From assembly GCA_963843575.1 (NCBI GenBank), contig CAWJKZ010000021.1, forward strand, positions 224,001 through 288,000: a DNA stretch of 64,000 nt, given 5' to 3'. Shown piece after piece: positions 1-64,000 of the stretch. A model generated the notes under the pieces. That model was not told the DNA's origin, did not search any database, and worked only from the letters and a program-made list of their open reading frames with translations. The first letter of the stretch is position 1, and the number at the start of each line of letters is the position of its first letter. The DNA comes from an uncultured Acidobacteriota bacterium (GTDB lineage Bacteria; Acidobacteriota; UBA6911). The position numbers were made by a program, and so were the translations under genes.

Positions 1-285
1 GGCATCGTGCTCATCCCCCGGTTGATGACGAGCGCAAACGCCTCGATCGGCGACGTCATCGAGCAGTACCTGGCCGCAGACTGCAACCTAGGTGCGGCGC
101 CTCTGCGTCAGCAGGCGCTGAAGTCGGGGCTGGGCGCCAGACGCGAGCACGAGCTGCTCGTCGAGATCGAGGCGGCGCTCGCCGCCGCAACCCGGGCGCG
201 TCTGGCCGGTGAGCGCGCCCGACCCGGGGTCGACCTGCTCGCCGCCGTGCGCAGCCGCCTCACTTCGCAGCGGCCTCAGCCCTGA
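1..285 (+). CDS. 3' end of a gene entering from the left edge; helical hypothetical protein
   Basis: Open frame from base 1 to TGA at 283-285, with high-GC3 codon usage. No recognisable motif. Confidence 0.45.
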   Translation, partial: GIVLIPRLMTSANASIGDVIEQYLAADCNLGAAPLRQQALKSGLGARREHELLVEIEAALAAATRARLAGERARPGVDLLAAVRSRLTSQRPQP

Positions 286-613
286 TCGCCTCGATCGGCT
301 GCGCCGGCCTCGGCGACTCGGGCTGCAGCGCGGCGGCGAGCTGCAGCTCGCCGATCGCCGCGGCGTACTCGCGCCGCGCACGGAGAGCGTCTGCCTGCTC
401 GAAGGCGCGGACAAAGAGCCCGGCCAGGACCCTGCGTGCTACCCGCCGCTCGGCCGTGTCGCGCTCCAGGGCGGCGCTCCGCCGCAGCTGGTTCAGTCTG
501 GAGTTGAACGCCCCCAGTGCCGCCTGTTTCCGGTCGGTGTCTTGCCGGGCGTGCCAGGCGCCGTACAGCTCACCGGATAATTGTCCTTTGTTGGTCGAAC
601 TGTGATTGCTCAT
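260..613 (-). pseudogene. Helical/TPR-like C-terminal fragment, probably 5'-truncated
   Basis: Coding-like high-GC3 codons from about 575 to 260 (RRVARRVLAGLFVRAFEQA...YAAAIGELQLAAALQPESP). The first codons are AT-rich and look non-coding. Confidence 0.4.
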
Positions 614-770
614 CTCTAAGGTACTTCTTTAAGATTCGAGATCCCTTCAGGCCGGCAGCGGCCTGCTCCCGCGACGTCCCTGCCTGCCAGTTTACGGTGA
701 ATACGTCGTCGAATCATGGTTGATAATTAGCCACTGAACGGCTGAGCTGCAAAGGAAAATATTCATTGCT

Positions 771-872
771 TCATCGGGGATGCGTCGGCACCTCCTCGAG
801 TTCGTAGCCGGCCTCGTGCAGCACCTGCGCCACCGACGACATGCTCGCACCCAGGCCCGGACCCACCCATCG
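771..872 (-). pseudogene. Short remnant resembling a DDE integrase-core transposase segment
   Basis: A stop-bounded minus frame reads RWVGPGLGASMSSVAQVLHEAGYELEEVPTHPR. From memory this resembles the AVARVLHEAGYELEE segment preceding rve cores. Unverified. Confidence 0.3.
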
Positions 873-1068
873 TCAAATGACCGAGCGGCACGATGACAGC
901 CGCGTGCGAATTCTGCCGTTTCATCGGCTCCGCTCCCTGGCCGATCGGCAGCGCGGAAAGTGGGATCTTGCATGAGCCGCGGCCCTGATGATAGGATCTG
1001 CTACTTATAACTAGCTTGGTCGGGCTGACTTCATATGCTGGAAGACCGCCGGGTCGCGGCGGCGGAGG

Positions 1069-2115
1069 GTGGCGTTCATGCGCAAAGTTCCTTTGTCCGA
1101 ATCGCTCAGGATCATCGGACGCGGTTCCCTCAATTGGTTTGTCGAACGTCCGATCGTGGTCTCGTTCGAGGTGACCGATTCGTGCACGTGCTGGTGCAAG
1201 CACTGCGATCACGGAGGGCCCAGGGACACGTCCAAGGACATGAAGCCGGCCGACTACCGGCGCTACATGGATGTGTTGCGCCCTGTGGTTGTACAGGTCT
1301 CGGGCGGGGAACCGCTGATGCGGCGGGATCTTGCCGACGTCGTGCGCAACATCAAGTGCGAGTCCGGGATCCCTTTCATCATCCTGGTCTCCAACTGGTC
1401 CCTGATGACGGAGGAGCGCTACCTGGCCCTGCGCCAGGCCGGCGTGGACGAGTTTTGCGTCAGCCTCGATTTCCCCGACGAACGGCACGACGAGTTCCGG
1501 CAGCACAAGGGGCTGTACCGGCATCTGAATACGCTCATGCCGAAGCTCTCGGCCCACGGCTACGACGACATACTCCTGAACAACTGCATCACGGCGGAAA
1601 ACGTCTCGGAGATCAACAAGTGCGCCGACAAGGCGCGCGAATGGGGCGTCAACATCAACTTTAGCGCCTACTCCCCCCGGCGCACCGGCTGCCGCGACTA
1701 CTTCCCCAGCACCCCCGAGCAACTCCTGGTCCTGCGCCGGGAGTTGGAGCGGGTAAAGGACAGGCTCGAGGACAACCGCTGGATCGCCACCACCGAGAGC
1801 ACGATCGAAGCGACCCTGCGCTATTTCGAGGCCGGCGGCGCCCCGGGCTGCAAGGCCGGTCAGCGCTGGCTCGTGGTGACGAGCCAGGGCGCGCTGCAGC
1901 CCTGTTCCATGCAGTTCAAGCGCTACGGCCTGACCGAGCAGCGACGCATGATCCGGGAGTTCACCGCCGTCAACGACTGCGACCAGTGTTACGTCTCGAT
2001 ACGCAGCTATCTGGACAAGACCTTTCCCCAGCTCCTGCGCGAGAACGTCTCCGGTTTCTTCTCGTTCAAATCACGCCAGCTGCGCGACGGCGCCGCCCAA
2101 CCTGCCCGCTCGTAG
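1069..2115 (+). CDS. Radical SAM protein with a C-terminal SPASM/twitch-like Cys cluster
   Basis: CTCWCKHC (CxxxCxxC), SGGEPL, VSLD motifs. C-terminal GCKAG...PC...CDQC. GGAGG just upstream of the GTG. Confidence 0.9.
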   Translation: MAFMRKVPLSESLRIIGRGSLNWFVERPIVVSFEVTDSCTCWCKHCDHGGPRDTSKDMKPADYRRYMDVLRPVVVQVSGGEPLMRRDLADVVRNIKCESGIPFIILVSNWSLMTEERYLALRQAGVDEFCVSLDFPDERHDEFRQHKGLYRHLNTLMPKLSAHGYDDILLNNCITAENVSEINKCADKAREWGVNINFSAYSPRRTGCRDYFPSTPEQLLVLRRELERVKDRLEDNRWIATTESTIEATLRYFEAGGAPGCKAGQRWLVVTSQGALQPCSMQFKRYGLTEQRRMIREFTAVNDCDQCYVSIRSYLDKTFPQLLRENVSGFFSFKSRQLRDGAAQPARS

Positions 2116-2139
2116 GTTGGACCTGAGCAGGGACTGGGA

Positions 2140-2158
2140 CCGCGTCGGCCCGACGCGG
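2140..2158. terminator. GC hairpin between convergent genes
   Basis: CCGCGTCG-gcc-CGACGCGG. Confidence 0.45.
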
Positions 2159-2172
2159 CCCCCACACCTCCT

Positions 2173-2346
2173 TCAAGTGCGGGGTGCAGCGTCCTGTCGG
2201 AGCGCCAGGCTGCGCTGGTAGGCCTTCCATCCCGGACACCACCCCGTGTGCCACCGCCAGAGACGAGCGAGCAGCGATTCCGGTTTTCTCTCCGAGTACC
2301 TCCTCAACTTACACTGTTCGCATGAGTACGTCCGTGCCTTTTCCAT
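2173..2346 (-). CDS. 57-aa Cys/His/Trp-rich small protein, possibly metal-binding
   Basis: MEKARTYSCEQCKLRR...LWRWHTGWCPGWKAYQ: CxxC plus HxxxC. ATG at 2346. Confidence 0.7.
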   Translation of the reverse strand: MEKARTYSCEQCKLRRYSERKPESLLARLWRWHTGWCPGWKAYQRSLALRQDAAPRT

Positions 2347-2475
2347 ATTTTCGCGCCCCTTTGCTACCGGGTTGTTCCAAGGTGGAACAGATGATATACC
2401 GAAGGCTTCACAATGCGGGATCGAGTTTGACCGCTGCTCGGGAATCAACACCCTGACGCTTCAGGAGGCATTCTT

Positions 2476-3048
2476 ATGAATCCGGTGCTCGAGGCAATCC
2501 GTATGCGCAGGTCGGTGAGGGCGTACGACCCTCGCCCCGTCCCCAGAGACGCCGTGGCGTCCCTGATCCAGGCTGCAATCGAGGCTCCTTCCGGCATGAA
2601 TACCCAGCCTTGGCGTTTTGTCGTCGTCGAGGATCCGTCTTTCCACCGGAAACTGGTCGCGAGGGCCGTTCCCAATTCCAGGAAGTACCTGGAGCCGTTG
2701 CGCGAGGCGGATCCGGCAAGGTTTGCCGCGATGATGCGGCGGTACGAGGAGCTGGAGGACCCGGTCTACTACTCCGCCCCAATTATCATCTTCGTCATAG
2801 GCTCCGGCCCTTATGCCGCCGATTCATGCCCGCTCGCCTGCGAAAACCTGATGCTGGCGGCGCAGTCACTCGGGTTCGGCACGTGCTGGGTCAAGCTCGG
2901 CTCGCTCGTCACGGACGATCCCGACATCGTCGGCGCCCTCGAGCTCAAGGAGGGCGAGCAGATCTTCGGGCCGATCCTGCTCGGTTACCCGAAACAGCCG
3001 CCGCCACAGGCCCCGGCCCGCAGGGCCGCCGCGGTCAAGTGGATCTGA
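2476..3048 (+). CDS. Nitroreductase family protein
   Basis: [47 protein letters not shown]. Confidence 0.93.
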
Positions 3049-3116
3049 GACGCGACGGCGTGACCCGGAGGGCTTTGTCTGTTACTCTCACCGGGGTATC
3101 GGGAAAGGAAAACGCG

Positions 3117-3872
3117 ATGATCACAAGAACGGTGCGGTACACGGCGGCGCTGGCGTTTGGCGTGCTGCTGGCCTGCGCGGCGGGCCGGCTGGCGGGTGCT
3201 GCGGACCCGCCGCAGTTCAGGGACCTGTTCAACGGCAGGGACCTCACCGGCTGGGTGAACGTCAACACTGACAAGGACACATGGTCTGTGCGCGATGGAA
3301 TGCTGATATGCAAGGGCAAGCCCATCGGGGTGATGCGCACCGACCGGCAATACGAGAACTTCATCCTGCACGTCGAGTGGATGCACATGGAACCGGGAGG
3401 GAACTCGGGCACCTTCATCTGGAGCGAGGGGACGCCTGCCCCGGACGGCCCGCTGCCGAAGGGACTCGAGGTACAGATGCTCGAACTCGACTGGGTCAAC
3501 CTCAATCGCGACGCGCAGGGGAATCCGCGCCCCGTGGCCTACGTGCACGGGGAGCTCTTCGGTGCCAACGGGGTGACCACCGTGCCGGACAACCCCCGCG
3601 GCACGCGCAGCATGTCGATCGAGAACCGCTGCAAGGGAAAGGGGGAGTGGAACGTCTACGACGTCGTGGCCGTCGACGGGGTCGTCAAGCTGTCGGTGAA
3701 CGGCAAATTCGTCAACGGTATCAGCCGCTCTTCGGTCAAAAAGGGATACATCTGCCTGGAGTCGGAAGGGGCCGAGATTCATTTCCGGAACATCCAGATC
3801 ATGGAACTCCCCCCCGGCGTCACCGCCGACACGCAATCGGCGCCGGTCGCGAGCGACCCGCCCTGGAGGTGA
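3117..3872 (+). CDS. DUF1080 / 3-keto-disaccharide hydrolase family, exported
   Basis: Signal peptide, [41 protein letters not shown]. Confidence 0.88.
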
Positions 3873-3873
3873 C

Positions 3874-4275
3874 ATGATCCGACGCGCTGCACTCCTGTTG
3901 TCCGCCGTGCTGCTCTCGGCGGCGTTCCTGCAAACCCGACTCGTCGCGCAGTCCGCCGGCGGAGCCGCCATGCTGTCGCACGACGTGTTTTTTAGCCTCA
4001 AGGATTCTTCGGAGAGTGCCCGGGCGAGACTGGTGGAGGCCTGCCGCAAATACCTGAAGGGACACCCGGGCGAAGTTTTTTTCGCCACCGGCACCCGCGT
4101 GCAGGAGCACGTCCGGGACGTCAACGACAGGAATTTCGACGTGTCGCTGCACATCGTGTTCCGGAGCAAAGCCGACCACGACAGGTACCAGTCGGCGGAC
4201 CGGCACAAGAAGTTCATCGAGGAGAACCAGTCGGGCTGGGCGGCGGTGCGGGTCTTCGACAGCTGGATTAAATAA
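3874..4275 (+). CDS. Dabb (stress-responsive A/B barrel) protein with signal peptide
   Basis: HDVFFSLKD, FDVSLHIVF, HDRYQ..HKKFIEE, VRVFDS. Confidence 0.85.
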   Translation: MIRRAALLLSAVLLSAAFLQTRLVAQSAGGAAMLSHDVFFSLKDSSESARARLVEACRKYLKGHPGEVFFATGTRVQEHVRDVNDRNFDVSLHIVFRSKADHDRYQSADRHKKFIEENQSGWAAVRVFDSWIK

Positions 4276-4292
4276 TGCCTCCCAAAACTCGG

Positions 4293-4325
4293 AAGTGGGT
4301 CCGGGCTGAAGTCCCGGACCCACTT
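4293..4325. repeat. REP family A palindrome (collapsed doublet), likely a bidirectional terminator
   Basis: AAGTGGGTCCGGG-ctgaagt-CCCGGACCCACTT between convergent genes. Same motif at 47677, 47780 and 55478. Confidence 0.8.
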
Positions 4326-4329
4326 GTCT

Positions 4330-6105
4330 TCAGGGTGTCGTGGCGGATGATTTCGGTGTGGGGTAGTAATACCCGGAGCGGGAGTGGATCTGGTAGTCGG
4401 CCGGAGGCCGGCCGAAGTGCTCGGCGAGCCGGACCTCGATGCGCCTGAAGGTTCCCGGTTGGGGATTCCCCGGGTAGTAGCCGAGCGTGTAGCGCAGTTT
4501 GAGGCGTTCGACGGCGGTCTTGAGGGCCGCGTCGAGCGACCCGTTCCCGGCGACCTCGATGATTTCTCCCCCGGTCTCCTCTGTGATCTTCGGCACCGGG
4601 CCTGACCCTCCGATCAGGTTCGGGAGCCGCAGGGTCAGCGGCAGCGCCTCGCCGGCAGTCTTGACGCTGTAGACGACGGTCTCGGTTTCCATGGCCAGCC
4701 GGATCGTCTGGCCCAGGTCCGCGCGGGGCCTGGTCGTGGCGTGGTTGTCGGAGATCAGGATTACGGCGCGGCGGCTCTCGGGTGCCACCATGCTGAGATA
4801 GTTGACTGCGTCGTGAACGGCGTCGACGATGTTGGTGCCGCCCCCGCCGTGAATGGTCGCGATCCGATCCGCGACGCGCTGGCGGTCCGTGGTCAGCTCC
4901 TCGAGCCGCTCGGCGGCTGCGGCGAAGGAGAACAGGCAGACCTGGTCGCCCGGCTTGAGCTGCATCAGGGCGCGATAGGCGGCGTGGCGGATTTCGTTCA
5001 TGTAAGGGGCGACGCTGCCGCTGCGGTCGACGACCAGGGCGACGGCGAGCGGAAGTTCGTCGCGCGAAAGGGACTGGATCGGCTGCTCGACCCCGTCTTC
5101 AAACAACCGGAAATCCCCGCGGCCGAGGTTTTCCATGGGCCTGCCCGCGCGGTCGCGCACCAGCGCGTCGACCTGCACCAGCTGAACCGCGACGCTCAGC
5201 TTGAAGGCGTTGGGGTCGGCGGAGGCCTCCGAGCGGGGCGCCGGGGTCGGCGCAGCAGGTTCGGGTGCCGGCGCCGGCTCGATCCTGGCGACCTCGGCCG
5301 GGGGAGCGGGCACCGGCGGGGCGCGGCGGGAGAGGGTGGGCCGGGGCGCGTTGCGGGATTCGGGAACGGATTCCTCCTCCGGCACGCGAAGCTCGCCCGT
5401 GAAGGGTGCGGCGGTTCGTGCCGCGATCTCGGCGACTCGGAGCGCGGTTTCCGCGGGTATGTCCAGCCGGCGGTCGAACCTCGCCTCGAAGATGGTGTTG
5501 CGCGGCAGGTCCACGTCGGGGCCGCGGCGCAGCAGGACCTGGGCGAGGCCGACGCCCGCGCCGATGGCACCGCCGTACATTACTCCCCGCGCGCCGCCCA
5601 GTATCCCGATGACGGCGCCCTGCATCCCGCCATGCAGGACGGCGGCGGCGCTGCCGCCGCTCCCCGATTCTCCTCGGACCTTGGGGTCCGAGTCCTTCGC
5701 CTTCTCCACCGGACTGACCCCCACCCTCACGATCGAAGCCGGCAGCGGGAGGCTGGTCCCGTCGGCGAGCTGCACCTTGTCCAGGCGCAGTTGGATCTCC
5801 GAGCGCCCGGATATCCGCCCGGCACGCTTGGCGAGCGTGACGGTGCCCTGGACCACGCTGCCGCGCGGCAGCGCGACCCGGTCGCCGACGCGCACGTCGC
5901 GCAGGACCCGAAATGCGACCTTGTCCCCCTTGCGCGTGGACCGGGTGTGCAGGGATGTCTCGAGTTCGATGACGAGCTTCTCGCCTGCATCGACGCTCAC
6001 GGCTCCCGCCTCGGGCGGCGTGACCCCGGGTCGGGTCGATTGCGAACCCGACAGCGCCGCCGGAAGGCAAAGCAGCCAGGTGTAAAACGCAATGCGAGAT
6101 CTCAT
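4330..6105 (-). CDS. Exported protein: TrbI/VirB10-like beta domain + Pro-rich linker + acidobacterial VWFA domain
   Basis: Signal peptide; LPRGSVVQGTV...GRISGRSEIQL; glycine zipper; VQLVQVDALVRDRAG..DFRLFEDGVEQ; MIDAS DRSGS; YTLGYYP; RSGYY. Confidence 0.85.
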   Translation of the reverse strand: MRSRIAFYTWLLCLPAALSGSQSTRPGVTPPEAGAVSVDAGEKLVIELETSLHTRSTRKGDKVAFRVLRDVRVGDRVALPRGSVVQGTVTLAKRAGRISGRSEIQLRLDKVQLADGTSLPLPASIVRVGVSPVEKAKDSDPKVRGESGSGGSAAAVLHGGMQGAVIGILGGARGVMYGGAIGAGVGLAQVLLRRGPDVDLPRNTIFEARFDRRLDIPAETALRVAEIAARTAAPFTGELRVPEEESVPESRNAPRPTLSRRAPPVPAPPAEVARIEPAPAPEPAAPTPAPRSEASADPNAFKLSVAVQLVQVDALVRDRAGRPMENLGRGDFRLFEDGVEQPIQSLSRDELPLAVALVVDRSGSVAPYMNEIRHAAYRALMQLKPGDQVCLFSFAAAAERLEELTTDRQRVADRIATIHGGGGTNIVDAVHDAVNYLSMVAPESRRAVILISDNHATTRPRADLGQTIRLAMETETVVYSVKTAGEALPLTLRLPNLIGGSGPVPKITEETGGEIIEVAGNGSLDAALKTAVERLKLRYTLGYYPGNPQPGTFRRIEVRLAEHFGRPPADYQIHSRSGYYYPTPKSSATTP

Positions 6106-6241
6106 GGAAAGTCGCCGGTCCTTCCTGCCCGATGATCTAGATGCGGCCAGCAGTCGTCCGGTTCATACCCTTTTCGCAGGGCGGGAGGTGCGCTATATTT
6201 TCCCAACGATTCTAACGACGATTATATCAGACGGAGGGGGT

Positions 6242-6751
6242 ATGAAGGCTTGGGGCCCGATCACGTTTTGGGCTTTTGGCCTGGCGCTGCTTGCGCCGGC
6301 TCAGGCCCGCGCGGAGACGACCGCGCAGGCCGGCTTCGAGAAGCTGGCGGCACTGGCAGGCCAATGGAAGGCGGAGACGCCCGAGGGCCAGGTTGCGACC
6401 GCCAACTACAGGGTCGTATCCAACGGTAGCGCCGTGATGGAGGAGGTGACGACCCCGGACGGCGTCTCGATGGTCACGATGTATCACCTGGACGGCGACA
6501 ACCTGGTCCTCACCCACTACTGTGCGGCGAAAAACCAGCCCCGGATGAAAGCTGACCTGGGCGCCAGCAGCCCGGGAGAGTTGCGGTTCAGATTTCTCGA
6601 CGCGACCAACCTGGCGGATCGAAACACCGGCCACATGCGCGACTTGACGGTCAGGTTCCAGGACGAAAAACACATGTCGCAGGAGTGGATTTTCCGCAAG
6701 GACGGCAAGGACCAACCGCCGCACCCGTTTCATTACGAGCGCGTACGCTGA
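6242..6751 (+). CDS. Exported hypothetical beta-barrel-like protein
   Basis: GGAGG RBS, signal peptide, FEKLAALAGQW, MVTMYHLDG..LVLTHYCAAKNQPRM. Confidence 0.8.
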   Translation: MKAWGPITFWAFGLALLAPAQARAETTAQAGFEKLAALAGQWKAETPEGQVATANYRVVSNGSAVMEEVTTPDGVSMVTMYHLDGDNLVLTHYCAAKNQPRMKADLGASSPGELRFRFLDATNLADRNTGHMRDLTVRFQDEKHMSQEWIFRKDGKDQPPHPFHYERVR

Positions 6752-6768
6752 GGACCGGGCTTCCCCTG

Positions 6769-7695
6769 TCAGGTTTGGGCGCGCTTGATGACCACCAGGC
6801 TCAGGTCGTCGGTCTGCTCGGCGACGGCCTTCCGCTCACGGACGAGCGCGTCGCAGATTTCCCGCGCGCTCCCGTCGATCGAGCGCGAGACGGCGCGTTC
6901 GAGCTGCGCCTGTGTGAATGGCGACAGTGGGTCGAGCAGCCCGTCCGTGTACAGCAGCAGCACGTCCCCGTGCCCCATGAGATTCAACTCGTTGACGGTG
7001 TAGCGCTTCTTGTACCCGAGTGCCTGCTGGTAGCGGCGCGCGTCGGCTAGGTCTTCGATCGGCTGCAGCCCGATGGGCGGGTAGCTGACCAGACGGTCAG
7101 GAGAGATCTCGACAAAGCGGTCGTACTCGCGCGAGAAGACGAGCGGTGGCGGGTGGCCGGCGCTGAGGAACCTGAACCTGCCGGTCTGCCCGATCTCGCC
7201 GTAAATCAGGGTGATGAAGGATGTGGCGTCGGGGTCGGCCGCCAGGTTGCGCAGCGTGGACGATTTCAGGAAGCGGGTGTTGATCTGTTCGAACAGCCTC
7301 ACGGTGATCTCGCCGTTCAAGTCCATCTCGTACAGGGCGCCCGTGTGGAAGGCCTGGTGCAACAGGAGTGCCCGGGCGGCATCCGTGAAACCGTGGCCGG
7401 CGACGTCTGCGACGAGGACCGCCCCTTTGCGTTTCAGCCTCTGGAGCGCGTGCGCCATCCTCTCGCGTCCGCCCGCCAGCGCCTGCCGGATCCGCTGGTC
7501 CAGGTCGAAGCGTTCCTCGAAATCGACGTACGTGATCAGGTCCCCTCCGACCAGGCCGTTGAGGGGCAAGCTGACGCCGTAGATGTCGATTCCGGTCAGC
7601 CGCGGTATGGCGCCCGTGCTCGGCATCAGCCGCTGGGAAAGGTATTGCGCGCCGTCTCGCAGTTCTTCGACGATCTTCGAATCATGTGCGTCCAT
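6769..7695 (-). CDS. Stand-alone PP2C/SpoIIE-family Ser/Thr phosphatase
   Basis: VGGD, ADVAGHG, SAGHPPPL, LLYTDGL, DDLSLVVIK. Start codon uncertain (the frame is open to 7836). Confidence 0.88.
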   Translation of the reverse strand: MDAHDSKIVEELRDGAQYLSQRLMPSTGAIPRLTGIDIYGVSLPLNGLVGGDLITYVDFEERFDLDQRIRQALAGGRERMAHALQRLKRKGAVLVADVAGHGFTDAARALLLHQAFHTGALYEMDLNGEITVRLFEQINTRFLKSSTLRNLAADPDATSFITLIYGEIGQTGRFRFLSAGHPPPLVFSREYDRFVEISPDRLVSYPPIGLQPIEDLADARRYQQALGYKKRYTVNELNLMGHGDVLLLYTDGLLDPLSPFTQAQLERAVSRSIDGSAREICDALVRERKAVAEQTDDLSLVVIKRAQT

Positions 7696-7920
7696 GTTCA
7701 ACCGGTCAACTCCGCTCTCTGCCGAGGACTCGGGCGACCCTTCGAGTCCCTGGAGACGAGCCTTCCGCTCGCTTCCCGCTCTCCGGGCTCGAATAATCTC
7801 AAACGCTTTCACACCGACCGCGCCGCAAGACCCCAAATACTACAACGGGGCACGCCCACTTGCACTACCTTACCGAAGATCCCGTTTCGGCGTATAGTAT
7901 CCCGGCAAGGAGGCGCAAGC

Positions 7921-10024
7921 ATGAGGCGAGCGGCACTTTGGGCGGGCGTTGTCGTACTGATTTCCCTCTACCCGGCGCTGTACGCCGGCCAGGACCCCCG
8001 GGGACTCGCTATCACCTGAGCGGCCAGTACTCCAGGACCCGGACCATTTCCGCTGGCGCCTGCCCGACCCGTTCCCCACGAGGCAGCAGTGGGAGCAGCG
8101 CGCCGCGCAACTCCGCCGGAAGGTCCTGCTTTCGGCGGGCCTGTGGCCGGAGCGGGAACGGACGCCGCTTCGACCCGTCATCTTCGACGTCAAAGAGGGC
8201 GGTGGTTTCAAGGTCGGCAAAGTATATTTCGAGAGCTTCCCGGGATTCCTCGCCACCGGGAACATCTATTACCCGACCGCCGGGAAGCCTCCCTACCCCG
8301 CGATCCTCACCCCACACGGGCACTGGGAATACGGCCGCCTGCAGAACAGCGAGTCCGGTTCCATACCTGCCCGGTGCATCGATTTCGCCCGCCAGGGCTA
8401 CGTGGTCTTCTCCATCGACATGGTCGGTTACAACGACTCGATTCAGCTGCCGCACGACGGGGCGAAAAGCCGGGCACAACTCGCCGCCGACACTCCACTC
8501 CCCTACGAGCCGCGGCTGTTCCGGGCCGATTGGTCCTTCCCGGATGCGGAGCTCTACGGGTTCAACCTGGGGGGCATGCAGCTCTGGAACGGCATCCGCG
8601 CACTCGATTTCCTGGCCTCGCTTCCGGAGGTCGATCCGGGCCGGATCGGGGTGACTGGAGCGTCCGGCGGGGCGACTCAAACTATCCTGCTGATGGCGGC
8701 GGACCCTCGCGTCCGAGTCGCCGCGCCGGTGAACATCATCGGCGCCGAGAAACACCCGGGGTGCGGCTGCGAGAATCTGCCCGGCCTGTGGGTGGACACG
8801 TCAACCATCGAGGTGGCCGCGACCTTCGCCCCTCGGCCCCTCCTCCTGGTTTCGGCCACCGAGGACCCCTGGACGCACTCGACACCGACCCGCGAGCTGC
8901 CGATGCTCACCAGGTACTACGCGCTGTTCGATGCCCAGGATAGGATTGCGAACGTGCACGTGACGGCGGCGCACAACTACAACGCCCAAAGCCGGGCTGC
9001 CGTGTACGCGTTCTTCCGTAAGTACCTCGACCCGCCGGGTCCGCCGGTGGATGCCCCGCCCCCCGTCGCCCCGGAGATGAAGTCGCTCGGTGACCTGCGC
9101 GTTTTTCCCGACGGCGTGCTGCCCAAGGCCGCGAAGCCGGGAAGGGTGATCGCCGAGGACTGGCGCAAGAGCTCCGAGGAGGCGCTTGGCCGGGCCTTTC
9201 CGAAGGCGGCCGCGGAGGTGGAACCCTTTCGGACGGCGTTCGGCGAGGCGCTGGGGCTGGCGCTGAACGTCGAGCGGGTCGCCCCCGAATCGTTGAAGCG
9301 CGTTCCGGAAAGCGGGCCGCGCGCGGGGGGGCACGTGCGCAGAGACCGGATCACCCGGCCGGCCGGGGGGGATGCCGTGCTGCTCGAGTCGGTCCGGGCC
9401 GGCGGCAGCCCCGCGGCTGCCACCCTGATCGCCGCACCGGATTACTTCGCGCTGACGGCCGAAGAGGGTTCCGGTGCAGCTCTGCCGTGGGTCGTCCGCC
9501 TGCTTGAGCAGGGGAATGCCGTTTTCCGGGTCCGCGGTTACTCTTCGGGTGCGGCGCATATCAGCGACCGTGCCTGGGACGCCCTGTCCTGGCCCGGCTC
9601 ATACAACCGCCCCAACGAGGTGCTTGCCGTGCAGGAGATCATGACTGCGATGGCGAGCATACGGCAGGAACTGCCGGGTGTGCCGCTGACGGTGATCGGG
9701 CTGGACAGGGCTGGGGTCCCCGCGGCCTTCGCGGCCGCGCTCCAGGGCGGGGCGAACCGGGTCGTCGTGGACCTGAATGGCGAGGATCCCGGTTATGACC
9801 GGACCCTGACGCGCCTGCTCCCCGTTGGGGCGATCCGCAGGGTTGGGGACCTTCGGACCGCGCTGCTTCTCATCACAGGGCAGGTGCAGCTGGTCAATCC
9901 CGGCCCGGGTTTCGATCCGGACTGGTATCGCAACCAGGCCGCGCGTTCCGGCGCGAAGCTGGTCGTGCACGGCGCCGCGCCGTTCGCCGATGCGGCGTTC
10001 CTGGGGATCCTCTCGGCGCCGTAG
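7921..10024 (+). CDS. Exported acetylxylan esterase-like alpha/beta hydrolase with a +1 frameshift near 8000
   Basis: The signal-peptide frame (7921) stops at 8019. Removing one base from CCCCCGGGG (7995-8003) joins it to KVYFESFPG...PHGHW...DMVGYNDS...GASGGATQT...HNYN. Confidence 0.8.
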
Positions 10025-10109
10025 ACAGGACGTCACAAATAGTTGCGCATCGTCCGGAGTACGGCAAAAGACGCCGTGGCTTTGCCGGAGCGCCTCGAGA
10101 TTCTTGGAG

Positions 10110-10225
10110 ACCTTCGAGCTCTTCGAGGCTTGAAAGTGACTTGGGCCAGGTTCACAAACTGCCACGGAAGACACTGAAGAAAAGCAGAGGGCACGGAGGG
10201 CTTTCTTCGAGCCTCTTTGAGGTTG
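10110..10225. repeat. Intergenic repeat family B (roughly 9-nt periodic)
   Basis: CAAACTGCCACGGAAGACACTGAA and TTCGAGCCTCTTTGAG segments shared with 15017-15098 and 29650-29790. Confidence 0.6.
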
Positions 10226-10244
10226 GACTTTGACTTATACCGGC

Positions 10245-10871
10245 CTATCGCCGGTAGAGGAATCGAACCGAGTCCGCGCAGTTCGTCCACGAGGTCAGGG
10301 AGTGGCCGTTTTTGTCCTTGTCGGTCATCAGGGCCCCCCCTTGGCGCAGGCTGTCGAACTGGGCCCTCAGCCCGGCATCGCACAGGGACCAGTCCGCGTC
10401 GGGGGCCAAGGGGGAAATGCCCGCTTCGCATCCGGGGCTGTATTCCCCTGAGCAGAAATACTCAATCGATGTCGGTTCGGTGAAGAAATTGCCGTGCGCG
10501 AACCCCACCGGAACCCAGATCCACTCGGCGAACGGGCGCTCGGGCGACGCGGGCATGTCGTAAGCCAGGATTTTCCCGAACGTCGGCGACCCCTGGCGGA
10601 TGTCCAGGACCAGGTCCACCATGCGCCCGCTCAGCGTCCGCACGAGCTTCCCCATGTAGGGATTCCACTGGAAGTGCAGGCCGCGGATTGTTCCCGCCCT
10701 CGAAAAGCTCTCGTTGGCCTGCAGGAATCGCACTCCTTCCATGAAGGGCAGGCCGTCGAAATCGCTCCTGCGGAAGTGCTCCGTGAAGTAACCCCGGTGA
10801 TCGTGGAAGCGGGCGAAACGGATCACCCGGATCTCCGGCATGGCCAGGCTTTTCACATCGACAATTTTCAC
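10245..10871 (-). CDS. rfbC: dTDP-4-dehydrorhamnose 3,5-epimerase
   Basis: DHRGYFTE, QANESFS..GTIRGLHFQ, GKLVR, DIRQGSPTFGK, WVPVGFAHG. GTG start with an RBS. Confidence 0.92.
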   Translation of the reverse strand: MKIVDVKSLAMPEIRVIRFARFHDHRGYFTEHFRRSDFDGLPFMEGVRFLQANESFSRAGTIRGLHFQWNPYMGKLVRTLSGRMVDLVLDIRQGSPTFGKILAYDMPASPERPFAEWIWVPVGFAHGNFFTEPTSIEYFCSGEYSPGCEAGISPLAPDADWSLCDAGLRAQFDSLRQGGALMTDKDKNGHSLTSWTNCADSVRFLYRR

Positions 10872-11176
10872 CGCCGCTCCCCCCTGACACTCCGCTCCAG
10901 TGTTGTGCGAGTTTAGCGCCGGCACTCTCACGGGAGCGGGCCCCGCACGTGCCCTCCCCGGTCTTCGAGAGTCTCGTCCGCGCTAGTCGAAACGGGCCAT
11001 ACTATCAGATTCCGCGTTTTCCTCGGTACGCGTCTTGATCGGCCGCACGCTTAACTGCCAGGCGGACTTCACTTTCTGAATGAGTAATTGTTCAAGTGCC
11101 CGCACCGGATTGCCGATGAATAGCGTGGGTTGCGTCGAGATCCCGGTTTCATTCACTGAACGGAAGGCGGGTGTGC

Positions 11177-12250
11177 ATGAAGAAGATCTTGCTGGTCGGG
11201 GGCGCGGGTTACATCGGATCGGTGCTGGCCCACGAACTCCTCGAGAGAGGGTACGCGGTGCGGATCCTGGACCGCATGTATTTCGGGGATCAGGGACTGG
11301 CCGACATCCGCGACCGGGTCGAGGTGGTCGTGGCGGACATGCGTACGCCGCCCGCATATGCCCTGGACAACGTCGAAGCAGTGGTCAACATCGCGGGACT
11401 CTCCAACGATCCCACTGCGGAATACAACCCTGCCGCCAACTACGCCATGAACACGACGGCGAGCGTCACGCTCGCCAGGGAGTGCATGCAGCGCGGCGTT
11501 CGAAGGTACATCTACGCGTCCTCCTGCTCGATCTACGATTACGGCGTACTGGACCAGAACCAGGACCTCATCCTGGACGAGACCGCGGCGGTCAATCCGC
11601 GGGCGGCATACTCGAGCTCGAAATTCGCCGCCGAGAAGGAACTGCTGCCGCTGGCCTCCGACAAGTTCTGCGTGTCGGTGCTGCGCAAAGGCACGTTGTT
11701 CGGCTTCTCCCCACGGATGCGCTACGACCTGGTGGTCAACACGTTCGTGAAAGACGCCCTGAGCAAGGGAGAAATGCGGCTGCACTACGGCGGGGAGATG
11801 TGGCGCCCGCTGGTGGAGATCCGCGACGCCGCCCGTGCTTACATCGCTCTGATCCAGGCAGAGTCCGAGGCCGTCAACGGGCAGATCTTCAACCTGGTCT
11901 ATGGGAACATGCGGATCAGCGAGCTTGCCCTGCGGATCCGCGAGGTGCTGCGCGAGCTCGACGTCAAGGTCGAAGTCAAGGCGGACTATGCCTACAAGGG
12001 GGTGCGCAACTACCGGGTGACCGGTGAGAAGCTCTATCGCGTGCTGAACTTCAGGCCCAAGGTCTCCGTCGAGGAATCGGTGCGCAACCTGGTCCAGGAA
12101 ATCCGCCGGTCGCGCTATACCGATTTCGAGAATCCCCGCTATTACAACATCGCCTGGATGCGTCTGCTGGAAGAGGCCAACAAGATCGTTCAGATTACCG
12201 GATCGGTCTTTGACGCGCGGGAGGCGCCGGACCTCGCCCGGAGCGCCTAG
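11177..12250 (+). CDS. NAD-dependent nucleotide-sugar epimerase/dehydratase (extended SDR)
   Basis: GGAGYIGS, ASSCSIY, YSSSK, FGFSPRMRYDLVVN, WRPL. Confidence 0.92.
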   Translation: MKKILLVGGAGYIGSVLAHELLERGYAVRILDRMYFGDQGLADIRDRVEVVVADMRTPPAYALDNVEAVVNIAGLSNDPTAEYNPAANYAMNTTASVTLARECMQRGVRRYIYASSCSIYDYGVLDQNQDLILDETAAVNPRAAYSSSKFAAEKELLPLASDKFCVSVLRKGTLFGFSPRMRYDLVVNTFVKDALSKGEMRLHYGGEMWRPLVEIRDAARAYIALIQAESEAVNGQIFNLVYGNMRISELALRIREVLRELDVKVEVKADYAYKGVRNYRVTGEKLYRVLNFRPKVSVEESVRNLVQEIRRSRYTDFENPRYYNIAWMRLLEEANKIVQITGSVFDAREAPDLARSA

Positions 12251-12339
12251 TTCGGCCACGGGCCGACGTGGATTGTCTTTGGCCGGTCCGGACGCACGGA
12301 TCCGGACCTGAATGTGCGCGATTGAAAGATGAAGGTGCG

Positions 12340-13245
12340 ATGAGCAGACTGGTGGTCGTCATTGGCTCGAATGGGCAGCTGGGTTCGGACCTGATGCGTT
12401 TGTGGCCCGTGAACCCTGCCGGCCCCAGTCTGCGCGGCTTCACCCACGCGGAAATCGAGATCTCCGACGCCGCGTCGGTCCAAGCGGCGCTGATGCCGCT
12501 CTCCCCCGGGGTGGTGGTCAATACGGCGGCCTGCCACCGCGTCGACGACATCGAAGCCGCTCCCGGGAGAGCATTTGAGGTCAACGTGCTGGGCCCGAGA
12601 AACCTGGCCGAGGCATGTCGGGCGCTCGACGCCGTCCTCGTCCACATCAGCACGGACTACGTGTTCTCCGGGAAGAAAGGTGCCCCGTACTGGGAGTGCG
12701 ACCCCGTGGACCCGGTCAACATGTACGGCATCAGCAAGGCCGCCGGCGAGATGGCGATCCGCTCCTTGTGGCCCCGGCACTTCATCGTGCGCACCAGCGG
12801 GCTTTACGGCGCGGCCGGCCCGTCCGGGAAGGGGAGCAACTTTATCGAGCTGATGCTGCGGCTGGCCCGTTCCGGCAAGCCGATACGGGTGGTGGACGAC
12901 CAGACCCTGACCCCGACACCGACGGCGTCCCTGGCGCCGCAGATCGCCCTGCTTTGCGGACAGGGGCACTACGGCACCTACCACGCCACGTGCCAGGGGT
13001 CGTGCTCCTGGTTCGATTTTGCGGCGGCGATCTTCGGCTTGGCCGGACTGACGCCGGATCTTGGTCGCCAATCGACCCGTCAGTCGGGGGCCCGTGCCGC
13101 CCGTCCTTCGTTCTCGGTCCTGGAAAACCGCAATCTCGCGCTCCTGGGGATCGACCGCATGCCACCGTGGCGGCGCGCGCTCGAGGAGTACCTGGAAACC
13201 CGGCGCAGCCGCGCCGAAAGCCGCGAGTTCTGTTCAAACGCTTGA
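12340..13245 (+). CDS. rfbD: dTDP-4-dehydrorhamnose reductase
   Basis: GSNGQLG, HISTDYVFSG, YGISKAAGE, VVDDQ..TPT, RPSFSVL. Confidence 0.93.
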   Translation: MSRLVVVIGSNGQLGSDLMRLWPVNPAGPSLRGFTHAEIEISDAASVQAALMPLSPGVVVNTAACHRVDDIEAAPGRAFEVNVLGPRNLAEACRALDAVLVHISTDYVFSGKKGAPYWECDPVDPVNMYGISKAAGEMAIRSLWPRHFIVRTSGLYGAAGPSGKGSNFIELMLRLARSGKPIRVVDDQTLTPTPTASLAPQIALLCGQGHYGTYHATCQGSCSWFDFAAAIFGLAGLTPDLGRQSTRQSGARAARPSFSVLENRNLALLGIDRMPPWRRALEEYLETRRSRAESREFCSNA

Positions 13246-13265
13246 GCCCGTCCCCGGAGGTGTCG

Positions 13266-14996
13266 ATGCCTGCCGCCGCCCCGTCCTTTGTCCTCGTCCC
13301 AAGGTGCGTCCCCTGGGATGCCTTCACGGAATTCCTCGGCGGAATCCGGAAGCGGTTCCCCGGCTGCCGCATGGCGGTCTTCGAGGCGAACCCCGGCAAC
13401 CTGCGGCGCTACGCCCCGGGGATCCAGGTACTCCAGTACCGCGGCGCGCGCTTCTTCGAGTCGGACATGCGCGCACAACTCGAGGGGAAACTGGACTGGA
13501 GGAGTTGCGCAGCCGTGGTGGTGCCTCTGGGCAACGACGAAGGCAGGGGTTACGAACAGCTCATCGGCTTTGCCCGTGGTTGCTCCGGGATTCCCGCCTT
13601 CGTGATGGCCCCTGATTTGAGCCTTAGGTCGGTTTCTTATGCGCCGGCGGTCGCCACTCCCGCTACCGGCGGCGCCTCCCTGGAAAGGGCCGTGCTCGGT
13701 TGCTTCCGCGCTCGAGACGGTGCGCTCGCGATCGTGGGCCGGCTCCCCGACGGCGGCTCGCCGGCGGAACGGCTTGCCGTGTGCAGCGACTCCGGTCCCG
13801 CGCAGGTCGAAGCCACGGTGTTCCGCTATCCCTGCCCGGATTACGGCGCACCGGGCGAGGAGGCCGGGATCGCGGTCTTCATCCCACCGGGGATTCCCGC
13901 GTTGGGCCTGCGGATCCGTTGCCCCGGGGGGAGCGAGTTCAAGATCGACCCCGACACTCCCTCGGACCCGTCGGCGCTCATGGAGGAGTTTGTCGTCGCC
14001 TTCAACCGCTGCCGCCACGCCGCGAGCCGTGACGTCGAGCGGCGCCGGAGGGTCGAAGAGCACTTCCTGGGCGTGATCACGGCCTTGAACGCAGCGGCGA
14101 ACGACGCCGTGAGCGTCATCGCGGAGCACCAGTTTGGCGTCGCCCCGGCGCATCCCAAGGTCAGCATCGTCGTGCCGTTTTTTGGGGCCTACGATTTAAT
14201 CCGGCACCAGCTTTCTGATTTTTCCTCCGACGCGTTCCTGAAGCAGCAGGAACTGATCCTGGTGCTTCACCGCGTCGACGACGAGCAAGACGACCTGGAC
14301 CGGTTCAAGGTCAGGCTACACCGGTTGCACGATCTCTATGGCGTTCCGGTGCGGCTTTTGGTGACCAATCGCACGTGCGGTTTCAGCATGGCGTGCAACA
14401 TCGGGGCGACCGCCGCACGCGCGGACTGCCTGCTCCTGCTCAACTCCGACGTGTTTCCCAAGACCCAGGGCTGGCTGGAGATGCTGGTCTCGGATTTGGG
14501 AAGCGACCCCTCCGCCGGGATCGTCGGGGCGCGGCTGCTTTACCCAGACGAGTCGGTGCAGCACGTCGGGCTGACGTGGCGCCGCGATCCCGCCCTGCAG
14601 GACCTTCCGGTGAACTATCATCCGTATAAGGGAATGAGCCCGACCCTGGTGCCGTGCGGCGGGCTGGCCGAGGTGCACGCGGTCACCGGGGCCTGCATGA
14701 TGTTCAGGACCGCCGAATACCGGGCCCTTGGGATGCTCGACACCGGCTTCATCCGGGGCGACTACGAGGACTCGGATATCTGCCTTCGCTTCAGGGCGCG
14801 AGGCATGAGGACGGTCTGCGACAACCGGGTCGAGCTCTATCACCTGGAGGGGGCGTCGTGGGCCTCTGACCTGCGCCACTCGCTGCACTTCGTCAACGCC
14901 CGGCGGCACGAACAGAGGTGGGGCCGGGTCATCTCCGAACTGATCGCCCAACCTCACCGCGAGGGCTCCGGGGACGCAGCGACCGCGGCGAGGTGA
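13266..14996 (+). CDS. GT2 glycosyltransferase (WbbL-like rhamnosyltransferase type) with a long N-terminal extension
   Basis: KVSIVVP, GFSMACNIG, LLLNSDV, GARLLYPDESVQHVG, VTGACMM, YEDSDICLR, YHLEGAS. GGAGG RBS. Confidence 0.88.
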   Translation: MPAAAPSFVLVPRCVPWDAFTEFLGGIRKRFPGCRMAVFEANPGNLRRYAPGIQVLQYRGARFFESDMRAQLEGKLDWRSCAAVVVPLGNDEGRGYEQLIGFARGCSGIPAFVMAPDLSLRSVSYAPAVATPATGGASLERAVLGCFRARDGALAIVGRLPDGGSPAERLAVCSDSGPAQVEATVFRYPCPDYGAPGEEAGIAVFIPPGIPALGLRIRCPGGSEFKIDPDTPSDPSALMEEFVVAFNRCRHAASRDVERRRRVEEHFLGVITALNAAANDAVSVIAEHQFGVAPAHPKVSIVVPFFGAYDLIRHQLSDFSSDAFLKQQELILVLHRVDDEQDDLDRFKVRLHRLHDLYGVPVRLLVTNRTCGFSMACNIGATAARADCLLLLNSDVFPKTQGWLEMLVSDLGSDPSAGIVGARLLYPDESVQHVGLTWRRDPALQDLPVNYHPYKGMSPTLVPCGGLAEVHAVTGACMMFRTAEYRALGMLDTGFIRGDYEDSDICLRFRARGMRTVCDNRVELYHLEGASWASDLRHSLHFVNARRHEQRWGRVISELIAQPHREGSGDAATAAR

Positions 14997-15016
14997 ATAT
15001 GCGAAACACGAACAAC

Positions 15017-15098
15017 AACTTGTCACGGAAGACACGGAAAAAAACACGGAAAGCACGGAAAAACACGATATCTTCTTCCGTGTCCTCCGTGACAAGTT
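15017..15098. repeat. Family B inverted repeat (23-bp arms) enclosing CACGGAA units; likely a bidirectional terminator
   Basis: AACTTGTCACGGAAGACACGGAA / TTCCGTGTCCTCCGTGACAAGTT, one mismatch, between convergent genes. Confidence 0.8.
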
Positions 15099-15138
15099 TT
15101 TTGTCGTTGCGTCCTGTTCCCCGCGAGTACCCGCACCG

Positions 15139-17572
15139 CTACGGTTCGCGTTCGTAAACGAGGATGGAATCCTGGTCCATCGCCGCGACGTACAGCCGGC
15201 CGCGATGGACCCACATGCCCTGTGCGAAGCAGGTGAGCGGAGTCCTGTCGAATTCGGCCCCTTCGGGCGTGAACAGCTTGAGGCAGCGGTTCCAGCGGTT
15301 CTGAGCCACGGCGACGGCGCCGTCTTCGAATTGAGCGACGCTTTCCGGGGCGAAAAGCGCGTCGCGGCCTAGGCCGCAGCGGCCAATCGCCTGAACGCAG
15401 CGCCCTGCCGGGTCGACCCGCTGGACGCGGTGGTTATTCCGGTCCACGACCCAGAGACTCCCCTCCAGCCCGGGGCTCAGCTGCGTCGGATGGCGGAACT
15501 CTCCCAGCCCAGTTCCCTCGGCCCTGACGAGCGTGTCCCAGGACCCGTCAGGTCGAAACCGCACGATTCCGTTTCCGGAGTCGCTGACGAGCATCGCCCC
15601 GTCCGCCATTCTGCCAATGCCGAAGGGATGGCCATCCTGCCAGGGGGAGTCTCCGCCCGGGGGAACGTGATACGCGGCGCCGCGGTCCAGGTCCAGCACC
15701 TCAACGCTCCGGTTCTCGGCATCGACGACCCAGAGCCGCCCCACGTCATCGAACGCAATGCCTGCCGGTCTCTGAAACGCCCGGGCCGCGGTTTTCGGTT
15801 TTGCGATGCGGCGGAGGACACCGCCCTCGGGTTGGACTTCCAAGACCTCGTGGCCTCGATTGAGGCTTACGAAGAGCCGCCCGTCGTGGAAGGAGATGCA
15901 GTGAGGGTGAAGGGGTTCCGGGCCGGTGCCGAGCGGGATCCTGAGGACCTCCCGCAGCCGTGACGGCTTCGGCTTGTAGCTCCTCCGGGACCTGCGGAAG
16001 GCCGCGTGGCCCGGGGCGCGCGCTTTGTCGCGCAGTACCTCGGGCAGGGGCAGCAGCCAGGGGAGGGGCAGAAGCTCCTGGGTCCCCTCGACGACCCCCG
16101 ACCAGCGATAGATCCACTCCAGGACGCCCATGAAGTGTGCTTCGAAAGCCGCACCTGCCTGGCGCCACGACTCCGTCCGGAGTCGATCGGACAGGCTGGT
16201 GACGCCGAGCGTCCGGGCGCGGATGTCTTCCAGCCGCGCGGCGGCCGGCGCGAACCTGTCGAAGATTGGGCGCACAAGGGGCGCCCACACCTTTGTCGCT
16301 GCCGCGACAGCGTCGTGGTCGCCGGCCAGGCGGCTTTCGAGGACGCCCAGGCAGAAGTGGTGAAGGGCTTCGTGCACCGCCTGTTCGGCGGCTGCGCGTT
16401 TCTGCGCCAGATCGCGCAGGGCGGCAAGGGCGCGGTCTGGAGCGTCCGACGCATCCTGGTCACGTTCCGGGCTCAGCGCTTCGTCCGCCAGCGCCGAGGG
16501 CGTGGTCCACCAGGTCCGCCCATTCCCGGATCGACACACCCGGTGCGTCGGAGTCGATCCGCCTGAGTTCAGCCTGGGCCGTCCGCCGCAGGGGTGTCCG
16601 AATGTCGAGGAGCCGCGGCTCGGGCCGCATCGGATGGACGCCGCTGCCGGTCCACCGCTCCATCCGCTCGCCGCAGCGGAGCCAGAACTCTCCGCCCGAA
16701 TTGCTGGTCGGGACAGGGACGCCGGAGGTTTCGAGCGTCTGCCGGAGTTCCCCGTCCCAGCCGTAGAACAGGAGGCGGCGGCGGTCCCAGCCGATCAGTC
16801 CCCACTCGTCCGCGGACACCCAGTCGAGCGGCGTTTCCGCGCTGACCCGCACGGGGAGCAGATTCCCGAGAAGGACCTGCTTGAGCGTGCGTGAGGAGGG
16901 TTCCCACACGTACAGTGCGTTCTCCGAGTCTCCGAGAATGCGCTCCGGGTAATAGGTGAAGTCGAGGGCGGGGAAGTCCTTGAGCAGTCCGGTCTGCTCA
17001 AGCTCGCTTTCGAGAAACAGGCCGGGAACCACCCAGCGGTTCTCCACAGCCGGAGGGAGGGCTCTTCCGATCTCGAAGAGCAGCTGTCCGCGCAGGGACA
17101 TTGCGCAGAGCCGGTGATTGCCCCTGTCCAGCACGAGCCAGAAGCTCATCGGTTTGGCCACGCGCTCGCTGTTGAAGTCGCCGGCGACGAACCGCACGTC
17201 GGCGACTTCCCCGAATCGGTCTCTGTCCCGCGCCGGTCCAGAGTCAGCAACGGGTTTCCAGCCAGATCGAGGAATTGCACGCGCCGGTTCCAGGCGTCGC
17301 AGACGGCGAGGCAGCGCACGGTTTCGCCGTTCTTCTCAACCCAGCCGATGGACAAGCCGCGGGGATAGTGAAAGGCGCCCGGCCGCGTTGCCGCGGGCCG
17401 TTCTCTGCCACCGGATCTCGCCGCTGCCGTCCAGGGAGCAGACGCTGTGGTTGATCTCGTCCGAGTAGTAGACTTCGCCGGCGGGGCCCGAGACGATCGT
17501 GTGGATCGGGCCGGGTTGGTGACCGCCCGAGCGGGGCAGCGGTATCGACTGAGCCAGACGGGGTGGTCCCAT
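15139..17572 (-). CDS. Large NHL-repeat (beta-propeller) protein, frameshifted
   Basis: NHL motifs (YYSDEINH, FHYPRGL, CDAWNRRVQF, DRGNHRL, FQRPAGIAFD, FRHPTQL, VDRNNHRVQ) spread over consecutive frames, switching near 17380, 17230 and 16500. Confidence 0.7.
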
Positions 17573-17576
17573 ACGA

Positions 17577-18727
17577 TTAGCCACGCAAATGTCCGGTGCG
17601 CTTCGAGCCGAGCGCCTGGAGGTAGATCTGTTCCAGGTGGGCAGTTGTCTTGCGCGCGTCGAACGAGCGGCGCGCGAACTGTTCGCCGGCGCGTCCCAGC
17701 CCGATGCGCTTCGGCCGGTCGAACCTGGCCATGGTGAGGATTTCCGCGGAGAGCACCGGGGCGCATTCCGGCGGGACGACGGTGCCGAATGGGGCGGCGG
17801 CAAGGAGCTCGGGGACGCCGCCCACCCCCGTGGCCACGATGGGGAGTCCGGCCAGCATCGCTTCCAGGAGGACCACGGGCAGGTTGTCCGACCGACTGGC
17901 AAGGGCGAAGAGGTCGAAGTCCCCCAGCCGTGCGTACGGGTTGAAGACCGCTCCGTAAAAGACGAGGCGTTTCATGGAGGGATCGACGTGCGCCGCCCAG
18001 CGCCGCAGTTGGGCGGCCGAATCGCCGTCTCCCATGATGTGCAGCTCGGCGCGCGGGAACTCGCTCCAGACTGCCGGCATCGCTTCGAGCAGGAGATCGA
18101 CCCCCTTGCGGGAAGTCAGCTCGCAGACCGTGACGATTCGGAACGGTTCGGGGGCGGTGCGCTCCGGCACCGGGTATGCGGGGAACCGTTCGAGGTCGAG
18201 GCCCATCGGGATGAGCTGCGGGGCGCGGACGCCCAGGTCGTGGCTCAGCCGTCCCGCCCAGTGGCGCGAGTAGGTGAGGACCGCGTCGCACAGCTGGTAG
18301 GCGAGAGCGTCCTGGAGGTCCATGTCGGCCGACCGCCCGGCTCCCCAGCCGTGACAGGTCGCGACCAGGGCGCCGGGTTGCGCCCAGTGACCGACCGCGG
18401 CGGCCATCGCCGTGTGGGCGTGTACCACGGAAGGACCGCGAGTGTGGCTGGAGGACGCGTCCCAGTTTTTCCGAGGCGTTGCCGCAGCGGACCCGTGCGG
18501 CGGTGGAAGAAATCACCCAGGGTGAGGACCTCGACGTGGTGGCGCGCCAGTTCGGCCACCAGTTCGGGGTCCGTGCGCCAGTGCGCGTCGGCGTCGTCGC
18601 TGACCCCGACGGTCACCCTGTGCCCTCGGCCACGGGCCTGCTCGATCGCGGCGTCGGCCACGACACGTCCCGCGCCCAGCCGCAGTTGCGGGATCACGTG
18701 AACGATCGTCAAAGGTTCGGCACTCAT
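17577..18727 (-). CDS. GT4 glycosyltransferase, frameshifted near 18430-18470
   Basis: IVHVIPQLRLGAGRVV joins VHAHT...KGVDLLLEA...SRSDNLPVVLLEAMLAGLPIVATGVGGVPE. Confidence 0.8.
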
Positions 18728-18746
18728 GTCGCTCCTGGTCCGGGCC

Positions 18747-19810
18747 TCACATCAGCACCGGGAAGATCGGCTCGCCCGCCGGATCCAACGCGCGGAGGGT
18801 CGGCTCCACCTCGAAGAAGTATTGCGTGGCCGCGATCAGCCGGTCGTAGGCGACTCCCCGGAGGGACGCGAGCGGGAGCACCGGCCTGTCCAGGAATGAT
18901 TCTCCGGAAGCCGCGGCGTTCGAGGAGGTGTAGGCCGCGATCCGGATGCCGCAGTCGTCGAGCACACGCGCCAGCCCGCGGGCCGCGACGCCCGTGCCGA
19001 ACACCGCGACCGTGCGGATGCCGTCGTGCTTTGAGCCGGCGCACGTAGTCCTGTTCGCGGGCGACGAGTTCCCGGTCCCAGACCCGCCGGTAAAGAGTGT
19101 AGTTGTGGTCCAGGTCCCACTTCCGGGTGATCTTCAGGGTGGCGGACTCCGCGTGAATGCTGACGGCCTGCGGGCTCGTAGAACGGTTGCAGGCCGGCCG
19201 CCCTTATCTTGAGGCAGAGGTCGATGTCCTCGACCCCCCAGATGTAGCGCTCGTCGAAGCCGCCGACCCTGTCGAAGACCTCGCGCGCCAGGCAGAGCAT
19301 CGCGCCCGTGAGCGCGAAGCGCTCGCACCGCCTGTTCACCCGTTCGTCCGAGGGGGAGGCACCCACCCCGTAGTTGGTCGGGTAGCCCCACAGCATCTGT
19401 CCTATCCCCGCGTGCTGGACGACCGTTTCGCCCGGGAACAGCAGCTTGGCCCCCGTGATGCCGATCCCCTCGTCTTCGCGCAACGGCGCCAGCAGCCGCT
19501 CGACGCTCTCGCGCCCGACGATGACGTCGTTGTTGAGGAACAGGAGCCATCGGCCCGAGGCTTCCGCGCACCCCGCGGTTGTTCGCCGGGAGAACGGGGT
19601 GTTGTCGTCGTTTCTGAGGATCCTGAAGCGCTGGAACCAGTCGGCGCACTCGGACAGCGCGCGGGTGTCGTCGGTGGAAGCGTTGTCCACCAGGATGACT
19701 TCGTGCTCCACGGTCGCCACGGCGCGGGACAGGCTCTCGAGGCAATTCCGGGTCATGGGAACGTTGTTGTGCATCAGGACGATGACGCTGAGGCTGTCCG
19801 ATTCGGTCAT
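18747..19810 (-). CDS. GT2 glycosyltransferase with a C-terminal Rossmann-like domain, frameshifted
   Basis: VILVDNASTD, LFLNNDV, VQHAG, TGAMLC, GGFDERY..EDIDLCLK. C-terminal FGTGVAARGLA lies in another frame. Confidence 0.78.
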
Positions 19811-19823
19811 TTTCCGGACTCCT

Positions 19824-22800
19824 TCAATCAACCGTGAAAATCCGGGGCCGGCTGCCGGCCCCGGCGTAGGCGAGGCGGATCTCGCGCCTGATTTCGCGCG
19901 TGAATGCGAAGGAGCCTACCGCGTACACGTGAATTCCTCTTTCCCGGGCCTCCGCGAGCGACAGGACCTCCACGCCCTCCACCTGAGATCCCCACAGAGA
20001 CTGCTTCTTGTCCACAAAGCCGCAGGGGCGCAGCCCGGCGCTGCGGGCCGCCCGGGCCAGGGCGCGGCCCGCCTCTCCGGCGCCGTAGACGAGCACCTCC
20101 CGGATCCCGTGCCGCCGGATGCGGCGCACGAGCTTCGACATCTTCTCCTCGTAGAGTTCGCCGCGCATCCGGGGCAGATCGCAGTCCACGACGTGCCGCA
20201 GGTTTGTATTTTCCGTTTCGAGTTCCGCGATCCGGTACTCCTGCCGTCGCAGCGTCTCGGTGCGCTCGTCCCTCTCCCGCGCGAGTTCCGGCCACAGTTC
20301 GAGGTAAAGCAGGGCCAGGTCCTTGGCGGCGGCGGCGTCGGCGGGGTCGAGTTCCACCGCCTTGCGGAAGTGTTCCAGCGCCTCGTGTTTCTTCCCCTCG
20401 GCGTAGCGCAGCAGCCCGAGTTCGTGGTGCGCGGCGGAGTCGGTGACGTCGAGCCAGAGCAGGTCGCGCAATTCGGTTGCCGAGCGCTCGGCCTGCGGAC
20501 CCGCAGGAAGGCGGGGGCCCGGGATGGTTGTGCGGGACAGCGCCTGGAGATCCCGTCCAGGCGGCGAACGGTCTTGCTGTAGCAGTAGTCGCGTGTTTCG
20601 CTGACCGTCTGCCACGAAGGCCGACAGCAGTTCCTGCTCCCGCGCGGACAGCGCGGGGACCGCGGCCGACATCGCTTCGTCGGTAGATCCGGGTCAGCTC
20701 CGGTATCCTCGCTGCGGCGTCGAAGCGCTCCAGTGCGAGGTCCCGCAAGCGCTGGCCGGACTCGCCGCGGTATCTCCGGAGTTCGTCGGCCAGCTGTGAC
20801 GGGGTGTACTCCAGTCGACGCGTCCGGCCCGAGAAGTTGCGTTTCATCAGGTCGTCGAGGTTTTCGGGCGTCACCATGCCGTCGCCGCCGAGGTAGTCGT
20901 AGACCACCGGGACACGGCCGCACAACATGGTTTCGATCACGCCCCTCCCGAGCGAGAACACGATGTCGGCCTCGTTGATGTACGAGGGGAGCAGTGCCGG
21001 GTCGGCCTCTCCGAATCTCCCCCCCACGAAGCGCCCGAAGATCCCCAGGTCCGACAGCGCCTCCCGAATGACGGCTTCCCGCGCGTGATCGAGCCGGGAA
21101 CTCAGCACCAGCGCACGCTCGGGCTTCTGCCGGATCGGACAAGTGGGGCTGAAGCGCTGCGAGTCGACGACGTTACGGAAGACCGAGACTGAGCCGGCCG
21201 GTACGCCCTTGGACAAGGAGGTTTTCCAGGACCTCCTCGCTCACGGCGAGGTATCGGGCGATTTTGAGGTCGACGACCGGCGGCTGCTCCAGGAAGGGGA
21301 GCACCCCATGGGAAACCATGACCATCGGCAGGTGCGGGAAGCGCAGCCGGACTTCCATTGCGTTGATGTTGTGATGTACCTGCGCGACGTCGAACGGCTC
21401 GCCGGCGATCTCGTCGATGTCCTGCACGACCCGCACACCGATGCCGCGCAGCCGTCGGCCGGTCTTGTCGACGTACCGGGAGTACACGATGACATCGTGC
21501 CCCGCCCGTTTCAAGAAGTCGGCGACCGTATAGGTGAAGGCCTCCGAACCCGTGTAGTCGAGCAGATGATGATTCGTCAGCAGTACCCTCAGGCTGGCGG
21601 GTGCCGCGACAATGGCCTTCTGCGCCGCGGCCTCGATCTCGGGGGTTAGCGGAACGCCCCTGAATTCCTTCTCTTCCCACGTGATCAGGGGATTACCGAA
21701 ATCCGACTGCGTGTGGACGGCTTTTCCCTTGCGGGCATTCCATTTCGCGGCATAGCCGGCGAAGTTGCCGCTGTAGTAGCGGCAGGTTTCCTCCCACTGC
21801 GCGACGGAGACCGCTTTGCCGTAGTGCCTGACGTGGCCGGCCTCCAGCAGCTTTCCTTCGGTGCCGAGTTCCACCTCGCGTTGCCCGGGCCGGCTGTAGG
21901 AAAGAGACGGCAGGTTTCGGAACGCCATCAGGATGGGCCGGTACTCGGGGCCGAGCCACTTGCGTTCCGCATAGGTCGCCTCCACGTCCTCCGCGGTGAT
22001 GTAGTAGTCGAACAGCTTCATCCGCACCCCCACGATGTCGTCCGGGCAGAGGAGGAGGCTGCTCCAGTCGAACTCGATTCGCTCGTCCGCGTCCAGGTAG
22101 ACGAACCAGTCGCGCGGTCCGGCTTCGCGCTTCGCCCGGGCGAGAACAGCGGCGCGGTCGGCGTAGTTGGCCCTCCCGCGGTTGCCGTCCCAGAATTCCC
22201 CCCGGACGACGTCGATGACGGCAGGGTGTGCGCGACAGATCTCGGGGGTCGAGTCCGACGATACGTCGTCGTACACGACGATCCCTCCGTTGCAGAAGCG
22301 GGACAGGTGGTCGAGCGTGTCCCGGACGATAGCCGCCTCGTTTCGGACCCGGGTCAACCCGATCACGCGCATGTCGGTTGCGTGGGCCAGGCAGAACGTC
22401 CGGCCTTCTTCCTCCCAGATCTCCGAGTAGGTGAGGCCGGCGGACTTGAGCCAAAGCCGCAGTTCTGCCGCCGGCACGCCCCGCACGTGGGTGTTGTTCC
22501 CCCAGTGGCTCGAAGGGCTCGAGATGTAGAGGGTGCCGGCGGGGGCGAGGGCAACGCGGGCGACCTTCAGGATTTCCACGGGGTCGGCGACGTGCTCGAG
22601 TATCTCGGCGCAGATCACGTGATCGTAGAGATCGGCGGTCGTGAAGTCCTCTATCCAACCGCGGTGCATGCGGACGCGCGCCTGGACCTCCGGCGCTTCG
22701 CAGGCGAGGGCCGTCTCGAAGGTCTGGGCGAGCGAGTCGGACAGCTCCACGCCGTGCACCACGTGACCCTCCCTGGCGTAGTGGATCAGGTTCGGCCCGT

Positions 22801-23002
22801 TGTGCGCTCCGAGTTCCAGGATGCGGGCCGCCGGCCTCGGCCGGAAGTGCTTCATCCACTCTTCGCGCCGGCGGACCACGCGGTTGGCTTCGAGCGTGCC
22901 GACCTCGTCGTACAGGGCCTTGTAACGCTTCCGGTCGGACAGGTGCCGATAGTCCTTCACGTCCGTGATGTATCGGTGCCGGGGTGCCTTGTGGACAGTC
23001 AT
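19824..23002 (-). CDS. Multidomain fusion: class I SAM methyltransferase + GT2 + GT4-like + TPR + Rossmann-like domain, frameshifted near 21210 and 20680
   Basis: ILELGAHNG / EILEHVADP; RVRNEAAI..YDDVSSD..LDADE; NHHLLDYTGSE..GRGVIETMLCG; HHELGLLRYAEG..ALEHFRKAVELDP; VLVYGAGEAG. The last part (19824-20672) could be a separate gene. Confidence 0.7.
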
Positions 23003-24303
23003 GCCGCCGCATTGACCTCGAGAAGTTCGTCGTAGAGTGTCGCGATCCGGCGCGGCCATCTCCTCGGAGGAGAGGATGACGCGGGATGCCCGCGACGAGC
23101 CGCGCATAGAGCTCGGGGGAGGTCGCCAGTTGGAGAAGTCGCTGCAGCAGGTCCGAGTGGTTCGCCGGCCGCGAAGTGCAGGCCGCTGACGCCGTCGACC
23201 ACTTTTTCCGCCATGCCGCCGATGTTCGAGCACACGACCGGCAGGCCGGCCATGAACGCCTCCTGGATGACCAGCGGCGAGTTTTCCCACCAGACCGATG
23301 GGACGACGACGCAGTCGACGCGGCTCGAGCAGGTCCTGCATGCAGCCGACGTCGTAGGCGCCGTGATCGTGCACCACGTCGCGCGTCCGATCGATGAGGC
23401 GGTCCAGGTCCTCCGCCGCCGGCCCCGACATCCAGTGGCGCGCCCCGTAGAGTCCGAAGTGGAGCTCGGGCAGTGTCACGGCCGTGACGCGCCTGCAGGT
23501 ACTCCTCGGCGGCCCGGAGGAAGACGTCGCACCCCTTGTGGGCGACGACTTGCCCGAAGAAGGCGGCGCGAAACGGCTGCCCGGACCGCCTCGGCGGGCG
23601 CTGCCGCCGCTCCCAGACCGGACGACCGTTGTCCATCACCAGGATGCGCTCGGGAGCGATGCCCCACTCCACGTACCGGTCCTTCAGGAACCGGCTCGGG
23701 GCGATGAATCTGTCGACTGCTGAGAAGTTTGATTTGATCAGGCGCTCGCGCAGGAAGAAGTCGCGCGGCCTGCGCCGCGGGAAACAGCGGCAGCACTCGA
23801 GCAGCGACGCGCGGTGACAGGGACGGCAGGTGTCTCTCCTCGAGCATGAGCCCCTGGTTGGCGCAGATGGCCTCGTACTCGTGCAGCGTGAGCACGATCT
23901 TCGCGCCGGGAAGCAGGGACCGAACGTAGGAAATGAGATCCACGCCAAGGTGGATGAAGTGCTGAAAATGCACCACGTCGGGCTTGAGCCCCAGTAGAAG
24001 CTCGCGAAACGGTTCGAACAGGTCCGCTTCGACGGCGCCGGAAGCGATCCTGGAGTGGCAGAAATAGTCGTAATGGCAGCTGTCGCTCACGATCAGGTGG
24101 GTGGAATCGTCCGGCTGCCAGCGGATCAAGGGCGCGTCGGGCCCGCGCACTCGACCCTCGGCGTCGGCGATCCTGGCCAGCAGGTGCGGCTCGTAACCGC
24201 CGGCGGCCTTCATGGCCTGATACAGGTGCGCCGCGGCCAGCTCCCCGCCCCCGGTAGAAAAGGCCGGATGCCCGTGTGCGACGTAGAGCACTCTTCTCTT
24301 CAT
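22999..24303 (-). CDS. GT4 glycosyltransferase (paralog 2), many frameshifts
   Basis: VLYVAHGHPAFSTGGGE, PDVVHFQH, LTLHEY..IC, FIAPSRFL, HKG, PSVWWENSPLVIQEAF, SNIGGMAEKV, split over several frame switches. Confidence 0.8.
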
Positions 24304-25683
24304 AGTTGGTTATCCGGCGGCCGCGGCTCGGGGCGCGAAGTTCGGTCTGCCCTCGGGTGCGCTCGTCCTGCGGCATTGCGGTCGAGACGAGCGCGCAGCA
24401 GCCCGTCGTAGATGACGCTGAAGCGGCGGGCCATCTCGTGATCGGACAGGATCTCCGGGATGCCCTGCACCAGCCGGGCGTAGAGCTCGGGCGATCCCGC
24501 CAGCTCCAGGATCCGGTCGAGCAGGTCGAAGTGATCTCCCACCGCGAAGTGCAGACCGTTGACCCGGTCCTTCACTTTCTCCGCCATCCCCCCTATGTTG
24601 GAGCAGATGACCGGCACTCCGGCCAGGAAGGCCTCCTGTATGACCAGGGGCGAGTTCTCCCACCAAACGGAGGGGACGACGACGCAGTCCACGCGCGAGA
24701 GCAGGTCCTGCATGCTATCCATGTCGTACGGCCCGTGATCGTGCACAACGCAGCGCGCGGCCTCCAGGAGGGTTTCGAGCCGGCCGCTCAGTTCGTCCGA
24801 AAGCTGGCGCGTGCCGTGCAGGCTGAATCGTACTTCCGGCAGGGGCACACCCGCCGGGAGCGGCGGATGACCGCAGCCGCGCGTACTCTGCCGCCGCCTG
24901 CAAGAAGACGTCCCACCCCTTGTGGAATACCATCTGGCCGAAGAATGCCGCCCTGAAGGGCCGGCCCGCGCGGGTCCGCCTTGTCGCGGTCCACCCGGGA
25001 CGGCCGTAATCCATGACCACGATGCGCTCAGAGGGGACGCCCCAATCGACGTAGCGCTTTTTCAGGAACTCGCTCGGGGCATGGAACAGGTCGACCGCCG
25101 CGAAGTTGGATTTGATCAGGCGCTCCCGCAGGAAGAACTCGCGGGATTTCCGTCCGGGAAAACACCGGCAGCAGTCCAGGGTGGAGGCGCGATGGCACAG
25201 CTGTCTGCGGTCGGTTTTCAGCATCGAACCGTCGTGGGCGCAGATGGCGCCGTACTCGTGCAGGGTGAGCAGGATCCGTGTCGCGGGCAGGAGTGTCTTG
25301 ACGTAGGAAATCAGGTCCACGCCGATGTGCACGAAATGCTGAAAATGGACGATGTCGGGCCTCAGGGCGAGGAGAAACTCGCGCACGTCGGCATACATGT
25401 CGGCTTCCGCAAGTGCCGCGTCTATCTTGGTGTGGTAAAAGTAGTCGTAGGCGTTGCTGACCAGCAGGTGCGTCGCTTCGTCCTTTTCCCAACCCAGGAG
25501 GCGGGATCCCGGGTGCTGAACCTGGCAGGACGGATCCGCGAACCGTGCCAGCAGGAACGGCCGGTAATCCCCGCTCCGTTTCATCGCTTCGTAGAGGTAG
25601 TGTGCGGCGAGCTCTCCACCGCCGCGCGAGAAGGCCGGATGGGCGTGGGCGACGTAGAGCACTTTCTTTCGTGGGTCTGTCAT
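24300..25683 (-). CDS. GT4 glycosyltransferase (paralog 1), frameshift near 24855
   Basis: Same motif series as the neighbour. ATG overlaps the upstream stop codon. Confidence 0.85.
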
Positions 25684-26399
25684 TGTCCACCTGCGAGCGT
25701 TGGGGTGTGCCACTCCGCTGGCGCCCGGCGGTCCGCAGCAAGGCCGGGTTCGCCCGGCACCTGGGCGCGGACGCGGTCCGTCCTGATCAGGTCGATGCCG
25801 TACTTCGCGAGGTAAGCCAGGGCGCGCCAAACCGGGTCCGCCCCTTCCTCCAACGCGATCACCACGGCATCGGGTGCCAGGTAACGGATCTGGGCCGGAT
25901 TCAGCATTTCGCGGCCGCACCACTCCCTCCCGATGCCGTCCGGGTCGGTGGTGCACACGCCGACGACACTGATCCGGGCCGATTCCAGCGCGTGGAAGGA
26001 TATTTCGGCCAGGCGCCCGCTGCCGTACAGGACAGCCCGATGCAGCTCGCGGCGCGCCTGGCTCACGATGATTTCCCGCACCCAGTCCCGGGTTTCCGCG
26101 AACGATTCGATCCTCTCGAGCAGCAGCTCGTTCTGGATGGCCTCGGCCGTCTGGCCGCCCTCCGGCGTCACGTGATAGGAAATGGTCTTCGCCGTCTGGC
26201 GGCGGTATTCCAGGAGGCCGCCGTCGCACAGCTCCTTCATGTAGTTGTTGACCATTGCCACGGACAAGCCGCACCGCCGGGCCAGCGCGGTCTGCGTGAT
26301 GCCGTGGTCGGCAGCCACCTCCTCGAGGATGCGGAGCTGATTCAACCGCGGAGCGGGGCTGTAGAGGCTGCCTCGGGCCTTAGTTCGCATCGGTTTCAT
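25680..26399 (-). CDS. Winged-helix (MarR/EPS-associated type) regulator with a C-terminal Rossmann-like domain
   Basis: LRILEEV..ITQTALARRCGLSVAMVNNYMKEL...YHVTPEG, then VLYGSGRLAE. First gene of the GT operon. Confidence 0.85.
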   Translation of the reverse strand: MKPMRTKARGSLYSPAPRLNQLRILEEVAADHGITQTALARRCGLSVAMVNNYMKELCDGGLLEYRRQTAKTISYHVTPEGGQTAEAIQNELLLERIESFAETRDWVREIIVSQARRELHRAVLYGSGRLAEISFHALESARISVVGVCTTDPDGIGREWCGREMLNPAQIRYLAPDAVVIALEEGADPVWRALAYLAKYGIDLIRTDRVRAQVPGEPGLAADRRAPAEWHTPTLAGGQ

Positions 26400-26564
26400 C
26401 CAGTGAATGCACGTCATGGGCTGGCCACGCCAGCCACAACCGGCCTCATCGTCGGAACCGACTGGGAACTTTAAACTTTGCACGCTCGGGCGTCGATTCC
26501 CGGGAGCGAAACGCCTCGGGAATTCACTCACTGGTTGTAAGATGTCCTTTCGCTGGGGGCGGCC

Positions 26565-28436
26565 TTGGACTATCTCAACTCTAACCTGGATTTGCTGTCG
26601 CGACGCCAGCCGGCACTCGCCCGGCTTTTGTCTGCTGCGAGCCTGGGGCCGATCGAACTCCTTCCGACGGCCAGCGGCGTGCCTACCGCCCGTTGTCACG
26701 GTCCGGCTTCGACGGTGCTGCTGCACAGCGGGCGCGACCCGATGAAGGAGGCCCGCAGCTCGCTGGCGGGTCAGCACCTGCCCACCGGCGAATGCTATGC
26801 GCTGCTCGGGTTCGGGCTCGGATATGTGCTCGACGCCCTGCTCGAGATGAACCGCGGCCGGAGTGCGGGCTATTTCGTGGTGGAATCGAACCTCGAGATC
26901 CTCAGGGCGGCTTTCGAAGCCCGGGACATGCGGGGCGTGCTCTCGCTGCCGCAGCTGCACTTTGCCTGGCCTCCCGCCGGCCCCGAACTGTGCGAACAAT
27001 GGAGGCAGTTTTTCGACCCCGTGACGGCGGAAAAATGCACCTTCGTCATGCACCCCCCCTCGATCGCCCGGGCTCCGGCGCTTTTCAAGTCGGCTGCCGA
27101 GATCATCCAGAGCGAGTCGTTTCAGATCCTGACCGACATCAATACGCTGGTCGCCCGGTCGGAGGAGTTCCTCCGGAACTTCGTCGAGAATCTTCCTCGG
27201 GCGCTTGGCTGCCCGGGCGTTTCGGGATTCGCCGGGGCGTTCACCGGTGTGCCGGGGCTCATCGTTTCGGCCGGTCCGTCGCTGGACCGGAACGTCCACG
27301 AGTTGCGTGGCTGGGAAGAGCAGGTCCTGGTCCTGTCGACCGACACGGCTCTGAAGCCCCTGCTTGCCGCGGGCATCGAACCGCACTTCGTGCTCACGGC
27401 GGATCCGGGTCATCGTAACTTTCTCCACGTCCAAGGCGCCGTGACGCGGCGGGCGCTGCTGGTCGCCGAAGCGACGGCCTATCCGGCGGTCTTCGCCGAA
27501 TTTCCAGGCCGGGTCATAACCTGCACCTTTCGGGATTCCTCGTTGCGGGCGCTCTCCGACGTCCTTGCCGAAAAAGGCTCGCTCAAGGCCTGGGGTTCGG
27601 TGGCGACGATGGCCCTGGACTTCGCCCTGCATCTTGGGTGCAACCCGGTGATTTTCGCGGGTCAGGATCTGGCCCACAGCGACGGCCGGACCTACTGCAC
27701 GGGACTGTTCACGGAGGGGGAGTGGTTTGCGGACATAGCCGACCCGCAGGCGTGGGCGAGCCGGTGGGAACGCCTGCGCGAGGGGCACAAGATCGTCGTC
27801 ACGGATGACCTTTTCGGGCGGCCGATCGAAACCACCGACAAGCTGGCCGCATACTGGAACTGGATGGTTAAAGAGATCGGGGCGCACCCCGGGACTCGGT
27901 TCATCAATGCGACCGAAGGGGGCATCCTGCGCCAGGGTGTGGAAATCCTGAGCCTGCGCGAGGCGTTGCACAGGTATTGTGCACTCCCCTTGGCGCTGCT
28001 CGACCGGGTGCGTACTCTGTACGGACGGTGCGCGCAAGACCCGGGCCTGGGGGACCGAGGCCGAGCCGACTTCCTGGTGGAGGAAGCCGCCCGTCTGGAG
28101 CGGGCCGTGCAGGAAGGGCTAGCGCTTGCGCGGAGGACGCCGGCCGGTCCTTCGCCCGCGCTGCTCGCCACCCTGGAGAAGGCCAAACAGTCGGTCTATT
28201 CGGGCGCCCCGCAACTGGCCTCGCTGCTGGACGCTTTCAACCAGATGGGCAATGTCGCATTTCTGCGCGGCCGCAACCGGCTGACCCAGACCCCCAAACC
28301 GAGCGCCGTTGCCATCCAGTCCGTTTACGGCGAGTACTTCGCTTCCGTCGGGGAGGCGCTGAGACGCGTGGCGCCGGGCTTGCAGGAGATCCGGCGCGCC
28401 CTCGGGGCGGCGCCGCGGGTCGTCGAACCGGATTGA
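26565..28436 (+). CDS. Maf / DUF115 (MptE-like) motility-associated-factor glycosyltransferase family
   Basis: LHSGRDPMKEA, GFGLGY, IVSAGPSLDRN, DTALKPLL..GIEPHF, GSVATMALDFALHLGCNPVIFAGQDLA, FINATEGG. Confidence 0.88.
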   Translation: MDYLNSNLDLLSRRQPALARLLSAASLGPIELLPTASGVPTARCHGPASTVLLHSGRDPMKEARSSLAGQHLPTGECYALLGFGLGYVLDALLEMNRGRSAGYFVVESNLEILRAAFEARDMRGVLSLPQLHFAWPPAGPELCEQWRQFFDPVTAEKCTFVMHPPSIARAPALFKSAAEIIQSESFQILTDINTLVARSEEFLRNFVENLPRALGCPGVSGFAGAFTGVPGLIVSAGPSLDRNVHELRGWEEQVLVLSTDTALKPLLAAGIEPHFVLTADPGHRNFLHVQGAVTRRALLVAEATAYPAVFAEFPGRVITCTFRDSSLRALSDVLAEKGSLKAWGSVATMALDFALHLGCNPVIFAGQDLAHSDGRTYCTGLFTEGEWFADIADPQAWASRWERLREGHKIVVTDDLFGRPIETTDKLAAYWNWMVKEIGAHPGTRFINATEGGILRQGVEILSLREALHRYCALPLALLDRVRTLYGRCAQDPGLGDRGRADFLVEEAARLERAVQEGLALARRTPAGPSPALLATLEKAKQSVYSGAPQLASLLDAFNQMGNVAFLRGRNRLTQTPKPSAVAIQSVYGEYFASVGEALRRVAPGLQEIRRALGAAPRVVEPD

Positions 28437-28438
28437 GG

Positions 28439-29608
28439 TCAGCGCAGGTTCAACGAGCGCGGGGTCTCGGTGGAGTCCACGAGACGCGTTGCGCGCACGA
28501 ACGTCTCGGCGCGGTCGCGGTCGAATGTGGGCGAGCGCGGGTCGAGGCTGGCTATGCGCACCCTGCCCGAGCAGTGGATGAAGGCCCCGTCGGACAGGTA
28601 GAGGCCTACGTGCCAGATCCGCTCCGGTTTTCCGTCACCGGCCTTCCGGCCGAAAAACAGCAGGTCGCCGCGCTTCAGGTTCACCAGGCCCGCGGGATCC
28701 ACGCCGCGGCCGAGCCGGGCCTGCTGGTTCGCGTCGCGCAGGAGGTCGAGGCCGTTCATCTGGTAGACGGTCTTCACAAAGCCGGAGCAGTCGAACCCCT
28801 TCGCGGACGTACCGCCCCAAAGATACGGCACCCCCAGGAACATGCGCGCCGTCTTCTCGATCCCTTCGGCGGTGAGACGGCGCGTGGATTTCCACGCCGA
28901 GTACTCTTGCGCCGCGGCGGCCGCGACGAAGCCCGTTCGCCCGTCGGGAAGGGCGGCTTCGAACCACGGGCCCCGGCCGGCCACCCACCTCAGGAGATCG
29001 CCGGCCACCAGATCGGAAACCTGTGCGGCGGTCTGCCCGGGGCGTTCGAGGAGAACGGCGGACGGGGTGGTCACCACGATGCGCCTGGCCGCGTTCCAGC
29101 CGTCGGCGGCTCCGGCGTCCACGACGGCCATGGCGTCGTCGTCGATCCAGCCGAGGTAACGGTCCGCGCACTTTACGTAGAGCCAGCCACCGTCCCGCTT
29201 CAGGAGGCGAACGACCGCGCCCATAAGCACCTGGCTCAGCATCTCGGCCGAGTGCCTCGGGGCTCGCCGGAGATTGCCGACCGAGACCGTCACGATGCCG
29301 AACTTTTCCCCGGCGAGCCCGGGATCGGGGAGGACAGCCACACGGTCCGTGACAGGCATGCCGGCACGCTCGGCGAGGCGCGCAAGCACCTCGGCCTTTG
29401 CCGCCGGGTCATCGACCTCGCCCTCCGCGACGAGCTTTCCCGGTTCGCCGCTGACTTCTATGCGGAACACGGCGAGGCGCGTGTCGGGGGCGTATTTGTC
29501 CTGGATCGGTTGCAGGTCTGCGGTCCAGTCCCGCTCGGCAGGCCGCCTGCATGCCGCGGCCGGCAGGAGGACAAGCAGGACCAGCGCGGCTTGTCTGACC
29601 TTGTTCAC
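28439..29608 (-). CDS. SH3 + NlpC/P60 (C40) peptidase, YkfC-like, probable lipoprotein
   Basis: Lipobox-like AAAC, SQVLMG..V.LLK, PYLWGGTSAKGFDCSG, HVGLY, FIHCS. Confidence 0.9.
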   Translation of the reverse strand: MNKVRQAALVLLVLLPAAACRRPAERDWTADLQPIQDKYAPDTRLAVFRIEVSGEPGKLVAEGEVDDPAAKAEVLARLAERAGMPVTDRVAVLPDPGLAGEKFGIVTVSVGNLRRAPRHSAEMLSQVLMGAVVRLLKRDGGWLYVKCADRYLGWIDDDAMAVVDAGAADGWNAARRIVVTTPSAVLLERPGQTAAQVSDLVAGDLLRWVAGRGPWFEAALPDGRTGFVAAAAAQEYSAWKSTRRLTAEGIEKTARMFLGVPYLWGGTSAKGFDCSGFVKTVYQMNGLDLLRDANQQARLGRGVDPAGLVNLKRGDLLFFGRKAGDGKPERIWHVGLYLSDGAFIHCSGRVRIASLDPRSPTFDRDRAETFVRATRLVDSTETPRSLNLR

Positions 29609-29649
29609 CGTGGTTCCCTTTCGGCCGTAGGATAATGGTTTTCGCCCAC

Positions 29650-29790
29650 GAAGGCCAGGATGGCCAGGCTTCGGGCCTCTTTGAGTTCTTTGGTTCCTCG
29701 AGGTGAACTGTCCGTGTCCTGCGTGGCAGGTTGTTTTTTGTTTTTTTCACCGCCAAGCCTCGAAGAACTCAAAGAGGCTCGAAGGAGCGC
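29650..29790. repeat. Family B repeat cluster in a divergent intergenic region
   Basis: TTCGGGCCTCTTTGAGTTCTT / AAGAACTCAAAGAGGCTCGAA inverted arms, plus TCCGTGTCCTGCGTGGCAGGTTG (reverse complement of the 10155 and 15015 motif). Confidence 0.65.
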
Positions 29791-29835
29791 AGTCCGATAT
29801 AATGTGTTCAATCGACCCAAACGTAGGAGGGTGGC

Positions 29836-31881
29836 ATGCGTAAGGCGCTTGTGCTGGTGTTCGTCGCGGCCGTGGCGGTCGTCGCCCGAGGCGCGGCCCC
29901 GCACGCGTTTTCGGTGCATGACATGTTGGCGATGGACCGCGTCTCGGATCCGCAGGTCTCGCCCGACGGCAAGCTGGTGGCGTTCTCGGTGAGCGTTACC
30001 GACCTGGCGGCCAACGGGCGCCGTTCCGACATATATGTCGCGTCGGTCGACGGCTCCTTCGTGCGGCGCATGACCAGCGATGCGGCGAACGACACCCAGC
30101 CGCGCTGGAGCAGGGACGGCAAGGGGATCTATTTCGTGTCGGCGCGGGGAGGCTCGCCCCAGGTTTGGAGGCTCCCGATCGACGGCGGCGAAGCGAAGCA
30201 GGTGACCCGGCTGCCGCTGGGCGTCGACGCTCTGAGGGTCGCTCCTGATGGCAGATTCCTCACTTTCTCGCTCGCGGTCTTCCCCGGGAAGTCGCCGGAG
30301 GAGACGAGGCGCCTCCTGGACGAGAGGGCGAAGGCCAAATCTACCGGCGTCGTGTACGACCGCCTGTTCATCCGTCATTGGGACACCTGGGAGGATGGCA
30401 CACGCAATCACCTGTTCATCTACCCGCTCCCGGCCGGGCCCGCCCGCGATCTTATGCCGGCCATGGATGCGGATTGCCCGTCCAGGCCATTCGGCGGAGC
30501 CGAGGAGTATGGAGTGTCGCTCGACGGTCAGGATATCGTGTTTGCGGCAAAGGACGCGGGACGCGAGGAGGCGTGGTCGACCAACTACGATCTCTACCTG
30601 GTGCGTGCCGGCGGACCGGACGCGCCGCGCAAGCTCACCGGCAACCCGGCGTGGGATACGCAGCCGGCTTTTTCCCCCGACGGCAAGACCCTGGCTTACC
30701 TGGCCATGAGCCGCTCTGGGTATGAGGCGGATCGCTACGACGTCGTCCTGCGCGACTGGACAAGCGGCTCGGAACGCAGGATCGTGCTCCGCGCCGACGA
30801 GACCCCGCGCGGCGACCGTTCGGCGGGTGAACTGGCATGGTCCGCAGACGGCCGCGAACTGTACTGCACGGCCGATCACCTGGGACAGCACTCGTTGTTC
30901 GCCGTCGACGCGGCAAGCGGCAAGGCACGCATCGTGGTCAGGGACGGGACGACGGCGGGTCCGCAGCCCCGCCCGGATGGGCGGATCCTGTACAGCATGC
31001 ATTCGCTGCTCGGTCCCGCCGAACTCTACGACGCTGCGCGCGACGGCAGCGACGCCCGCAGGGTCACCCACTTCAACGACGACAGGGTGGCCGCCGCCAA
31101 GTTCGGAAGGCCCGAGCAGTTCACTTTCAAAGGGGCGAAAGACGAGACCGTCTACGGGTACCTCGTCCGTCCGGTGGATTTCGATCCCGCGAAGAAGTAC
31201 CCGGTCGCCTTCCTCATCCACGGCGGACCGCAGGGCTCCTTCGGCAACGACTTCCACTACCGTTGGAACCCGCAAGCCTACGCGGGTGCAGGCTACGCGG
31301 CCCTGACCGTCGATTTTCACGCGTCGACCGGGTACGGTCAGGCGTTCACCGATGCGGTCAACGGGGACTGGGGCGGGGCCCCTTACGAAGACCTGATGAA
31401 GGGCCTCGACTTCGCGCTGCAGAAGTACCCCTTCCTGGACGGCGGCCGGGTGGGCGCGCTCGGCGCCTCCTACGGCGGCTACATGATCAACTGGATCGCC
31501 GGCCACACGGACAGGTTCAAGTGCCTGGTCAGCCATGACGGCAATCTCGACGAGCACATGGCCTACTACGACACCGAGGAGCTATGGTTCCCCGAGTGGG
31601 AGCATGGCGGCCCCGCATATGACCACCCCGAGGGGTACACGCGGCACAGCCCCCTCGGCTACGCCAGGAACTGGAAGACCCCGATGCTGGTGATACACGG
31701 GGGGAAGGACTACCGGGTCGCGGAGACGCAGGGGATCGCGGCTTTCAACCTGCTTCAGCGCAAAGGCATCCCGTCGCGGTTCCTCTATTTCCCGGACGAA
31801 AACCACTGGGTGCTGAAGCCCGCCAATACCATCCAGTGGCACGAGACCGTGCTCGCATGGCTGAGGCAGTGGCTGCAGTGA
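29836..31881 (+). CDS. S9 family (dipeptidyl/acylaminoacyl) peptidase, exported
   Basis: Signal peptide, PD40-like repeats, IHGGPQG, GASYGG, DYRV, DENHW. Confidence 0.94.
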   Translation: MRKALVLVFVAAVAVVARGAAPHAFSVHDMLAMDRVSDPQVSPDGKLVAFSVSVTDLAANGRRSDIYVASVDGSFVRRMTSDAANDTQPRWSRDGKGIYFVSARGGSPQVWRLPIDGGEAKQVTRLPLGVDALRVAPDGRFLTFSLAVFPGKSPEETRRLLDERAKAKSTGVVYDRLFIRHWDTWEDGTRNHLFIYPLPAGPARDLMPAMDADCPSRPFGGAEEYGVSLDGQDIVFAAKDAGREEAWSTNYDLYLVRAGGPDAPRKLTGNPAWDTQPAFSPDGKTLAYLAMSRSGYEADRYDVVLRDWTSGSERRIVLRADETPRGDRSAGELAWSADGRELYCTADHLGQHSLFAVDAASGKARIVVRDGTTAGPQPRPDGRILYSMHSLLGPAELYDAARDGSDARRVTHFNDDRVAAAKFGRPEQFTFKGAKDETVYGYLVRPVDFDPAKKYPVAFLIHGGPQGSFGNDFHYRWNPQAYAGAGYAALTVDFHASTGYGQAFTDAVNGDWGGAPYEDLMKGLDFALQKYPFLDGGRVGALGASYGGYMINWIAGHTDRFKCLVSHDGNLDEHMAYYDTEELWFPEWEHGGPAYDHPEGYTRHSPLGYARNWKTPMLVIHGGKDYRVAETQGIAAFNLLQRKGIPSRFLYFPDENHWVLKPANTIQWHETVLAWLRQWLQ

Positions 31882-31973
31882 TGGAGTCCTCGGCGCCGCT
31901 TTCGCATGCGTCCTGAGGCCGGAACCCCTGCGCCTCGGCGCCACACCGCTTCCCTCGGGCGCCGGAGGCCGTT

Positions 31974-33323
31974 CTACGTGCCGGATGCGGATGCGCTGCT
32001 GGCCTTGTGGCCCAGGGTGAACGCGCTGAACACCATCGTCAGCACGCAGCAGATCACCATCGCGATGAATACCCCGTTCCAGCCCCATCCGTCGGCGATC
32101 CAACCCACGCCCGTGCCGGAGATCGCGGAGCCGAACACGTAGCCGAAGAAGCCGGTGAAGCCCGCCGCGGTTCCCGCGGCCTTCTTGGGTGCAAGGTCGA
32201 GCGCGTGCAGCCCGATGATCATGATCGGGCCGTAGATCAGGAAACCGATCGCGATCAGGGCCGCGTAATCGATCCATAGCGGGCCTTTCAGGTTGAACCA
32301 ATAGACCACCACGGCCACCAGGGTCAGGCCCATGAACAGGATCGTGGCGGGGGCGCGCCTCCCCTTGAACCACTTGTCCGAAGTCCAGCCGCAGAAGATG
32401 GTACCCGGGATGGCGGCGTACTCGTACAGGGACCAGGCGACGCTGGATTCCCGGAAGGAGAAGCCCTTGGCCGTTTCCAGGTAGGTCGGGATCCAGTTCA
32501 CGACGCCGTAGCGGACGAAGTAAACGAATGCGTTGGCCACAGCGATCGCCCACAGGTACCGGTTGTTCAGAACGTGGCGGAAGAAGATCTCCCGGAACGA
32601 CAGGATGCGCTCGTGGTCGGCCGAGTAGCCGGTGGGGAAATCGTCACGGTATTGCTCGACCGGAGGCAACCCGCACGACTGCGGGGTGTCCTTCATGAGG
32701 AAAAATACGAGCACCGCGACGACCGCCGCGACCAGTGCGTTAAAATAAAACTTCGCACCCCAATCGTGGAAAATAGCGACGCCGGCCAGCGCCAGGTTGG
32801 CCACCACGGCGCCTCCGACGTTGTGGGCCACGTTCCACACCGACACGGTCACGCCGCGCTCCTTCGTGCTGAACCAGTGCACCATCGACTTCCCGCAGGG
32901 CGGCCAGCCCATTCCCTGGACCCACCCGTTGAGGGTCTGCAGCAGCACGAGGACGAAAAGGGACGTGTAGATGGCCTTGACGAACCCGCACGCAAAGACG
33001 ATTCCGCACGACAGCAGCAGCCCCAGCGGCAGGAAGTACTTCGGGTTGCTCTTGTCCGACACCGAGCCCATCAGGAACTTCGAAATGCCGTAGGCGATCG
33101 AAAGCCCCGTCAGGGCCATTCCCAACATGGCCTTCGAGTATTCCGGGTGCTCCCTGAGAATGTCCGGGATCGCCAGCGCGAGGTTGTTGCGGACCAGGTA
33201 GTACGCGGCATAGCCGAGGAATATGCCGGCGAAGACCTGCCGGCGCAGCCGCTTGTACTCCGGATCGATCCTGGACGCCGGAAGCGGTTCGGTGGCAGGT
33301 GCGGGCTTAAGCGGGCCAATCAT
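31974..33323 (-). CDS. glpT: Glycerol-3-phosphate:Pi antiporter (MFS, OPA family)
   Basis: N-terminus closely tracks GlpT (KPAP..LP...IDPEYKRLR.Q.F.GIF.GYAAYYLVR); QGMGWPPCG, WNVAHNVGG, PKKAAGTAAGFTG. Confidence 0.88.
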   Translation of the reverse strand: MIGPLKPAPATEPLPASRIDPEYKRLRRQVFAGIFLGYAAYYLVRNNLALAIPDILREHPEYSKAMLGMALTGLSIAYGISKFLMGSVSDKSNPKYFLPLGLLLSCGIVFACGFVKAIYTSLFVLVLLQTLNGWVQGMGWPPCGKSMVHWFSTKERGVTVSVWNVAHNVGGAVVANLALAGVAIFHDWGAKFYFNALVAAVVAVLVFFLMKDTPQSCGLPPVEQYRDDFPTGYSADHERILSFREIFFRHVLNNRYLWAIAVANAFVYFVRYGVVNWIPTYLETAKGFSFRESSVAWSLYEYAAIPGTIFCGWTSDKWFKGRRAPATILFMGLTLVAVVVYWFNLKGPLWIDYAALIAIGFLIYGPIMIIGLHALDLAPKKAAGTAAGFTGFFGYVFGSAISGTGVGWIADGWGWNGVFIAMVICCVLTMVFSAFTLGHKASSASASGT

Positions 33324-33490
33324 CGATTCCTCCACGTCTCTGCGCAGTGGCCGCGATCTTAACTCCAACGGGGCGCCGGGACCATGCGGATAATCGCCGG
33401 ATTGACCCCGGATGTCACTGCCCGCCGGCAGGATATAGCCGGCAGGCCGCACGGTGCGGCCTCAATCCGAAGCGGAGAATTGAACACGGC

Positions 33491-33778
33491 ATGAAAACCA
33501 TCACGGACACACTCGCAGGTGCCCGCATCGGGGAGCCGGCCTCGTTTCGCAGCCTGACCCGGCGGCCACCGTCGGTCGCCGACGCGGCCAGGTTCCTGGT
33601 GCGGATCAACCGGGCCAGGTCGAGGCAAACCGCGGCGCTGGGCGAGGGAGAGGACGTCCGGTTGTCCGGACGCGCCCTTCACGGCGCCGCCCTGGTGAAA
33701 GATACGTCCGTCGTCCACCTCGCCGTCTTCGCCGCGGGTAAGCCCCGGCAGGCGTGGCGCCCTTCGAGCGCCTCATGA
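33491..33778 (+). pseudogene. Probable internally deleted ARPP-1/DUF6569-like gene
   Basis: N-terminal IGEPASFRSLT fused directly to a C-terminal ALGEGEDVRLSG..LHGAALV....VVHLAVF. Family recalled from memory. Confidence 0.5.
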
Positions 33779-33932
33779 CGGTTCTTCCGCCCCGCGCGCG
33801 ACGGTGTTAGACTGCCCCCTGTTGCGCAACCAGAGATTTGCCCCCGGGCGCAGGTCTCAAGGCGGACTTCAGCCCGCGTCACCGGCACGCCTCGCGCCCT
33901 TTCCTGTACTCTCGAATCAACGGAGGGCCGTC

Positions 33933-34880
33933 ATGCATACGAACAATGACCCGGTGTCGCGCCGGAATTTCCTGATATCGGCAGCCGGCGCGGGGGCCGG
34001 GCTGGCCCTGGCCGGCGCGGCGCACCCGCAGGGTGAAGCGTCGCCGGCCCTGCCTCGCGTGAGCTTCGGCAAGACGCAGATCACACGCCTCCTCGTCGGC
34101 TCGAACCCGTTCTACGGGTATTCGCATTTCAACACCCTGCTCGACAGCCACATGCGCGAGTGGATGACCCAGGACCACAAGATGGACGTGCTGCACCGGT
34201 GCCAGAGTGCTGGCATCAACACCTGGCAACTCCACTTCAACGACCAGCCCGTCGAGGATTTCAAACGCTACCGCCGCGAGGGGGGGACGATGAACCTGGT
34301 CCTGCTCGCGGATTTCGCCCTGATGCAAAATCCGGGGCTGATGCCCACGGTGGTCAAAGAAATGGCCCCGCTCGGGATCGGGCACCACGGCAACCGCACC
34401 GACGAGCGGTTTCGCAGCGGCGAGACGGGGAAGGTGCGCGATTTTCTCAAGGCCGTGCGGGACAGCGGCGTGATGGTCGGCCTGTCCACCCACAACCCTC
34501 ACGTCATCGAGGAGGTGGAGAGCCAGGACTGGGACATCGACTACTACATGACCTGTCTCTACCGGGTGTCGAGGACCCGCGACGAGATGCGCAAGGAGCT
34601 TGGGGGAGAGGCGCCGCTGGGAGAAGCTTTTTTCGAGAAGGACCCGGAGCGCATGTGCAAGGTCGTCCGCCAGACCCGGCGCCCATGCCTGGCGTTCAAG
34701 GTGCTCGGGGCCGGGCGCAACATCGGCTCGAGCGGTGCGCTCGAGGCTGCTTTCCGTTTCGCGCTCACGCACATCAAGCCCACGGACGCCGTCATCGTGG
34801 GGATGTTCCCCCGGTTCAAAGACGAGGTGCGGGAAAATGTTGCGCTTGTGAGCCGCATCCTCTCGGAGCCGCAGGTCTGA
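33933..34880 (+). CDS. Tat-exported aldo/keto-reductase-like TIM-barrel protein
   Basis: SRRNFL Tat motif, ITRLLVGSNPF.GYSH, GLSTHNP, FKVLGAGR, VGMFP. Confidence 0.8.
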   Translation: MHTNNDPVSRRNFLISAAGAGAGLALAGAAHPQGEASPALPRVSFGKTQITRLLVGSNPFYGYSHFNTLLDSHMREWMTQDHKMDVLHRCQSAGINTWQLHFNDQPVEDFKRYRREGGTMNLVLLADFALMQNPGLMPTVVKEMAPLGIGHHGNRTDERFRSGETGKVRDFLKAVRDSGVMVGLSTHNPHVIEEVESQDWDIDYYMTCLYRVSRTRDEMRKELGGEAPLGEAFFEKDPERMCKVVRQTRRPCLAFKVLGAGRNIGSSGALEAAFRFALTHIKPTDAVIVGMFPRFKDEVRENVALVSRILSEPQV

Positions 34881-34920
34881 GTTCCGTCGCCTCGGGGCGG
34901 CCTTTTTTCGGGAGGAACCG

Positions 34921-35334
34921 ATGCACAGGGTCATGACGGTCGAAACCGTTTCGGGGCGCCAGGTGGTCTCCACGGGGACGCGCTGGGAACCCGTTATCGG
35001 ATACAGCCGCGCGGTCCGGGCCGGTGACTGGATTGCCGTGACCGGGACAATCGGACTGAGGCCCGATGGGACGTGTCCGCCGACCGCCGAAGAGCAGATG
35101 CGCCACGCCATGGAAACCATCGTCGCGGCCGTCGAGGCGCTCGGGGGGAAACGGACCGACATCCTGCGCACCCGGATCTTCGTGACCGACATCGGCATGT
35201 GGCAGGAGATCGGGCGGGTGCACGCCCAGTTCCTTGGAGACGTCAGGCCGGCGACGACAATGGTGCAGATCGGGGCCCTGGCGGACCCTGCTGCCGTGCT
35301 GGAAGTCGAAGCGGACGCGGTCGTCCCCCGCTAA
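34921..35334 (+). CDS. RidA/YjgF family protein
   Basis: WEPVIGYSRAVRAG, RTRIFVTDI, RPATTMV, EVEADA. Confidence 0.9.
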   Translation: MHRVMTVETVSGRQVVSTGTRWEPVIGYSRAVRAGDWIAVTGTIGLRPDGTCPPTAEEQMRHAMETIVAAVEALGGKRTDILRTRIFVTDIGMWQEIGRVHAQFLGDVRPATTMVQIGALADPAAVLEVEADAVVPR

Positions 35335-35355
35335 CCCCTCCGCCTTGGGATTCAC

Positions 35356-36441
35356 ATGAGAAATCTGCGCTGTGTCCTGCTCCTTTCCGCGGTACTGGTA
35401 TGCACGGCCGCCGCCGTCGGCGGATCGCGCCCGGTTCACACCTTCTCGATCGTCGCCCGTGACGCCGCCACCGGCCAGCTCGGGGTCGCCGTGCAGTCGC
35501 ACTGGTTCGCGGTAGGCTCGGCTGTCCCGTGGGCCGAGCCGGGCGTCGGGGCGGTCGCCACGCAATCGTTCGTGGACCCGAGCTATGGCCCGCTGGGGCT
35601 GGACTTGATGAGGGCGGGGAAGAGCGCGCCCGAGGCGCTGAAGGCCCTGCTGAACTCCGATCCCGGCAGCGACGTGCGCCAGGTCGCCATGATCGATGCG
35701 CAGGGTCGCGTGGCCGTCTGGACGGGCGGAAGGGACATCCAGGCCGCAGGGCACATCGCCGGCGCTCCTTCCTCCGACCTGCCGGCCAGCGGCGTCAGCG
35801 CCTCGAACCCGAACGCGACCGGCACCCTGAGCGTCGGCGCCGGTTTTTCGGTGCAGGCCAACCTGATGCTGAACGACAAGGTGTGGCCGGCGATGGCGAA
35901 CGTTTTCCGGTCGACCCGGGGCGACCTCGCCGATCGGATGTTGGCAGCGCTCGACGCCGCTCAGTCGGCGGGCGGGGATGCCCGCGGCAGGCAATCGGCG
36001 GCCCTGATCGTCGTCGACGGCAACCGCAAGGCAAGGGCGTCGGAACGCATCTTCGACGTTCGCGTGGACGATCACGCCGAGCCGCTCCTCGAACTGCGGC
36101 GCCTCGTGGCGCTGCAGCGCGCCTACAACCACATGAATGCAGGGGACGCCGCGGTCGAACGCAAGGACAACGCAGCCGCCCTGATCGCCTACGGCGAAGC
36201 CGAGCGGATCGCGTCGGCGACCCCCGGGGTGCCCCCGAGCCGGCTCGCCGAGATGGTCTACTGGCACGCCGTCGCGCTGGTGAATATGAAACGTGTGGAC
36301 GAGGCGCTCCCCCTGTTTCGCAAGGCGTTCGCGCTGGAGAGGAACTGGGCGGAGTTAACCCGACGGCTGCCGGGGGCCAGCCTCCTGCCCGACGATCCGG
36401 AACTCATCGAGCGCATCACCGGGCAGGCAAATCCCCGCTGA
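35356..36441 (+). CDS. DUF1028 (Ntn-hydrolase-like) protein with a C-terminal TPR
   Basis: HTFSIVARD..TGQLGVAVQS, GAVATQS, GGDARGRQSAAL, DVRVDDH.EPL.EL.RL. Confidence 0.9.
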   Translation: MRNLRCVLLLSAVLVCTAAAVGGSRPVHTFSIVARDAATGQLGVAVQSHWFAVGSAVPWAEPGVGAVATQSFVDPSYGPLGLDLMRAGKSAPEALKALLNSDPGSDVRQVAMIDAQGRVAVWTGGRDIQAAGHIAGAPSSDLPASGVSASNPNATGTLSVGAGFSVQANLMLNDKVWPAMANVFRSTRGDLADRMLAALDAAQSAGGDARGRQSAALIVVDGNRKARASERIFDVRVDDHAEPLLELRRLVALQRAYNHMNAGDAAVERKDNAAALIAYGEAERIASATPGVPPSRLAEMVYWHAVALVNMKRVDEALPLFRKAFALERNWAELTRRLPGASLLPDDPELIERITGQANPR

Positions 36442-36504
36442 GCGGAAGGCGTTCGCCCGCCCCAAAACCACGTGAAGCCGGCCCCCGCTTGATTATCGGG
36501 CCCG

Positions 36505-36825
36505 CTACTTGTCCGTTCTGAAATCCACCCGGCGCGCGACCAAGTTGTCCTTCTGGGCTGCGTCGACGAGACAGATGACCCTTCGGCCCTCTTTCAGGTC
36601 CTGCGCCGAAGCACCCGGCTTGTTGCGGGTCGTGAACACCGTCTGAGCGTCGAAGGACATAGGGATCTTGAGATTGTCCTTCTGGATGGTGAACGTGGAC
36701 TTGTCGTGGCTTACCAGGATTATGGTTCCGCTGTAGCGGATCCTCTTCTCCCCCTGGGCAAAGACCGGCGCGGCCAATGTCACCACCAGCGCCATTACAA
36801 GGCACAATCCGATCAAGCGTCGCAT
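36505..36825 (-). CDS. Small exported OB-fold-like (DUF5666-like) protein
   Basis: AAGGAG RBS, signal peptide ending VFA, DLKEGRRV...LVARRV. Confidence 0.7.
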   Translation of the reverse strand: MRRLIGLCLVMALVVTLAAPVFAQGEKRIRYSGTIILVSHDKSTFTIQKDNLKIPMSFDAQTVFTTRNKPGASAQDLKEGRRVICLVDAAQKDNLVARRVDFRTDK

Positions 36826-37124
36826 TCCGTGTCTCCTTTCGATTTCAATCCAGATCGTTGGTTGCCGAGGCAACTCGATGGTGCTCGACGAATCCTCTTT
36901 CGTCGGAACGGACCGCCCGGGAAGACCGACCACCCCGATCGGCGCCCCGGGAATTTGGTACCGTTTATACAACAAAATACGCATCTTTGTTCGGGAATGT
37001 TGCACTCGGCGCGCCGACAGGGGTCGGGTATCATAATGTCAGCGGTTCCTAACGGCCCCCCCGCCGGGCGCTCGTCTGCCGGCATCGTTGTCTGTCTGGA
37101 TTCACTCAACTAGGGAGGATGCAA

Positions 37125-37505
37125 ATGAAAACAGTGTATTGCCTTTGCCTCGCAGTCTGTCTGCTGTTCACGCTTTCCGTGTTCGCTCAGGGCGGCGACC
37201 CGCTGAGCGGCACCTGGGCCGGTGATTGGGGGCCGAGCGCGAACGACCGCAACCAGGTCACCGTCGAGCTGAAATGGGACGGCAGTACCTTGAAGGGAAC
37301 GGTCAATCCCGGAGCGAACGCGGTCGAGCTCAAGAACGCGACCTTCGACGCCAAAACCGGGGCGGTCCACTTCGAAGCCGACGCCAAGAACCGCAGGGGT
37401 GACCCGATCCACTACGTCATCGACGGCAAGGTCGCTCAGGGCACCATGAGCGGCAGCTGGGGCCACGACAACCGGAAGGGAGATTTCAAGATCACCAAGC
37501 AGTAG
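37125..37505 (+). CDS. Small exported beta-rich hypothetical protein
   Basis: GGAGG RBS, signal peptide, DPLSGTWAGDWG...KGDFKITK. Confidence 0.8.
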   Translation: MKTVYCLCLAVCLLFTLSVFAQGGDPLSGTWAGDWGPSANDRNQVTVELKWDGSTLKGTVNPGANAVELKNATFDAKTGAVHFEADAKNRRGDPIHYVIDGKVAQGTMSGSWGHDNRKGDFKITKQ

Positions 37506-37674
37506 TTCGAGCCGCACGGGTTCGGGTTTGATGCCCCATCTTCGTGCCGCACGAGGTTTCACCAGTTGGTGTGGTTTCCGGCGCCGCATTTTCCGCCCGG
37601 CATGGCGGAGTGCCGTGAAACGTGGGATCGCGCTCCGGAACGCGCCTTGCAGGAGGTGCGCTGCGGAGGTAACC

Positions 37675-38145
37675 ATGAAAACCCGAACGATCGTCGGTGG
37701 AGTGCTCTTGCTGATCCTGACGGGGACGGCGCCCGCGTTTACACAGGCGGCGCCGCAGCCGAGGGAGCCATATAAGTATCGCGTGATATTGTCGGCGGCC
37801 GGGGCGGGCGGCGGCTTCGCCTTGGGGGTCTGTGCGGGCCTGGCCGCGTTCGACGACGCGCCCTACGCCAACAGGAAGGTGTGGACGGCCGCCCTGGTTT
37901 CGGCCGCGGCCGGGGCCGTGGGAGGCTATTTCATCGGCCGCGCCGTGGACAAGTCCGCGGGCAAAACGAGCGTCCCGCCAAATGCCGCTCCGTGGAGGGC
38001 GGACTCGCTCGAGCGCAGCCTCGCGCGTGCGAGACTGCGGCTGCTGGCGGGTCAGGGGGCAAGCGACGGCGTTTTCCGCGCCGGGACCCGTTCGGCTGCG
38101 GGTACGGTCGACATTCGGATGAACGGCGGGGGCGCGATATGGTAG
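37675..38145 (+). CDS. Glycine-zipper membrane/exported hypothetical protein
   Basis: GGAGG RBS, signal peptide, GAGGGFALG and AAAGAVGGYFIG. Confidence 0.6.
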   Translation: MKTRTIVGGVLLLILTGTAPAFTQAAPQPREPYKYRVILSAAGAGGGFALGVCAGLAAFDDAPYANRKVWTAALVSAAAGAVGGYFIGRAVDKSAGKTSVPPNAAPWRADSLERSLARARLRLLAGQGASDGVFRAGTRSAAGTVDIRMNGGGAIW

Positions 38146-38184
38146 GTTTCCGATAGACGAGACACGAGGGGAAGGGAGCTGACA

Positions 38185-39084
38185 ATGTATCACCTGTCAC
38201 GACGCGATTTTCTCAAGGGGACGGTGGCGGCGGGCGTCGCCGCCGGCACGGGCCGCCTGACGCCGCCGGTCTGCGCCGCCAGGCGTTCTGCCGTCGACTG
38301 GGTCACGCTCGGCAACTCGGGCGTGAAGGTCACCCGGCTCGCCTTCGGCACCGGGACGTTCGGCGGTCGCGTGCAACGCGAGCTGGGTCAGGAGCAGTTC
38401 ACCCGGCTCGTCCGACACGCCTACGACCGTGGCATCCGCTTTTTCGAGTCCGCCGAAGCGTACACCGGCATGCACGGCATGCTGGCGCAGGCTCTCAAGG
38501 GTATACCGCGCGATTCTTACCGTCTCATGACCAAGTACCGCCTGCGCGAAACGGAAGACCCGAAGGCCACCATCGACCGGTTCCGCAAGGAGCTCGACTC
38601 CGAATACCTGGACATCCTGCTGATGCACTGTGTGCGCACCCCGGACTGGCCCGAGCAGTTCAAGCGGTTGCGCGACGAGTTCTCCGAAGCCAAGCAGAAG
38701 AAGATCGTGCTCGCGCACGGTGCGTCCTGCCACGGGCTTCTGCCGCTCCGGGCTTTCCCGCGCAATACGGGCTGGCTGGACGTGGCCCTCCTGAGGATCA
38801 ACCACCAGGGCGCCCGGATGGACACGCTCAAGCAGGTCGACACCAATGACCTGGGCGACGTGGGCGAGGTGACCACGCACCTCAAGTCCATTCACGCCAA
38901 GGGGACCGGCATCATCGGGATGAAGATCATGGGCGAAAGCCAGTTCAAGACGCCGGAGCAGCGCGACGCGTCCGTCAAGTTCGTCGTGGGACTGGGGACG
39001 GTGGACGCCGTCACGATCGGTTACAAAAGCACCGCCGAGGTCGACGAGGCGATCGAGCGCATCGACGCGCACCTGAACGCCTGA
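38185..39084 (+). CDS. Tat-exported aldo/keto reductase
   Basis: SRRDFLK, LGNSGVKVTRLAFGTG, YLDILLMHC, HGASCH, GMKIMG. Confidence 0.88.
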   Translation: MYHLSRRDFLKGTVAAGVAAGTGRLTPPVCAARRSAVDWVTLGNSGVKVTRLAFGTGTFGGRVQRELGQEQFTRLVRHAYDRGIRFFESAEAYTGMHGMLAQALKGIPRDSYRLMTKYRLRETEDPKATIDRFRKELDSEYLDILLMHCVRTPDWPEQFKRLRDEFSEAKQKKIVLAHGASCHGLLPLRAFPRNTGWLDVALLRINHQGARMDTLKQVDTNDLGDVGEVTTHLKSIHAKGTGIIGMKIMGESQFKTPEQRDASVKFVVGLGTVDAVTIGYKSTAEVDEAIERIDAHLNA

Positions 39085-39169
39085 GCCCGCGGGGCGATGG
39101 TCCCGCGCGGGTCGCTGCGACGGGCGCCGGGGGCACAAATACTGCAGAGACGACTACCGCACCCGGGTT

Positions 39170-39436
39170 TCAGGCGCGTAGGTGGACGTCTGTGACTGCG
39201 GAGCGTATCTCGGCGCGCAGGCCATATTGGATGGTGAAATCGTACGTCGACCGGATGAGCTGCAGCTCGTCGAATGCCATGACTTCCGTCGAGCAGTCAC
39301 CGGCTTTGAGCAGGAGTGAGAGCTTGCCCACGTCCGCCGCACCCCACTCGATGCTCCCGTCCATGCCGAGCTCTCGGGCGACGGCCTCAGCGGTGCGGTG
39401 CGCCCACTCTTTTCCGTTCTCCAGTTCCGTGGCCAT
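39170..39436 (-). CDS. Small acidic hypothetical protein
   Basis: GGAGG before the ATG at 39436, with coding-like codon usage. Confidence 0.6.
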   Translation of the reverse strand: MATELENGKEWAHRTAEAVARELGMDGSIEWGAADVGKLSLLLKAGDCSTEVMAFDELQLIRSTYDFTIQYGLRAEIRSAVTDVHLRA

Positions 39437-39608
39437 ACATCCTCCAAAGACCATTTCGGAATGGTGTGATTCTACTGCAAAACTGTCCAACCCGGGCACA
39501 TTTTTCCACGGTTAAACGAAGAGTGGGGGCTGCGGCTCGGGCAGCTGACGGACGCGGTTTGACTTGAGCTCCGCCCGGGCCTATCATCCGCCCATCGGGA
39601 GGAGGCGT

Positions 39609-40094
39609 ATGACCAACCTCGGATTCTGTGTTGAACGCAGGAAGGCCGAGCAACCCGCTTTCCTGCGAGTGCTCAAGGCGGTCCCCCAAGATCGATCCGG
39701 CTATCGCCCGGATCCCAAGGCGCGGACGGCGGCGGAACTGGCGTGGGTACTGGCCATGGAAGAGGCGGCCCTGCTCCGCCTGATCGATCAGGGAGTCGTC
39801 GAGTGGAAGGATCCCGGGCCGCCGGAGCGCTTGGAAACGACCGTCGCCGGTTTCGAGCGCGATTCGGCCGAGGTCAACTCGCGGCTGGAGCGCCTGGACG
39901 CGGCCTCGTGGGAGAAGAAGGTGCGTCTCCTCACGGGCGACGGCGGCACCTGGGAGGACTCACTCTCCAACATGGTTTGGGGTTTCCTCTTCGACGCCAT
40001 CCACCATCGCGGACAACTCAGCACTTATCTGCGGCCCATGGGGGGAAAGGTGCCGTCGATCTACGGCCCGTCGGCCGACGATCCTGGCCATTAG
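39609..40094 (+). CDS. DinB family protein
   Basis: YRPDPKARTAAELAW, IHHRGQLSTYLRPMGGKVPSIYGPSAD. Confidence 0.9.
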   Translation: MTNLGFCVERRKAEQPAFLRVLKAVPQDRSGYRPDPKARTAAELAWVLAMEEAALLRLIDQGVVEWKDPGPPERLETTVAGFERDSAEVNSRLERLDAASWEKKVRLLTGDGGTWEDSLSNMVWGFLFDAIHHRGQLSTYLRPMGGKVPSIYGPSADDPGH

Positions 40095-40131
40095 TCCCGC
40101 AGAGCCGGCCCGGTAGGAAAAATGGTCGCGG

Positions 40132-40908
40132 TCACGTGCGCCGCCCGCGGGTGGCCTTAAGCAGTGCCGCGCGGTCCACCTCGCCGAAGCGCTCGATCGC
40201 GTAGCGCACCGCCGTGCGCGGAATGGCGGGGCCGTGTGCGAGCAGGAACCGTTTCAGCCGGGGCGCGTCCGTCTTGCCGGCTTCCCGCAACAGCCAGCCC
40301 GTTGCCTTGTGCATCAGGTCCTCACCGTCGCCGAAGTGATCGCGTGCGAGGCGATATGCCAAGTCGAGGCGCAAGCCGCGCCGGGCGATAGGGACAAGGG
40401 AGACCAGGGCCGCCCGCCTGTGCCACAGGGACGCGGAGGCGGACCAGTCGACAAGCCTCGGCTCCGATTCGGGGCTTGATTCCAGGAGCGGGCTGAGCAC
40501 GGCGCCGCAAAGGAGGTCGACCAGGGCCCAGTTGTCCAGACGGCGCCCGAGCCAGCGGTCCGCGTGGCCCAGCACCTCCGGCGCCAGTTTCTTCCGAAAC
40601 GCAGCCAGGGCGAGGATCCCGGCGCTGCGCGACTCCAGTTCCGGCTCCCGCAGCAGCAGGTCGCAGAGCTTGATCGCTTCACGGAGGTTCCACGCGCTCC
40701 GGACGCCCTGGACACGCTGCCGCACGAAGGCGCGGAGCGCCGCGGATCTGATCCCCAGGGCCGTAATCTCATTTTTAAAGTATTGTTGTGCGCCCCGAGC
40801 GCGTACAGGATCCCCCATGAGCCGCAAACCGGCGATGATCCCGGAGGCCATCGCCTCTGGTGCCGGGTCCAAAGCCCTCCCCCGTCCCTTGCCCGCCGCC
40901 TTGTGCAT
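40132..40908 (-). CDS. DNA alkylation repair protein (AlkD-like)
   Basis: LDNWALVD, SLWHRRAALV, EDLMHKATGWLLREAGK, RTAVRYAIERF. Confidence 0.88.
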   Translation of the reverse strand: MHKAAGKGRGRALDPAPEAMASGIIAGLRLMGDPVRARGAQQYFKNEITALGIRSAALRAFVRQRVQGVRSAWNLREAIKLCDLLLREPELESRSAGILALAAFRKKLAPEVLGHADRWLGRRLDNWALVDLLCGAVLSPLLESSPESEPRLVDWSASASLWHRRAALVSLVPIARRGLRLDLAYRLARDHFGDGEDLMHKATGWLLREAGKTDAPRLKRFLLAHGPAIPRTAVRYAIERFGEVDRAALLKATRGRRT

Positions 40909-41004
40909 GGCCCCTCCCGATTGAAATAGACCGTGCCGTCGATCCCGCGTTATATACTTGTGCGGATTATAGGATCTCCGTCCAACACAATGCAGGAGGA
41001 AGTC

Positions 41005-41685
41005 ATGATCAGCTTTGCCGCGCGTTTCGCGTGCCTGGTGTTCGCTCTGGTGACCCAAGCGACTCCGCAGATCCCGCCCGGCTTTGTCACGCTGTTCAAC
41101 GGGGTCGACCTGAAAGGCTGGCACATCAGCGAAGTGAATCACCACGGCAACAGCCACGGCTGGACGGTGGAAAACGGCGTCCTGCTGGCCACGCAGGACA
41201 AGGCCGGCAACGGCGGGATCCTGCTCACCGACCGGAAGTACGGGAACTTCGAGATATACCTCGAGGTCAAACCCGACTGGGGCTGCGACGGCGGGCTCTT
41301 CCTCCGTTCCAATGAAAAAGGCGAAGCCTACCAGGTGATGATCGATTACCTCGATCGGGGCACGGTGGGCGGCATCTACGGGGAGGGGCTGGCCGACCTG
41401 TCGAAAACCGGCACCGGGGAGATGTCGGGTGCCGGGTGGGAGAAGGCGTGGCGCAAAGGGGAGTGGAACACCCTGCGCGCCCGCATCGAGGGGAATGTCC
41501 CGCACATCCAGGTCTGGATCAACGACACCAAGCTCGTCGACTGGACCGACAGCACCAACCACGCGGTGGGGGGCGCCGTCGACGGCATGATCGCGCTCCA
41601 GATGCACTTCTCCAACACTCTGACCCCCCGGTGGAAACCCGGTGGATTCCACCGTTTCCGCAACATCGCCATCCGGGAATTCTGA
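41005..41685 (+). CDS. DUF1080 / 3-keto-disaccharide hydrolase family, exported
   Basis: LFNGVDLKGW, YGNFE, DGGLFLR, GEWN, IALQMH, FRNI. Confidence 0.88.
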   Translation: MISFAARFACLVFALVTQATPQIPPGFVTLFNGVDLKGWHISEVNHHGNSHGWTVENGVLLATQDKAGNGGILLTDRKYGNFEIYLEVKPDWGCDGGLFLRSNEKGEAYQVMIDYLDRGTVGGIYGEGLADLSKTGTGEMSGAGWEKAWRKGEWNTLRARIEGNVPHIQVWINDTKLVDWTDSTNHAVGGAVDGMIALQMHFSNTLTPRWKPGGFHRFRNIAIREF

Positions 41686-41727
41686 CCTCAGGCGGGTCCG
41701 GGCTGAAGAGGCTGGAACTGAAGTAAT

Positions 41728-41893
41728 TTGGAGTGCGGCGCCTCGGCGGCCTCGGCGCCGCTTTCACTCGTCCTACGGCAGAAATGCTCGGCGCCTCGGC
41801 GCCACGCCGAATTGCGAGATGCGACCCGGCGACCTCGGCCATTGGTGGCGCCGAGGCGCCGCCACCAAAGCGGCGTCGAGCCGCCGCACTTCA
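41728..41893. repeat. REP-like doublet, family C
   Basis: TTGGAGTGCGGCG...CGCCGCTTT and the inverted AAAGCGGCG..CGCCGCACT. A degenerate copy lies at about 31881-31970. Confidence 0.65.
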
Positions 41894-41972
41894 CAATCAA
41901 CCGTTGGAATAAGTAGCGCGAAGTTTTTCGTTTTGCCGTATTCTTGCCGCGAACGATCTGGAGGGTAAGTCC

Positions 41973-43547
41973 ATGCACTGCCACAATCGCACCAAGGCAC
42001 GTTGGATGAAGTGGGTATTTCCGGTTTCGGGGCTGATGGCGCTCGTCTGGTTCCTGATTCGCGTCATACCGAAACCGACGCGCGCCGCCTACCCGTGCCA
42101 GCGCATGGCCGCACCTCTGGCCAGCAGTTTTGTGTTGTGGGCGCTTGGCGTGGTGGGGTCCATGGCGGCGTTTCGCAGGAGCCGCCTGCTGCTCCGGCAG
42201 TCTCGCGTCTGGCTGGCCTGCGCCTGCGGCCTGCTCGCCCTCGCGGTCGGAATTGGAACGTTTCTGCTACTTCCCCCGGGGCCGGCGCTCGCCGACAACC
42301 CGGAGCCCAATGCCCCAGTCGGTGTGGCCCGCGGAGTCCACCCGGGGCGCGTCGTATGGACCCACAACCCGGATGCCACGGACTGGGCCGGTCCGGGGCA
42401 GGGGCACTGGTGGGAGCCGGACCACACGGATCAGGCGAAGGTCGACGGTATGATGTCGGGCTCCCTGCAGGCGCTCACGGGGGCCGGGACCGACGCCGAG
42501 GCCTGGCAGGCGATCTTTCGCTACTTCAACAAAACCCTTTCCGGGAACGAGACCGGGTACCAGGTGGGGGAGAAGATAGCCATAAAGGTAAACCTGGTCG
42601 GCTGCATCGTCTCCAGGGGCGGGAGCGTCGACCCGGACTCCTACCAGATGACCAAGGATCTGGATTACATGAACACGTCGCCCCAGATGATGGCGGCGCT
42701 TCTGAAGCAGCTGGTGGGGTCCGCGGGAGTGAGGCCGTCGGACATATCGATCGGCGATCCGCTCTCCCGATTCCCGGGCCAGTACTACGAAATCCTGCAC
42801 CGCGAGTTTCCCGAGGTGCGCTTCATGGACTACGACGGGGGGACCGTTTCTCAGCCCCGTCGCGGCGTGCACCCGTCCTCGGTCGCCTTCTACTGGAGTT
42901 TGCGCCCGACGGGCACCACCCAGGATTACATCCCCGACGCCTACGCCGAGGCGACCTACTTCATCAACCTGGCGAACCTGAAGAGCCACACGATGGCAGG
43001 GGTGACCCTGTGCGCGAAGAACCACTTCGGCTCGCTGGCGCGGCGACCCCCGGAGAAGGGCTACTTCGACATGCACCAGAGCCTCCCGCGCAACACTCCC
43101 GGATACGGGCACTACAGGGACCTCGTCGACCTCACCGGCCACGCCCAGATCGGGGGCAAGGCGGTGCTGTACCTGATCGACGGCCTGTATGCGGGCGTAC
43201 ACCCGGTAGAGACTTCGCCGAAGAAGTGGAACCGCCCGCCTTTCGGGAGTGACTGGAGTTCGAGCCTGCTCGTGTCGCAGGACCCCATCGCAATCGATTC
43301 GGTGGCCTTCGACATGCTCCGGGCCGAGTGGAGCGATCACCCTCGCATGCCGGGCGCGGACGACTACCTGCACGAGGCTGCCCTGGCGGACAATCCTCCA
43401 TCGGGCACGTTCTACGATCCGGACCACGCGACGCCGACCAAGCGGCTGGCCAGCCTGGGGGTGCACGAGCATTGGAATAATCCGGAGTCGATGCAGTACA
43501 CCCGCAACCTCGGCACCGGCGCCGGCATAGAGCTCGTCCGGAAGTAA
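41973..43547 (+). CDS. Membrane-anchored DUF362 domain protein
   Basis: WFLIRVIPKPTRAAYPCQR anchor, PGRVVW, KIAIKVN, NLKSH..AGVTLCAKNHFG, SQDPIAIDSV, GVHEHWNN. Confidence 0.85.
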   Translation: MHCHNRTKARWMKWVFPVSGLMALVWFLIRVIPKPTRAAYPCQRMAAPLASSFVLWALGVVGSMAAFRRSRLLLRQSRVWLACACGLLALAVGIGTFLLLPPGPALADNPEPNAPVGVARGVHPGRVVWTHNPDATDWAGPGQGHWWEPDHTDQAKVDGMMSGSLQALTGAGTDAEAWQAIFRYFNKTLSGNETGYQVGEKIAIKVNLVGCIVSRGGSVDPDSYQMTKDLDYMNTSPQMMAALLKQLVGSAGVRPSDISIGDPLSRFPGQYYEILHREFPEVRFMDYDGGTVSQPRRGVHPSSVAFYWSLRPTGTTQDYIPDAYAEATYFINLANLKSHTMAGVTLCAKNHFGSLARRPPEKGYFDMHQSLPRNTPGYGHYRDLVDLTGHAQIGGKAVLYLIDGLYAGVHPVETSPKKWNRPPFGSDWSSSLLVSQDPIAIDSVAFDMLRAEWSDHPRMPGADDYLHEAALADNPPSGTFYDPDHATPTKRLASLGVHEHWNNPESMQYTRNLGTGAGIELVRK

Positions 43548-43659
43548 ACCAAAAAGTGGGCCGCGGCGGCTCGACGCGGCTCCTGATGAGGCGTGGACCG
43601 TTCGATTGCCGGAGCACTCCGTGGAGTGTCCGGCCGCCGTCATTCCCTGGAGGTGAGGC

Positions 43660-44664
43660 ATGCGATGTGCGGTTCTGGTTCTCTTGATGGCGGTCGGCGG
43701 GCAGGCGCAGACGGTCAAAATACTCGTGGGCAACGACGACCCTGTGCTCCTGCAGGAGTTTCGGACCGCCACCCCGGCGGTGCGGATCGTGCCGGTCACG
43801 GCGGAAAACGTCATGCGGGAAATCATCGACGCCGACGCCTTCATCGGAGACATCACGCCCGAGCAGGTCCGCGCCGGCAAGAAACTCCGCTGGGTGCAAA
43901 CCATGAGTGCGGGGGTCGAGCGGGTCCTGCACCGTTCAGGCGGCAACGACCTGCGCGACAGCGCCATCGTCCTCACAAACAACCAGATCGTGCAGGGGCC
44001 GGAGATCGCCGATCACGCCATGGCGCTGCTGCTCACGCTCTCGCGCGGCATCCCCGAGTTCCTGGCCGACAAGCAGCGTGAAGACTGGAGGCCCCGGCCC
44101 TATTCCGGCATCGAGCTCAACGGCCGCACGGCGCTCGTGATAGGGGTCGGCGGGATAGGGACGCAGATCGCCTTCCGGGCTTGGGCGCACGGCATGACCG
44201 TGATCGGCGTAGACCCGGAGGACGTCCCCTACATGCCCGTGATCTCGCAGGTGGTCAAGCCGGATCAGCTCGACGCGTTCCTTCCCCAGGCCGACGTGGT
44301 CTTCGTGTCGGCCCCGCACACCCCGTCGAGCGAAAAGATGCTTGGCCCGAGGCAATTCGAGGCCATGAAGAAGGGTGCCTACTTCATTGCGGTGAGCCGC
44401 GGCTCGCTTTACGACCTCGACGCGCTGGCGACGGCCCTCCAGACCCAGCGGCTGGCGGGCGCCGGAGTCGATGTGACCAATCCCGAGCCGCTGCCGAAGG
44501 GCCACCCCCTCTGGAAGTGCGACAACGCCATCATCACGCCGCACATCGCCGGGAGATCCGACAAGGACCGCGCGCGCATGGTCAACACCATCCGGGAAAA
44601 CATCCGCCGCTTTGTCGAGGGGAAGCCGCTCATCAACGTAGTCGACAAGCAGAAAGGGTACTGA
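43660..44664 (+). CDS. D-2-hydroxyacid dehydrogenase with an apparent signal peptide
   Basis: GVGGIG, catalytic VSRG / DVTNPEPL / TPHIAG. Hydrophobic N-terminus ending GQA. Confidence 0.9.
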   Translation: MRCAVLVLLMAVGGQAQTVKILVGNDDPVLLQEFRTATPAVRIVPVTAENVMREIIDADAFIGDITPEQVRAGKKLRWVQTMSAGVERVLHRSGGNDLRDSAIVLTNNQIVQGPEIADHAMALLLTLSRGIPEFLADKQREDWRPRPYSGIELNGRTALVIGVGGIGTQIAFRAWAHGMTVIGVDPEDVPYMPVISQVVKPDQLDAFLPQADVVFVSAPHTPSSEKMLGPRQFEAMKKGAYFIAVSRGSLYDLDALATALQTQRLAGAGVDVTNPEPLPKGHPLWKCDNAIITPHIAGRSDKDRARMVNTIRENIRRFVEGKPLINVVDKQKGY

Positions 44665-44668
44665 AGCA

Positions 44669-44690
44669 GGGGCGGGCTGCAGACCGCCCC
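44669..44690. terminator. Hairpin between convergent genes
   Basis: GGGGCGG-gctgcaga-CCGCCCC. Confidence 0.45.
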
Positions 44691-44740
44691 CGCCTTGTAC
44701 CTCCCGATCAGAGTTCCTACAAACCCGCGCCGGCCAGGGC

Positions 44741-47038
44741 TCAGAACCTGTACGTCAGGTTCGCGAACACATTGCGCCCGGGCTCGAAAACCCGCACGCC
44801 CGAACGGAATGGATCCCGCTGATACGACAGGTGCTCCCGGAAGAGCCTGTCGAACACATTGTTCAGCCCGACCGTGAGGCGAAACGCCTTCAGGGAGGTC
44901 CCGACCCGGATATTGGCCAGCCCGTACCCTGCGGTGGCTTCCTCCCGCATGTCCGTGTCGATGTTGCGCTGGGCGCCGGCCAGGACGCCCTCGACCTCGG
45001 CGGAAAAGCGTCCGTTGTCGAACCGCAGCCCGGAGCGTGTGGTCAGGGGCGGCATCTCGGCGAGGTTTTTGGAGAAGATGTTCCGCCCGGGTACCGGGTC
45101 CTGGATGCCACGCGTATAGGAAAGCGAGTTCGAGAAAAACACCCGGGACGTGATCGAATAAACCGCCTGCACCTCGGTCCCGTAAATCGTGGCATCGACG
45201 TTTTCGTATGACCGGGCGTTGGAGTTCATAATCCCGGCCACGGAATTCACCTTGACCGCCCGACGGACGGTGACGAAGTTGTCGATCCGGTTCAGATAGA
45301 ACGTCGAGCTGAGGAACAGCGCCTGCCGCCGCAGGGAAACGGACCCGTCCGTGCCGGTGTTGCGGCTGGGCAGCAGCCCAGGGTTGCCGACCCAATCCGA
45401 ACCGGCCCTGCGCAGCCCGAAGTACCGTTCCGTGGCGTCGGGCACCCGGACCGTGCTCCCCACCCCTCCGGAGAACTCGAGACCCCCCGGGGCCGAGTAC
45501 GTCAGCCGCGCCGCGCCCGAAGGGTAGACGTCGCTGGTAGACGTGGCACGCGTCGAGTTGTAGGCGTAGTAAAGATTCGTGTTGGCCTTGAGCGGATCCG
45601 CCTCGTGCTGGGTCCGATCCACGCGGCCGCCGAACTCCAGCTTGAGGCGGTCGGTCAGGGGCCTGTGGTACTCGGCATAAGCGCCGAACGACACGGCGGT
45701 GACGTCGGGGATGGAGGACTGCGACATGTATCCCATCCCCGCCATCTGGGTGGAGGCATCCCAGTACCGGCTGAAGGCTTCGAAGCCGAGCGTCAGGTTG
45801 TTCATCCCGGCCTCGAGCTTGCCGCCGAAGGTCCTGGTGACGGCAAACGTCCCCATACTGTAGTCCCGCGCCATTTTGTAGGAAGACGTCCTGTACGCGT
45901 CGGTCATCCAGTGACGCACGCCGGTGAAGTATCCGTGGACCCTGACGGAGTCGACCGGGCCTGCCATACGGTCGACCTGGTACCCGAAGCTGACCCGGTC
46001 GGTGTTGTCGTAGAGGGCGTCCATCTGCAGATAGGGGTACAGGACGCCGTCGGCCTCCTGGCGGGTGTACGCCAGTTGCAGCAGTTGATTGGCCGCCGGG
46101 GAGAACGAAATGCCGGCCCACGCGGTACCGATCTGGAATGCGGGGTTCTCCTGGGCTTCGGGCCGGTAGTTGCCATAGCGCGTGAAGAGATTCCCCGAGC
46201 CGTCGCTATACGGGTCGGAGCGGCGATACGAGTAGCCACCCAGGACCGAAAACCGGTCTCCGGCAAAGGAGGCGGTCGCCGAGGGATTCACGAAACCGTA
46301 GGCGCCGGCCGCGAGGTTGCCGGTGGCCCGGAAACCCTTCTCGGGCCTCCGGGTCACGATATTGACCACGCCGCCGAGGCTGCCGCTGTTTTTCACGTCG
46401 AACGGCCCCTTGCCCACCTCGATTCGATCCACCTCGGCGAAGTCGACGTGAAAGGCGGGGGGATCCATGTGATTGGGGCAGGCGCCGTAGACGCGCTGGC
46501 CGTCGATCAGCACATTCAGGTCCTTGCTCTGGAAGCCGCGCAAGACCACGTCGTTGGCGATCCCGCCCTTGCGGATTTTCGAGATGCCGTTGGTTTCCGC
46601 CAGCGCCTCCCCGACGTCGCGCGCCGGGCTCTCGCGTGTCTTCGATGCCTCGAGGCTGTCGCGCGGCGCGGTTCCCACGACCGTGACCATCTCCCTGATG
46701 GTGGCGATCTCGAGCCTCACGTCAAAGGTCCGGGCCTCCCCGGCCGAGACGCGGACGCGGCCGGCCTGGGCAGGCTCGAATCCCTCCAGCTCTGCGGCGA
46801 CTTCGTATTCCCCCGCAGGAACGCCCGGCACGCGATAGAGTCCGCGCGTGCCCGAGACGGCCAGCCACACCTTCCCCGTGTCCAGGTTGCGCAGGCTGAC
46901 ACGGGCCCCGGGCAGCCCCGTCTGGTTTGGCCCGAGCACGAGGCCTGCTATTTCGGCCGGGGGTGGCAGCGCCCCGGCGGGTTCCTGCAATCCGAACGTC
47001 ACGATGAGAACGAACAAGATACAGCATCGAATAACCAT
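44741..47038 (-). CDS. TonB-dependent copper receptor (OprC-like) with an N-terminal carboxypeptidase-regulatory-like domain
   Basis: Plug motif GACPNHMDPP (the OprC CxxxM signature), barrel HWM, Met-rich loops, terminal YRF. Confidence 0.88.
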   Translation of the reverse strand: MVIRCCILFVLIVTFGLQEPAGALPPPAEIAGLVLGPNQTGLPGARVSLRNLDTGKVWLAVSGTRGLYRVPGVPAGEYEVAAELEGFEPAQAGRVRVSAGEARTFDVRLEIATIREMVTVVGTAPRDSLEASKTRESPARDVGEALAETNGISKIRKGGIANDVVLRGFQSKDLNVLIDGQRVYGACPNHMDPPAFHVDFAEVDRIEVGKGPFDVKNSGSLGGVVNIVTRRPEKGFRATGNLAAGAYGFVNPSATASFAGDRFSVLGGYSYRRSDPYSDGSGNLFTRYGNYRPEAQENPAFQIGTAWAGISFSPAANQLLQLAYTRQEADGVLYPYLQMDALYDNTDRVSFGYQVDRMAGPVDSVRVHGYFTGVRHWMTDAYRTSSYKMARDYSMGTFAVTRTFGGKLEAGMNNLTLGFEAFSRYWDASTQMAGMGYMSQSSIPDVTAVSFGAYAEYHRPLTDRLKLEFGGRVDRTQHEADPLKANTNLYYAYNSTRATSTSDVYPSGAARLTYSAPGGLEFSGGVGSTVRVPDATERYFGLRRAGSDWVGNPGLLPSRNTGTDGSVSLRRQALFLSSTFYLNRIDNFVTVRRAVKVNSVAGIMNSNARSYENVDATIYGTEVQAVYSITSRVFFSNSLSYTRGIQDPVPGRNIFSKNLAEMPPLTTRSGLRFDNGRFSAEVEGVLAGAQRNIDTDMREEATAGYGLANIRVGTSLKAFRLTVGLNNVFDRLFREHLSYQRDPFRSGVRVFEPGRNVFANLTYRF

Positions 47039-47152
47039 GGCGGTCCCCTCGCGTTCCTCGGGCGCGCGCCTGGGAGAGCCTGCGCGAGGCTCCGGGGCGG
47101 CAACCGATCAAGCGCATTTGCGGATTCAGCTCGCTGAACTGCGGGGACCGCC
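47039..47152 (-). promoter_or_regulatory. Anti-Shine-Dalgarno stem sequestering the receptor RBS
   Basis: 47039-47048 GGCGGTCCCC and 47143-47152 GGGGACCGCC are exact reverse complements. Pairing extends with bulges (GC, GTTC/GAAC). Confidence 0.7.
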
Positions 47153-47563
47153 TTTCGGCGGCGGACTCGGGACCGAGAGATCGACGGTCAGGCAGGAACA
47201 TGCCAGCGGATGTAAATTGGCCACGGGGCGGAGACTGATGGACAACTCGTCTGGCCGGGGGAGGGTCGCAACCTCCAGCGCCGGGACGGACCGCGAGGCC
47301 GCCTCCTTCGAGGAGAGGCCGCAGTCGCAGGAGGCGCCTTCGTTCGGGACGCAATGATGCACGCCGTTTTCATCCAGGTAGCACCTGGCGGTGCAGCAGC
47401 TCGCTTCCGCACATCCGACAGTCATTGCGTGCGGGTCCGCGGCGCGCGACGGTTTGAGCGCTCCCAGGAGCGGGAAGCCGACCCAGCCCGCTGCGTACAG
47501 GACGAGCGCCGTGAGCGCCAGGGGGCCTGGGGTCGTGCCCGATTGTCGGCGGAAGACCATCAT
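47126..47563 (-). CDS. Cys-rich leader protein of DUF2946/CruR-like architecture, ending in PSPPPK
   Basis: AAGGA RBS; N-terminal TM segment; CAEASCCTARC..HHC..CDC; C-terminal Pro motif; directly upstream of the Cu receptor. Confidence 0.75.
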   Translation of the reverse strand: MMVFRRQSGTTPGPLALTALVLYAAGWVGFPLLGALKPSRAADPHAMTVGCAEASCCTARCYLDENGVHHCVPNEGASCDCGLSSKEAASRSVPALEVATLPRPDELSISLRPVANLHPLACSCLTVDLSVPSPPPKGGPRSSAS

Positions 47564-47626
47564 CGTTGGTTCCTTAACCTCACTTCGAATCTAGCCGCAT
47601 TGTCGATGAAAAGCAATCGGAGGGAA

Positions 47627-47647
47627 TACCCAAATCGTATATGGGTA
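47627..47647. promoter_or_regulatory. Candidate operator palindrome
   Basis: TACCCA-N9-TGGGTA in the AT-rich region upstream of the leader ORF. Confidence 0.35.
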
Positions 47648-47676
47648 AAAACACCCAAATTAAACAAGGTGGACAA

Positions 47677-47780
47677 GTGGGTCCGGGCTTCAGCCCGGAC
47701 GTCTTTTGAGCTGATCTATATAGCGACGGGCGCACGTTATAGCGACCGCAAACAGCGTCCGGGTTGAAGCCCGGACCCAC
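47677..47780. repeat. REP family A inverted doublet (REPIN-like)
   Basis: GTGG+GTCCGGGC-TTCA-GCCCGGAC ... GTCCGGGT-TGAA-GCCCGGAC+CCAC. Confidence 0.85.
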
Positions 47781-47887
47781 TTCTTTCTTATATCTGGCTT
47801 AGGTAGTTAAAAATAACGACAAACGCTCGCATTTGCTGTGGCGATGTCATACAGTCGGTCCAAGAACCGGAGGAATGAAAGCTCATC

Positions 47888-48976
47888 ATGCGCAGACGAC
47901 ATTTCATCTCCACCTCACTGATCGCGCCCGCGGTGGTGCGGGCGGGTATCGCCTCGCGGCGCAGCGCACCGGGGGCCACCCGTATGAAACTCGGCTGCCA
48001 AAGCGGCCCGCAAACAGACGAGCGGCTGGAGTTTTTCGCGCGCCACGGAGTCGATGCGATCTGCGGAAGCCCGCCGGCCCGGGCGGATGGGCTCATCTGG
48101 ACTGCCGATGATCTGGCCCAGCTGCGGGAGCGGGTCGAAAAGCACGGCATGACGCTCGACATGATCGCGCCGCCGTTTCTGGAGTCCACCCACGTCGACC
48201 GGACGCAGCGCCCGGCGATCATGCTGGGCCGGAGCCCGGACCGCGACCGGGACGTCGAGAATATCCAGGCGCTCATCCGCAACTGTGCGAAGGCCGGAAT
48301 CCCCGCGATCAAGTACAATCTGAACCTGCTCGGGGTGCCGCGCACCAAGCCGACGCGGGGCAGAGGAGGATCGTCGCTGAGCACCTGGCGGCTCGCGGAG
48401 GCGGGCGATCGTGCCACCCGGACGACCAGCGCAGGCCGGGTCACGGAAGACGTCTACTGGGAACGAATCACCTGGTTTCTGCAACGCGTCGTCCCCGTTG
48501 CCGCCGAGTACCGGGTCCGGATGGCCTGTCACCCGCACGACCCGGGGCTGCCGCCGGGATTCGAAGGAGTGGACTGCGTGCTCGGGACCGTGGACGGCCT
48601 GAAGAAGTTCGTGGACATCGAGGCGAGCCCATACCACGGCCTGAACTTCTGCCAGGGAACGGTCAGCGAGATGCTGCAGGAGCCGTCGCGCGAGATTAAC
48701 GACGTGATCCGCTATTTCGGGGAGCGCCGGAAGATCTTCAATGTCCACTTCCGGAACATCCGCGGCCACCGCGACAGTTTCCAGGAGACGTTCCCCGACG
48801 AGGGGGATGTGGACATGCTCAAGGCGCTCCTCGCGTACCGGGATACCGGTTATGAATTCATGCTGATGCCCGATCACGTGCCCCGCCACGACGGCGACCG
48901 GGACGGCCTCCAGGCATTTGCGTTCTGCTACGGCTATATCCGCGCCTTGCTCCAGGCTGTTTCCGAGATGGGTTGA
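47888..48976 (+). CDS. uxuA: Mannonate dehydratase (UxuA) family protein with a Tat-like leader
   Basis: HPHDP, SPYHGLNFCQG, HFRN, FPDEGDVDM, MPDHVP. MRRRHF leader. Substrate not certain. Confidence 0.8.
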   Translation: MRRRHFISTSLIAPAVVRAGIASRRSAPGATRMKLGCQSGPQTDERLEFFARHGVDAICGSPPARADGLIWTADDLAQLRERVEKHGMTLDMIAPPFLESTHVDRTQRPAIMLGRSPDRDRDVENIQALIRNCAKAGIPAIKYNLNLLGVPRTKPTRGRGGSSLSTWRLAEAGDRATRTTSAGRVTEDVYWERITWFLQRVVPVAAEYRVRMACHPHDPGLPPGFEGVDCVLGTVDGLKKFVDIEASPYHGLNFCQGTVSEMLQEPSREINDVIRYFGERRKIFNVHFRNIRGHRDSFQETFPDEGDVDMLKALLAYRDTGYEFMLMPDHVPRHDGDRDGLQAFAFCYGYIRALLQAVSEMG

Positions 48977-49156
48977 GCGGCACCCACGGGGCGGGCGGGC
49001 ACGGAACCGGCGGCCTGCGCTCCGCGGCGCGGCAGAAACCGTCACCAGCTGTCCGGAATTCGGGCACGCTACGGGACGTCTGAACGACAAAAAGCACGAT
49101 TTTGCGGGCCCTGCGGCTGGCGCCCGTTTTGCGGTCATGGTTCCGGAGGCGGAACC

Positions 49157-49645
49157 ATGACGACATTGGTTAGACGGACGCTCGCAGCCTTCGGGTGCCT
49201 GCTGTGTGCCGCGACGCTGGACGCCGAAGTGCCCCCGGGGCGCTGGGCCAAGATGGATCTGCAGCCGCCGGGGCTGGAAATAGCCGTCATGATGCGGGAC
49301 GGGGAGAAGATCGCCGGGTTACTGAAAAGCTGCGCCGCCGAAACCCTCACGCTCGCCGAGATCGATGGAACCGAGCGCGTGCTCCGGAAGGCCGACATCC
49401 GCAAGGTCGTTACCAGGGACCGGCGTCCGGACGAACTGGGAAACGGTGCTCTGATCGGGCTGGGAGCGGGGGCCGTTTTCGGCGCGCTGGTCGGCGCCCT
49501 CTACTGCGCCGATTGCGATTGTTCGCCGGCGGCCGGGAGCGCCATCTACGGCCTGATCTTCGGCGGCATCGGCGCCGGCCTCGGGGTGGGAATCGACGCG
49601 GCCATCACAAGCCGGCAGGTCCTGTACGTCGCCGCGAAACCCTGA
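49157..49645 (+). CDS. Exported/membrane hypothetical protein with a glycine zipper
   Basis: GGAGG RBS, signal peptide, NGALIGLGAGA...GGIGAGLGVGIDA. Confidence 0.75.
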   Translation: MTTLVRRTLAAFGCLLCAATLDAEVPPGRWAKMDLQPPGLEIAVMMRDGEKIAGLLKSCAAETLTLAEIDGTERVLRKADIRKVVTRDRRPDELGNGALIGLGAGAVFGALVGALYCADCDCSPAAGSAIYGLIFGGIGAGLGVGIDAAITSRQVLYVAAKP

Positions 49646-49771
49646 GGAGTCCGGGTCCGCCCAGTCCTGATATCTCCTCGCGGCCGACGGCGGTTTGGTG
49701 TATATAGGCAGAACACCGCTTTTCATGGATTGCGCCCTGTCGGGGACGTGTCAGTACGAGGGGAGACACCC

Positions 49772-51280
49772 GTGGCCAGCCCAACACCCGAACGCCCGAG
49801 CCGCCGGGAGTTCCTGCGATGTGCGGGAACCGGCGGAGCGGCCCTGCTGCTCTCGAGCCCGGGGCTCGCCTCCGGGCAACCCCCCGCTGCCCGCAAGCCG
49901 AACTTCGTCGTGATATACATGGACGACATGGGCTACGCGGACCCCAGCTGTTTCGGCGCGCCTGCCGGACTTACGCCGAACGTCGATCGCCTCGCGCGCG
50001 ACGGTATGCGTTTCACCAGCTTCTATGCCGCGCAGGCGGTTTGCAGCGCCTCGCGCGCCGCCCTGCTGACCGGCTGCTACTCCAACCGCGTGGGCATCCT
50101 CGGAGCCCTGGGCCCGAATGCCCAGACGGGCCTCGACCCCGACGAGGATACGATTGCGGACGTGCTCAAGCAGAGCGGCTATGCCTGTGCCGCCATCGGC
50201 AAGTGGCACCTCGGGGATCATCGCCCCTACCTCCCCCTGCAGCAGGGATTCGACGAGTACTTCGGGCTGCCCTACTCGAACGACATGTGGCCCGTGGACT
50301 ACGACGGGACGCCGATCAAGCCGGGGCAGAAGTCCGGGGAGGAGGACGGCAAGCCCCACCGTCCCTATTACCCGCCGCTCTTCCTGATGGACAACAACGA
50401 GAAGGTGAGGGAGGTCAGGGACTTTTCCGACCAGGACCGGCTGACGACGCTGTACACGGAACGCGCGGTGCGTTTCGTGGCCTCACACAAGGACCGCCCC
50501 TTCTTTCTTTACCTCGCACACTCCATGGTGCACGTGCCGCTTGGAGTGTCCGACAAGTTCCGCGGGAAGAGCGGACACGGAGTGTTCGCGGACGTCATGA
50601 TGGAAATCGACTGGTCGATTGGCCGCGTTCTCGCGGAACTGCGCAGTCAGGGACTGGAGAACGACACCGTGGTGCTGTTCGCCTCCGACAACGGCCCGTG
50701 GCTTAACTTCGGGAACCACGCGGGCAGCGCCGGGCCCCTGCGGGAGGGGAAGGGAACCATGTGGGAAGGAGGCTGCCGCGTGCCGGGGATAATCCGCTGG
50801 CCCGGCCACGTCGCCGCCGGAGCCGTCTGCGACAGGATCGCGGCCACGATCGACATTCTGCCCACGTTTGCCGAGATCGCAGGCGCGCCTCGGCCGCGGC
50901 GCAAGATCGACGGGGTCAGCATCCTTCCGCTGCTGCGAGGAGACCGCGGTGCGGATCCCCGCACCACCTACTGGCTGTATTATGGCCAGACGCTCACTGG
51001 CGTGCGGGAAGGGAAATGGAAGCTCCAACTTCCGCACGAATCACGCACCTACGAAGGCTACACGCCGGGCCGCGACGGCATCCCGGGCAAGACCGGAACG
51101 CGGAAACTCGAGCTGGCGCTCTATGACCTCGAATCCGATGTCGGCGAACAGACAAACCTCGCCGCCCGGTTTCCTGAGGTGGTCGCGCGGCTCCAGCAAA
51201 TCGCAGCGTCAGCCAGGGCGGACTTGGGCGACACCGGGAAGCCCGGCCCGGGTGTGCGCCCGCCGCGCAGGCTGCCTTGA
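49772..51280 (+). CDS. Tat-exported arylsulfatase-family (S1) sulfatase
   Basis: SRREFL, PNFVVIYMDDMGY, CSASRAALLTG, GKWHLG, SDNGP, WEGG.RVP, LYDL..D.GE. Confidence 0.93.
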   Translation: MASPTPERPSRREFLRCAGTGGAALLLSSPGLASGQPPAARKPNFVVIYMDDMGYADPSCFGAPAGLTPNVDRLARDGMRFTSFYAAQAVCSASRAALLTGCYSNRVGILGALGPNAQTGLDPDEDTIADVLKQSGYACAAIGKWHLGDHRPYLPLQQGFDEYFGLPYSNDMWPVDYDGTPIKPGQKSGEEDGKPHRPYYPPLFLMDNNEKVREVRDFSDQDRLTTLYTERAVRFVASHKDRPFFLYLAHSMVHVPLGVSDKFRGKSGHGVFADVMMEIDWSIGRVLAELRSQGLENDTVVLFASDNGPWLNFGNHAGSAGPLREGKGTMWEGGCRVPGIIRWPGHVAAGAVCDRIAATIDILPTFAEIAGAPRPRRKIDGVSILPLLRGDRGADPRTTYWLYYGQTLTGVREGKWKLQLPHESRTYEGYTPGRDGIPGKTGTRKLELALYDLESDVGEQTNLAARFPEVVARLQQIAASARADLGDTGKPGPGVRPPRRLP

Positions 51281-51339
51281 TAGCGGCAGCGCGGTGAAAC
51301 GAATCCGCGTATGGTTCGGATAGAGCAGGTTGGCGATTA

Positions 51340-51390
51340 GCACAGCAGAACGCGGATCTCCGCGGATTTGAACGATTCACGCAGATCGGT
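51340..51390. repeat. Partial 9-nt periodic (CGCGGAT) repeat
   Basis: AACGCGGATCTCCGCGGATTTGAACGATTCACGCAGAT, related to the 52644 and 54280 elements. Confidence 0.45.
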
Positions 51391-51543
51391 GGCGGAAAGT
51401 TCCGGCGTGTCGTCCGCGATTCGGCGAATGCGCATGCCGGAACCCTGGAGGTGAGCCTGGCGGAGGTGCCGCACACGCAAAGACTAGCGGTCGGGAGTGG
51501 CCGATGGTCCCGCCCGCCTTGCGGAGTGGAATCCCGCGGCCGG

Positions 51544-52362
51544 CTAGACGCGGCCGATTCCTATGGCTGCTTCTGCGGTCAGGATCGGAACCCCGTCGCC
51601 GGCGCGATCCTTGAGCAGCTCGATGAAAGCCCTGCCGACGGCCTCCTTGCCTTGGGGACCGAGGCGTTCGAAGAGATAGGCCAGCGGCGGCGCCGAGCTG
51701 GTGAATCGGGACCAGAACTCCCCCGGCGCGTCGATCCTGATCAGGGCGCCGGAAGTGGTGACGCTCAGGTCCCGGAATCCGGCACGGTGCATCTCACGGT
51801 TCAGCGCTTCCAGCCCGTCCAGTCGCGCCCACACCGGCGGGGTGGGCGGCGGCTGAAAGCCGGGTACAGCCTTCGCGATCGCTTCCATCATCAGGGTGTG
51901 TGGCTGGAGTTTTTGGGGATCTCCCCAGCAAACGATGCCGACGCGTCCACCCGGGCGAACGACCCGGCGCAATTCCGCCATACCCGCACCCAAGTCGGGG
52001 AAGAACATCAGCCCCAGGACCGAAACTCCGGCGTCGAAGGTGGCGTCGGCAACTGACAGGGCCTGACCGTCCATGACCTCGGCGCGGATTCGATCGAGTG
52101 CAGCCGCCGATGCGCGTTCGCGGAGGCGCGCGATCATCGCGGGAGCGAAATCCGTGGCAAGAACCTCGCAGCCCGCGGCTGCCGCCAGCAGGCTAAATGC
52201 TCCGGTCCCCGCCGCGACGTCGATGACGCGTTCGCCGGGGCGCAGTGCCATCAATCCAAAGAGCTGCGAGGCGAACTGGCGCGAGAGCGGCTCGAACGCT
52301 TGCTCATACTGCGGGGCGATTTCGCTCCACTTTGCGGGCATCTGGTCGGGGCTGACGATCAT
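51544..52362 (-). CDS. Class I SAM-dependent methyltransferase (UbiE-like)
   Basis: VIDVAAGTG, TDFAPAM, MDGQAL, GLMFFPD, RRVVRPGGRV. Confidence 0.9.
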   Translation of the reverse strand: MIVSPDQMPAKWSEIAPQYEQAFEPLSRQFASQLFGLMALRPGERVIDVAAGTGAFSLLAAAAGCEVLATDFAPAMIARLRERASAAALDRIRAEVMDGQALSVADATFDAGVSVLGLMFFPDLGAGMAELRRVVRPGGRVGIVCWGDPQKLQPHTLMMEAIAKAVPGFQPPPTPPVWARLDGLEALNREMHRAGFRDLSVTTSGALIRIDAPGEFWSRFTSSAPPLAYLFERLGPQGKEAVGRAFIELLKDRAGDGVPILTAEAAIGIGRV

Positions 52363-52517
52363 GGTTTTCGAAAACCGCTCGAGCAGGCTCCCAGGGTAGC
52401 CAGGGCCACCGCGAAGACAATCCCGCTCACCATCGATGAGATAGTCCGGGTGAGCAGGAGTGCGGCGAGAACGACACAAACCAACAGAAACAAAAGCCCG
52501 GCAGTCTTACGAGACAT
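52359..52517 (-). CDS. 52-aa two-helix membrane protein (not in the ORF track)
   Basis: MSRKTAGLLFLLVCVVLAALLLTRTISSMVSGIVFAVALATLGACSSGFRKP. Its stop overlaps the methyltransferase ATG (ATGA). Confidence 0.7.
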   Translation of the reverse strand: MSRKTAGLLFLLVCVVLAALLLTRTISSMVSGIVFAVALATLGACSSGFRKP

Positions 52518-52643
52518 AACCCACCCGATTGCGGTTGAATGTACACCCGACGAAACGGGTATTCAAGCCACACGGTCCGAATGCCGGGGTTTCCGAGTGC
52601 GGCCGGACCACAGCCACACTGCGACTCCGAACGTCGACCGGAA

Positions 52644-52737
52644 ACGTATTTTTCAGGAGGCGGATGCGCGCGGATACCCACGGATCGACTTAGCCACAGG
52701 ACGCGGCCGTCCGCGTGAATCCGTCGGATCCGCGGAA
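52644..52737 (+). repeat. Left arm of an inverted repeat pair flanking the isoprenoid-synthase-like gene
   Basis: Reverse complement of 54280-54377. Outer 15 nt (ACGTATTTTTCAGGA) identical. Confidence 0.8.
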
Positions 52738-52744
52738 TCTGCGT

Positions 52745-54067
52745 TCAGTTTTCGGAGGACCGGCCCCTTCCGAGATATCTTCGGCCGAGGCCACGCCCGA
52801 TGCCGCGGAAACGGTTCGGGAGCGATGCGGCGCACTGCGTGATAAAGGCGAAGCCCAGCGGGGAATACGCTTCCATGCGGCGGAGGTACGGCCGCGAATA
52901 GAATCTCGGACTCTGTGCCACGGACTGGAGAACGAGGTTCAGCGAGTTTCGGCGCAAGAGGTCCCGGAGCAGTGCCTGGCGGGAGTCGAAGGGCAGGGCC
53001 CGCGGTGGAGTGAGAACCTCATCCACAAACCGCATCAACCGGTTCGTCGTGGCATCGAGCGGACCTCTCCCCGCATTCAGGGTAAACAGAGTACGGCGGC
53101 CGGCCCGGATGTCCTCACGCAGGTCCTGGATGTCGTCGGCAAGTTGCAGGACCACGCCGAGGCCGAAGCAGAAGTCAACCTCGGATGGGTCGAGCCTCCC
53201 TGCCACCAGGTAGCCGTTGGCCAGCACCGAAGCGCCTCCCTTGGTCACGCTGATGTTCAGGAGGTCGCGCCGCTCCTGGTGTCGTCGCTGGTCCTGCTGC
53301 ATCAGGCTCAATATCTGGCCCTTGTGGATCGCGAGCAGCCCGAGATACGCCTCAGGGAACTCAGGGCGCGGGAACTCGTTCTCGATCATCGCAATCAGCC
53401 GGTGTATCCGCTCCTCACGCGGGCTCTCCGGCGCGAGGCGGACGCCCTGGAGACGGAGGCCAAGCCTGCGATTGAAGGAGTCCTTCGCAGAGCCCGGCAC
53501 GGAAGCCTGGTCGAGGTAATTGTCCGTGTACGGGTAGAGGAGGCTGTAGGCGAAGACCGACGGCGTGATCGAGGGCTCCCTGCCCAGAAAGACCTGGAGG
53601 GCGTTCATGACCCACACGTTGCGCAGGGCCTGGGAAAGCTCGGCCGGCTCCAGGGTGTCGTCGAACGATGCCGCGCGAGACAGGAAAGAGTCGGATGCGT
53701 CGAAGCTTTCCTGCGTAAAAATGAGGTCGATCCCACGTTGCGGGACGAGCAGACTCTCCCTGGCGAAATCCCTGACGGCGTCCCGAAACTTCGCCCGCCA
53801 TCGTTCTCTCTCCTCGTCCGCCTCTGGAATCCCGGGGAGTTCGCGTTCCAGCCAGCAGAGGAATTCGGCGGCCTTCGCCTCGTGGACGCGCTGTTCGGAC
53901 GGGACGAATTCCCGGTCGAGGCGAACGGTGGCGGTCTCCGCGGCCTGCCACGCCTTCGCGTAGCGGTCCGCCAATTCAACCAGTGTGCGCTGGAATTCCC
54001 TTACCGCGCGGCGGCCGCAATCATTGGCAACCGCCCCTGCCGCGTGACCGAAGGATGCCATGCCCAT
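52745..54067 (-). CDS. Class I isoprenoid biosynthesis (terpene synthase / trans-prenyltransferase fold) enzyme
   Basis: All-helical sequence; YPYTDNYLD, KGGASVLA, LQLADDIQD Asp-rich motifs. Confidence 0.75.
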   Translation of the reverse strand: MGMASFGHAAGAVANDCGRRAVREFQRTLVELADRYAKAWQAAETATVRLDREFVPSEQRVHEAKAAEFLCWLERELPGIPEADEERERWRAKFRDAVRDFARESLLVPQRGIDLIFTQESFDASDSFLSRAASFDDTLEPAELSQALRNVWVMNALQVFLGREPSITPSVFAYSLLYPYTDNYLDQASVPGSAKDSFNRRLGLRLQGVRLAPESPREERIHRLIAMIENEFPRPEFPEAYLGLLAIHKGQILSLMQQDQRRHQERRDLLNISVTKGGASVLANGYLVAGRLDPSEVDFCFGLGVVLQLADDIQDLREDIRAGRRTLFTLNAGRGPLDATTNRLMRFVDEVLTPPRALPFDSRQALLRDLLRRNSLNLVLQSVAQSPRFYSRPYLRRMEAYSPLGFAFITQCAASLPNRFRGIGRGLGRRYLGRGRSSEN

Positions 54068-54279
54068 AAACAGGATTACAGCCCTGCGGGAAAAATATTC
54101 CCCTCACCGAGTCAAAAAACGGCCAGCTCCCGGTTTTGGACGTCTTCCAGATGTAACTGTACAAGGAAGTAGGACAGGCCAGTCGACCCAACCGAGACCG
54201 TCTGCTCGCCACCACCGGTCGGAGCGCCGGAGCCGCAGGCAACCGGCGTCGATTTTGGGTAGCCCGGGGCCAGGACGTT

Positions 54280-54377
54280 TTCCGCGGATCCAACGGATTC
54301 ACGCGGAATGCCGAACCCGGCCTATCGCTAGGTCGATCCGTGTGGATCCGCGCAAATCCGCGTCCTGAAAAATACGT
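54280..54377 (-). repeat. Right arm of the inverted repeat pair
   Basis: TTCCGCGGATCCAACGGATTCACGCGGA...GTCGATCCGTG...TCCTGAAAAATACGT. Confidence 0.8.
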
Positions 54378-54477
54378 CAGTGTATTTGTGAACATCAGTA
54401 CCGTGCTAGGCTGCTGCCGAAACAGGACCGGCCGCATTTCACACGATCAACGACCCGCCGTGGAGTCGACTGTCTCT

Positions 54478-55470
54478 ATGCTCTATCGAAAACTAGGAAG
54501 GTCCGACTTGGAGGTCAGCGAGATCAGCCTGGGAACCTGGCTGTCGTGCGACAACCTGAATGACAAAGCTGACTCCATCGGAATCATCGACACTGCGTAT
54601 GCCCACGGGATCAATTTCTTTGATACGGCCAATGTCTATTCGAGCGGTCGCGCCGAGGTGATACTGGGCGAGGCCTTACGGAGGTATCCCCGAGCATCGT
54701 ACGTTGTGGCGACCAAGGTGTACTGGCCTCTGGGGGAAGGACCCGACAACGGTGGACTGTCCAGGAGGCAGATCTTTAAACAAGTCCATGACAGCCTGAA
54801 GCGCCTCGGCTTGGACTATGTAGATTGTTACTACTGTCATTGGTTCGACATCAAGACGCCCATCGAAGAGACGATGCGGGCCATGGACGACCTCGTGCAC
54901 CAAGGCAAGATCCTGTACATCGGCGTGAGCAACTGGACAGCGGCCCAGATTTCGAGGTCCCTCAGGATTGCCGACAGTCTCGGCCTGAACCGGATCGTTG
55001 TGAATCAACCGAGCTACAACATGTTCGATCGATACATCGAGCAGGAAACCATGCCCCTGTGCGAGGTCAATGGAATCGGGCAGGTTGTGTATTCGCCCTT
55101 GGCCCAAGGGCTGCTGACAGGAAAATACCGCCGCGGTGTGAAGCCTCCTCGGGAAAGCCGGGCGGCAAACCCTAATGCCGGGGCAGCGGTGACGGTATGG
55201 GACTATATGAATGACGACCTGCTGGAAAAAGTCGAAAGACTTGAAGTGCTCGCCAAGGAGATGGGGATCACGCTCCCGCAACTTGCCCTGGCATGGGTGC
55301 TGGCTCATTCGAATGTAACAAGTGCACTGACCGGTGCGAGCAAGCCGCACCATGTTGTGGAGAACGTCGAGGCGTCCGGGCTGAAACTCCCCCTCGAGAT
55401 AATTCACCGAATCGATGCTCTGAGCGTCCCCGGATACACGGTAAAGCACAACGTTGTGCAGGAACGATGA
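54478..55470 (+). CDS. Aldo/keto reductase (Kv-beta-like subgroup)
   Basis: YRKLGRSDLEVSEISLGTW, FDTANVY, ATKV, YYCH, NQPSYN, YSPLAQGLLTGKY. Confidence 0.92.
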   Translation: MLYRKLGRSDLEVSEISLGTWLSCDNLNDKADSIGIIDTAYAHGINFFDTANVYSSGRAEVILGEALRRYPRASYVVATKVYWPLGEGPDNGGLSRRQIFKQVHDSLKRLGLDYVDCYYCHWFDIKTPIEETMRAMDDLVHQGKILYIGVSNWTAAQISRSLRIADSLGLNRIVVNQPSYNMFDRYIEQETMPLCEVNGIGQVVYSPLAQGLLTGKYRRGVKPPRESRAANPNAGAAVTVWDYMNDDLLEKVERLEVLAKEMGITLPQLALAWVLAHSNVTSALTGASKPHHVVENVEASGLKLPLEIIHRIDALSVPGYTVKHNVVQER

Positions 55471-55475
55471 CTCGC

Positions 55476-55523
55476 AAGTGGGTCCGGGCTTCAGCCCGGA
55501 CGCTGTTTGCGGGCGCTATATAG
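55476..55523. repeat. REP family A half element
   Basis: AAGTGGGTCCGGGCTTCAGCCCGGACGCTGTTTGCGGGCGCTATA, the reverse complement of the right half of the 47677 doublet, including spacer. Confidence 0.85.
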
Positions 55524-55541
55524 TTCTTAAGTCTTGAAACT

Positions 55542-57209
55542 TTACGGCTCTTCGATTTTCAGGACGCGATCCGGCGGGACTCCGGCCAGCTTCTGCACCG
55601 CGCCGCCGGGCCAGCGTATCTCGATCTCCTTGATGACCCTTTCCTGCCCGAGGCCGAAGTGGATGCGCTTGTCGCTGGAGGACATGAATCCCACGCTGGG
55701 GTTCACATGGCCATAGAGCTTTCGCCCGGATTCCGTCACCGCCGTGACGCTCGCCCCGATGCCGTCGCGGTTGGCCTTCCTGCCGCGGGTTTCCACCAGC
55801 AGCCAGTGGTTTTTTCCCTCGCCCGAGTTCATGAGGATCCTCGGCCTGGCGTTGAGGGACGTGACGACTAGGTCCGGAGAGCCGTCGTCGTTCAGGTCCC
55901 CCGTGGCCGATCCCCGCTGGAACCCGGGACGCAGAAAATCCTTGCCCACGGCCTCTGAGACGTCGACGAAGCTCCTCCCGTTTTCGTTGCGCCACAGTGT
56001 GTCGTGCTGGGCCGCGTTGTCCCCGAAGTAGTCCACGTCGCCGTTGGCGGAATAGATGTCCTTCCAGCCGTCGTTGTCGTAGTCGACGAACGCGTTGCTC
56101 CAGCCGGAAAAGTTGTGGCTCAGCTTCTCGATGTTGGCGGGCGCGCTCAGGTACTCGAAATACCTGCCGGCCTGGTTGCGGAACAGGCCGAACGTCTGGT
56201 GCTGGAGGTTGTTGTAGAACACGTCGACCCAGCCGTCGTTGTCGTAGTCCTTCACGTCGCACCCCATCCCTGAAACGATGGCGGCCTGATCGTTGTAGGC
56301 CACGCCGTAGACCATGGCCGATTCCTCGAACTTCCCGTCTCCCTTGTTGAGATAGAGGAAGTTCGGTTCGGTGTCGTTGCTGACGAAGACGTCCATCAGG
56401 CCGTCGCGGTTGAAGTCGGCGATCCCGATGCCCATCCCTTTCCCGAGGGATTTCCCGAACCCGGAATCGGCGGTGACGTTGCGGAACCTGCCGTTCCCCT
56501 CGTTGTGGTAGAGCGAGTGCGGGACGGGTGTCACGGTTCGGGGACTGCAGTAATAGTCGACGGCATCGGGCCGCACGCAGCGGCGGTCCGTGAGCGGGTT
56601 CCAGTTCGTGTACTGGGATACGACCAGGTCGAGCCGGCCGTCGTTGTCGTAGTCGAACCAGGCGGCGCACACGCTGAGCAGATCCGGGGGCTTGTCGGCG
56701 AGTCCGGCCTCCGACGCGACGTTCGTGAACGTACCGTCCCCGTTGTTGTGGTAGAGGGCGTTCGGTCCGGTGTCGCAAATGAACAGATCGGCAAACCCGT
56801 CGTTGTCGTAGTCGCCGGCAGCCACCCCGTAGCAGAAATCGAGCTCGGCACCGGTCAGCCGGGCGGCGGACGTCACGTCACGGAAAACGCCACCGCCCGC
56901 ATTCTCGAGCAGGCAATTGTAGAAGGAAGGATCGGTTTTTTTCAGTTCCGGCAACCTCGCCCCGTTGGTAAAAAAAATGTCGAGGCGCCCGTCGTTGTTG
57001 TAGTCGAGCAGCGCGACCCCCCCGCACATCGGCTGCGGGAAGTATTTCCTGCCCGTGTAGTTGTTGTTCGAGGTGTAGGCGAACTGCGCGCGTGCGGCGG
57101 CATCCAAGAAACGAGGGCGTTCGGCGCCCTGCGGCGCGGCGTGCTCTTGGCCGCGCCAAGCCAACAACAGGATGCCCAAGAGACAGAAACGGACGGATAG
57201 TGATGCGAT
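55542..57209 (-). CDS. CRTAC1-family protein (FG-GAP repeats + ASPIC/UnbV)
   Basis: Repeated DYDNDG/DFNRDG motifs, NRDGIGA, SSSDKRIHFGLG, IRWPGG. Start is 57179 (TTG) or 57209 (ATC after AGGAGG). Confidence 0.9.
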   Translation of the reverse strand: MASLSVRFCLLGILLLAWRGQEHAAPQGAERPRFLDAAARAQFAYTSNNNYTGRKYFPQPMCGGVALLDYNNDGRLDIFFTNGARLPELKKTDPSFYNCLLENAGGGVFRDVTSAARLTGAELDFCYGVAAGDYDNDGFADLFICDTGPNALYHNNGDGTFTNVASEAGLADKPPDLLSVCAAWFDYDNDGRLDLVVSQYTNWNPLTDRRCVRPDAVDYYCSPRTVTPVPHSLYHNEGNGRFRNVTADSGFGKSLGKGMGIGIADFNRDGLMDVFVSNDTEPNFLYLNKGDGKFEESAMVYGVAYNDQAAIVSGMGCDVKDYDNDGWVDVFYNNLQHQTFGLFRNQAGRYFEYLSAPANIEKLSHNFSGWSNAFVDYDNDGWKDIYSANGDVDYFGDNAAQHDTLWRNENGRSFVDVSEAVGKDFLRPGFQRGSATGDLNDDGSPDLVVTSLNARPRILMNSGEGKNHWLLVETRGRKANRDGIGASVTAVTESGRKLYGHVNPSVGFMSSSDKRIHFGLGQERVIKEIEIRWPGGAVQKLAGVPPDRVLKIEEP

Positions 57210-57475
57210 TTCCGGCCTCCTTTGGACAGAGCGATTATACAGAGGCAGGCGGCCGGTTCCGAGGGATCTTCGAGCGTCTTTGCTCCTTCGGGTCCTGATC
57301 CACCCGGCAGCCTGCAGTCAAGATTGTAGAATCCTAATGAGCGTGTATTTCCCCGTGCGCTTTTCGCGTTTTTTTGGCTGAAACAGGGCTAAGATGGGCC
57401 AACTTCAAACTCACAGGAGTTTCTTCAGTCTGCCCGAATTGGCGTTTTGCCTTTTGTTTTAGCCAGGAGGATGTC

Positions 57476-60400
57476 ATGCAGATCGGGACGCGAAGAACCC
57501 CTCGGACACCGCTATTGCTCCTGTTTCTGATTGCTTCATGCGGCATGCTCTGGGGGCAGGTATTCACAGGTTCGCTTACGGGGGTGATCACCGACCAATC
57601 GGGCGGGGTGATCCCTGGGGCGAAGGTCACACTGACGGATGTGGCCAAGCAGGTCGATTACACGACCGTCACCGACGTCGTGGGGCGCTATCTCATCCGC
57701 GCGCTCCCGCCGAGCACATACAAGCTTACGGTGGAGGTGAGCGGCTTCAACACTGCCACTCAGGACGGCGTCGTGCTCGCCGTCAACCAGAGTGCGAACA
57801 TCGACGTGTCGCTGCAGGTGGGGGCGAGCGCGCAGACCATCGAGGTCGCTGCGACCGGGGTGGCTCTACTGGCGACCCAGGATGCGTCGACCGGTCAGGA
57901 ACTCGATCGGAACATGATCAACGACCTCCCTCTCTTGGGAAGGGGAGTGCTCGACCTGGCCAACCTGGCGCCCGGGGTTACGGCGGCGCCCGGCGGAGTC
58001 GGGGGGACCCTCAATTTTGTTTCCAACGGCAGCCGCAATTCTACCGCCGACATTCTTATGGACGGCGTAAGCGCCACCAGCTTTGAGCAGAATAGCGGCA
58101 TCCTGAACGCGCTCTATGTTCCTTCGGTCGACTCGGTGCAGGAGTTCAAAATCCAGCAGTCGAACTTCAGCGCGGAAATCGGCTTCAGCGGCGCCACCAT
58201 CATTAACATGGTGACGCGTTCGGGCACCAACGAATTCCACGGCAGCGCCTGGGAATTCCTGCGCAACAACGTCCTGACGGCCAACGACTGGTTCAACAAC
58301 GCCAACGGCGTGAAGCTGGCGCCCCGCCGCTACAACCTGTTCGGCGCGACCATCGGGGGCCCGATCCGCAAACAGAAGACGTTCTTCTTCTTCTCCTATG
58401 AAGGGCTGCGCGACGTCAATGCCCGCACCTTCCGTGCAGGCGTGCCCAGTGCTGCCATGCGCGCCGGCAATTTCGGGGAGATCTGCCCCGAAGGCTTCGA
58501 TGGCGACGGCCTGTGCCAGGGGGAAGGCCAACTCTGGGATCCTTACTCGGGCGTATACGACGAGGAGGTGGGCGGCGCCGTGCGCTCCCGCTTCGTACCG
58601 TTCAACCGGCTCGATCTCTTTCAGAGCCCGGGCAGCCCCGACCTCCCCGCCGGCTATCAGCCGGCGGCCCGTCCCGGCAACCTGATCGATCCGGCGGCGC
58701 AGAAGATGATGAGCTATTTCCCGTTGCCCAACGTCGCGGTGGGTACGGCCGACTATAACCGCTTCAACAACTGGATCAACTCCGGTTCCAGCAGGGGCCG
58801 GAACGACCAGTGGGACATCAAGATCGACCACAGCTTCAACGAAAAAAACCGGATCAGCAGCCGATTCGCCCGCGGTGTGGACTCCAGCAAGAACGCGAAT
58901 GCGTTTGGCAACGCCTATGACCCGGCGTCGATCGGGTCGGGTGGGAGCAAGACGCACGCCTTCAATTTAAACTACACCCGGACCGTCAATCCCAGCACCC
59001 TGATGAGTGTCACGCTGGGGTTCACGCGGAATTTCTACGACGGCAAGGACATCATGACCGCGTATCCCGACGTGGACCCGATCAAGGACCTGGGACTCCC
59101 GTCGTACCTGGCTGATTCCGGGTTCAAAGCCTCGCCGGCCATCGTCATCCACAACTACAACGCGGCGAGCGGCAACAACATCGGCTCCCAGGCCTGGGGT
59201 ATCCTGCGGCAGTCTCCCGAACAGTACCATCTGGCCGCGAGCTGGAGCCACTTGCGAGGCCGTCACGACCTGAAGATCGGCGGCGAAGCGCGCATGCACC
59301 GGATCAATTTCGTGCAGCCCTGCTGCGGCGCCGGGTACTACGAGTATGACCAGAACGGCACCTCGCAGAGCCCGTACTTCCAGGGCGACGAGATGGCCAG
59401 CTTCCTCACCGGGTTCACCGGGCCGAGCGGGTGGTACGGCGAGTACGAAATCCCGGCGTGGGCCAGCACCCAGAGCTTCCGCTATGCCGGTTACCTCCAG
59501 GATAACTGGAAGGTCACCGAAAAGCTGACTCTGAACCTCGGGCTGCGCTACGACCTGGAGACGCCGCGCACCGAGCGGTACAACCGGATGAGCTACATCG
59601 ACACGAACGCCGCTTCGCCGGTGAAGGTGCCGGGCTATCCCAACCTGAAGGGCGTGCTCAAGTTCACGGACAAGAACAACCGCCACAACTACGGCTGGGA
59701 TAAAAACAACTGGGCGCCCCGCTTCGGTTTCGCGTACCGGATGAACAACAAGACCGTCCTGCGGGGCGGCTACGGCCTGTTCTACACCATCACCACCCGC
59801 GGCGCGGCGGGGACCGGAGGTTACGGATTCCAGGGATTCGATTCGATACCCGACTGGATGACGAGTCTGCATTACGACAGCGTCACCCCGTGGGGACGCC
59901 TGAGCGATCCCTTCCCGTCTTACACCGGGGGCATCCCACCCGTGAGGGGAGGGGCACTCGGCGACTGGTCCTACGTCGGCCAGGGGATCCGGGGCCCGAT
60001 CCAGGGCGAAAATGCCACACCGTACGAGCAAACCTGGACCCTGGGATTTCAGCATGAGCTGCCGGGAGGAGTGATCCTGGAAGCCAACTATGTCGGCAAG
60101 AAAGGAACCAAGCTCTATTTCGGCGGCGCATCGTCACACAACTACCTCGGTCCCGAAATCGAGAAGTACAGCCTCAGCCAGATTGCGGACCTGCAGACGT
60201 ATGTGCCCAACCCCTTCTATGGCGTGATCGATCCGAACACGGGCGTGGGGGGAGAGTACATCCAGCAGTCCCAGCTGTTGGTTCCTTACCCGCAATTCAC
60301 AGGCGTGGACGATATTGCCCCCCCGGTGGCTAACTCCATCTACCACGCTTTCCAGTTGAGGGTCGAGAAACGCTTCTCGAAAGGGCTCCAGTTCCTGGTG

Positions 60401-61093
60401 ACCTACACCAACAGCAAGTCGATCGACGACGCCTCGGTCACGCACGACGGCGTGACGTGGCTCGGAGGGTCGACAAGCCTGCAGAACCCGAACAACCGTG
60501 AGCTCGAACGCGGCCTGTCGCAATTCGACGTCCCGCAGGTCCTGGGCATCAGCTACATCTGGGAACTGCCGTTCGGGCGCGGAAAGGCGTTTGGCAAGAA
60601 CATGCATCCTCTCGTCGACGCCGTCCTCGGCGGCTGGAAAACGAACGGGATCTGGCGGTTCAGTTCGGGTCAGCCGATCGGGCTCAGTTACAACGACAGC
60701 ATCAGCCTGCCGACTTACGGGTCCCAGAGGCCCAACCTGACCGGAGCCCTCGTGCGCAACACCGGTTCCGACTGGCGCGATCAGTACTTCGCCAACCCGG
60801 AGGTCGTGGCTAGACCCGCCCCGTACACACTCGGTAACGCTTCGCGGACGATCGGAAGCGTCCGCAATCCGGGCACGAACGTGGCGAATATGTCGCTGTT
60901 GAAGGAATTCAACCAGTTCGGCAGAATCAGGGAGGGCATGCACCTCGAGTTCCGGGCGGAGTTCTTCAACGCATTCAACCATCCGCGTTTCTGCGGACCG
61001 AACACCAACTTTGAAGGCGGCAATTTCGGCGTGGTTGACGGCATGTGCGGGGATCCGCGCGAAGTGCAGATGGCCCTGAAGTTCTATTGGTAA
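57476..61093 (+). CDS. Acidobacterial Oar-like TonB-dependent receptor
   Basis: AGGAGG RBS, carboxypeptidase-regulatory-like N-domain, PSVDSVQEFK, TRSGTNEFHGS, QDNWK..KLTLNLGLRY, FRAEFFNAFNHP, terminal KFYW. Confidence 0.94.
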   Translation: MQIGTRRTPRTPLLLLFLIASCGMLWGQVFTGSLTGVITDQSGGVIPGAKVTLTDVAKQVDYTTVTDVVGRYLIRALPPSTYKLTVEVSGFNTATQDGVVLAVNQSANIDVSLQVGASAQTIEVAATGVALLATQDASTGQELDRNMINDLPLLGRGVLDLANLAPGVTAAPGGVGGTLNFVSNGSRNSTADILMDGVSATSFEQNSGILNALYVPSVDSVQEFKIQQSNFSAEIGFSGATIINMVTRSGTNEFHGSAWEFLRNNVLTANDWFNNANGVKLAPRRYNLFGATIGGPIRKQKTFFFFSYEGLRDVNARTFRAGVPSAAMRAGNFGEICPEGFDGDGLCQGEGQLWDPYSGVYDEEVGGAVRSRFVPFNRLDLFQSPGSPDLPAGYQPAARPGNLIDPAAQKMMSYFPLPNVAVGTADYNRFNNWINSGSSRGRNDQWDIKIDHSFNEKNRISSRFARGVDSSKNANAFGNAYDPASIGSGGSKTHAFNLNYTRTVNPSTLMSVTLGFTRNFYDGKDIMTAYPDVDPIKDLGLPSYLADSGFKASPAIVIHNYNAASGNNIGSQAWGILRQSPEQYHLAASWSHLRGRHDLKIGGEARMHRINFVQPCCGAGYYEYDQNGTSQSPYFQGDEMASFLTGFTGPSGWYGEYEIPAWASTQSFRYAGYLQDNWKVTEKLTLNLGLRYDLETPRTERYNRMSYIDTNAASPVKVPGYPNLKGVLKFTDKNNRHNYGWDKNNWAPRFGFAYRMNNKTVLRGGYGLFYTITTRGAAGTGGYGFQGFDSIPDWMTSLHYDSVTPWGRLSDPFPSYTGGIPPVRGGALGDWSYVGQGIRGPIQGENATPYEQTWTLGFQHELPGGVILEANYVGKKGTKLYFGGASSHNYLGPEIEKYSLSQIADLQTYVPNPFYGVIDPNTGVGGEYIQQSQLLVPYPQFTGVDDIAPPVANSIYHAFQLRVEKRFSKGLQFLVTYTNSKSIDDASVTHDGVTWLGGSTSLQNPNNRELERGLSQFDVPQVLGISYIWELPFGRGKAFGKNMHPLVDAVLGGWKTNGIWRFSSGQPIGLSYNDSISLPTYGSQRPNLTGALVRNTGSDWRDQYFANPEVVARPAPYTLGNASRTIGSVRNPGTNVANMSLLKEFNQFGRIREGMHLEFRAEFFNAFNHPRFCGPNTNFEGGNFGVVDGMCGDPREVQMALKFYW

Positions 61094-61105
61094 ACCTCAC
61101 TTTCC

Positions 61106-61155
61106 ACGAGCGGGCGGGGGCCGGCTGCCCCGCGTTCCCGCCCGCTCGTCCTTTT
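61106..61155 (+). terminator. Stem-loop with a U-run after the receptor gene
   Basis: 13-bp stem ACGAGCGGGCGGG/CCCGCCCGCTCGT followed by CCTTTT. Confidence 0.65.
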
Positions 61156-61170
61156 CGTGCAGCTGCACCG

Positions 61171-63895
61171 ATGAGAGTTCTCGCCGCCGGCCTGATTTCG
61201 TTGCTCTGGGCCGGCTTTCTGACTCCGCAGGAGGCGAATCTCCAGCCTGCCTACGCCCGGATTACAGCGGCGTATCGGGCAGGGGCAACTCGACGATGCG
61301 GAGAGGCAACTCCGGGAATTGCTCGCGGCACACCCCTCCGAGGTGCGCGCCCTGAGCCTCCTGGGAGTCGTCCTCGACGGGCAGAAACGCTACCCGGAGG
61401 CCGAACCATACTACCTGAAGGCGATCGGGCTGGCCCCCGGCTCGGCCGCGCTGTACAACAATCTCGGCAACCACTACGCCGCGCAGCAGGAACTGGCCAA
61501 GGCCCAGGAAGCATTCCTGCGGGCCGTGGCGATCGAGCCGCGCCATCCCAACGCGAACCTGCAACTCGCCCAGATCAACCTGCAGAACAAGAACTATGCC
61601 GGCGCGTTGCGCCGTCTCGACCTCCTGCCGGCGTCGGATCGGGACTCGCCGGGAGGCCAGGTCTTGCGGGTCCGGGCCCTCGTGGGCGCGGGCCTGAAGG
61701 AGCGGGCCCAGGCGGCGGTGCGACAGCTCGAGGGTGCCGCGAGCAGCGACCAGGGCGCCCTGTTCGCGCTCGGCATGGCCTACGTCGAGGTCGGGCGTTT
61801 TGCAGATGCGGAAAAGACGTTTACGCAGGTCCTGAAAACGGACCCCGCGAATTTCGACGTGCTCTACAACCTGGGCACCGCTGCCTTGCGTGCGGGCAAC
61901 CTGGACCGGGCGCGCGCCGTCTATGAGCAGGCTTTGCAGCAGAGACCGGACGATGCCGATTCTCTTGTGGGGCTCGCGCGCGCCCTGATCGGCGCCGGGC
62001 AGGAGATGCAGGCCTTGCCGCTGCTCGTTCAAGCCAACAAGCTGGCCCCTGCCCGCGGGGATGTCCTCCTGCTCACCGCACAAGCCGCATCCGCCGCGGG
62101 GCTTTACGGTGACTCCGCGGCCGCCTACGACAGGTACCTGAAACTGGCGCTCGGCGACGACGACGCTCGCCGCGAGCGAGGGTACGCGCTGGCGCGCAGC
62201 TCCCGTTTCAAGGAAGCGCTTCCCGATCTCCAGTGGTACACGAAGAAACATCCCCGCGACCCGTGGGGACATTTCCAGCTGGCCGTGGCGCTGTCGTTCG
62301 AGGACAAAGAGAAGGCGCTCGAGGAGGTCGGCCGCGCCCTGCAGCTCGACCCGCAATTCTGGGAGGCGCGGTACGCCCGTGGAGTCCTGTCGCAGCGGCT
62401 GGGCAGGAATCAGGATGCCATAAAGGACCTCGCGGCCTGCAGCGGCCGTGACCCGGCAAACGTCCCGATGCAGGAAGAACTGGCCCGGGCGCTGCTCGGC
62501 GCCGGTCAGGCGGAGCGGGCGGCCGCGATCCTGAAGAAGGCTATTGCCGCCGCCCCTGGCAACAGGACCCTTTACTTTCACTACAGCCGCGCCCTGCGCG
62601 CGCTCGGCCGCGTCGATGAGATGACGGAGGCCATAGCGAAGTTCGAGCAGCTCGGCGGTGGAAAGGAAAACGTCTCGCCCCGTCCGGGCGTGCTCGATTT
62701 CCTCAGCCTCTCGCCCGCGGATCAGCAGGCGCGGTACCTGGACAACCTCAGGAACGCCGTCCAGCAGCGCCCCACCGACGACGAGCTCAAACTGAGGCTC
62801 ATCGAGGCGCTCCTCGCCCGGGACGACACACGGGAAGCCGCGCCGCTGCTGGATGGGCTGCGCAAATCGTCGCGGGACTCCCGGGTCCTGGCGAGGTGCG
62901 CGCGGCTCCTGGTCGATGCGGAACGTTACGAAGAGGCCGTTCCCTTCATCGACCGGGCGCTCGAACTGGGCTCGGCGCCCTCGGCCGTTCACCTCGACCG
63001 GGCCATGGCCTATCTGCAGACGGCAGGCGCCGCGAAGGCCCTCGCGGCCTTGGATGCGATCCCGCGGGAAGGGCGGAGCGGCGATTACTATCTGCTGCGG
63101 GCCCAGATCCTCGACGCGCTGGGAGACTTCGACCGAGCCGTCGAGTCGTTGAATCAGGCTTTGGGCTCGGCGCCGTCGCGCGCCGACCTTTACCTGCAGG
63201 CGTGTGCGTTTTTGATGAAGCACAAGAACTATCCGGAGGGACTCGAACTCCTGAAGCAGGCCGAGCGGCACGTCCCGGGGTCGCCCGAGCTGCAGCTGGC
63301 GCGCGCGATCATCCTCGAGATGAGCAATCGGACTGCGGAAGCGACCCGGCAACTCGACGTCATCCAGTCCCAGTGGCCCGAATGGGCTGCCCCATACGTG
63401 ATCCACGGCGTCGTCCTGCAGAGCCAGCACCAAGCCGCCGAGGCAAAACAGCTGCTCGAAACCGCGATCGCGCTGGGTTCGAAGGATCCCTCGGCCTATT
63501 ACCATCTCTGCCTCGCGATAAAAGACCTGACGCCCGGCGATAATGCCGCAGCCTACAAGATTGTCTCGCGCGGGCTGGAACTCGACCCCGAGGACCCCTA
63601 TATGGCCGCACAGGCGGGGAGGGTCGCGCTGGACATGAAAGATTATGAGGCGGCGTCGGTTCACCTGAAACAGGCGGTCCGGCTCTATCCGGAAATGGCC
63701 GATGCCCACTGGCTCCTGGCCAACCTCTACCGGATCACCGGCCAGGACGAGAAGCAGCGGGTCGAACTCGCCGAAGTCAAGAGACTCAACGCTCTTTTCC
63801 CTCCGGGCACCCAGACGCCGCCGTCGACGCAGAACCTGCTGTTTTCCGTGCGCAGGCCGAGGCAAACGGCCGTGCGGCCTGCCGGCGCGAGGTGA
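61171..63895 (+). CDS. Large exported TPR protein with a +1 frameshift near 61283
   Basis: The signal peptide from ATG 61171 joins the TPR frame if one G of AGGGGC is removed. Many TPR repeats. Confidence 0.85.
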
Positions 63896-63898
63896 CCG

Positions 63899-64000
63899 TT
63901 GACTGCGAACAGAGTGATCTCCTTCGTCGCCGCGGGGCTGGCGCTCTCGCTGGCCGCGTTCGCGCTGCACGTTCGGTCCGCGGCACAGGTGTCTCCGAAG
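63899..64000 (+). CDS. 5' end of an exported protein running off the window
   Basis: GAGGTG RBS, TTG start, MTANRVISFVAAGLALSLAAFALHVRSAAQ signal peptide. Confidence 0.6.
   Translation, partial: MTANRVISFVAAGLALSLAAFALHVRSAAQVSPK

Follow-up and report, generated by a model that had tools for sequence, protein, structure and literature searches.

Regulators that sense copper by means of an arrest-peptide leader, with the nascent chain reporting a metal outside the cytoplasm, have been recognised only very recently and are represented by CruR (2022) and CutF (2023-2025). CruR (Bp2923) of Bordetella pertussis is described with a CXXC and a RAPP motif 45 residues apart, a 162-nt spacer and an output that is Rho-dependent and EF-P independent, and cruR homologues are reported to have OprC-type (TIGR01778) receptors as neighbours (PMC9426467); CruR's own receptor, CrtA/BfrG, is placed in another receptor cluster than OprC (PMC12914433). 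CutF of Rhodobacter capsulatus is reported as an EF-P-dependent, PPP-type copper-sensing leader, and TonB-like genes are said to rank second in frequency next to "CutF-like" proteins (PMC9973294; bioRxiv 10.1101/2025.02.05.636593). Its C-terminus is given as GPPPRL (bioRxiv 10.1101/2025.02.05.636593), the published accounts of CruR and CutF have in common a fixed spacing of 45 residues (PMC9426467; PMC9973294), and the "CutF-like" class was sorted into 29 sequence clusters (PMC9973294). SecM and the RAPP/RGPP peptides, as described, share an exported nascent chain, an arrest that yields to pulling force, and a stall by which the next ribosome-binding site is exposed (PMC12992588).

Here we describe a 145-aa gene that is probably a cis-acting arrest-peptide upstream ORF for an OprC-like receptor; it has the design of CruR and CutF, but its sequence family looks unrelated to theirs. 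This family is most likely a copper switch of the CruR/CutF kind, and a new sequence family of uncultured soil and sediment Acidobacteriota. The gene lies in a 64,000-nt stretch of DNA (the window), at 47126..47563 on the minus strand (stop codon counted), and starts with ATG. Its product is rich in Cys and His, carries a C-terminal PPP and is predicted from sequence to be exported or anchored in the membrane; the hydrophobic N-terminal stretch reads LALTALVLYAAGWVGFPLLGAL and the protein ends in VPSPPPKGGPRSSAS. An earlier, sequence-only reading of the window had described this ORF by a TM/signal segment, a CAEASCCTARC..HHC..CDC cluster, a spacer and a PPP, all of which are present in the ORF list, and its placement of CCG CCG CCG at 47164-47156 agrees with the sequence. 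The same reading called PSPPPK terminal; PPP is indeed there, but it occupies residues 134-136, nine before the stop, and is near-terminal rather than strictly terminal. The leader protein has no Pfam or NCBIfam match at E<=1.

The putative signal anchor or signal peptide spans codons 14-36 (47456..47524, minus strand), is hydrophobic (best 19-residue Kyte-Doolittle window, 1.89) and follows two arginines. A comparable segment is found in 22/22 leaders, with Kyte-Doolittle values of 1.46-2.51. AlphaFold2 places a helix at residues 14-29 with a pLDDT of about 85, in a model of low overall confidence (mean pLDDT 61.7, pTM 0.26).

Between the end of the leader stop codon at 47126 and the receptor ATG at 47038 there are 87 nt, as had been claimed. 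Leader and receptor form a two-gene unit flanked by opposite-strand genes without a copper link. The receptor (44741..47038, minus strand, 765 aa) has a signal peptide, a CarboxypepD_reg domain, a Plug and a barrel of the 22-strand family (PF13620, PF07715 and PF00593). Its best NCBIfam match is TIGR01778 (TonB-copper) at 197.5 bits; as this is far under the equivalog cut-off of 472.45, the receptor is OprC-like and not, by that model, an OprC orthologue. The OprC structure 6FOK matches receptor residues 135-764 (E 2.2e-31), and the CPNHMD and HWM copper motifs noted earlier are present and align with it: GACPNHMD with GACPNRMD of OprC, and RHWM with DHIM. These motifs hold the CxxxM and HxM residues, which we take to be the copper ligands of OprC, at Cys187/Met191 (codons at 46466-46480) and His376/Met378 (45905-45913, all minus strand). 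The window receptor thus resembles OprC of Pseudomonas aeruginosa in its Plug, barrel and aligned candidate ligands, and differs from it by the extra N-terminal CarboxypepD_reg domain.

The association of the leader with such receptors holds in 21/22 leader loci, where a CarboxypepD_reg-type TonB receptor comes next on the same strand, 32-160 nt downstream. GACPNHMD is found in 15/15 downstream receptors that reach that site and HWM in 13/13. The exception is the congener G401, in which the leader is followed by a Tat multicopper oxidase and a di-haem peroxidase. In all loci the leader is the first gene, 32-160 nt upstream of its target. The source organism is known solely as a metagenome-assembled genome. 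None of the sequencing runs compared shared >0.14 of sampled words with the window; the only contig obtained from one metatranscriptome run, of 189 nt, falls within the receptor gene (45739-45927, 1 mismatch) and leaves the leader uncovered, and neither result bears on regulation.

Comparison of the leader homologues reveals two conserved elements held at a fixed distance. The first is a candidate metal-binding module at codons 51-81 (47321..47413, minus strand), C51-x4-C56C57-x3-C61-x7-H69H70C71-x7-C79-x-C81, which holds a CxxxC (C57..C61) and is modelled by AlphaFold2, with low confidence, as a beta-hairpin (57-63/69-73). The second is the proposed ribosome arrest site, Pro134-Pro136 (CCG CCG CCG, 47156..47164, minus strand), within VPSPPPK. 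In a 28-sequence alignment, C51, C56, C57, C61, D64, G67, H69, H70, C71, P135 and P136 are invariant, C79 and P134 nearly so, and C81 is missing from part of a divergent clade; in alignment A1 (18 sequences) the Cys/His residues, like PPP, do not vary. Between the two elements lies a spacer of 50-odd residues (codons 82-133; 47165..47320, minus strand; C-rich on the mRNA), which has almost no sequence conservation and is predicted to be disordered at residues 84-103 (pLDDT <50), while its length is fixed. Of 66 proteins, 42 have a distance of 63 residues between the HHC cysteine and the first proline of PPP and 17 have one of 64 (range 61-66); in a second set, it is 63 or 64 in 35/35 intact sequences. 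The stretch between membrane segment and first cysteine, in contrast, is of variable length (2 to 24 residues). In 66/66 proteins 0-11 residues separate PPP from the stop, in 42/66 only 1-2, and PPP is directly followed by R or K in 60/66; the C-terminal consensus of the family is [VI]-P-T-P-P-P-[RK]. One leader, L015, has LPPK in place of PPP, which we count against an arrest function. The sequence-only reading had proposed checking the Cys cluster, PPP and their spacing in homologues, and all three are kept (28 sequences; 66 proteins). An invariant or nearly invariant module core and PPP joined by an unconserved spacer of fixed length look like the signature of an arrest leader.

The family is not a product of chance matches: of 92 candidates, 17 are leader homologues at E<=0.01, and a profile search of 1.84 billion proteins returned 59 cluster representatives with E<=1e-3, of which 23 reach E<=1e-30. 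Among whole genomes the leader was found only in one acidobacterial family, with 13/51 genomes of the order and 3/401 of the phylum carrying it. A sister family has another Cys pattern (CxCPMC..HHCxCC..CxC) but shares both the VPTPPP[RK] ending and the spacing. Searching 401 Acidobacteriota genomes with a profile of the sister alignment A6 added one more divergent leader, L073, which ends in EPPRS and precedes a CarboxypepD_reg-type receptor; scanning genome contigs for the sister family with a back-translated DNA pattern gave 28 stretches and 0 true relatives.

We compared this architecture with the described systems. Like CruR, the leader is about 145 aa long and is the first gene before a TonB-dependent, copper-related receptor; both combine an N-terminal export signal (putative in the leader), a Cys motif, a fixed-length spacer and a Pro-Pro motif a few residues from the stop, and in both the 3' part of the ORF is C-rich. 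They differ in the core, which here is C-x4-CC-x3-C-x7-HHC(-x7-CxC) with PPP[KR] 63-64 residues after the HHC cysteine, and in the spacer between the genes, of 87 nt with a predicted helix masking the Shine-Dalgarno sequence in the window and of 162 nt and Rho-dependent in CruR.

The earlier proposal of an analogue of CruR (DUF2946), for which an HMM search had been suggested, keeps its wording: 0/18 members match DUF2946 (PF11162; gathering score 23.7 bits) at E<=10, 0/19 further leader relatives match at E<=1, and the whole genome has no PF11162 match at E<=1. The model does work in the phylum, where 10/401 genomes match, 7 above the cut-off and none in the window's family. Profile-profile comparison by hhalign of A1 (18 sequences) with A3 (8 acidobacterial DUF2946 proteins) aligned 24 columns of the membrane segment only, at 37% probability. 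A protein-language-model search did place the leader near a DUF2946/CzcI cluster (0.92, 93 shared features), a kind of lead that often arises by chance. The acidobacterial DUF2946 proteins do carry CxxC and R[AG]PP; the leader has no CXXC, bears PPP[KR] instead of R-A/G-P-P, and has 63-64 residues from the HHC cysteine to PPP in place of the roughly 45 of DUF2946. With neither an HMM nor a profile-profile match, "analogue, not member" is the right wording, and the leader family is not demonstrably homologous to DUF2946 on sequence comparison.

The leader also resembles CutF in several respects. The "CutF-like" class was delimited by a length of <150 aa, PP in the last 15 residues, an N-terminal signal and a same-strand gene within 1000 nt (PMC9973294). 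The leader has 145 aa, a PPP that ends 9 residues before its stop and an OprC-like receptor 87 nt downstream, and its hydrophobic 19-mer, two preceding arginines and modelled helix fit a signal anchor or signal peptide. We note that some relatives exceed 150 aa as called (up to 211 aa), depending on which start codon is chosen. CutF and the window family also have in common PPP and then R close to the stop (TPPPR/K here), a CxxxC, an N-terminus that is of Sec type in CutF and putatively so here, a short spacer, and an mRNA stem that shields the next Shine-Dalgarno sequence until a stalled ribosome melts it, which in the window family is a prediction only; in G401 the leader precedes a multicopper oxidase, as cutF does. 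The sequence-only reading knew of no description of an analogue with PPP in place of RAPP and a larger Cys sensor. CutF is already described, so PPP in place of RAPP is not new in itself. What sets the family apart from CutF, as judged from descriptions, is a different and larger Cys/His module. With a spacing of 63-64 residues against 45 in CutF, this module would sit outside, and not within, the SecY vestibule, and since the usual target is an importer, a response to copper opposite to that of CutF is expected. Compared with SecM and the RAPP peptides, the mechanism proposed here is likewise force-relieved with a stall-exposed ribosome-binding site, but the leader uses a plain PPP instead of RAPP, RGPP or RAGP, and the proposed source of force is metal-dependent folding and not the secretion machinery itself.

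Analysis of the RNA between PPP and the receptor start suggests how a stall could be read out. The segment GGCGGUCCCC (47143..47152, minus strand) starts one codon past PPP and is a perfect complement of the receptor's ribosome-binding region, and the minimum-free-energy fold pairs 47143-47152 with 47039-47048, in the receptor Shine-Dalgarno region GAGGGGACCGCC (47039-47050, minus strand). The 87-nt intergenic region (47039..47125, minus strand) also has an internal hairpin, GGAGCCU..AGGCUCC. The fold energy is no better than that of shuffles (z -0.75 for the fold with this pairing, +1.56 for the intergenic part alone). In local folds, the Shine-Dalgarno sequence pairs with the zone of the stalled ribosome at a probability of at least 0.5 in 9/13 loci. 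Over 22 loci, the mean share of Shine-Dalgarno pairing that falls in this zone is 0.41 versus 0.12 in shuffles, and is above the shuffle mean in 19/22, relative to 25 mononucleotide shuffles per locus, a weaker control than a dinucleotide-preserving one. Total Shine-Dalgarno pairing is equal in real and shuffled sequences (0.70 versus 0.69); they differ only in the partner chosen, and the C-richness of proline codons accounts for part of this preference. When 150 nt of upstream sequence is included, PPP or its vicinity is the preferred partner in just 13/22 loci, and three loci (L017, L024 and L027) have no Shine-Dalgarno pairing with the PPP zone.

Seven loci with spacers of about 150 nt yield a consensus fold that joins the PPP region to the Shine-Dalgarno region, with 90% of cells paired versus 30-50% when slid and a covariation score of 0.271 versus 0.199 shuffled (0/500 shuffles), scored on the very seven, related and non-independent sequences from which the structure came. 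CCU is enriched among PPP codons (19/65 versus 103/684; Fisher p 0.007, again on related sequences), and this enrichment places CCUCC in or beside PPP in 14/22 loci. The G401 multicopper-oxidase locus has a similar predicted pairing between leader and Shine-Dalgarno sequence. A scan for promoters and terminators detected neither a sigma-70-like promoter nor an intrinsic-terminator-like site in the 87-nt spacer, and an Rfam scan of 44500-48000 (E<=1) found nothing in leader or spacer, its mir-1422 match on an upstream repeat element being spurious. A palindromic element upstream of the leader was considered as an operator of the locus and rejected, being a genome-wide dispersed repeat.

Beyond the anatomy, conservation, spacing, gene linkage and predicted pairing described above, we infer export, stalling and copper binding of the leader, with a polarity in which copper would switch uptake off. 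PPP is an intrinsic ribosome pause site, and PPP alone is normally rescued by EF-P. In the proposed mechanism the leader would be made first, and its hydrophobic N-terminus would direct it, while still nascent, to the Sec translocon. Residues 51-81, which make up the Cys/His module, would then emerge at the periplasmic side, and peptide-bond formation would slow when the ribosome reaches Pro134-136, because PPP is such a pause site; the distance of 63-64 residues would place the core of the module just outside ribosome and translocon. A ribosome on PPP would cover the PPP codons and about 12-15 nt downstream, that is GGCGGUCCCC, which is otherwise predicted to pair with the receptor Shine-Dalgarno region. 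With GGCGGUCCCC occupied by the paused ribosome, the receptor ribosome-binding site would stay open, and the stall would correspond to receptor ON. Copper binding and folding of the module may pull on the chain and shorten the pause; once the leader is finished, the helix would re-form and receptor synthesis would drop. Three EF-P-domain genes in the genome count in favour of an arrest leader. Weighed against stalling are the usual rescue of PPP by EF-P and, in the published LepB fusion, a CutF proline motif without detectable stalled product (PMC9973294).

The stalled ribosome could instead guard a Rho-utilisation site, as in Bordetella CruR, so that its release would lead to Rho termination before the receptor and not to closing of a helix. 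We regard this as unlikely, although several observations speak for it. Over the last 100-150 nt of the leader C exceeds G, with a skew of +0.1 to +0.37 in the seven loci profiled that is highest at PPP or immediately ahead of it and drops below zero between the genes, resembling the "C>G bubble" to which the published account of cruR assigns the rut site (PMC9426467); one subclade has spacers of about 150 nt, near CruR's 162 nt, and the window intergenic fold is not more stable than shuffles. However, short spacers of 32-87 nt are common, predicted pairing of the Shine-Dalgarno sequence concentrates on the zone of the stalled ribosome, and the C-richness is partly due to Pro, Ser and Ala codons. 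A Rho output and a helix output are not mutually exclusive.

A different explanation does without regulation: the ORF may encode an ordinary, stable, membrane-anchored periplasmic copper-binding protein or chaperone that aids the receptor, for example by taking copper, with the proline end as a protein-protein contact. A predicted membrane helix, a Cys/His-rich module and co-location with copper proteins would suit such a protein, and periplasmic copper chaperones are reported to be frequent in copper-receptor operons (PMC9426467). What makes it improbable is that a spacer of fixed length without sequence conservation, and a PPP so near the stop in every protein, are hard to explain for a mature protein; moreover, the spacer is predicted to be disordered, the leader always comes first at a short distance from its target, and the same leader type heads two unrelated copper genes, the receptor and the oxidase.

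It is also conceivable, at a still lower likelihood, that the ORF is an arrest leader with a signal other than copper (disulfide-forming capacity, or zinc, cadmium or silver), or that copper, as in CutF, prolongs the stall. With its seven to nine Cys/His residues, the leader could sense the periplasmic capacity to form disulfides or a thiophilic metal, and copper-induced stalling would fit the G401 multicopper-oxidase locus. A detoxifying enzyme such as the oxidase would be expected to respond to copper in the reverse sense, and this locus counts against the mechanism proposed above. Every identified downstream gene, however, encodes a copper protein, either a receptor with the OprC CxxxM/HxM site or a multicopper oxidase, and OprC-type importers are expected to be turned off by copper. 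This expectation follows the reported CruR logic (PMC9426467). In the model put forward for CutF, disulfide formation relieves the stall and is blocked by copper (bioRxiv 10.1101/2025.02.05.636593), and CutF-like proteins with other ligand sets are linked to nickel or cobalt genes (PMC9973294). A RiPP or chalkophore precursor was rejected, since the two-gene unit, flanked by opposite-strand genes, has no adjacent modifying enzymes and the conserved part is the whole architecture and not a core peptide.

Returning to the copper-responsive arrest leader, its family bears on how copper alters the stall and why CruR and CutF respond oppositely. As a second, sequence-unrelated family with the same architecture, it would show the design to be either convergent or far more divergent than Pfam DUF2946 captures, and it differs in ligand module and ruler length (63-64 versus 45) and is attached to both importer and oxidase. 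The invariant residues, the spacing, the [VI]PTPPP[RK] ending and the predicted pairing between proline codons and Shine-Dalgarno sequence provide sharp comparative constraints for mechanistic models. A further possibility, which we find rather doubtful, is that the leader is an independently evolved, portable cassette in which the arrest site is itself the RNA switch, the proline codons (CCUCC-type, or the bases after them) acting as anti-Shine-Dalgarno sequence, in which the ruler implies folding-based sensing outside the translocon, and which has moved between an importer and an oxidase within one genus. If so, the dwell time on PPP would directly set how long the next ribosome-binding site stays open, the longer ruler would point to metal-dependent folding of a Cys/His mini-domain outside the translocon and not in the SecY vestibule, and the importer/oxidase pair would lend itself to asking how one sensor gives opposite physiological logic. 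For the Acidobacteriota, the analysis flags a class of "hypothetical proteins" as probable regulatory leaders and would link an OprC-like receptor of uncultured soil and sediment bacteria to copper control.

The leader ORF (145 aa; 47126..47563, minus strand, reading MMVFRRQSGTTPGPLALTALVLYAAGWVGFPLLGALKPSRAADPHAMTVGCAEASCCTARCYLDENGVHHCVPNEGASCDCGLSS...VPSPPPKGGPRSSAS in the ORF listing) has AAGGA, a plausible ribosome-binding site, 5' of its ATG, and its three CCG proline codons read at 47164-47156 on the minus strand. The leader stop codon ends at 47126 and the receptor ATG is located at 47038, leaving a gap of 87 nt. The receptor gene itself (765 aa; 44741..47038, minus strand) encodes CarboxypepD_reg, Plug and TonB-barrel domains. 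Among NCBIfam models, TIGR01778 ('TonB-dependent copper receptor') scores best, with 197.5 bits against a cut-off of 472, and the closest solved relative is OprC (6FOK; E 2.2e-31). Alignment to 6FOK places the receptor's GACPNHMD opposite GACPNRMD of OprC, and RHWM opposite DHIM. The ORF, proline codons, gap and copper motifs claimed by the sequence-only reading are all in place. Leader and receptor form an isolated minus-strand unit, with plus-strand neighbors (a 2-hydroxyacid dehydrogenase, a DUF362 protein and a UxuA-like enzyme) that have no copper link.

We note that a palindromic element of ~108 nt (47675-47782) lies between the leader start and the divergent uxuA-like gene, with a half-copy at 55480-55503. 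Its two 34-nt arms are 88% complementary, and each contains its own GTCCGGGCTTCAGCCCGGAC hairpin. The element is a dispersed repeat, with 115 BLAST matches in the window's genome corresponding to ~50 distinct copies at 90-96% identity, partly in tandem arrays (e.g., contig C2 19818-20334 and C15 265404-265786), and it looks REP- or MITE-like. The sole Rfam match on it, mir-1422, is sub-threshold and was rejected as spurious.

The leader is a real, conserved gene with a narrow distribution. A word-indexed search of 5.8 billion proteins yielded 17 homologues, 126-170 aa long and 42-63% identical across the aligned part, and a full HMMER profile search of 1.84 billion representatives yielded 59 clusters at E<=1e-3, 23 of these at E<=1e-30; the few named members are labelled 'hypothetical protein'. 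The leader family occurs in 3 of 401 Acidobacteriota genomes, every one from the window's own taxonomic family, and in 13 of 51 genomes and 4 of 11 genera of the order. The window's genome carries a single copy.

Among 18 close relatives, the Cys/His module (C51, C56, C57, C61, H69, H70, C71, C79, C81) and P134-136 are invariant. With a divergent clade from a second genus included (28 sequences), C51, C56, C57, C61, D64, G67, H69, H70, C71, P135 and P136 are invariant and P134 and C79 nearly so; the second CxC is missing from part of the divergent clade, and one leader (L015) has LPPK at the proline site. The stretch between module and PPP is almost devoid of conserved residues and nearly constant in length. 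The first proline follows the HHC cysteine at a distance of 63 residues in 29 sequences and of 64 in the remaining 6 of a set of 35 intact, distinct sequences, which leaves out one frameshifted copy and one fragment. Among 74 proteins pooled from both searches, 66 have HHC and PPP (motifs in the remaining 8 are variant or truncated), and in these 66 the distance is 63 residues in 42, 64 in 17, 62 in 4, and 61, 65 or 66 once each. The gap that separates the hydrophobic segment from the first cysteine is, by contrast, variable (2 to 24 residues). In the same 66 proteins, PPP lies 0-11 residues from the stop (1-2 residues in 42), is followed by R in 39 and by K in 21, and is preceded by P-T in 33. 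A more distant sister group has a different Cys pattern, CxCPMC..HHCxCC..CxC, yet retains the VPTPPP[RK] ending and equal spacing. The Cys cluster, the PPP and the spacing between them, on which the proposed switch had been built, are thus kept among homologues. The AlphaFold2 model of the leader is of low confidence (mean pLDDT 61.7) and predicts a membrane helix (14-29), a small beta-hairpin with Cys/His residues (57-63/69-73) and a disordered spacer.

Comparison of 22 loci (that of the window and others from genomes and metagenome contigs, with L001 and L008, L002 and L005, and L003 and L007 being the same places) reveals that a receptor whose N-terminus comprises a signal peptide and a CarboxypepD_reg-like region lies 32-160 nt 3' of the leader, on the same strand, in 21 of the 22. 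GACPNHMD is present in 15/15 receptors with a contig long enough for that site and HWM in 13/13 that reach it, while six further receptors end earlier on their contig and are classed from their N-termini only. The exception is G401, the sole congeneric genome, in which the leader (53% identical to that of the window) is followed by a Tat-signal multicopper oxidase and then by a di-haem CCP/MauG-type peroxidase. With the queries used, and in two genomes that are both incomplete (81% and 88%), we found neither a close receptor copy in G401 nor an oxidase copy in the window's genome. The G401 oxidase (L001 4442-5994) is split into two overlapping frames of 223 aa and 311 aa, reflecting either an assembly frameshift or a real pseudogene; Gly/Met-rich repeats follow its Tat signal, and the adjacent di-haem CCP/MauG protein has similar GGMGGG repeats.

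A still more divergent leader was found directly 5' of a CarboxypepD_reg-type TonB receptor in a genome of another acidobacterial family (L073, ~1500-1902), a small Cys/His/Met-rich ORF that contains ..CAMSDCCRSGHCAMCAKGMCGM.. and ends in EPPRS. This ORF suggests that the range of proline-terminated metal-ligand leaders before such receptors in Acidobacteriota goes beyond the two families found.

A ten-base run in the window, GGCGGUCCCC (47152-47143), begins one codon 3' of PPP and is perfectly complementary to GGGGACCGCC (47048-47039), the Shine-Dalgarno region reaching to the receptor ATG; the two are paired in the minimum-free-energy fold. The fold energy of this G+C-rich sequence is unremarkable (z -0.75; spacer alone +1.56). 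In local folds, the Shine-Dalgarno window has a probability of >=0.5 of pairing with the stalled-ribosome zone (the stretch under a ribosome paused on PPP) in 9 of 13 loci. When 150 nt of upstream sequence is included, the favored partner falls between -10 and +23 nt relative to PPP in 13 of 22 loci. Against 25 mononucleotide shuffles per locus, total Shine-Dalgarno pairing is the same (0.70 vs 0.69 over 22 loci), whereas the share going to the stalled-ribosome zone is 0.41 vs 0.12; it exceeds the shuffle mean in 19/22 loci and is matched by <=1/25 shuffles in 7/22. A consensus fold of seven loci with ~150-nt spacers pairs the region of PPP with that of the Shine-Dalgarno sequence, with 90% of cells paired vs 30-50% when the partners are slid. 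Double changes occur at five pairs, and the covariation score is 0.271 vs 0.199 shuffled (0/500), although the structure was taken from the same seven, mutually related sequences on which it was scored. Codon use shows a similar tendency: CCU makes up 19/65 codons in PPP vs 103/684 among other prolines of the same loci (Fisher p 0.007, the sequences not being independent), and CCUCC lies within or adjoining PPP in 14/22 loci. The window's PPP is CCG CCG CCG, and pairing there falls instead to the bases after PPP. In the ~150-nt spacers (L005, L007, L021, L022, L024, L025, L026), the block TTC(C/T)GCGTCTG (columns 80-90 of their alignment A4) is invariant or almost so amid varying surroundings and partly paired with the leader stop-codon region in the consensus fold; it might also be a protein-binding or pause site.

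In sum, an invariant ligand module, a spacer of fixed length and free sequence, an invariant near-terminal PPP, a leader invariably placed first, ahead of a copper gene, and arrest codons that tend to pair with the ribosome-binding site in predicted folds are what a nascent-chain sensor predicts, and they argue that the leader gene is probably a cis-acting arrest leader. A ribosome paused on PPP would hold the receptor ribosome-binding site open, or keep Rho off, and completion of the leader would close that site. At the pause, the core ligands would be 63-83 residues from the peptidyl-transferase center and thus beyond ribosome tunnel and membrane, for which the discussion of PMC9973294 gives an estimate of ~30 + 17 residues; metal binding could then fold the whole Cys/His mini-domain and so exert a pull on the chain. 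By analogy with CruR of Bordetella pertussis, a sensible polarity for an importer would be that copper releases the stall and uptake falls.

Output may instead be Rho-dependent rather than through masking of the ribosome-binding site, since C exceeds G over the last 100-150 nt of the leader, similar to the rut region of cruR. The polarity, for its part, may differ between loci or be reversed, because the congener's oxidase locus has the same leader type and similar predicted pairing. A mature protein as the leader gene's product is hard to reconcile with a spacer fixed in length and not in sequence, the invariant near-terminal PPP, the first-gene position and the codon pairing.

The arrest-leader reading has published precedents. 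CruR is a 145-residue DUF2946 protein whose RAPP stall keeps Rho away and whose CXXC senses copper, relieving the stall and shutting off the TonB receptor BfrG, independently of EF-P (PMC9426467). The window's leader had been proposed as its analogue. A DUF2946 Pfam match is absent in 18 + 19 family members and in the window's genome, and a profile-profile alignment against eight acidobacterial proteins that are bona fide DUF2946 members (CxxC + R[AG]PP) covered the membrane segment alone, at 37% probability. A protein-language-model search returned DUF6769 and DUF2946/CzcI clusters at 0.92, which we treat as a lead only. Canonical DUF2946 proteins (L032-L040; CxxC with a C-terminal R[AG]PP) were found in 10 of the 401 Acidobacteriota genomes sampled, all from families other than the window's, so that within the phylum one leader type appears to take the place of the other along taxonomic lines.

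The window leader shares a CxxxC (C57..C61) and a PPPK/R ending with CutF of Rhodobacter capsulatus. [quoted passage not shown] The rule-based 'CutF-like' definition of PMC9973294 (<150 aa, PP in the last 15 residues, signal peptide, same-strand neighbor <=1000 nt), which the window leader fits in size, proline position and neighbor and with a hydrophobic N-terminus as candidate signal peptide, collects 5,334 proteins. The majority of these are from Pseudomonadota and Bacteroidota, and TonB-like genes rank second among their neighbors by frequency. A 2025 study in EMBO J broadens the set of RAPP/RGPP leaders to include those of TonB receptors in various Gram-negative phyla (PMC12992588). Full-text literature searches returned no description of the present family, which possibly overlaps one of the 29 CutF-like clusters (PMC9973294).

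The putative copper switch suggested from sequence is thus largely supported by comparative evidence (conservation, spacing, gene linkage and predicted pairing), but it is less novel than first proposed, CutF already being a PPP-type copper leader. New here are a distinct sequence family, with a larger Cys/His module and a 63-64-residue ruler, and the use of one leader type before both an OprC-like importer and an oxidase; the proline codons possibly double as a predicted anti-Shine-Dalgarno element. The window's genome further contains three EF-P-domain (PF01132) matches, in open frames of 199, 256 and 234 aa (contigs C14 and C19). These are possible paralogues of the EfpL/YeiP kind and, if so, could matter for polyproline-based regulation.

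Follow-up and report, generated by a model that had tools for sequence, protein, structure and literature searches.

The window analysed here is a stretch of acidobacterial DNA of 64,000 nt, with a G+C content of 65%. On its minus strand, a small upstream open reading frame (uORF) precedes the gene of a TonB-dependent receptor, whose start is located 87 nt downstream of the uORF on the same strand.

44741..47038, minus strand: TonB-dependent receptor, 765 aa, with CarboxypepD_reg, Plug and beta-barrel domains (Pfam)
47126..47563, minus strand: uORF of 145 aa, ending in ...DLSVPSPPPKGGPRSSAS* (from the list of open reading frames)

The top NCBIfam model for the receptor was TIGR01778, "TonB-dependent copper receptor", which aligned over its whole profile with 197.5 bits (E 4.6e-58), a score that falls under the curated cut-off of 472. 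The genes on both sides of the pair, a D-2-hydroxyacid dehydrogenase (43660-44664) and a UxuA-like mannonate dehydratase/xylose-isomerase-like TIM barrel protein (47888-48976), are located on the opposite (plus) strand and outside the uORF-receptor unit; thus, the unit was taken to consist of the uORF and the receptor gene. A search for intrinsic terminators between the two was negative on the mRNA strand. The genome also carries a rho gene, which scored 715 bits and above the cut-off, and efp genes, which encode EF-P.

Between the uxuA-like gene and the uORF, at 47670-47790, there is a palindromic element of ~110 nt with two GTCCGGG...CCCGGAC hairpins. It gave 115 BLAST matches in the same genome (both strands counted), is present at more than 50 places with at least 90% identity, some of them in tandem arrays, and looks like a MITE/REP-like repeat. 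In an Rfam search at E<=1, no family matched the stem region described below; the sole matches were spurious and fell on this upstream repeat, which accounts for the one to mir-1422.

A Cys-rich leader protein with a polyproline tail

The uORF protein matched no Pfam or NCBIfam family. Based on its translation and its nucleotide composition, we localized the following features.

47456..47524, minus strand: N-terminal hydrophobic segment, residues ~14-36, a candidate signal peptide or membrane anchor (read from the translation)
47321..47413, minus strand: Cys/His-rich candidate metal-binding block, C51 x4 C56 C57 xxx C61 ... H69 H70 C71 ... C79 x C81
47153..47173, minus strand: C-terminal motif V-P-S-P-P-P-K, a candidate translation-pause site, with PPP codons CCG CCG CCG at 47164-47156
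47118..47299, minus strand: C>G bubble, a candidate Rho-utilisation region, with C minus G up to +19% in 78-nt windows

Alignments showed that the uORF protein is conserved along its whole length. The N-terminal hydrophobic segment aligns across homologues, and the Cys/His block, which contains a CxxxC sequence (C57-x3-C61), includes the invariant residues C56, C57, T58, H69, C71 and C79 in an alignment of 8 uORF sequences and an invariant C, CC, C and HHC in one of 11. In the window uORF, PPP corresponds to residues 134-136 of 145, and the C-terminal tail reads VPSPPPKGGPRSSAS. The C>G bubble spans the 3' third of the uORF together with the PPP codons.

The uORF family is narrow and acidobacterial, being present in 18/51 genomes of the same taxonomic family and in 4/401 genomes sampled across the phylum; in a set of 5.8 billion proteins, its homologues form 18 clusters, all of them unnamed. 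We gathered 41 loci, 20 from same-family genomes and 21 of the 29 detected in a metagenome scan, from which eight were left out as truncated (L048, L054 and L060) or as having a broken frame or lacking the motif (L050, L052, L055, L058 and L061). The removal of 5 near-duplicates from the 41 resulted in 36 non-redundant loci, and a scan of genome contigs returned only three loci, equivalent to ones already in the set.

The Cys/His block is kept in all 36 loci, as is the motif [IVL]P.PPP[KRQE], located 1-10 codons upstream of the stop and also present in further database homologues. The C>G skew around the PPP tail is conserved as well (36/36 and 35/36 loci). In every locus, a spacer of 32-215 nt is followed by a strong Shine-Dalgarno (SD) sequence, the downstream start codons having been chosen by our own rule. 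In 35 loci, the N-terminus of the downstream gene product resembles that of the window receptor, the domain scan itself having covered the window protein only. In a same-genus relative (L010, 3442-4994), the uORF homologue heads not a receptor but a Tat-signal, Gly/Met-rich multicopper oxidase, which is split in two overlapping ORFs (a frameshift or an assembly error) and has a di-haem cytochrome c peroxidase next to it. We link the family to copper because of this downstream oxidase.

The SD-masking helix predicted at the window locus

The sequence-only reading of this DNA had described, behind the PPP-Lys codons, an anti-SD stretch followed by GC, A and GUUC that would complement the SD strand beside the receptor AUG, and this arrangement is present exactly in the sequence. 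On the minus strand, CCG CCG CCG (47164-47156) is followed by AAA (Lys, 47155-47153), GGCGGTCCCC (47152-47143), GC, A and GTTC (47139-47136), while GAAC-GC-GA-GGGGACCGCC terminates at 47039, with the receptor ATG starting at 47038. The elements of the predicted fold are as follows.

47143..47152, minus strand: 5' arm (anti-SD strand) of helix P1, GGCGGUCCCC, within uORF codons 138-141
47039..47050, minus strand: receptor SD GAGGGGA (47050-47044) and 3' arm of P1, GGGGACCGCC (47048-47039), adjoining the AUG at 47038
47124..47139, minus strand: local hairpin GUUCAG-CGAG-CUGAAU in the minimum free energy (MFE) structure, holding the uORF stop codon UGA (47128-47126)
47075..47093, minus strand: spacer hairpin GGAGCCU-CGCGC-AGGCUCU, base-pair probability 0.74-0.99

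The 10 perfect base pairs that had been claimed for P1 were all recovered by RNAfold in the MFE structure of 47020-47175 (minus strand, -69.5 kcal/mol), with base-pair probabilities of 0.88-0.97 in two contexts and an energy of -22.8 kcal/mol for the isolated duplex. Six further pairs around bulges, proposed along with them, reached probabilities of only 0.03-0.06 and are disfavoured, since GUUCAG has a nearer partner in CUGAAU, with which it forms the hairpin that holds the stop codon. The second hairpin placed in the loop (GAGCCU-cgcgc-AGGCUC) is predicted as the spacer hairpin listed above; the alternative pairing of CCUCGCG with CGCGAGG at the SD had a probability of 0.00 whether the mRNA was modelled as free, with a stalled ribosome or with a terminating one, and does not hold. 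No U tract follows the spacer hairpin, and there is no terminator-like site on the mRNA strand.

Perfect complements of at least 10 nt between positions -16..-1 and -150..-40 were found at 382 of 127,690 arbitrary positions in the window, i.e., 0.30%. When 105 windows of this mRNA were compared as partners of the SD zone, the PPP-proximal one ranked first (-33.3 kcal/mol vs a mean of -19.7, sd 4.6). The region overall is not unusually stable (z -0.92; 32/200 shuffles fold at least as well). We take the predicted SD-masking helix to be real and coupled to the polyproline uORF, and it is probably functional.

Ribosomes unwind mRNA with a helicase located at +11 and protect it from nuclease up to ~+15, and both limits were applied here. 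With Pro135 and Pro136 (the second and third Pro of PPP) in the P and A sites, the 5' arm is located at +10..+19 from the first P-site nucleotide; of its 10 nucleotides, a ribosome paused on PPP would enclose 3 under the helicase limit (+11) and up to 7 under the nuclease limit (+15), leaving outside the CCCC that pairs with the SD core. When 100 nt of upstream mRNA were left free to re-pair, no relief was predicted in the window locus (14.1 vs 14.1), since the SD re-pairs upstream; thus, the opening-cost model was restricted to the mRNA 3' of the ribosome and gave the following values.

Window RBS opening cost, free mRNA: 18.9 kcal/mol
Window RBS opening cost, ribosome covering to +15: 10.4 kcal/mol
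Window RBS opening cost, ribosome covering to +11: 19.3 kcal/mol
Window RBS opening cost, ribosome at the stop codon: 12.1 kcal/mol

The earlier proposal that a paused ribosome covers the anti-SD is therefore only partly right: it agrees with the coverage of 3-7 of the 10 nt and with the fall from 18.9 to 10.4 kcal/mol under the wide footprint, but not with the 19.3 kcal/mol of the narrow one, because the pause is placed at the helix foot and full opening requires the last nine codons or termination. Even when relieved, the window SD is mostly paired in alternative structures. Over the 36 loci, the median RBS opening cost fell from 15.5 kcal/mol in free mRNA to 10.3 when a ribosome was stalled and to 9.8 when it was terminating, and a relief of at least 3 kcal/mol was obtained in 19/36 loci with the stall and in 25/36 with termination. 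In most relatives, the stop is located 1-2 codons past PPP; thus, the positions of pause and termination nearly coincide. For the window locus, the modelled geometry is marginal for pause-driven opening.

PPP-SD complementarity across the uORF family

We defined x in each locus as the first base past the last Pro codon and folded the segment from x-100 to start+20. The mean pairing probability of the SD (-16..-4) with the zone x-12..x+23 was at least 0.5 in 19/36 loci and at least 0.3 in 24/36, with 0.55 for the window locus; it was weak (<0.3) in 12/36, including the oxidase locus, for which no pairing between PPP zone and SD is predicted (0.02). As a null, the zone was recoded synonymously with the codon usage of the locus itself, and the non-coding part was shuffled. 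The mean pairing was 0.42 vs 0.20 in the null, with the real value above the null mean in 30/36 loci, and the summed pairing was 15.13 vs 7.11 +/- 0.90, the null maximum being 8.79. For the window locus alone, 2/30 recoded nulls attain the real value.

Additionally, the pairing of each locus's own stall zone with its own SD was compared with that of permuted partners over the 36 loci, which resulted in a z of -4.9 (0/5,000). Six control zones taken from the same loci gave z values from -1.3 to +2.0 in this permutation test, excluding base composition as the source of the signal. When each 60%-identity cluster was reduced to a single locus (24 in all), z was again -4.9 (0/20,000), and without the window locus it was -3.75 (4/20,000), the p-values being overstated because the loci are related.

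The Pro codons of the motif are also biased. CCU makes up 37% of them vs 13-14% of the other Pro codons (36 loci); CCU occupies position 2 of PPP in 23/36 loci and CCC position 3 in 26/36 (pattern CCN-CCU-CCC), and CCUCC is present in 24/36 PPP motifs vs 8.3 expected. CCU-CCC is an anti-SD sequence, and the bias could be due to pairing with the SD or to the way in which particular tRNAs affect the pause. The SD core pairs with the PPP codons themselves in ~11-12/36 loci and with the 5-24 nt just 3' of PPP in ~13/36, the window included. The MFE structures placed the 5' edge of the RBS partner at positions too scattered for this measure to be of use.

Across the homologous loci, own zone and own SD thus outperformed permuted partners, but a consensus helix did not emerge. 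RNAalifold returned no consensus pairs for the 16 alignable loci with similar spacers, and a 9-bp helix in fixed register on this 16-locus alignment had 53% of its cells paired, which was matched by 107/500 shuffles and was not above slid controls. Thus, what is conserved is the relationship between PPP and SD and not a set of aligned columns. We conclude that the complementarity between the PPP region and its own SD is family-wide and locus-specific, and that it is well supported in silico.

A proposed CutF-like switch and its relation to known systems

Two described systems bear on the interpretation. [quoted passage not shown] Changing PPP to PAP abolishes the regulation (bioRxiv 10.1101/2025.02.05.636593), and PPP close to the stop is the hallmark that defines CutF-like stalling uORFs (PMC9973294). 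CruR, in the cruR-bfrG genes of Bordetella pertussis, is a uORF product upstream of a TonB transporter that acts through RAPP and Rho-dependent termination, with copper relieving the arrest (PMC9426467). An in vitro arrest at RAPP has been demonstrated, and TonB receptor genes and copper genes are preceded by RAPP/RGPP uORFs more often than expected (PMC12992588, EMBO J 2025).

The reading that we favour, with modest confidence, is a CutF-like nascent-peptide switch that would control the initiation of receptor translation. In the free mRNA, uORF codons 138-141 would pair with the receptor SD and the six bases preceding the AUG, and this pairing would fold the 87-nt spacer into a multibranch structure, shutting the receptor RBS. 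A ribosome near the 3' end of the uORF would open the helix; a polyproline pause would put the helix foot at the mRNA entrance, and the 5' arm would be wholly stripped by the decoding of the last nine codons and by termination. The dwell time of the ribosome at the uORF end would set the frequency with which the receptor start is exposed. EF-P would influence this dwell time and, if CutF and CruR are a guide, so would the nascent Cys-rich domain as it binds metal, folds or is exported. The receptor would probably be translated only during the stay of the ribosome at the end of the leader. We infer the pause itself, the copper dependence and the sign of the response; by analogy, metal would be expected to shorten the pause for an uptake receptor, as reported for CruR.

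A more tentative proposal, to which we give the status of a possibility, is that the arrest motif and the RNA switch share nucleotides, the PPP codons being selected as CCU-CCC or the anti-SD being set closely behind them, such that the codons occupying the P and A sites of the paused ribosome would be those that hide the receptor SD in its absence. A literature search returned no precedent for this dual PPP/anti-SD coding, which is not proof of its being unpublished. In the window variant, the 10-bp G+C helix and the polyproline pause could reinforce each other as a two-way latch, since the helix begins at +10 from the P site, i.e., at the entrance of the ribosomal helicase.

The C-rich tail brings in another interpretation, in which CruR-like attenuation is the main output: the PPP-paused ribosome would shield a C-rich Rho site, relief of the pause would lead to Rho termination before the receptor, and the stem would be secondary or would aid polarity. 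The C>G bubble, up to +19% over the last third of the uORF and PPP and kept in 36/36 and 35/36 loci, would fit such a site, the rho gene scores above its cut-off, and the layout of Cys-rich uORF and TonB receptor is that of cruR-bfrG, as described in PMC9426467. A CruR-like output could thus operate, alone or together with SD masking, because of the C>G bubble over the PPP tail and the rho gene; additionally, receptor mRNA left untranslated would be prone to Rho polarity, and the two mechanisms could then act side by side. As the main mechanism we consider it unlikely, given that the C-rich skew is mostly imposed by Pro-rich coding, that part of the C-rich zone is predicted to be SD-paired in free mRNA, whereas Rho-loading sites are unstructured, and that it leaves the locus-specific SD complementarity and the CCU codon bias unexplained.

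The opening costs, for their part, would fit plain translational coupling with no regulated pause, in which the stem does no more than tie receptor translation to that of the uORF, and the Pro-rich tail and the Cys cluster serve the mature protein, e.g., by binding metal in the periplasm as a partner of the receptor. In the window model, termination and stall have similar RBS opening costs (12.1 vs 10.4 kcal/mol), relief of at least 3 kcal/mol is more frequent with termination than with the stall (25/36 vs 19/36 loci), and the uORF protein is conserved throughout its length. The short fixed distance from the stop at which [IVL]P.PPP[KR] is held, a CutF-like hallmark in the account of PMC9973294, and the loss of CutF regulation on changing PPP to PAP, as stated in the preprint (bioRxiv 10.1101/2025.02.05.636593), argue against it, and we hold this explanation to be quite improbable. 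The sequence-only reading had itself raised the concern of a chance match in high-G+C DNA, by which the complementarity would be functionless. The 65% G+C of the window, the fold no better than shuffles (z -0.92) and the equal-length matches expected elsewhere in a genome of this size at 0.30% per site lend some weight to this concern. On the other side, the site was fixed beforehand by the uORF, and the relationship recurs in independent lineages at the PPP zone only; we regard chance as very improbable.

The CutF-like switch, which we favour, shares with CutF a small protein with a CxxxC-type motif, PPP with R/K near the stop and a predicted SD-shielding stem; moreover, its same-genus homologue precedes a multicopper oxidase, as cutF precedes cutO. 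According to the operational filters given in PMC9973294, the window uORF is CutF-like (145 aa, PPP at 134-136, receptor 87 nt downstream on the same strand). Its invariant CC, C, HHC and C columns, a candidate metal-binding site, correspond to the Cys motif of such uORFs, and a stem-loop shielding the SD of the downstream gene is present by prediction. It differs from CutF in its Acidobacteriota host and in the usual target of the family, a TonB-dependent receptor; additionally, the 5' arm is located inside the uORF or on the PPP codons, whereas the CutF stem-loop is purely intergenic. DUF2946 (PF11162) matched neither the window protein at E<=0.1 nor 11 family members at E<=10, and there was no six-frame match in the genome, which is 88% complete, at E<=1. 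In the ESM-atlas, the neighbours of a homologue were unnamed apart from one labelled DUF2946/CzcI (0.92), a weak lead.

With CruR (cruR-bfrG/crtA), the window locus shares a Cys-motif uORF directly before a copper-related TonB transporter, a C-terminal, putatively arresting motif with Pro residues, a uORF tail with a C>G bubble, here accompanied by a Rho factor in the genome, and a spacer of ~100 nt. CruR relies on RAPP and Rho termination, whereas SPPPK and a strong predicted SD-masking helix are present here, and RAPP was absent from the C-terminal tails of the 36 loci. In PMC9426467, the term "Shine-Dalgarno" occurs 0 times, and the model published there has no SD-masking stem. The RAPP/RGPP uORFs surveyed in PMC12992588 are similar in being small, with a C-terminal Pro motif, and in preceding TonB receptors, and they bear a signal peptide, for which the hydrophobic segment is the candidate here; they are defined by R[AG]PP, and the window family, with [STI]PPP[KR], would escape the motif. 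The mechanism had initially been presented as distinct from the control at cruR. It does differ from CruR, but it is not new, because a stem-loop that shields an SD and is melted by a stall at PPP is the model already published for CutF.

SecM-secA, MifM-yidC2 and VemP-secDF2 are similar in that an arrest near the end of the upstream ORF disrupts a helix hiding the downstream SD. Their targets are export factors, their arrest is relieved by the export machinery and their arrest motifs are unrelated, whereas here an outer-membrane receptor is targeted, probably in response to a metal; the gene downstream of the window uORF encodes a TonB-dependent receptor and not a Sec/YidC export component.

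The locus would extend to Acidobacteriota the idea drawn from CutF and CruR, i.e., that a nascent, exported, metal-sensing peptide controls the next gene via pausing. It adds a uORF family unrecognised by current domain models and a predicted SD-unmasking output on a copper-type TonB receptor, where Rho-dependent control alone had been described. The 36 natural variants, with the anti-SD on or just behind PPP, offer a series for the helix-to-paused-ribosome distance needed for opening, and the analysis points to a regulatory gene that lacks annotation and to a probable copper-uptake locus in MAGs from soil and sediment. The window family could already be included in the CutF-like lists of the CutF and CruR papers. 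We conclude that the element is a CutF-like member in Acidobacteriota without a DUF2946 match, and not a new mechanism, and that the window family combines the tail and stem of CutF with the target of CruR.
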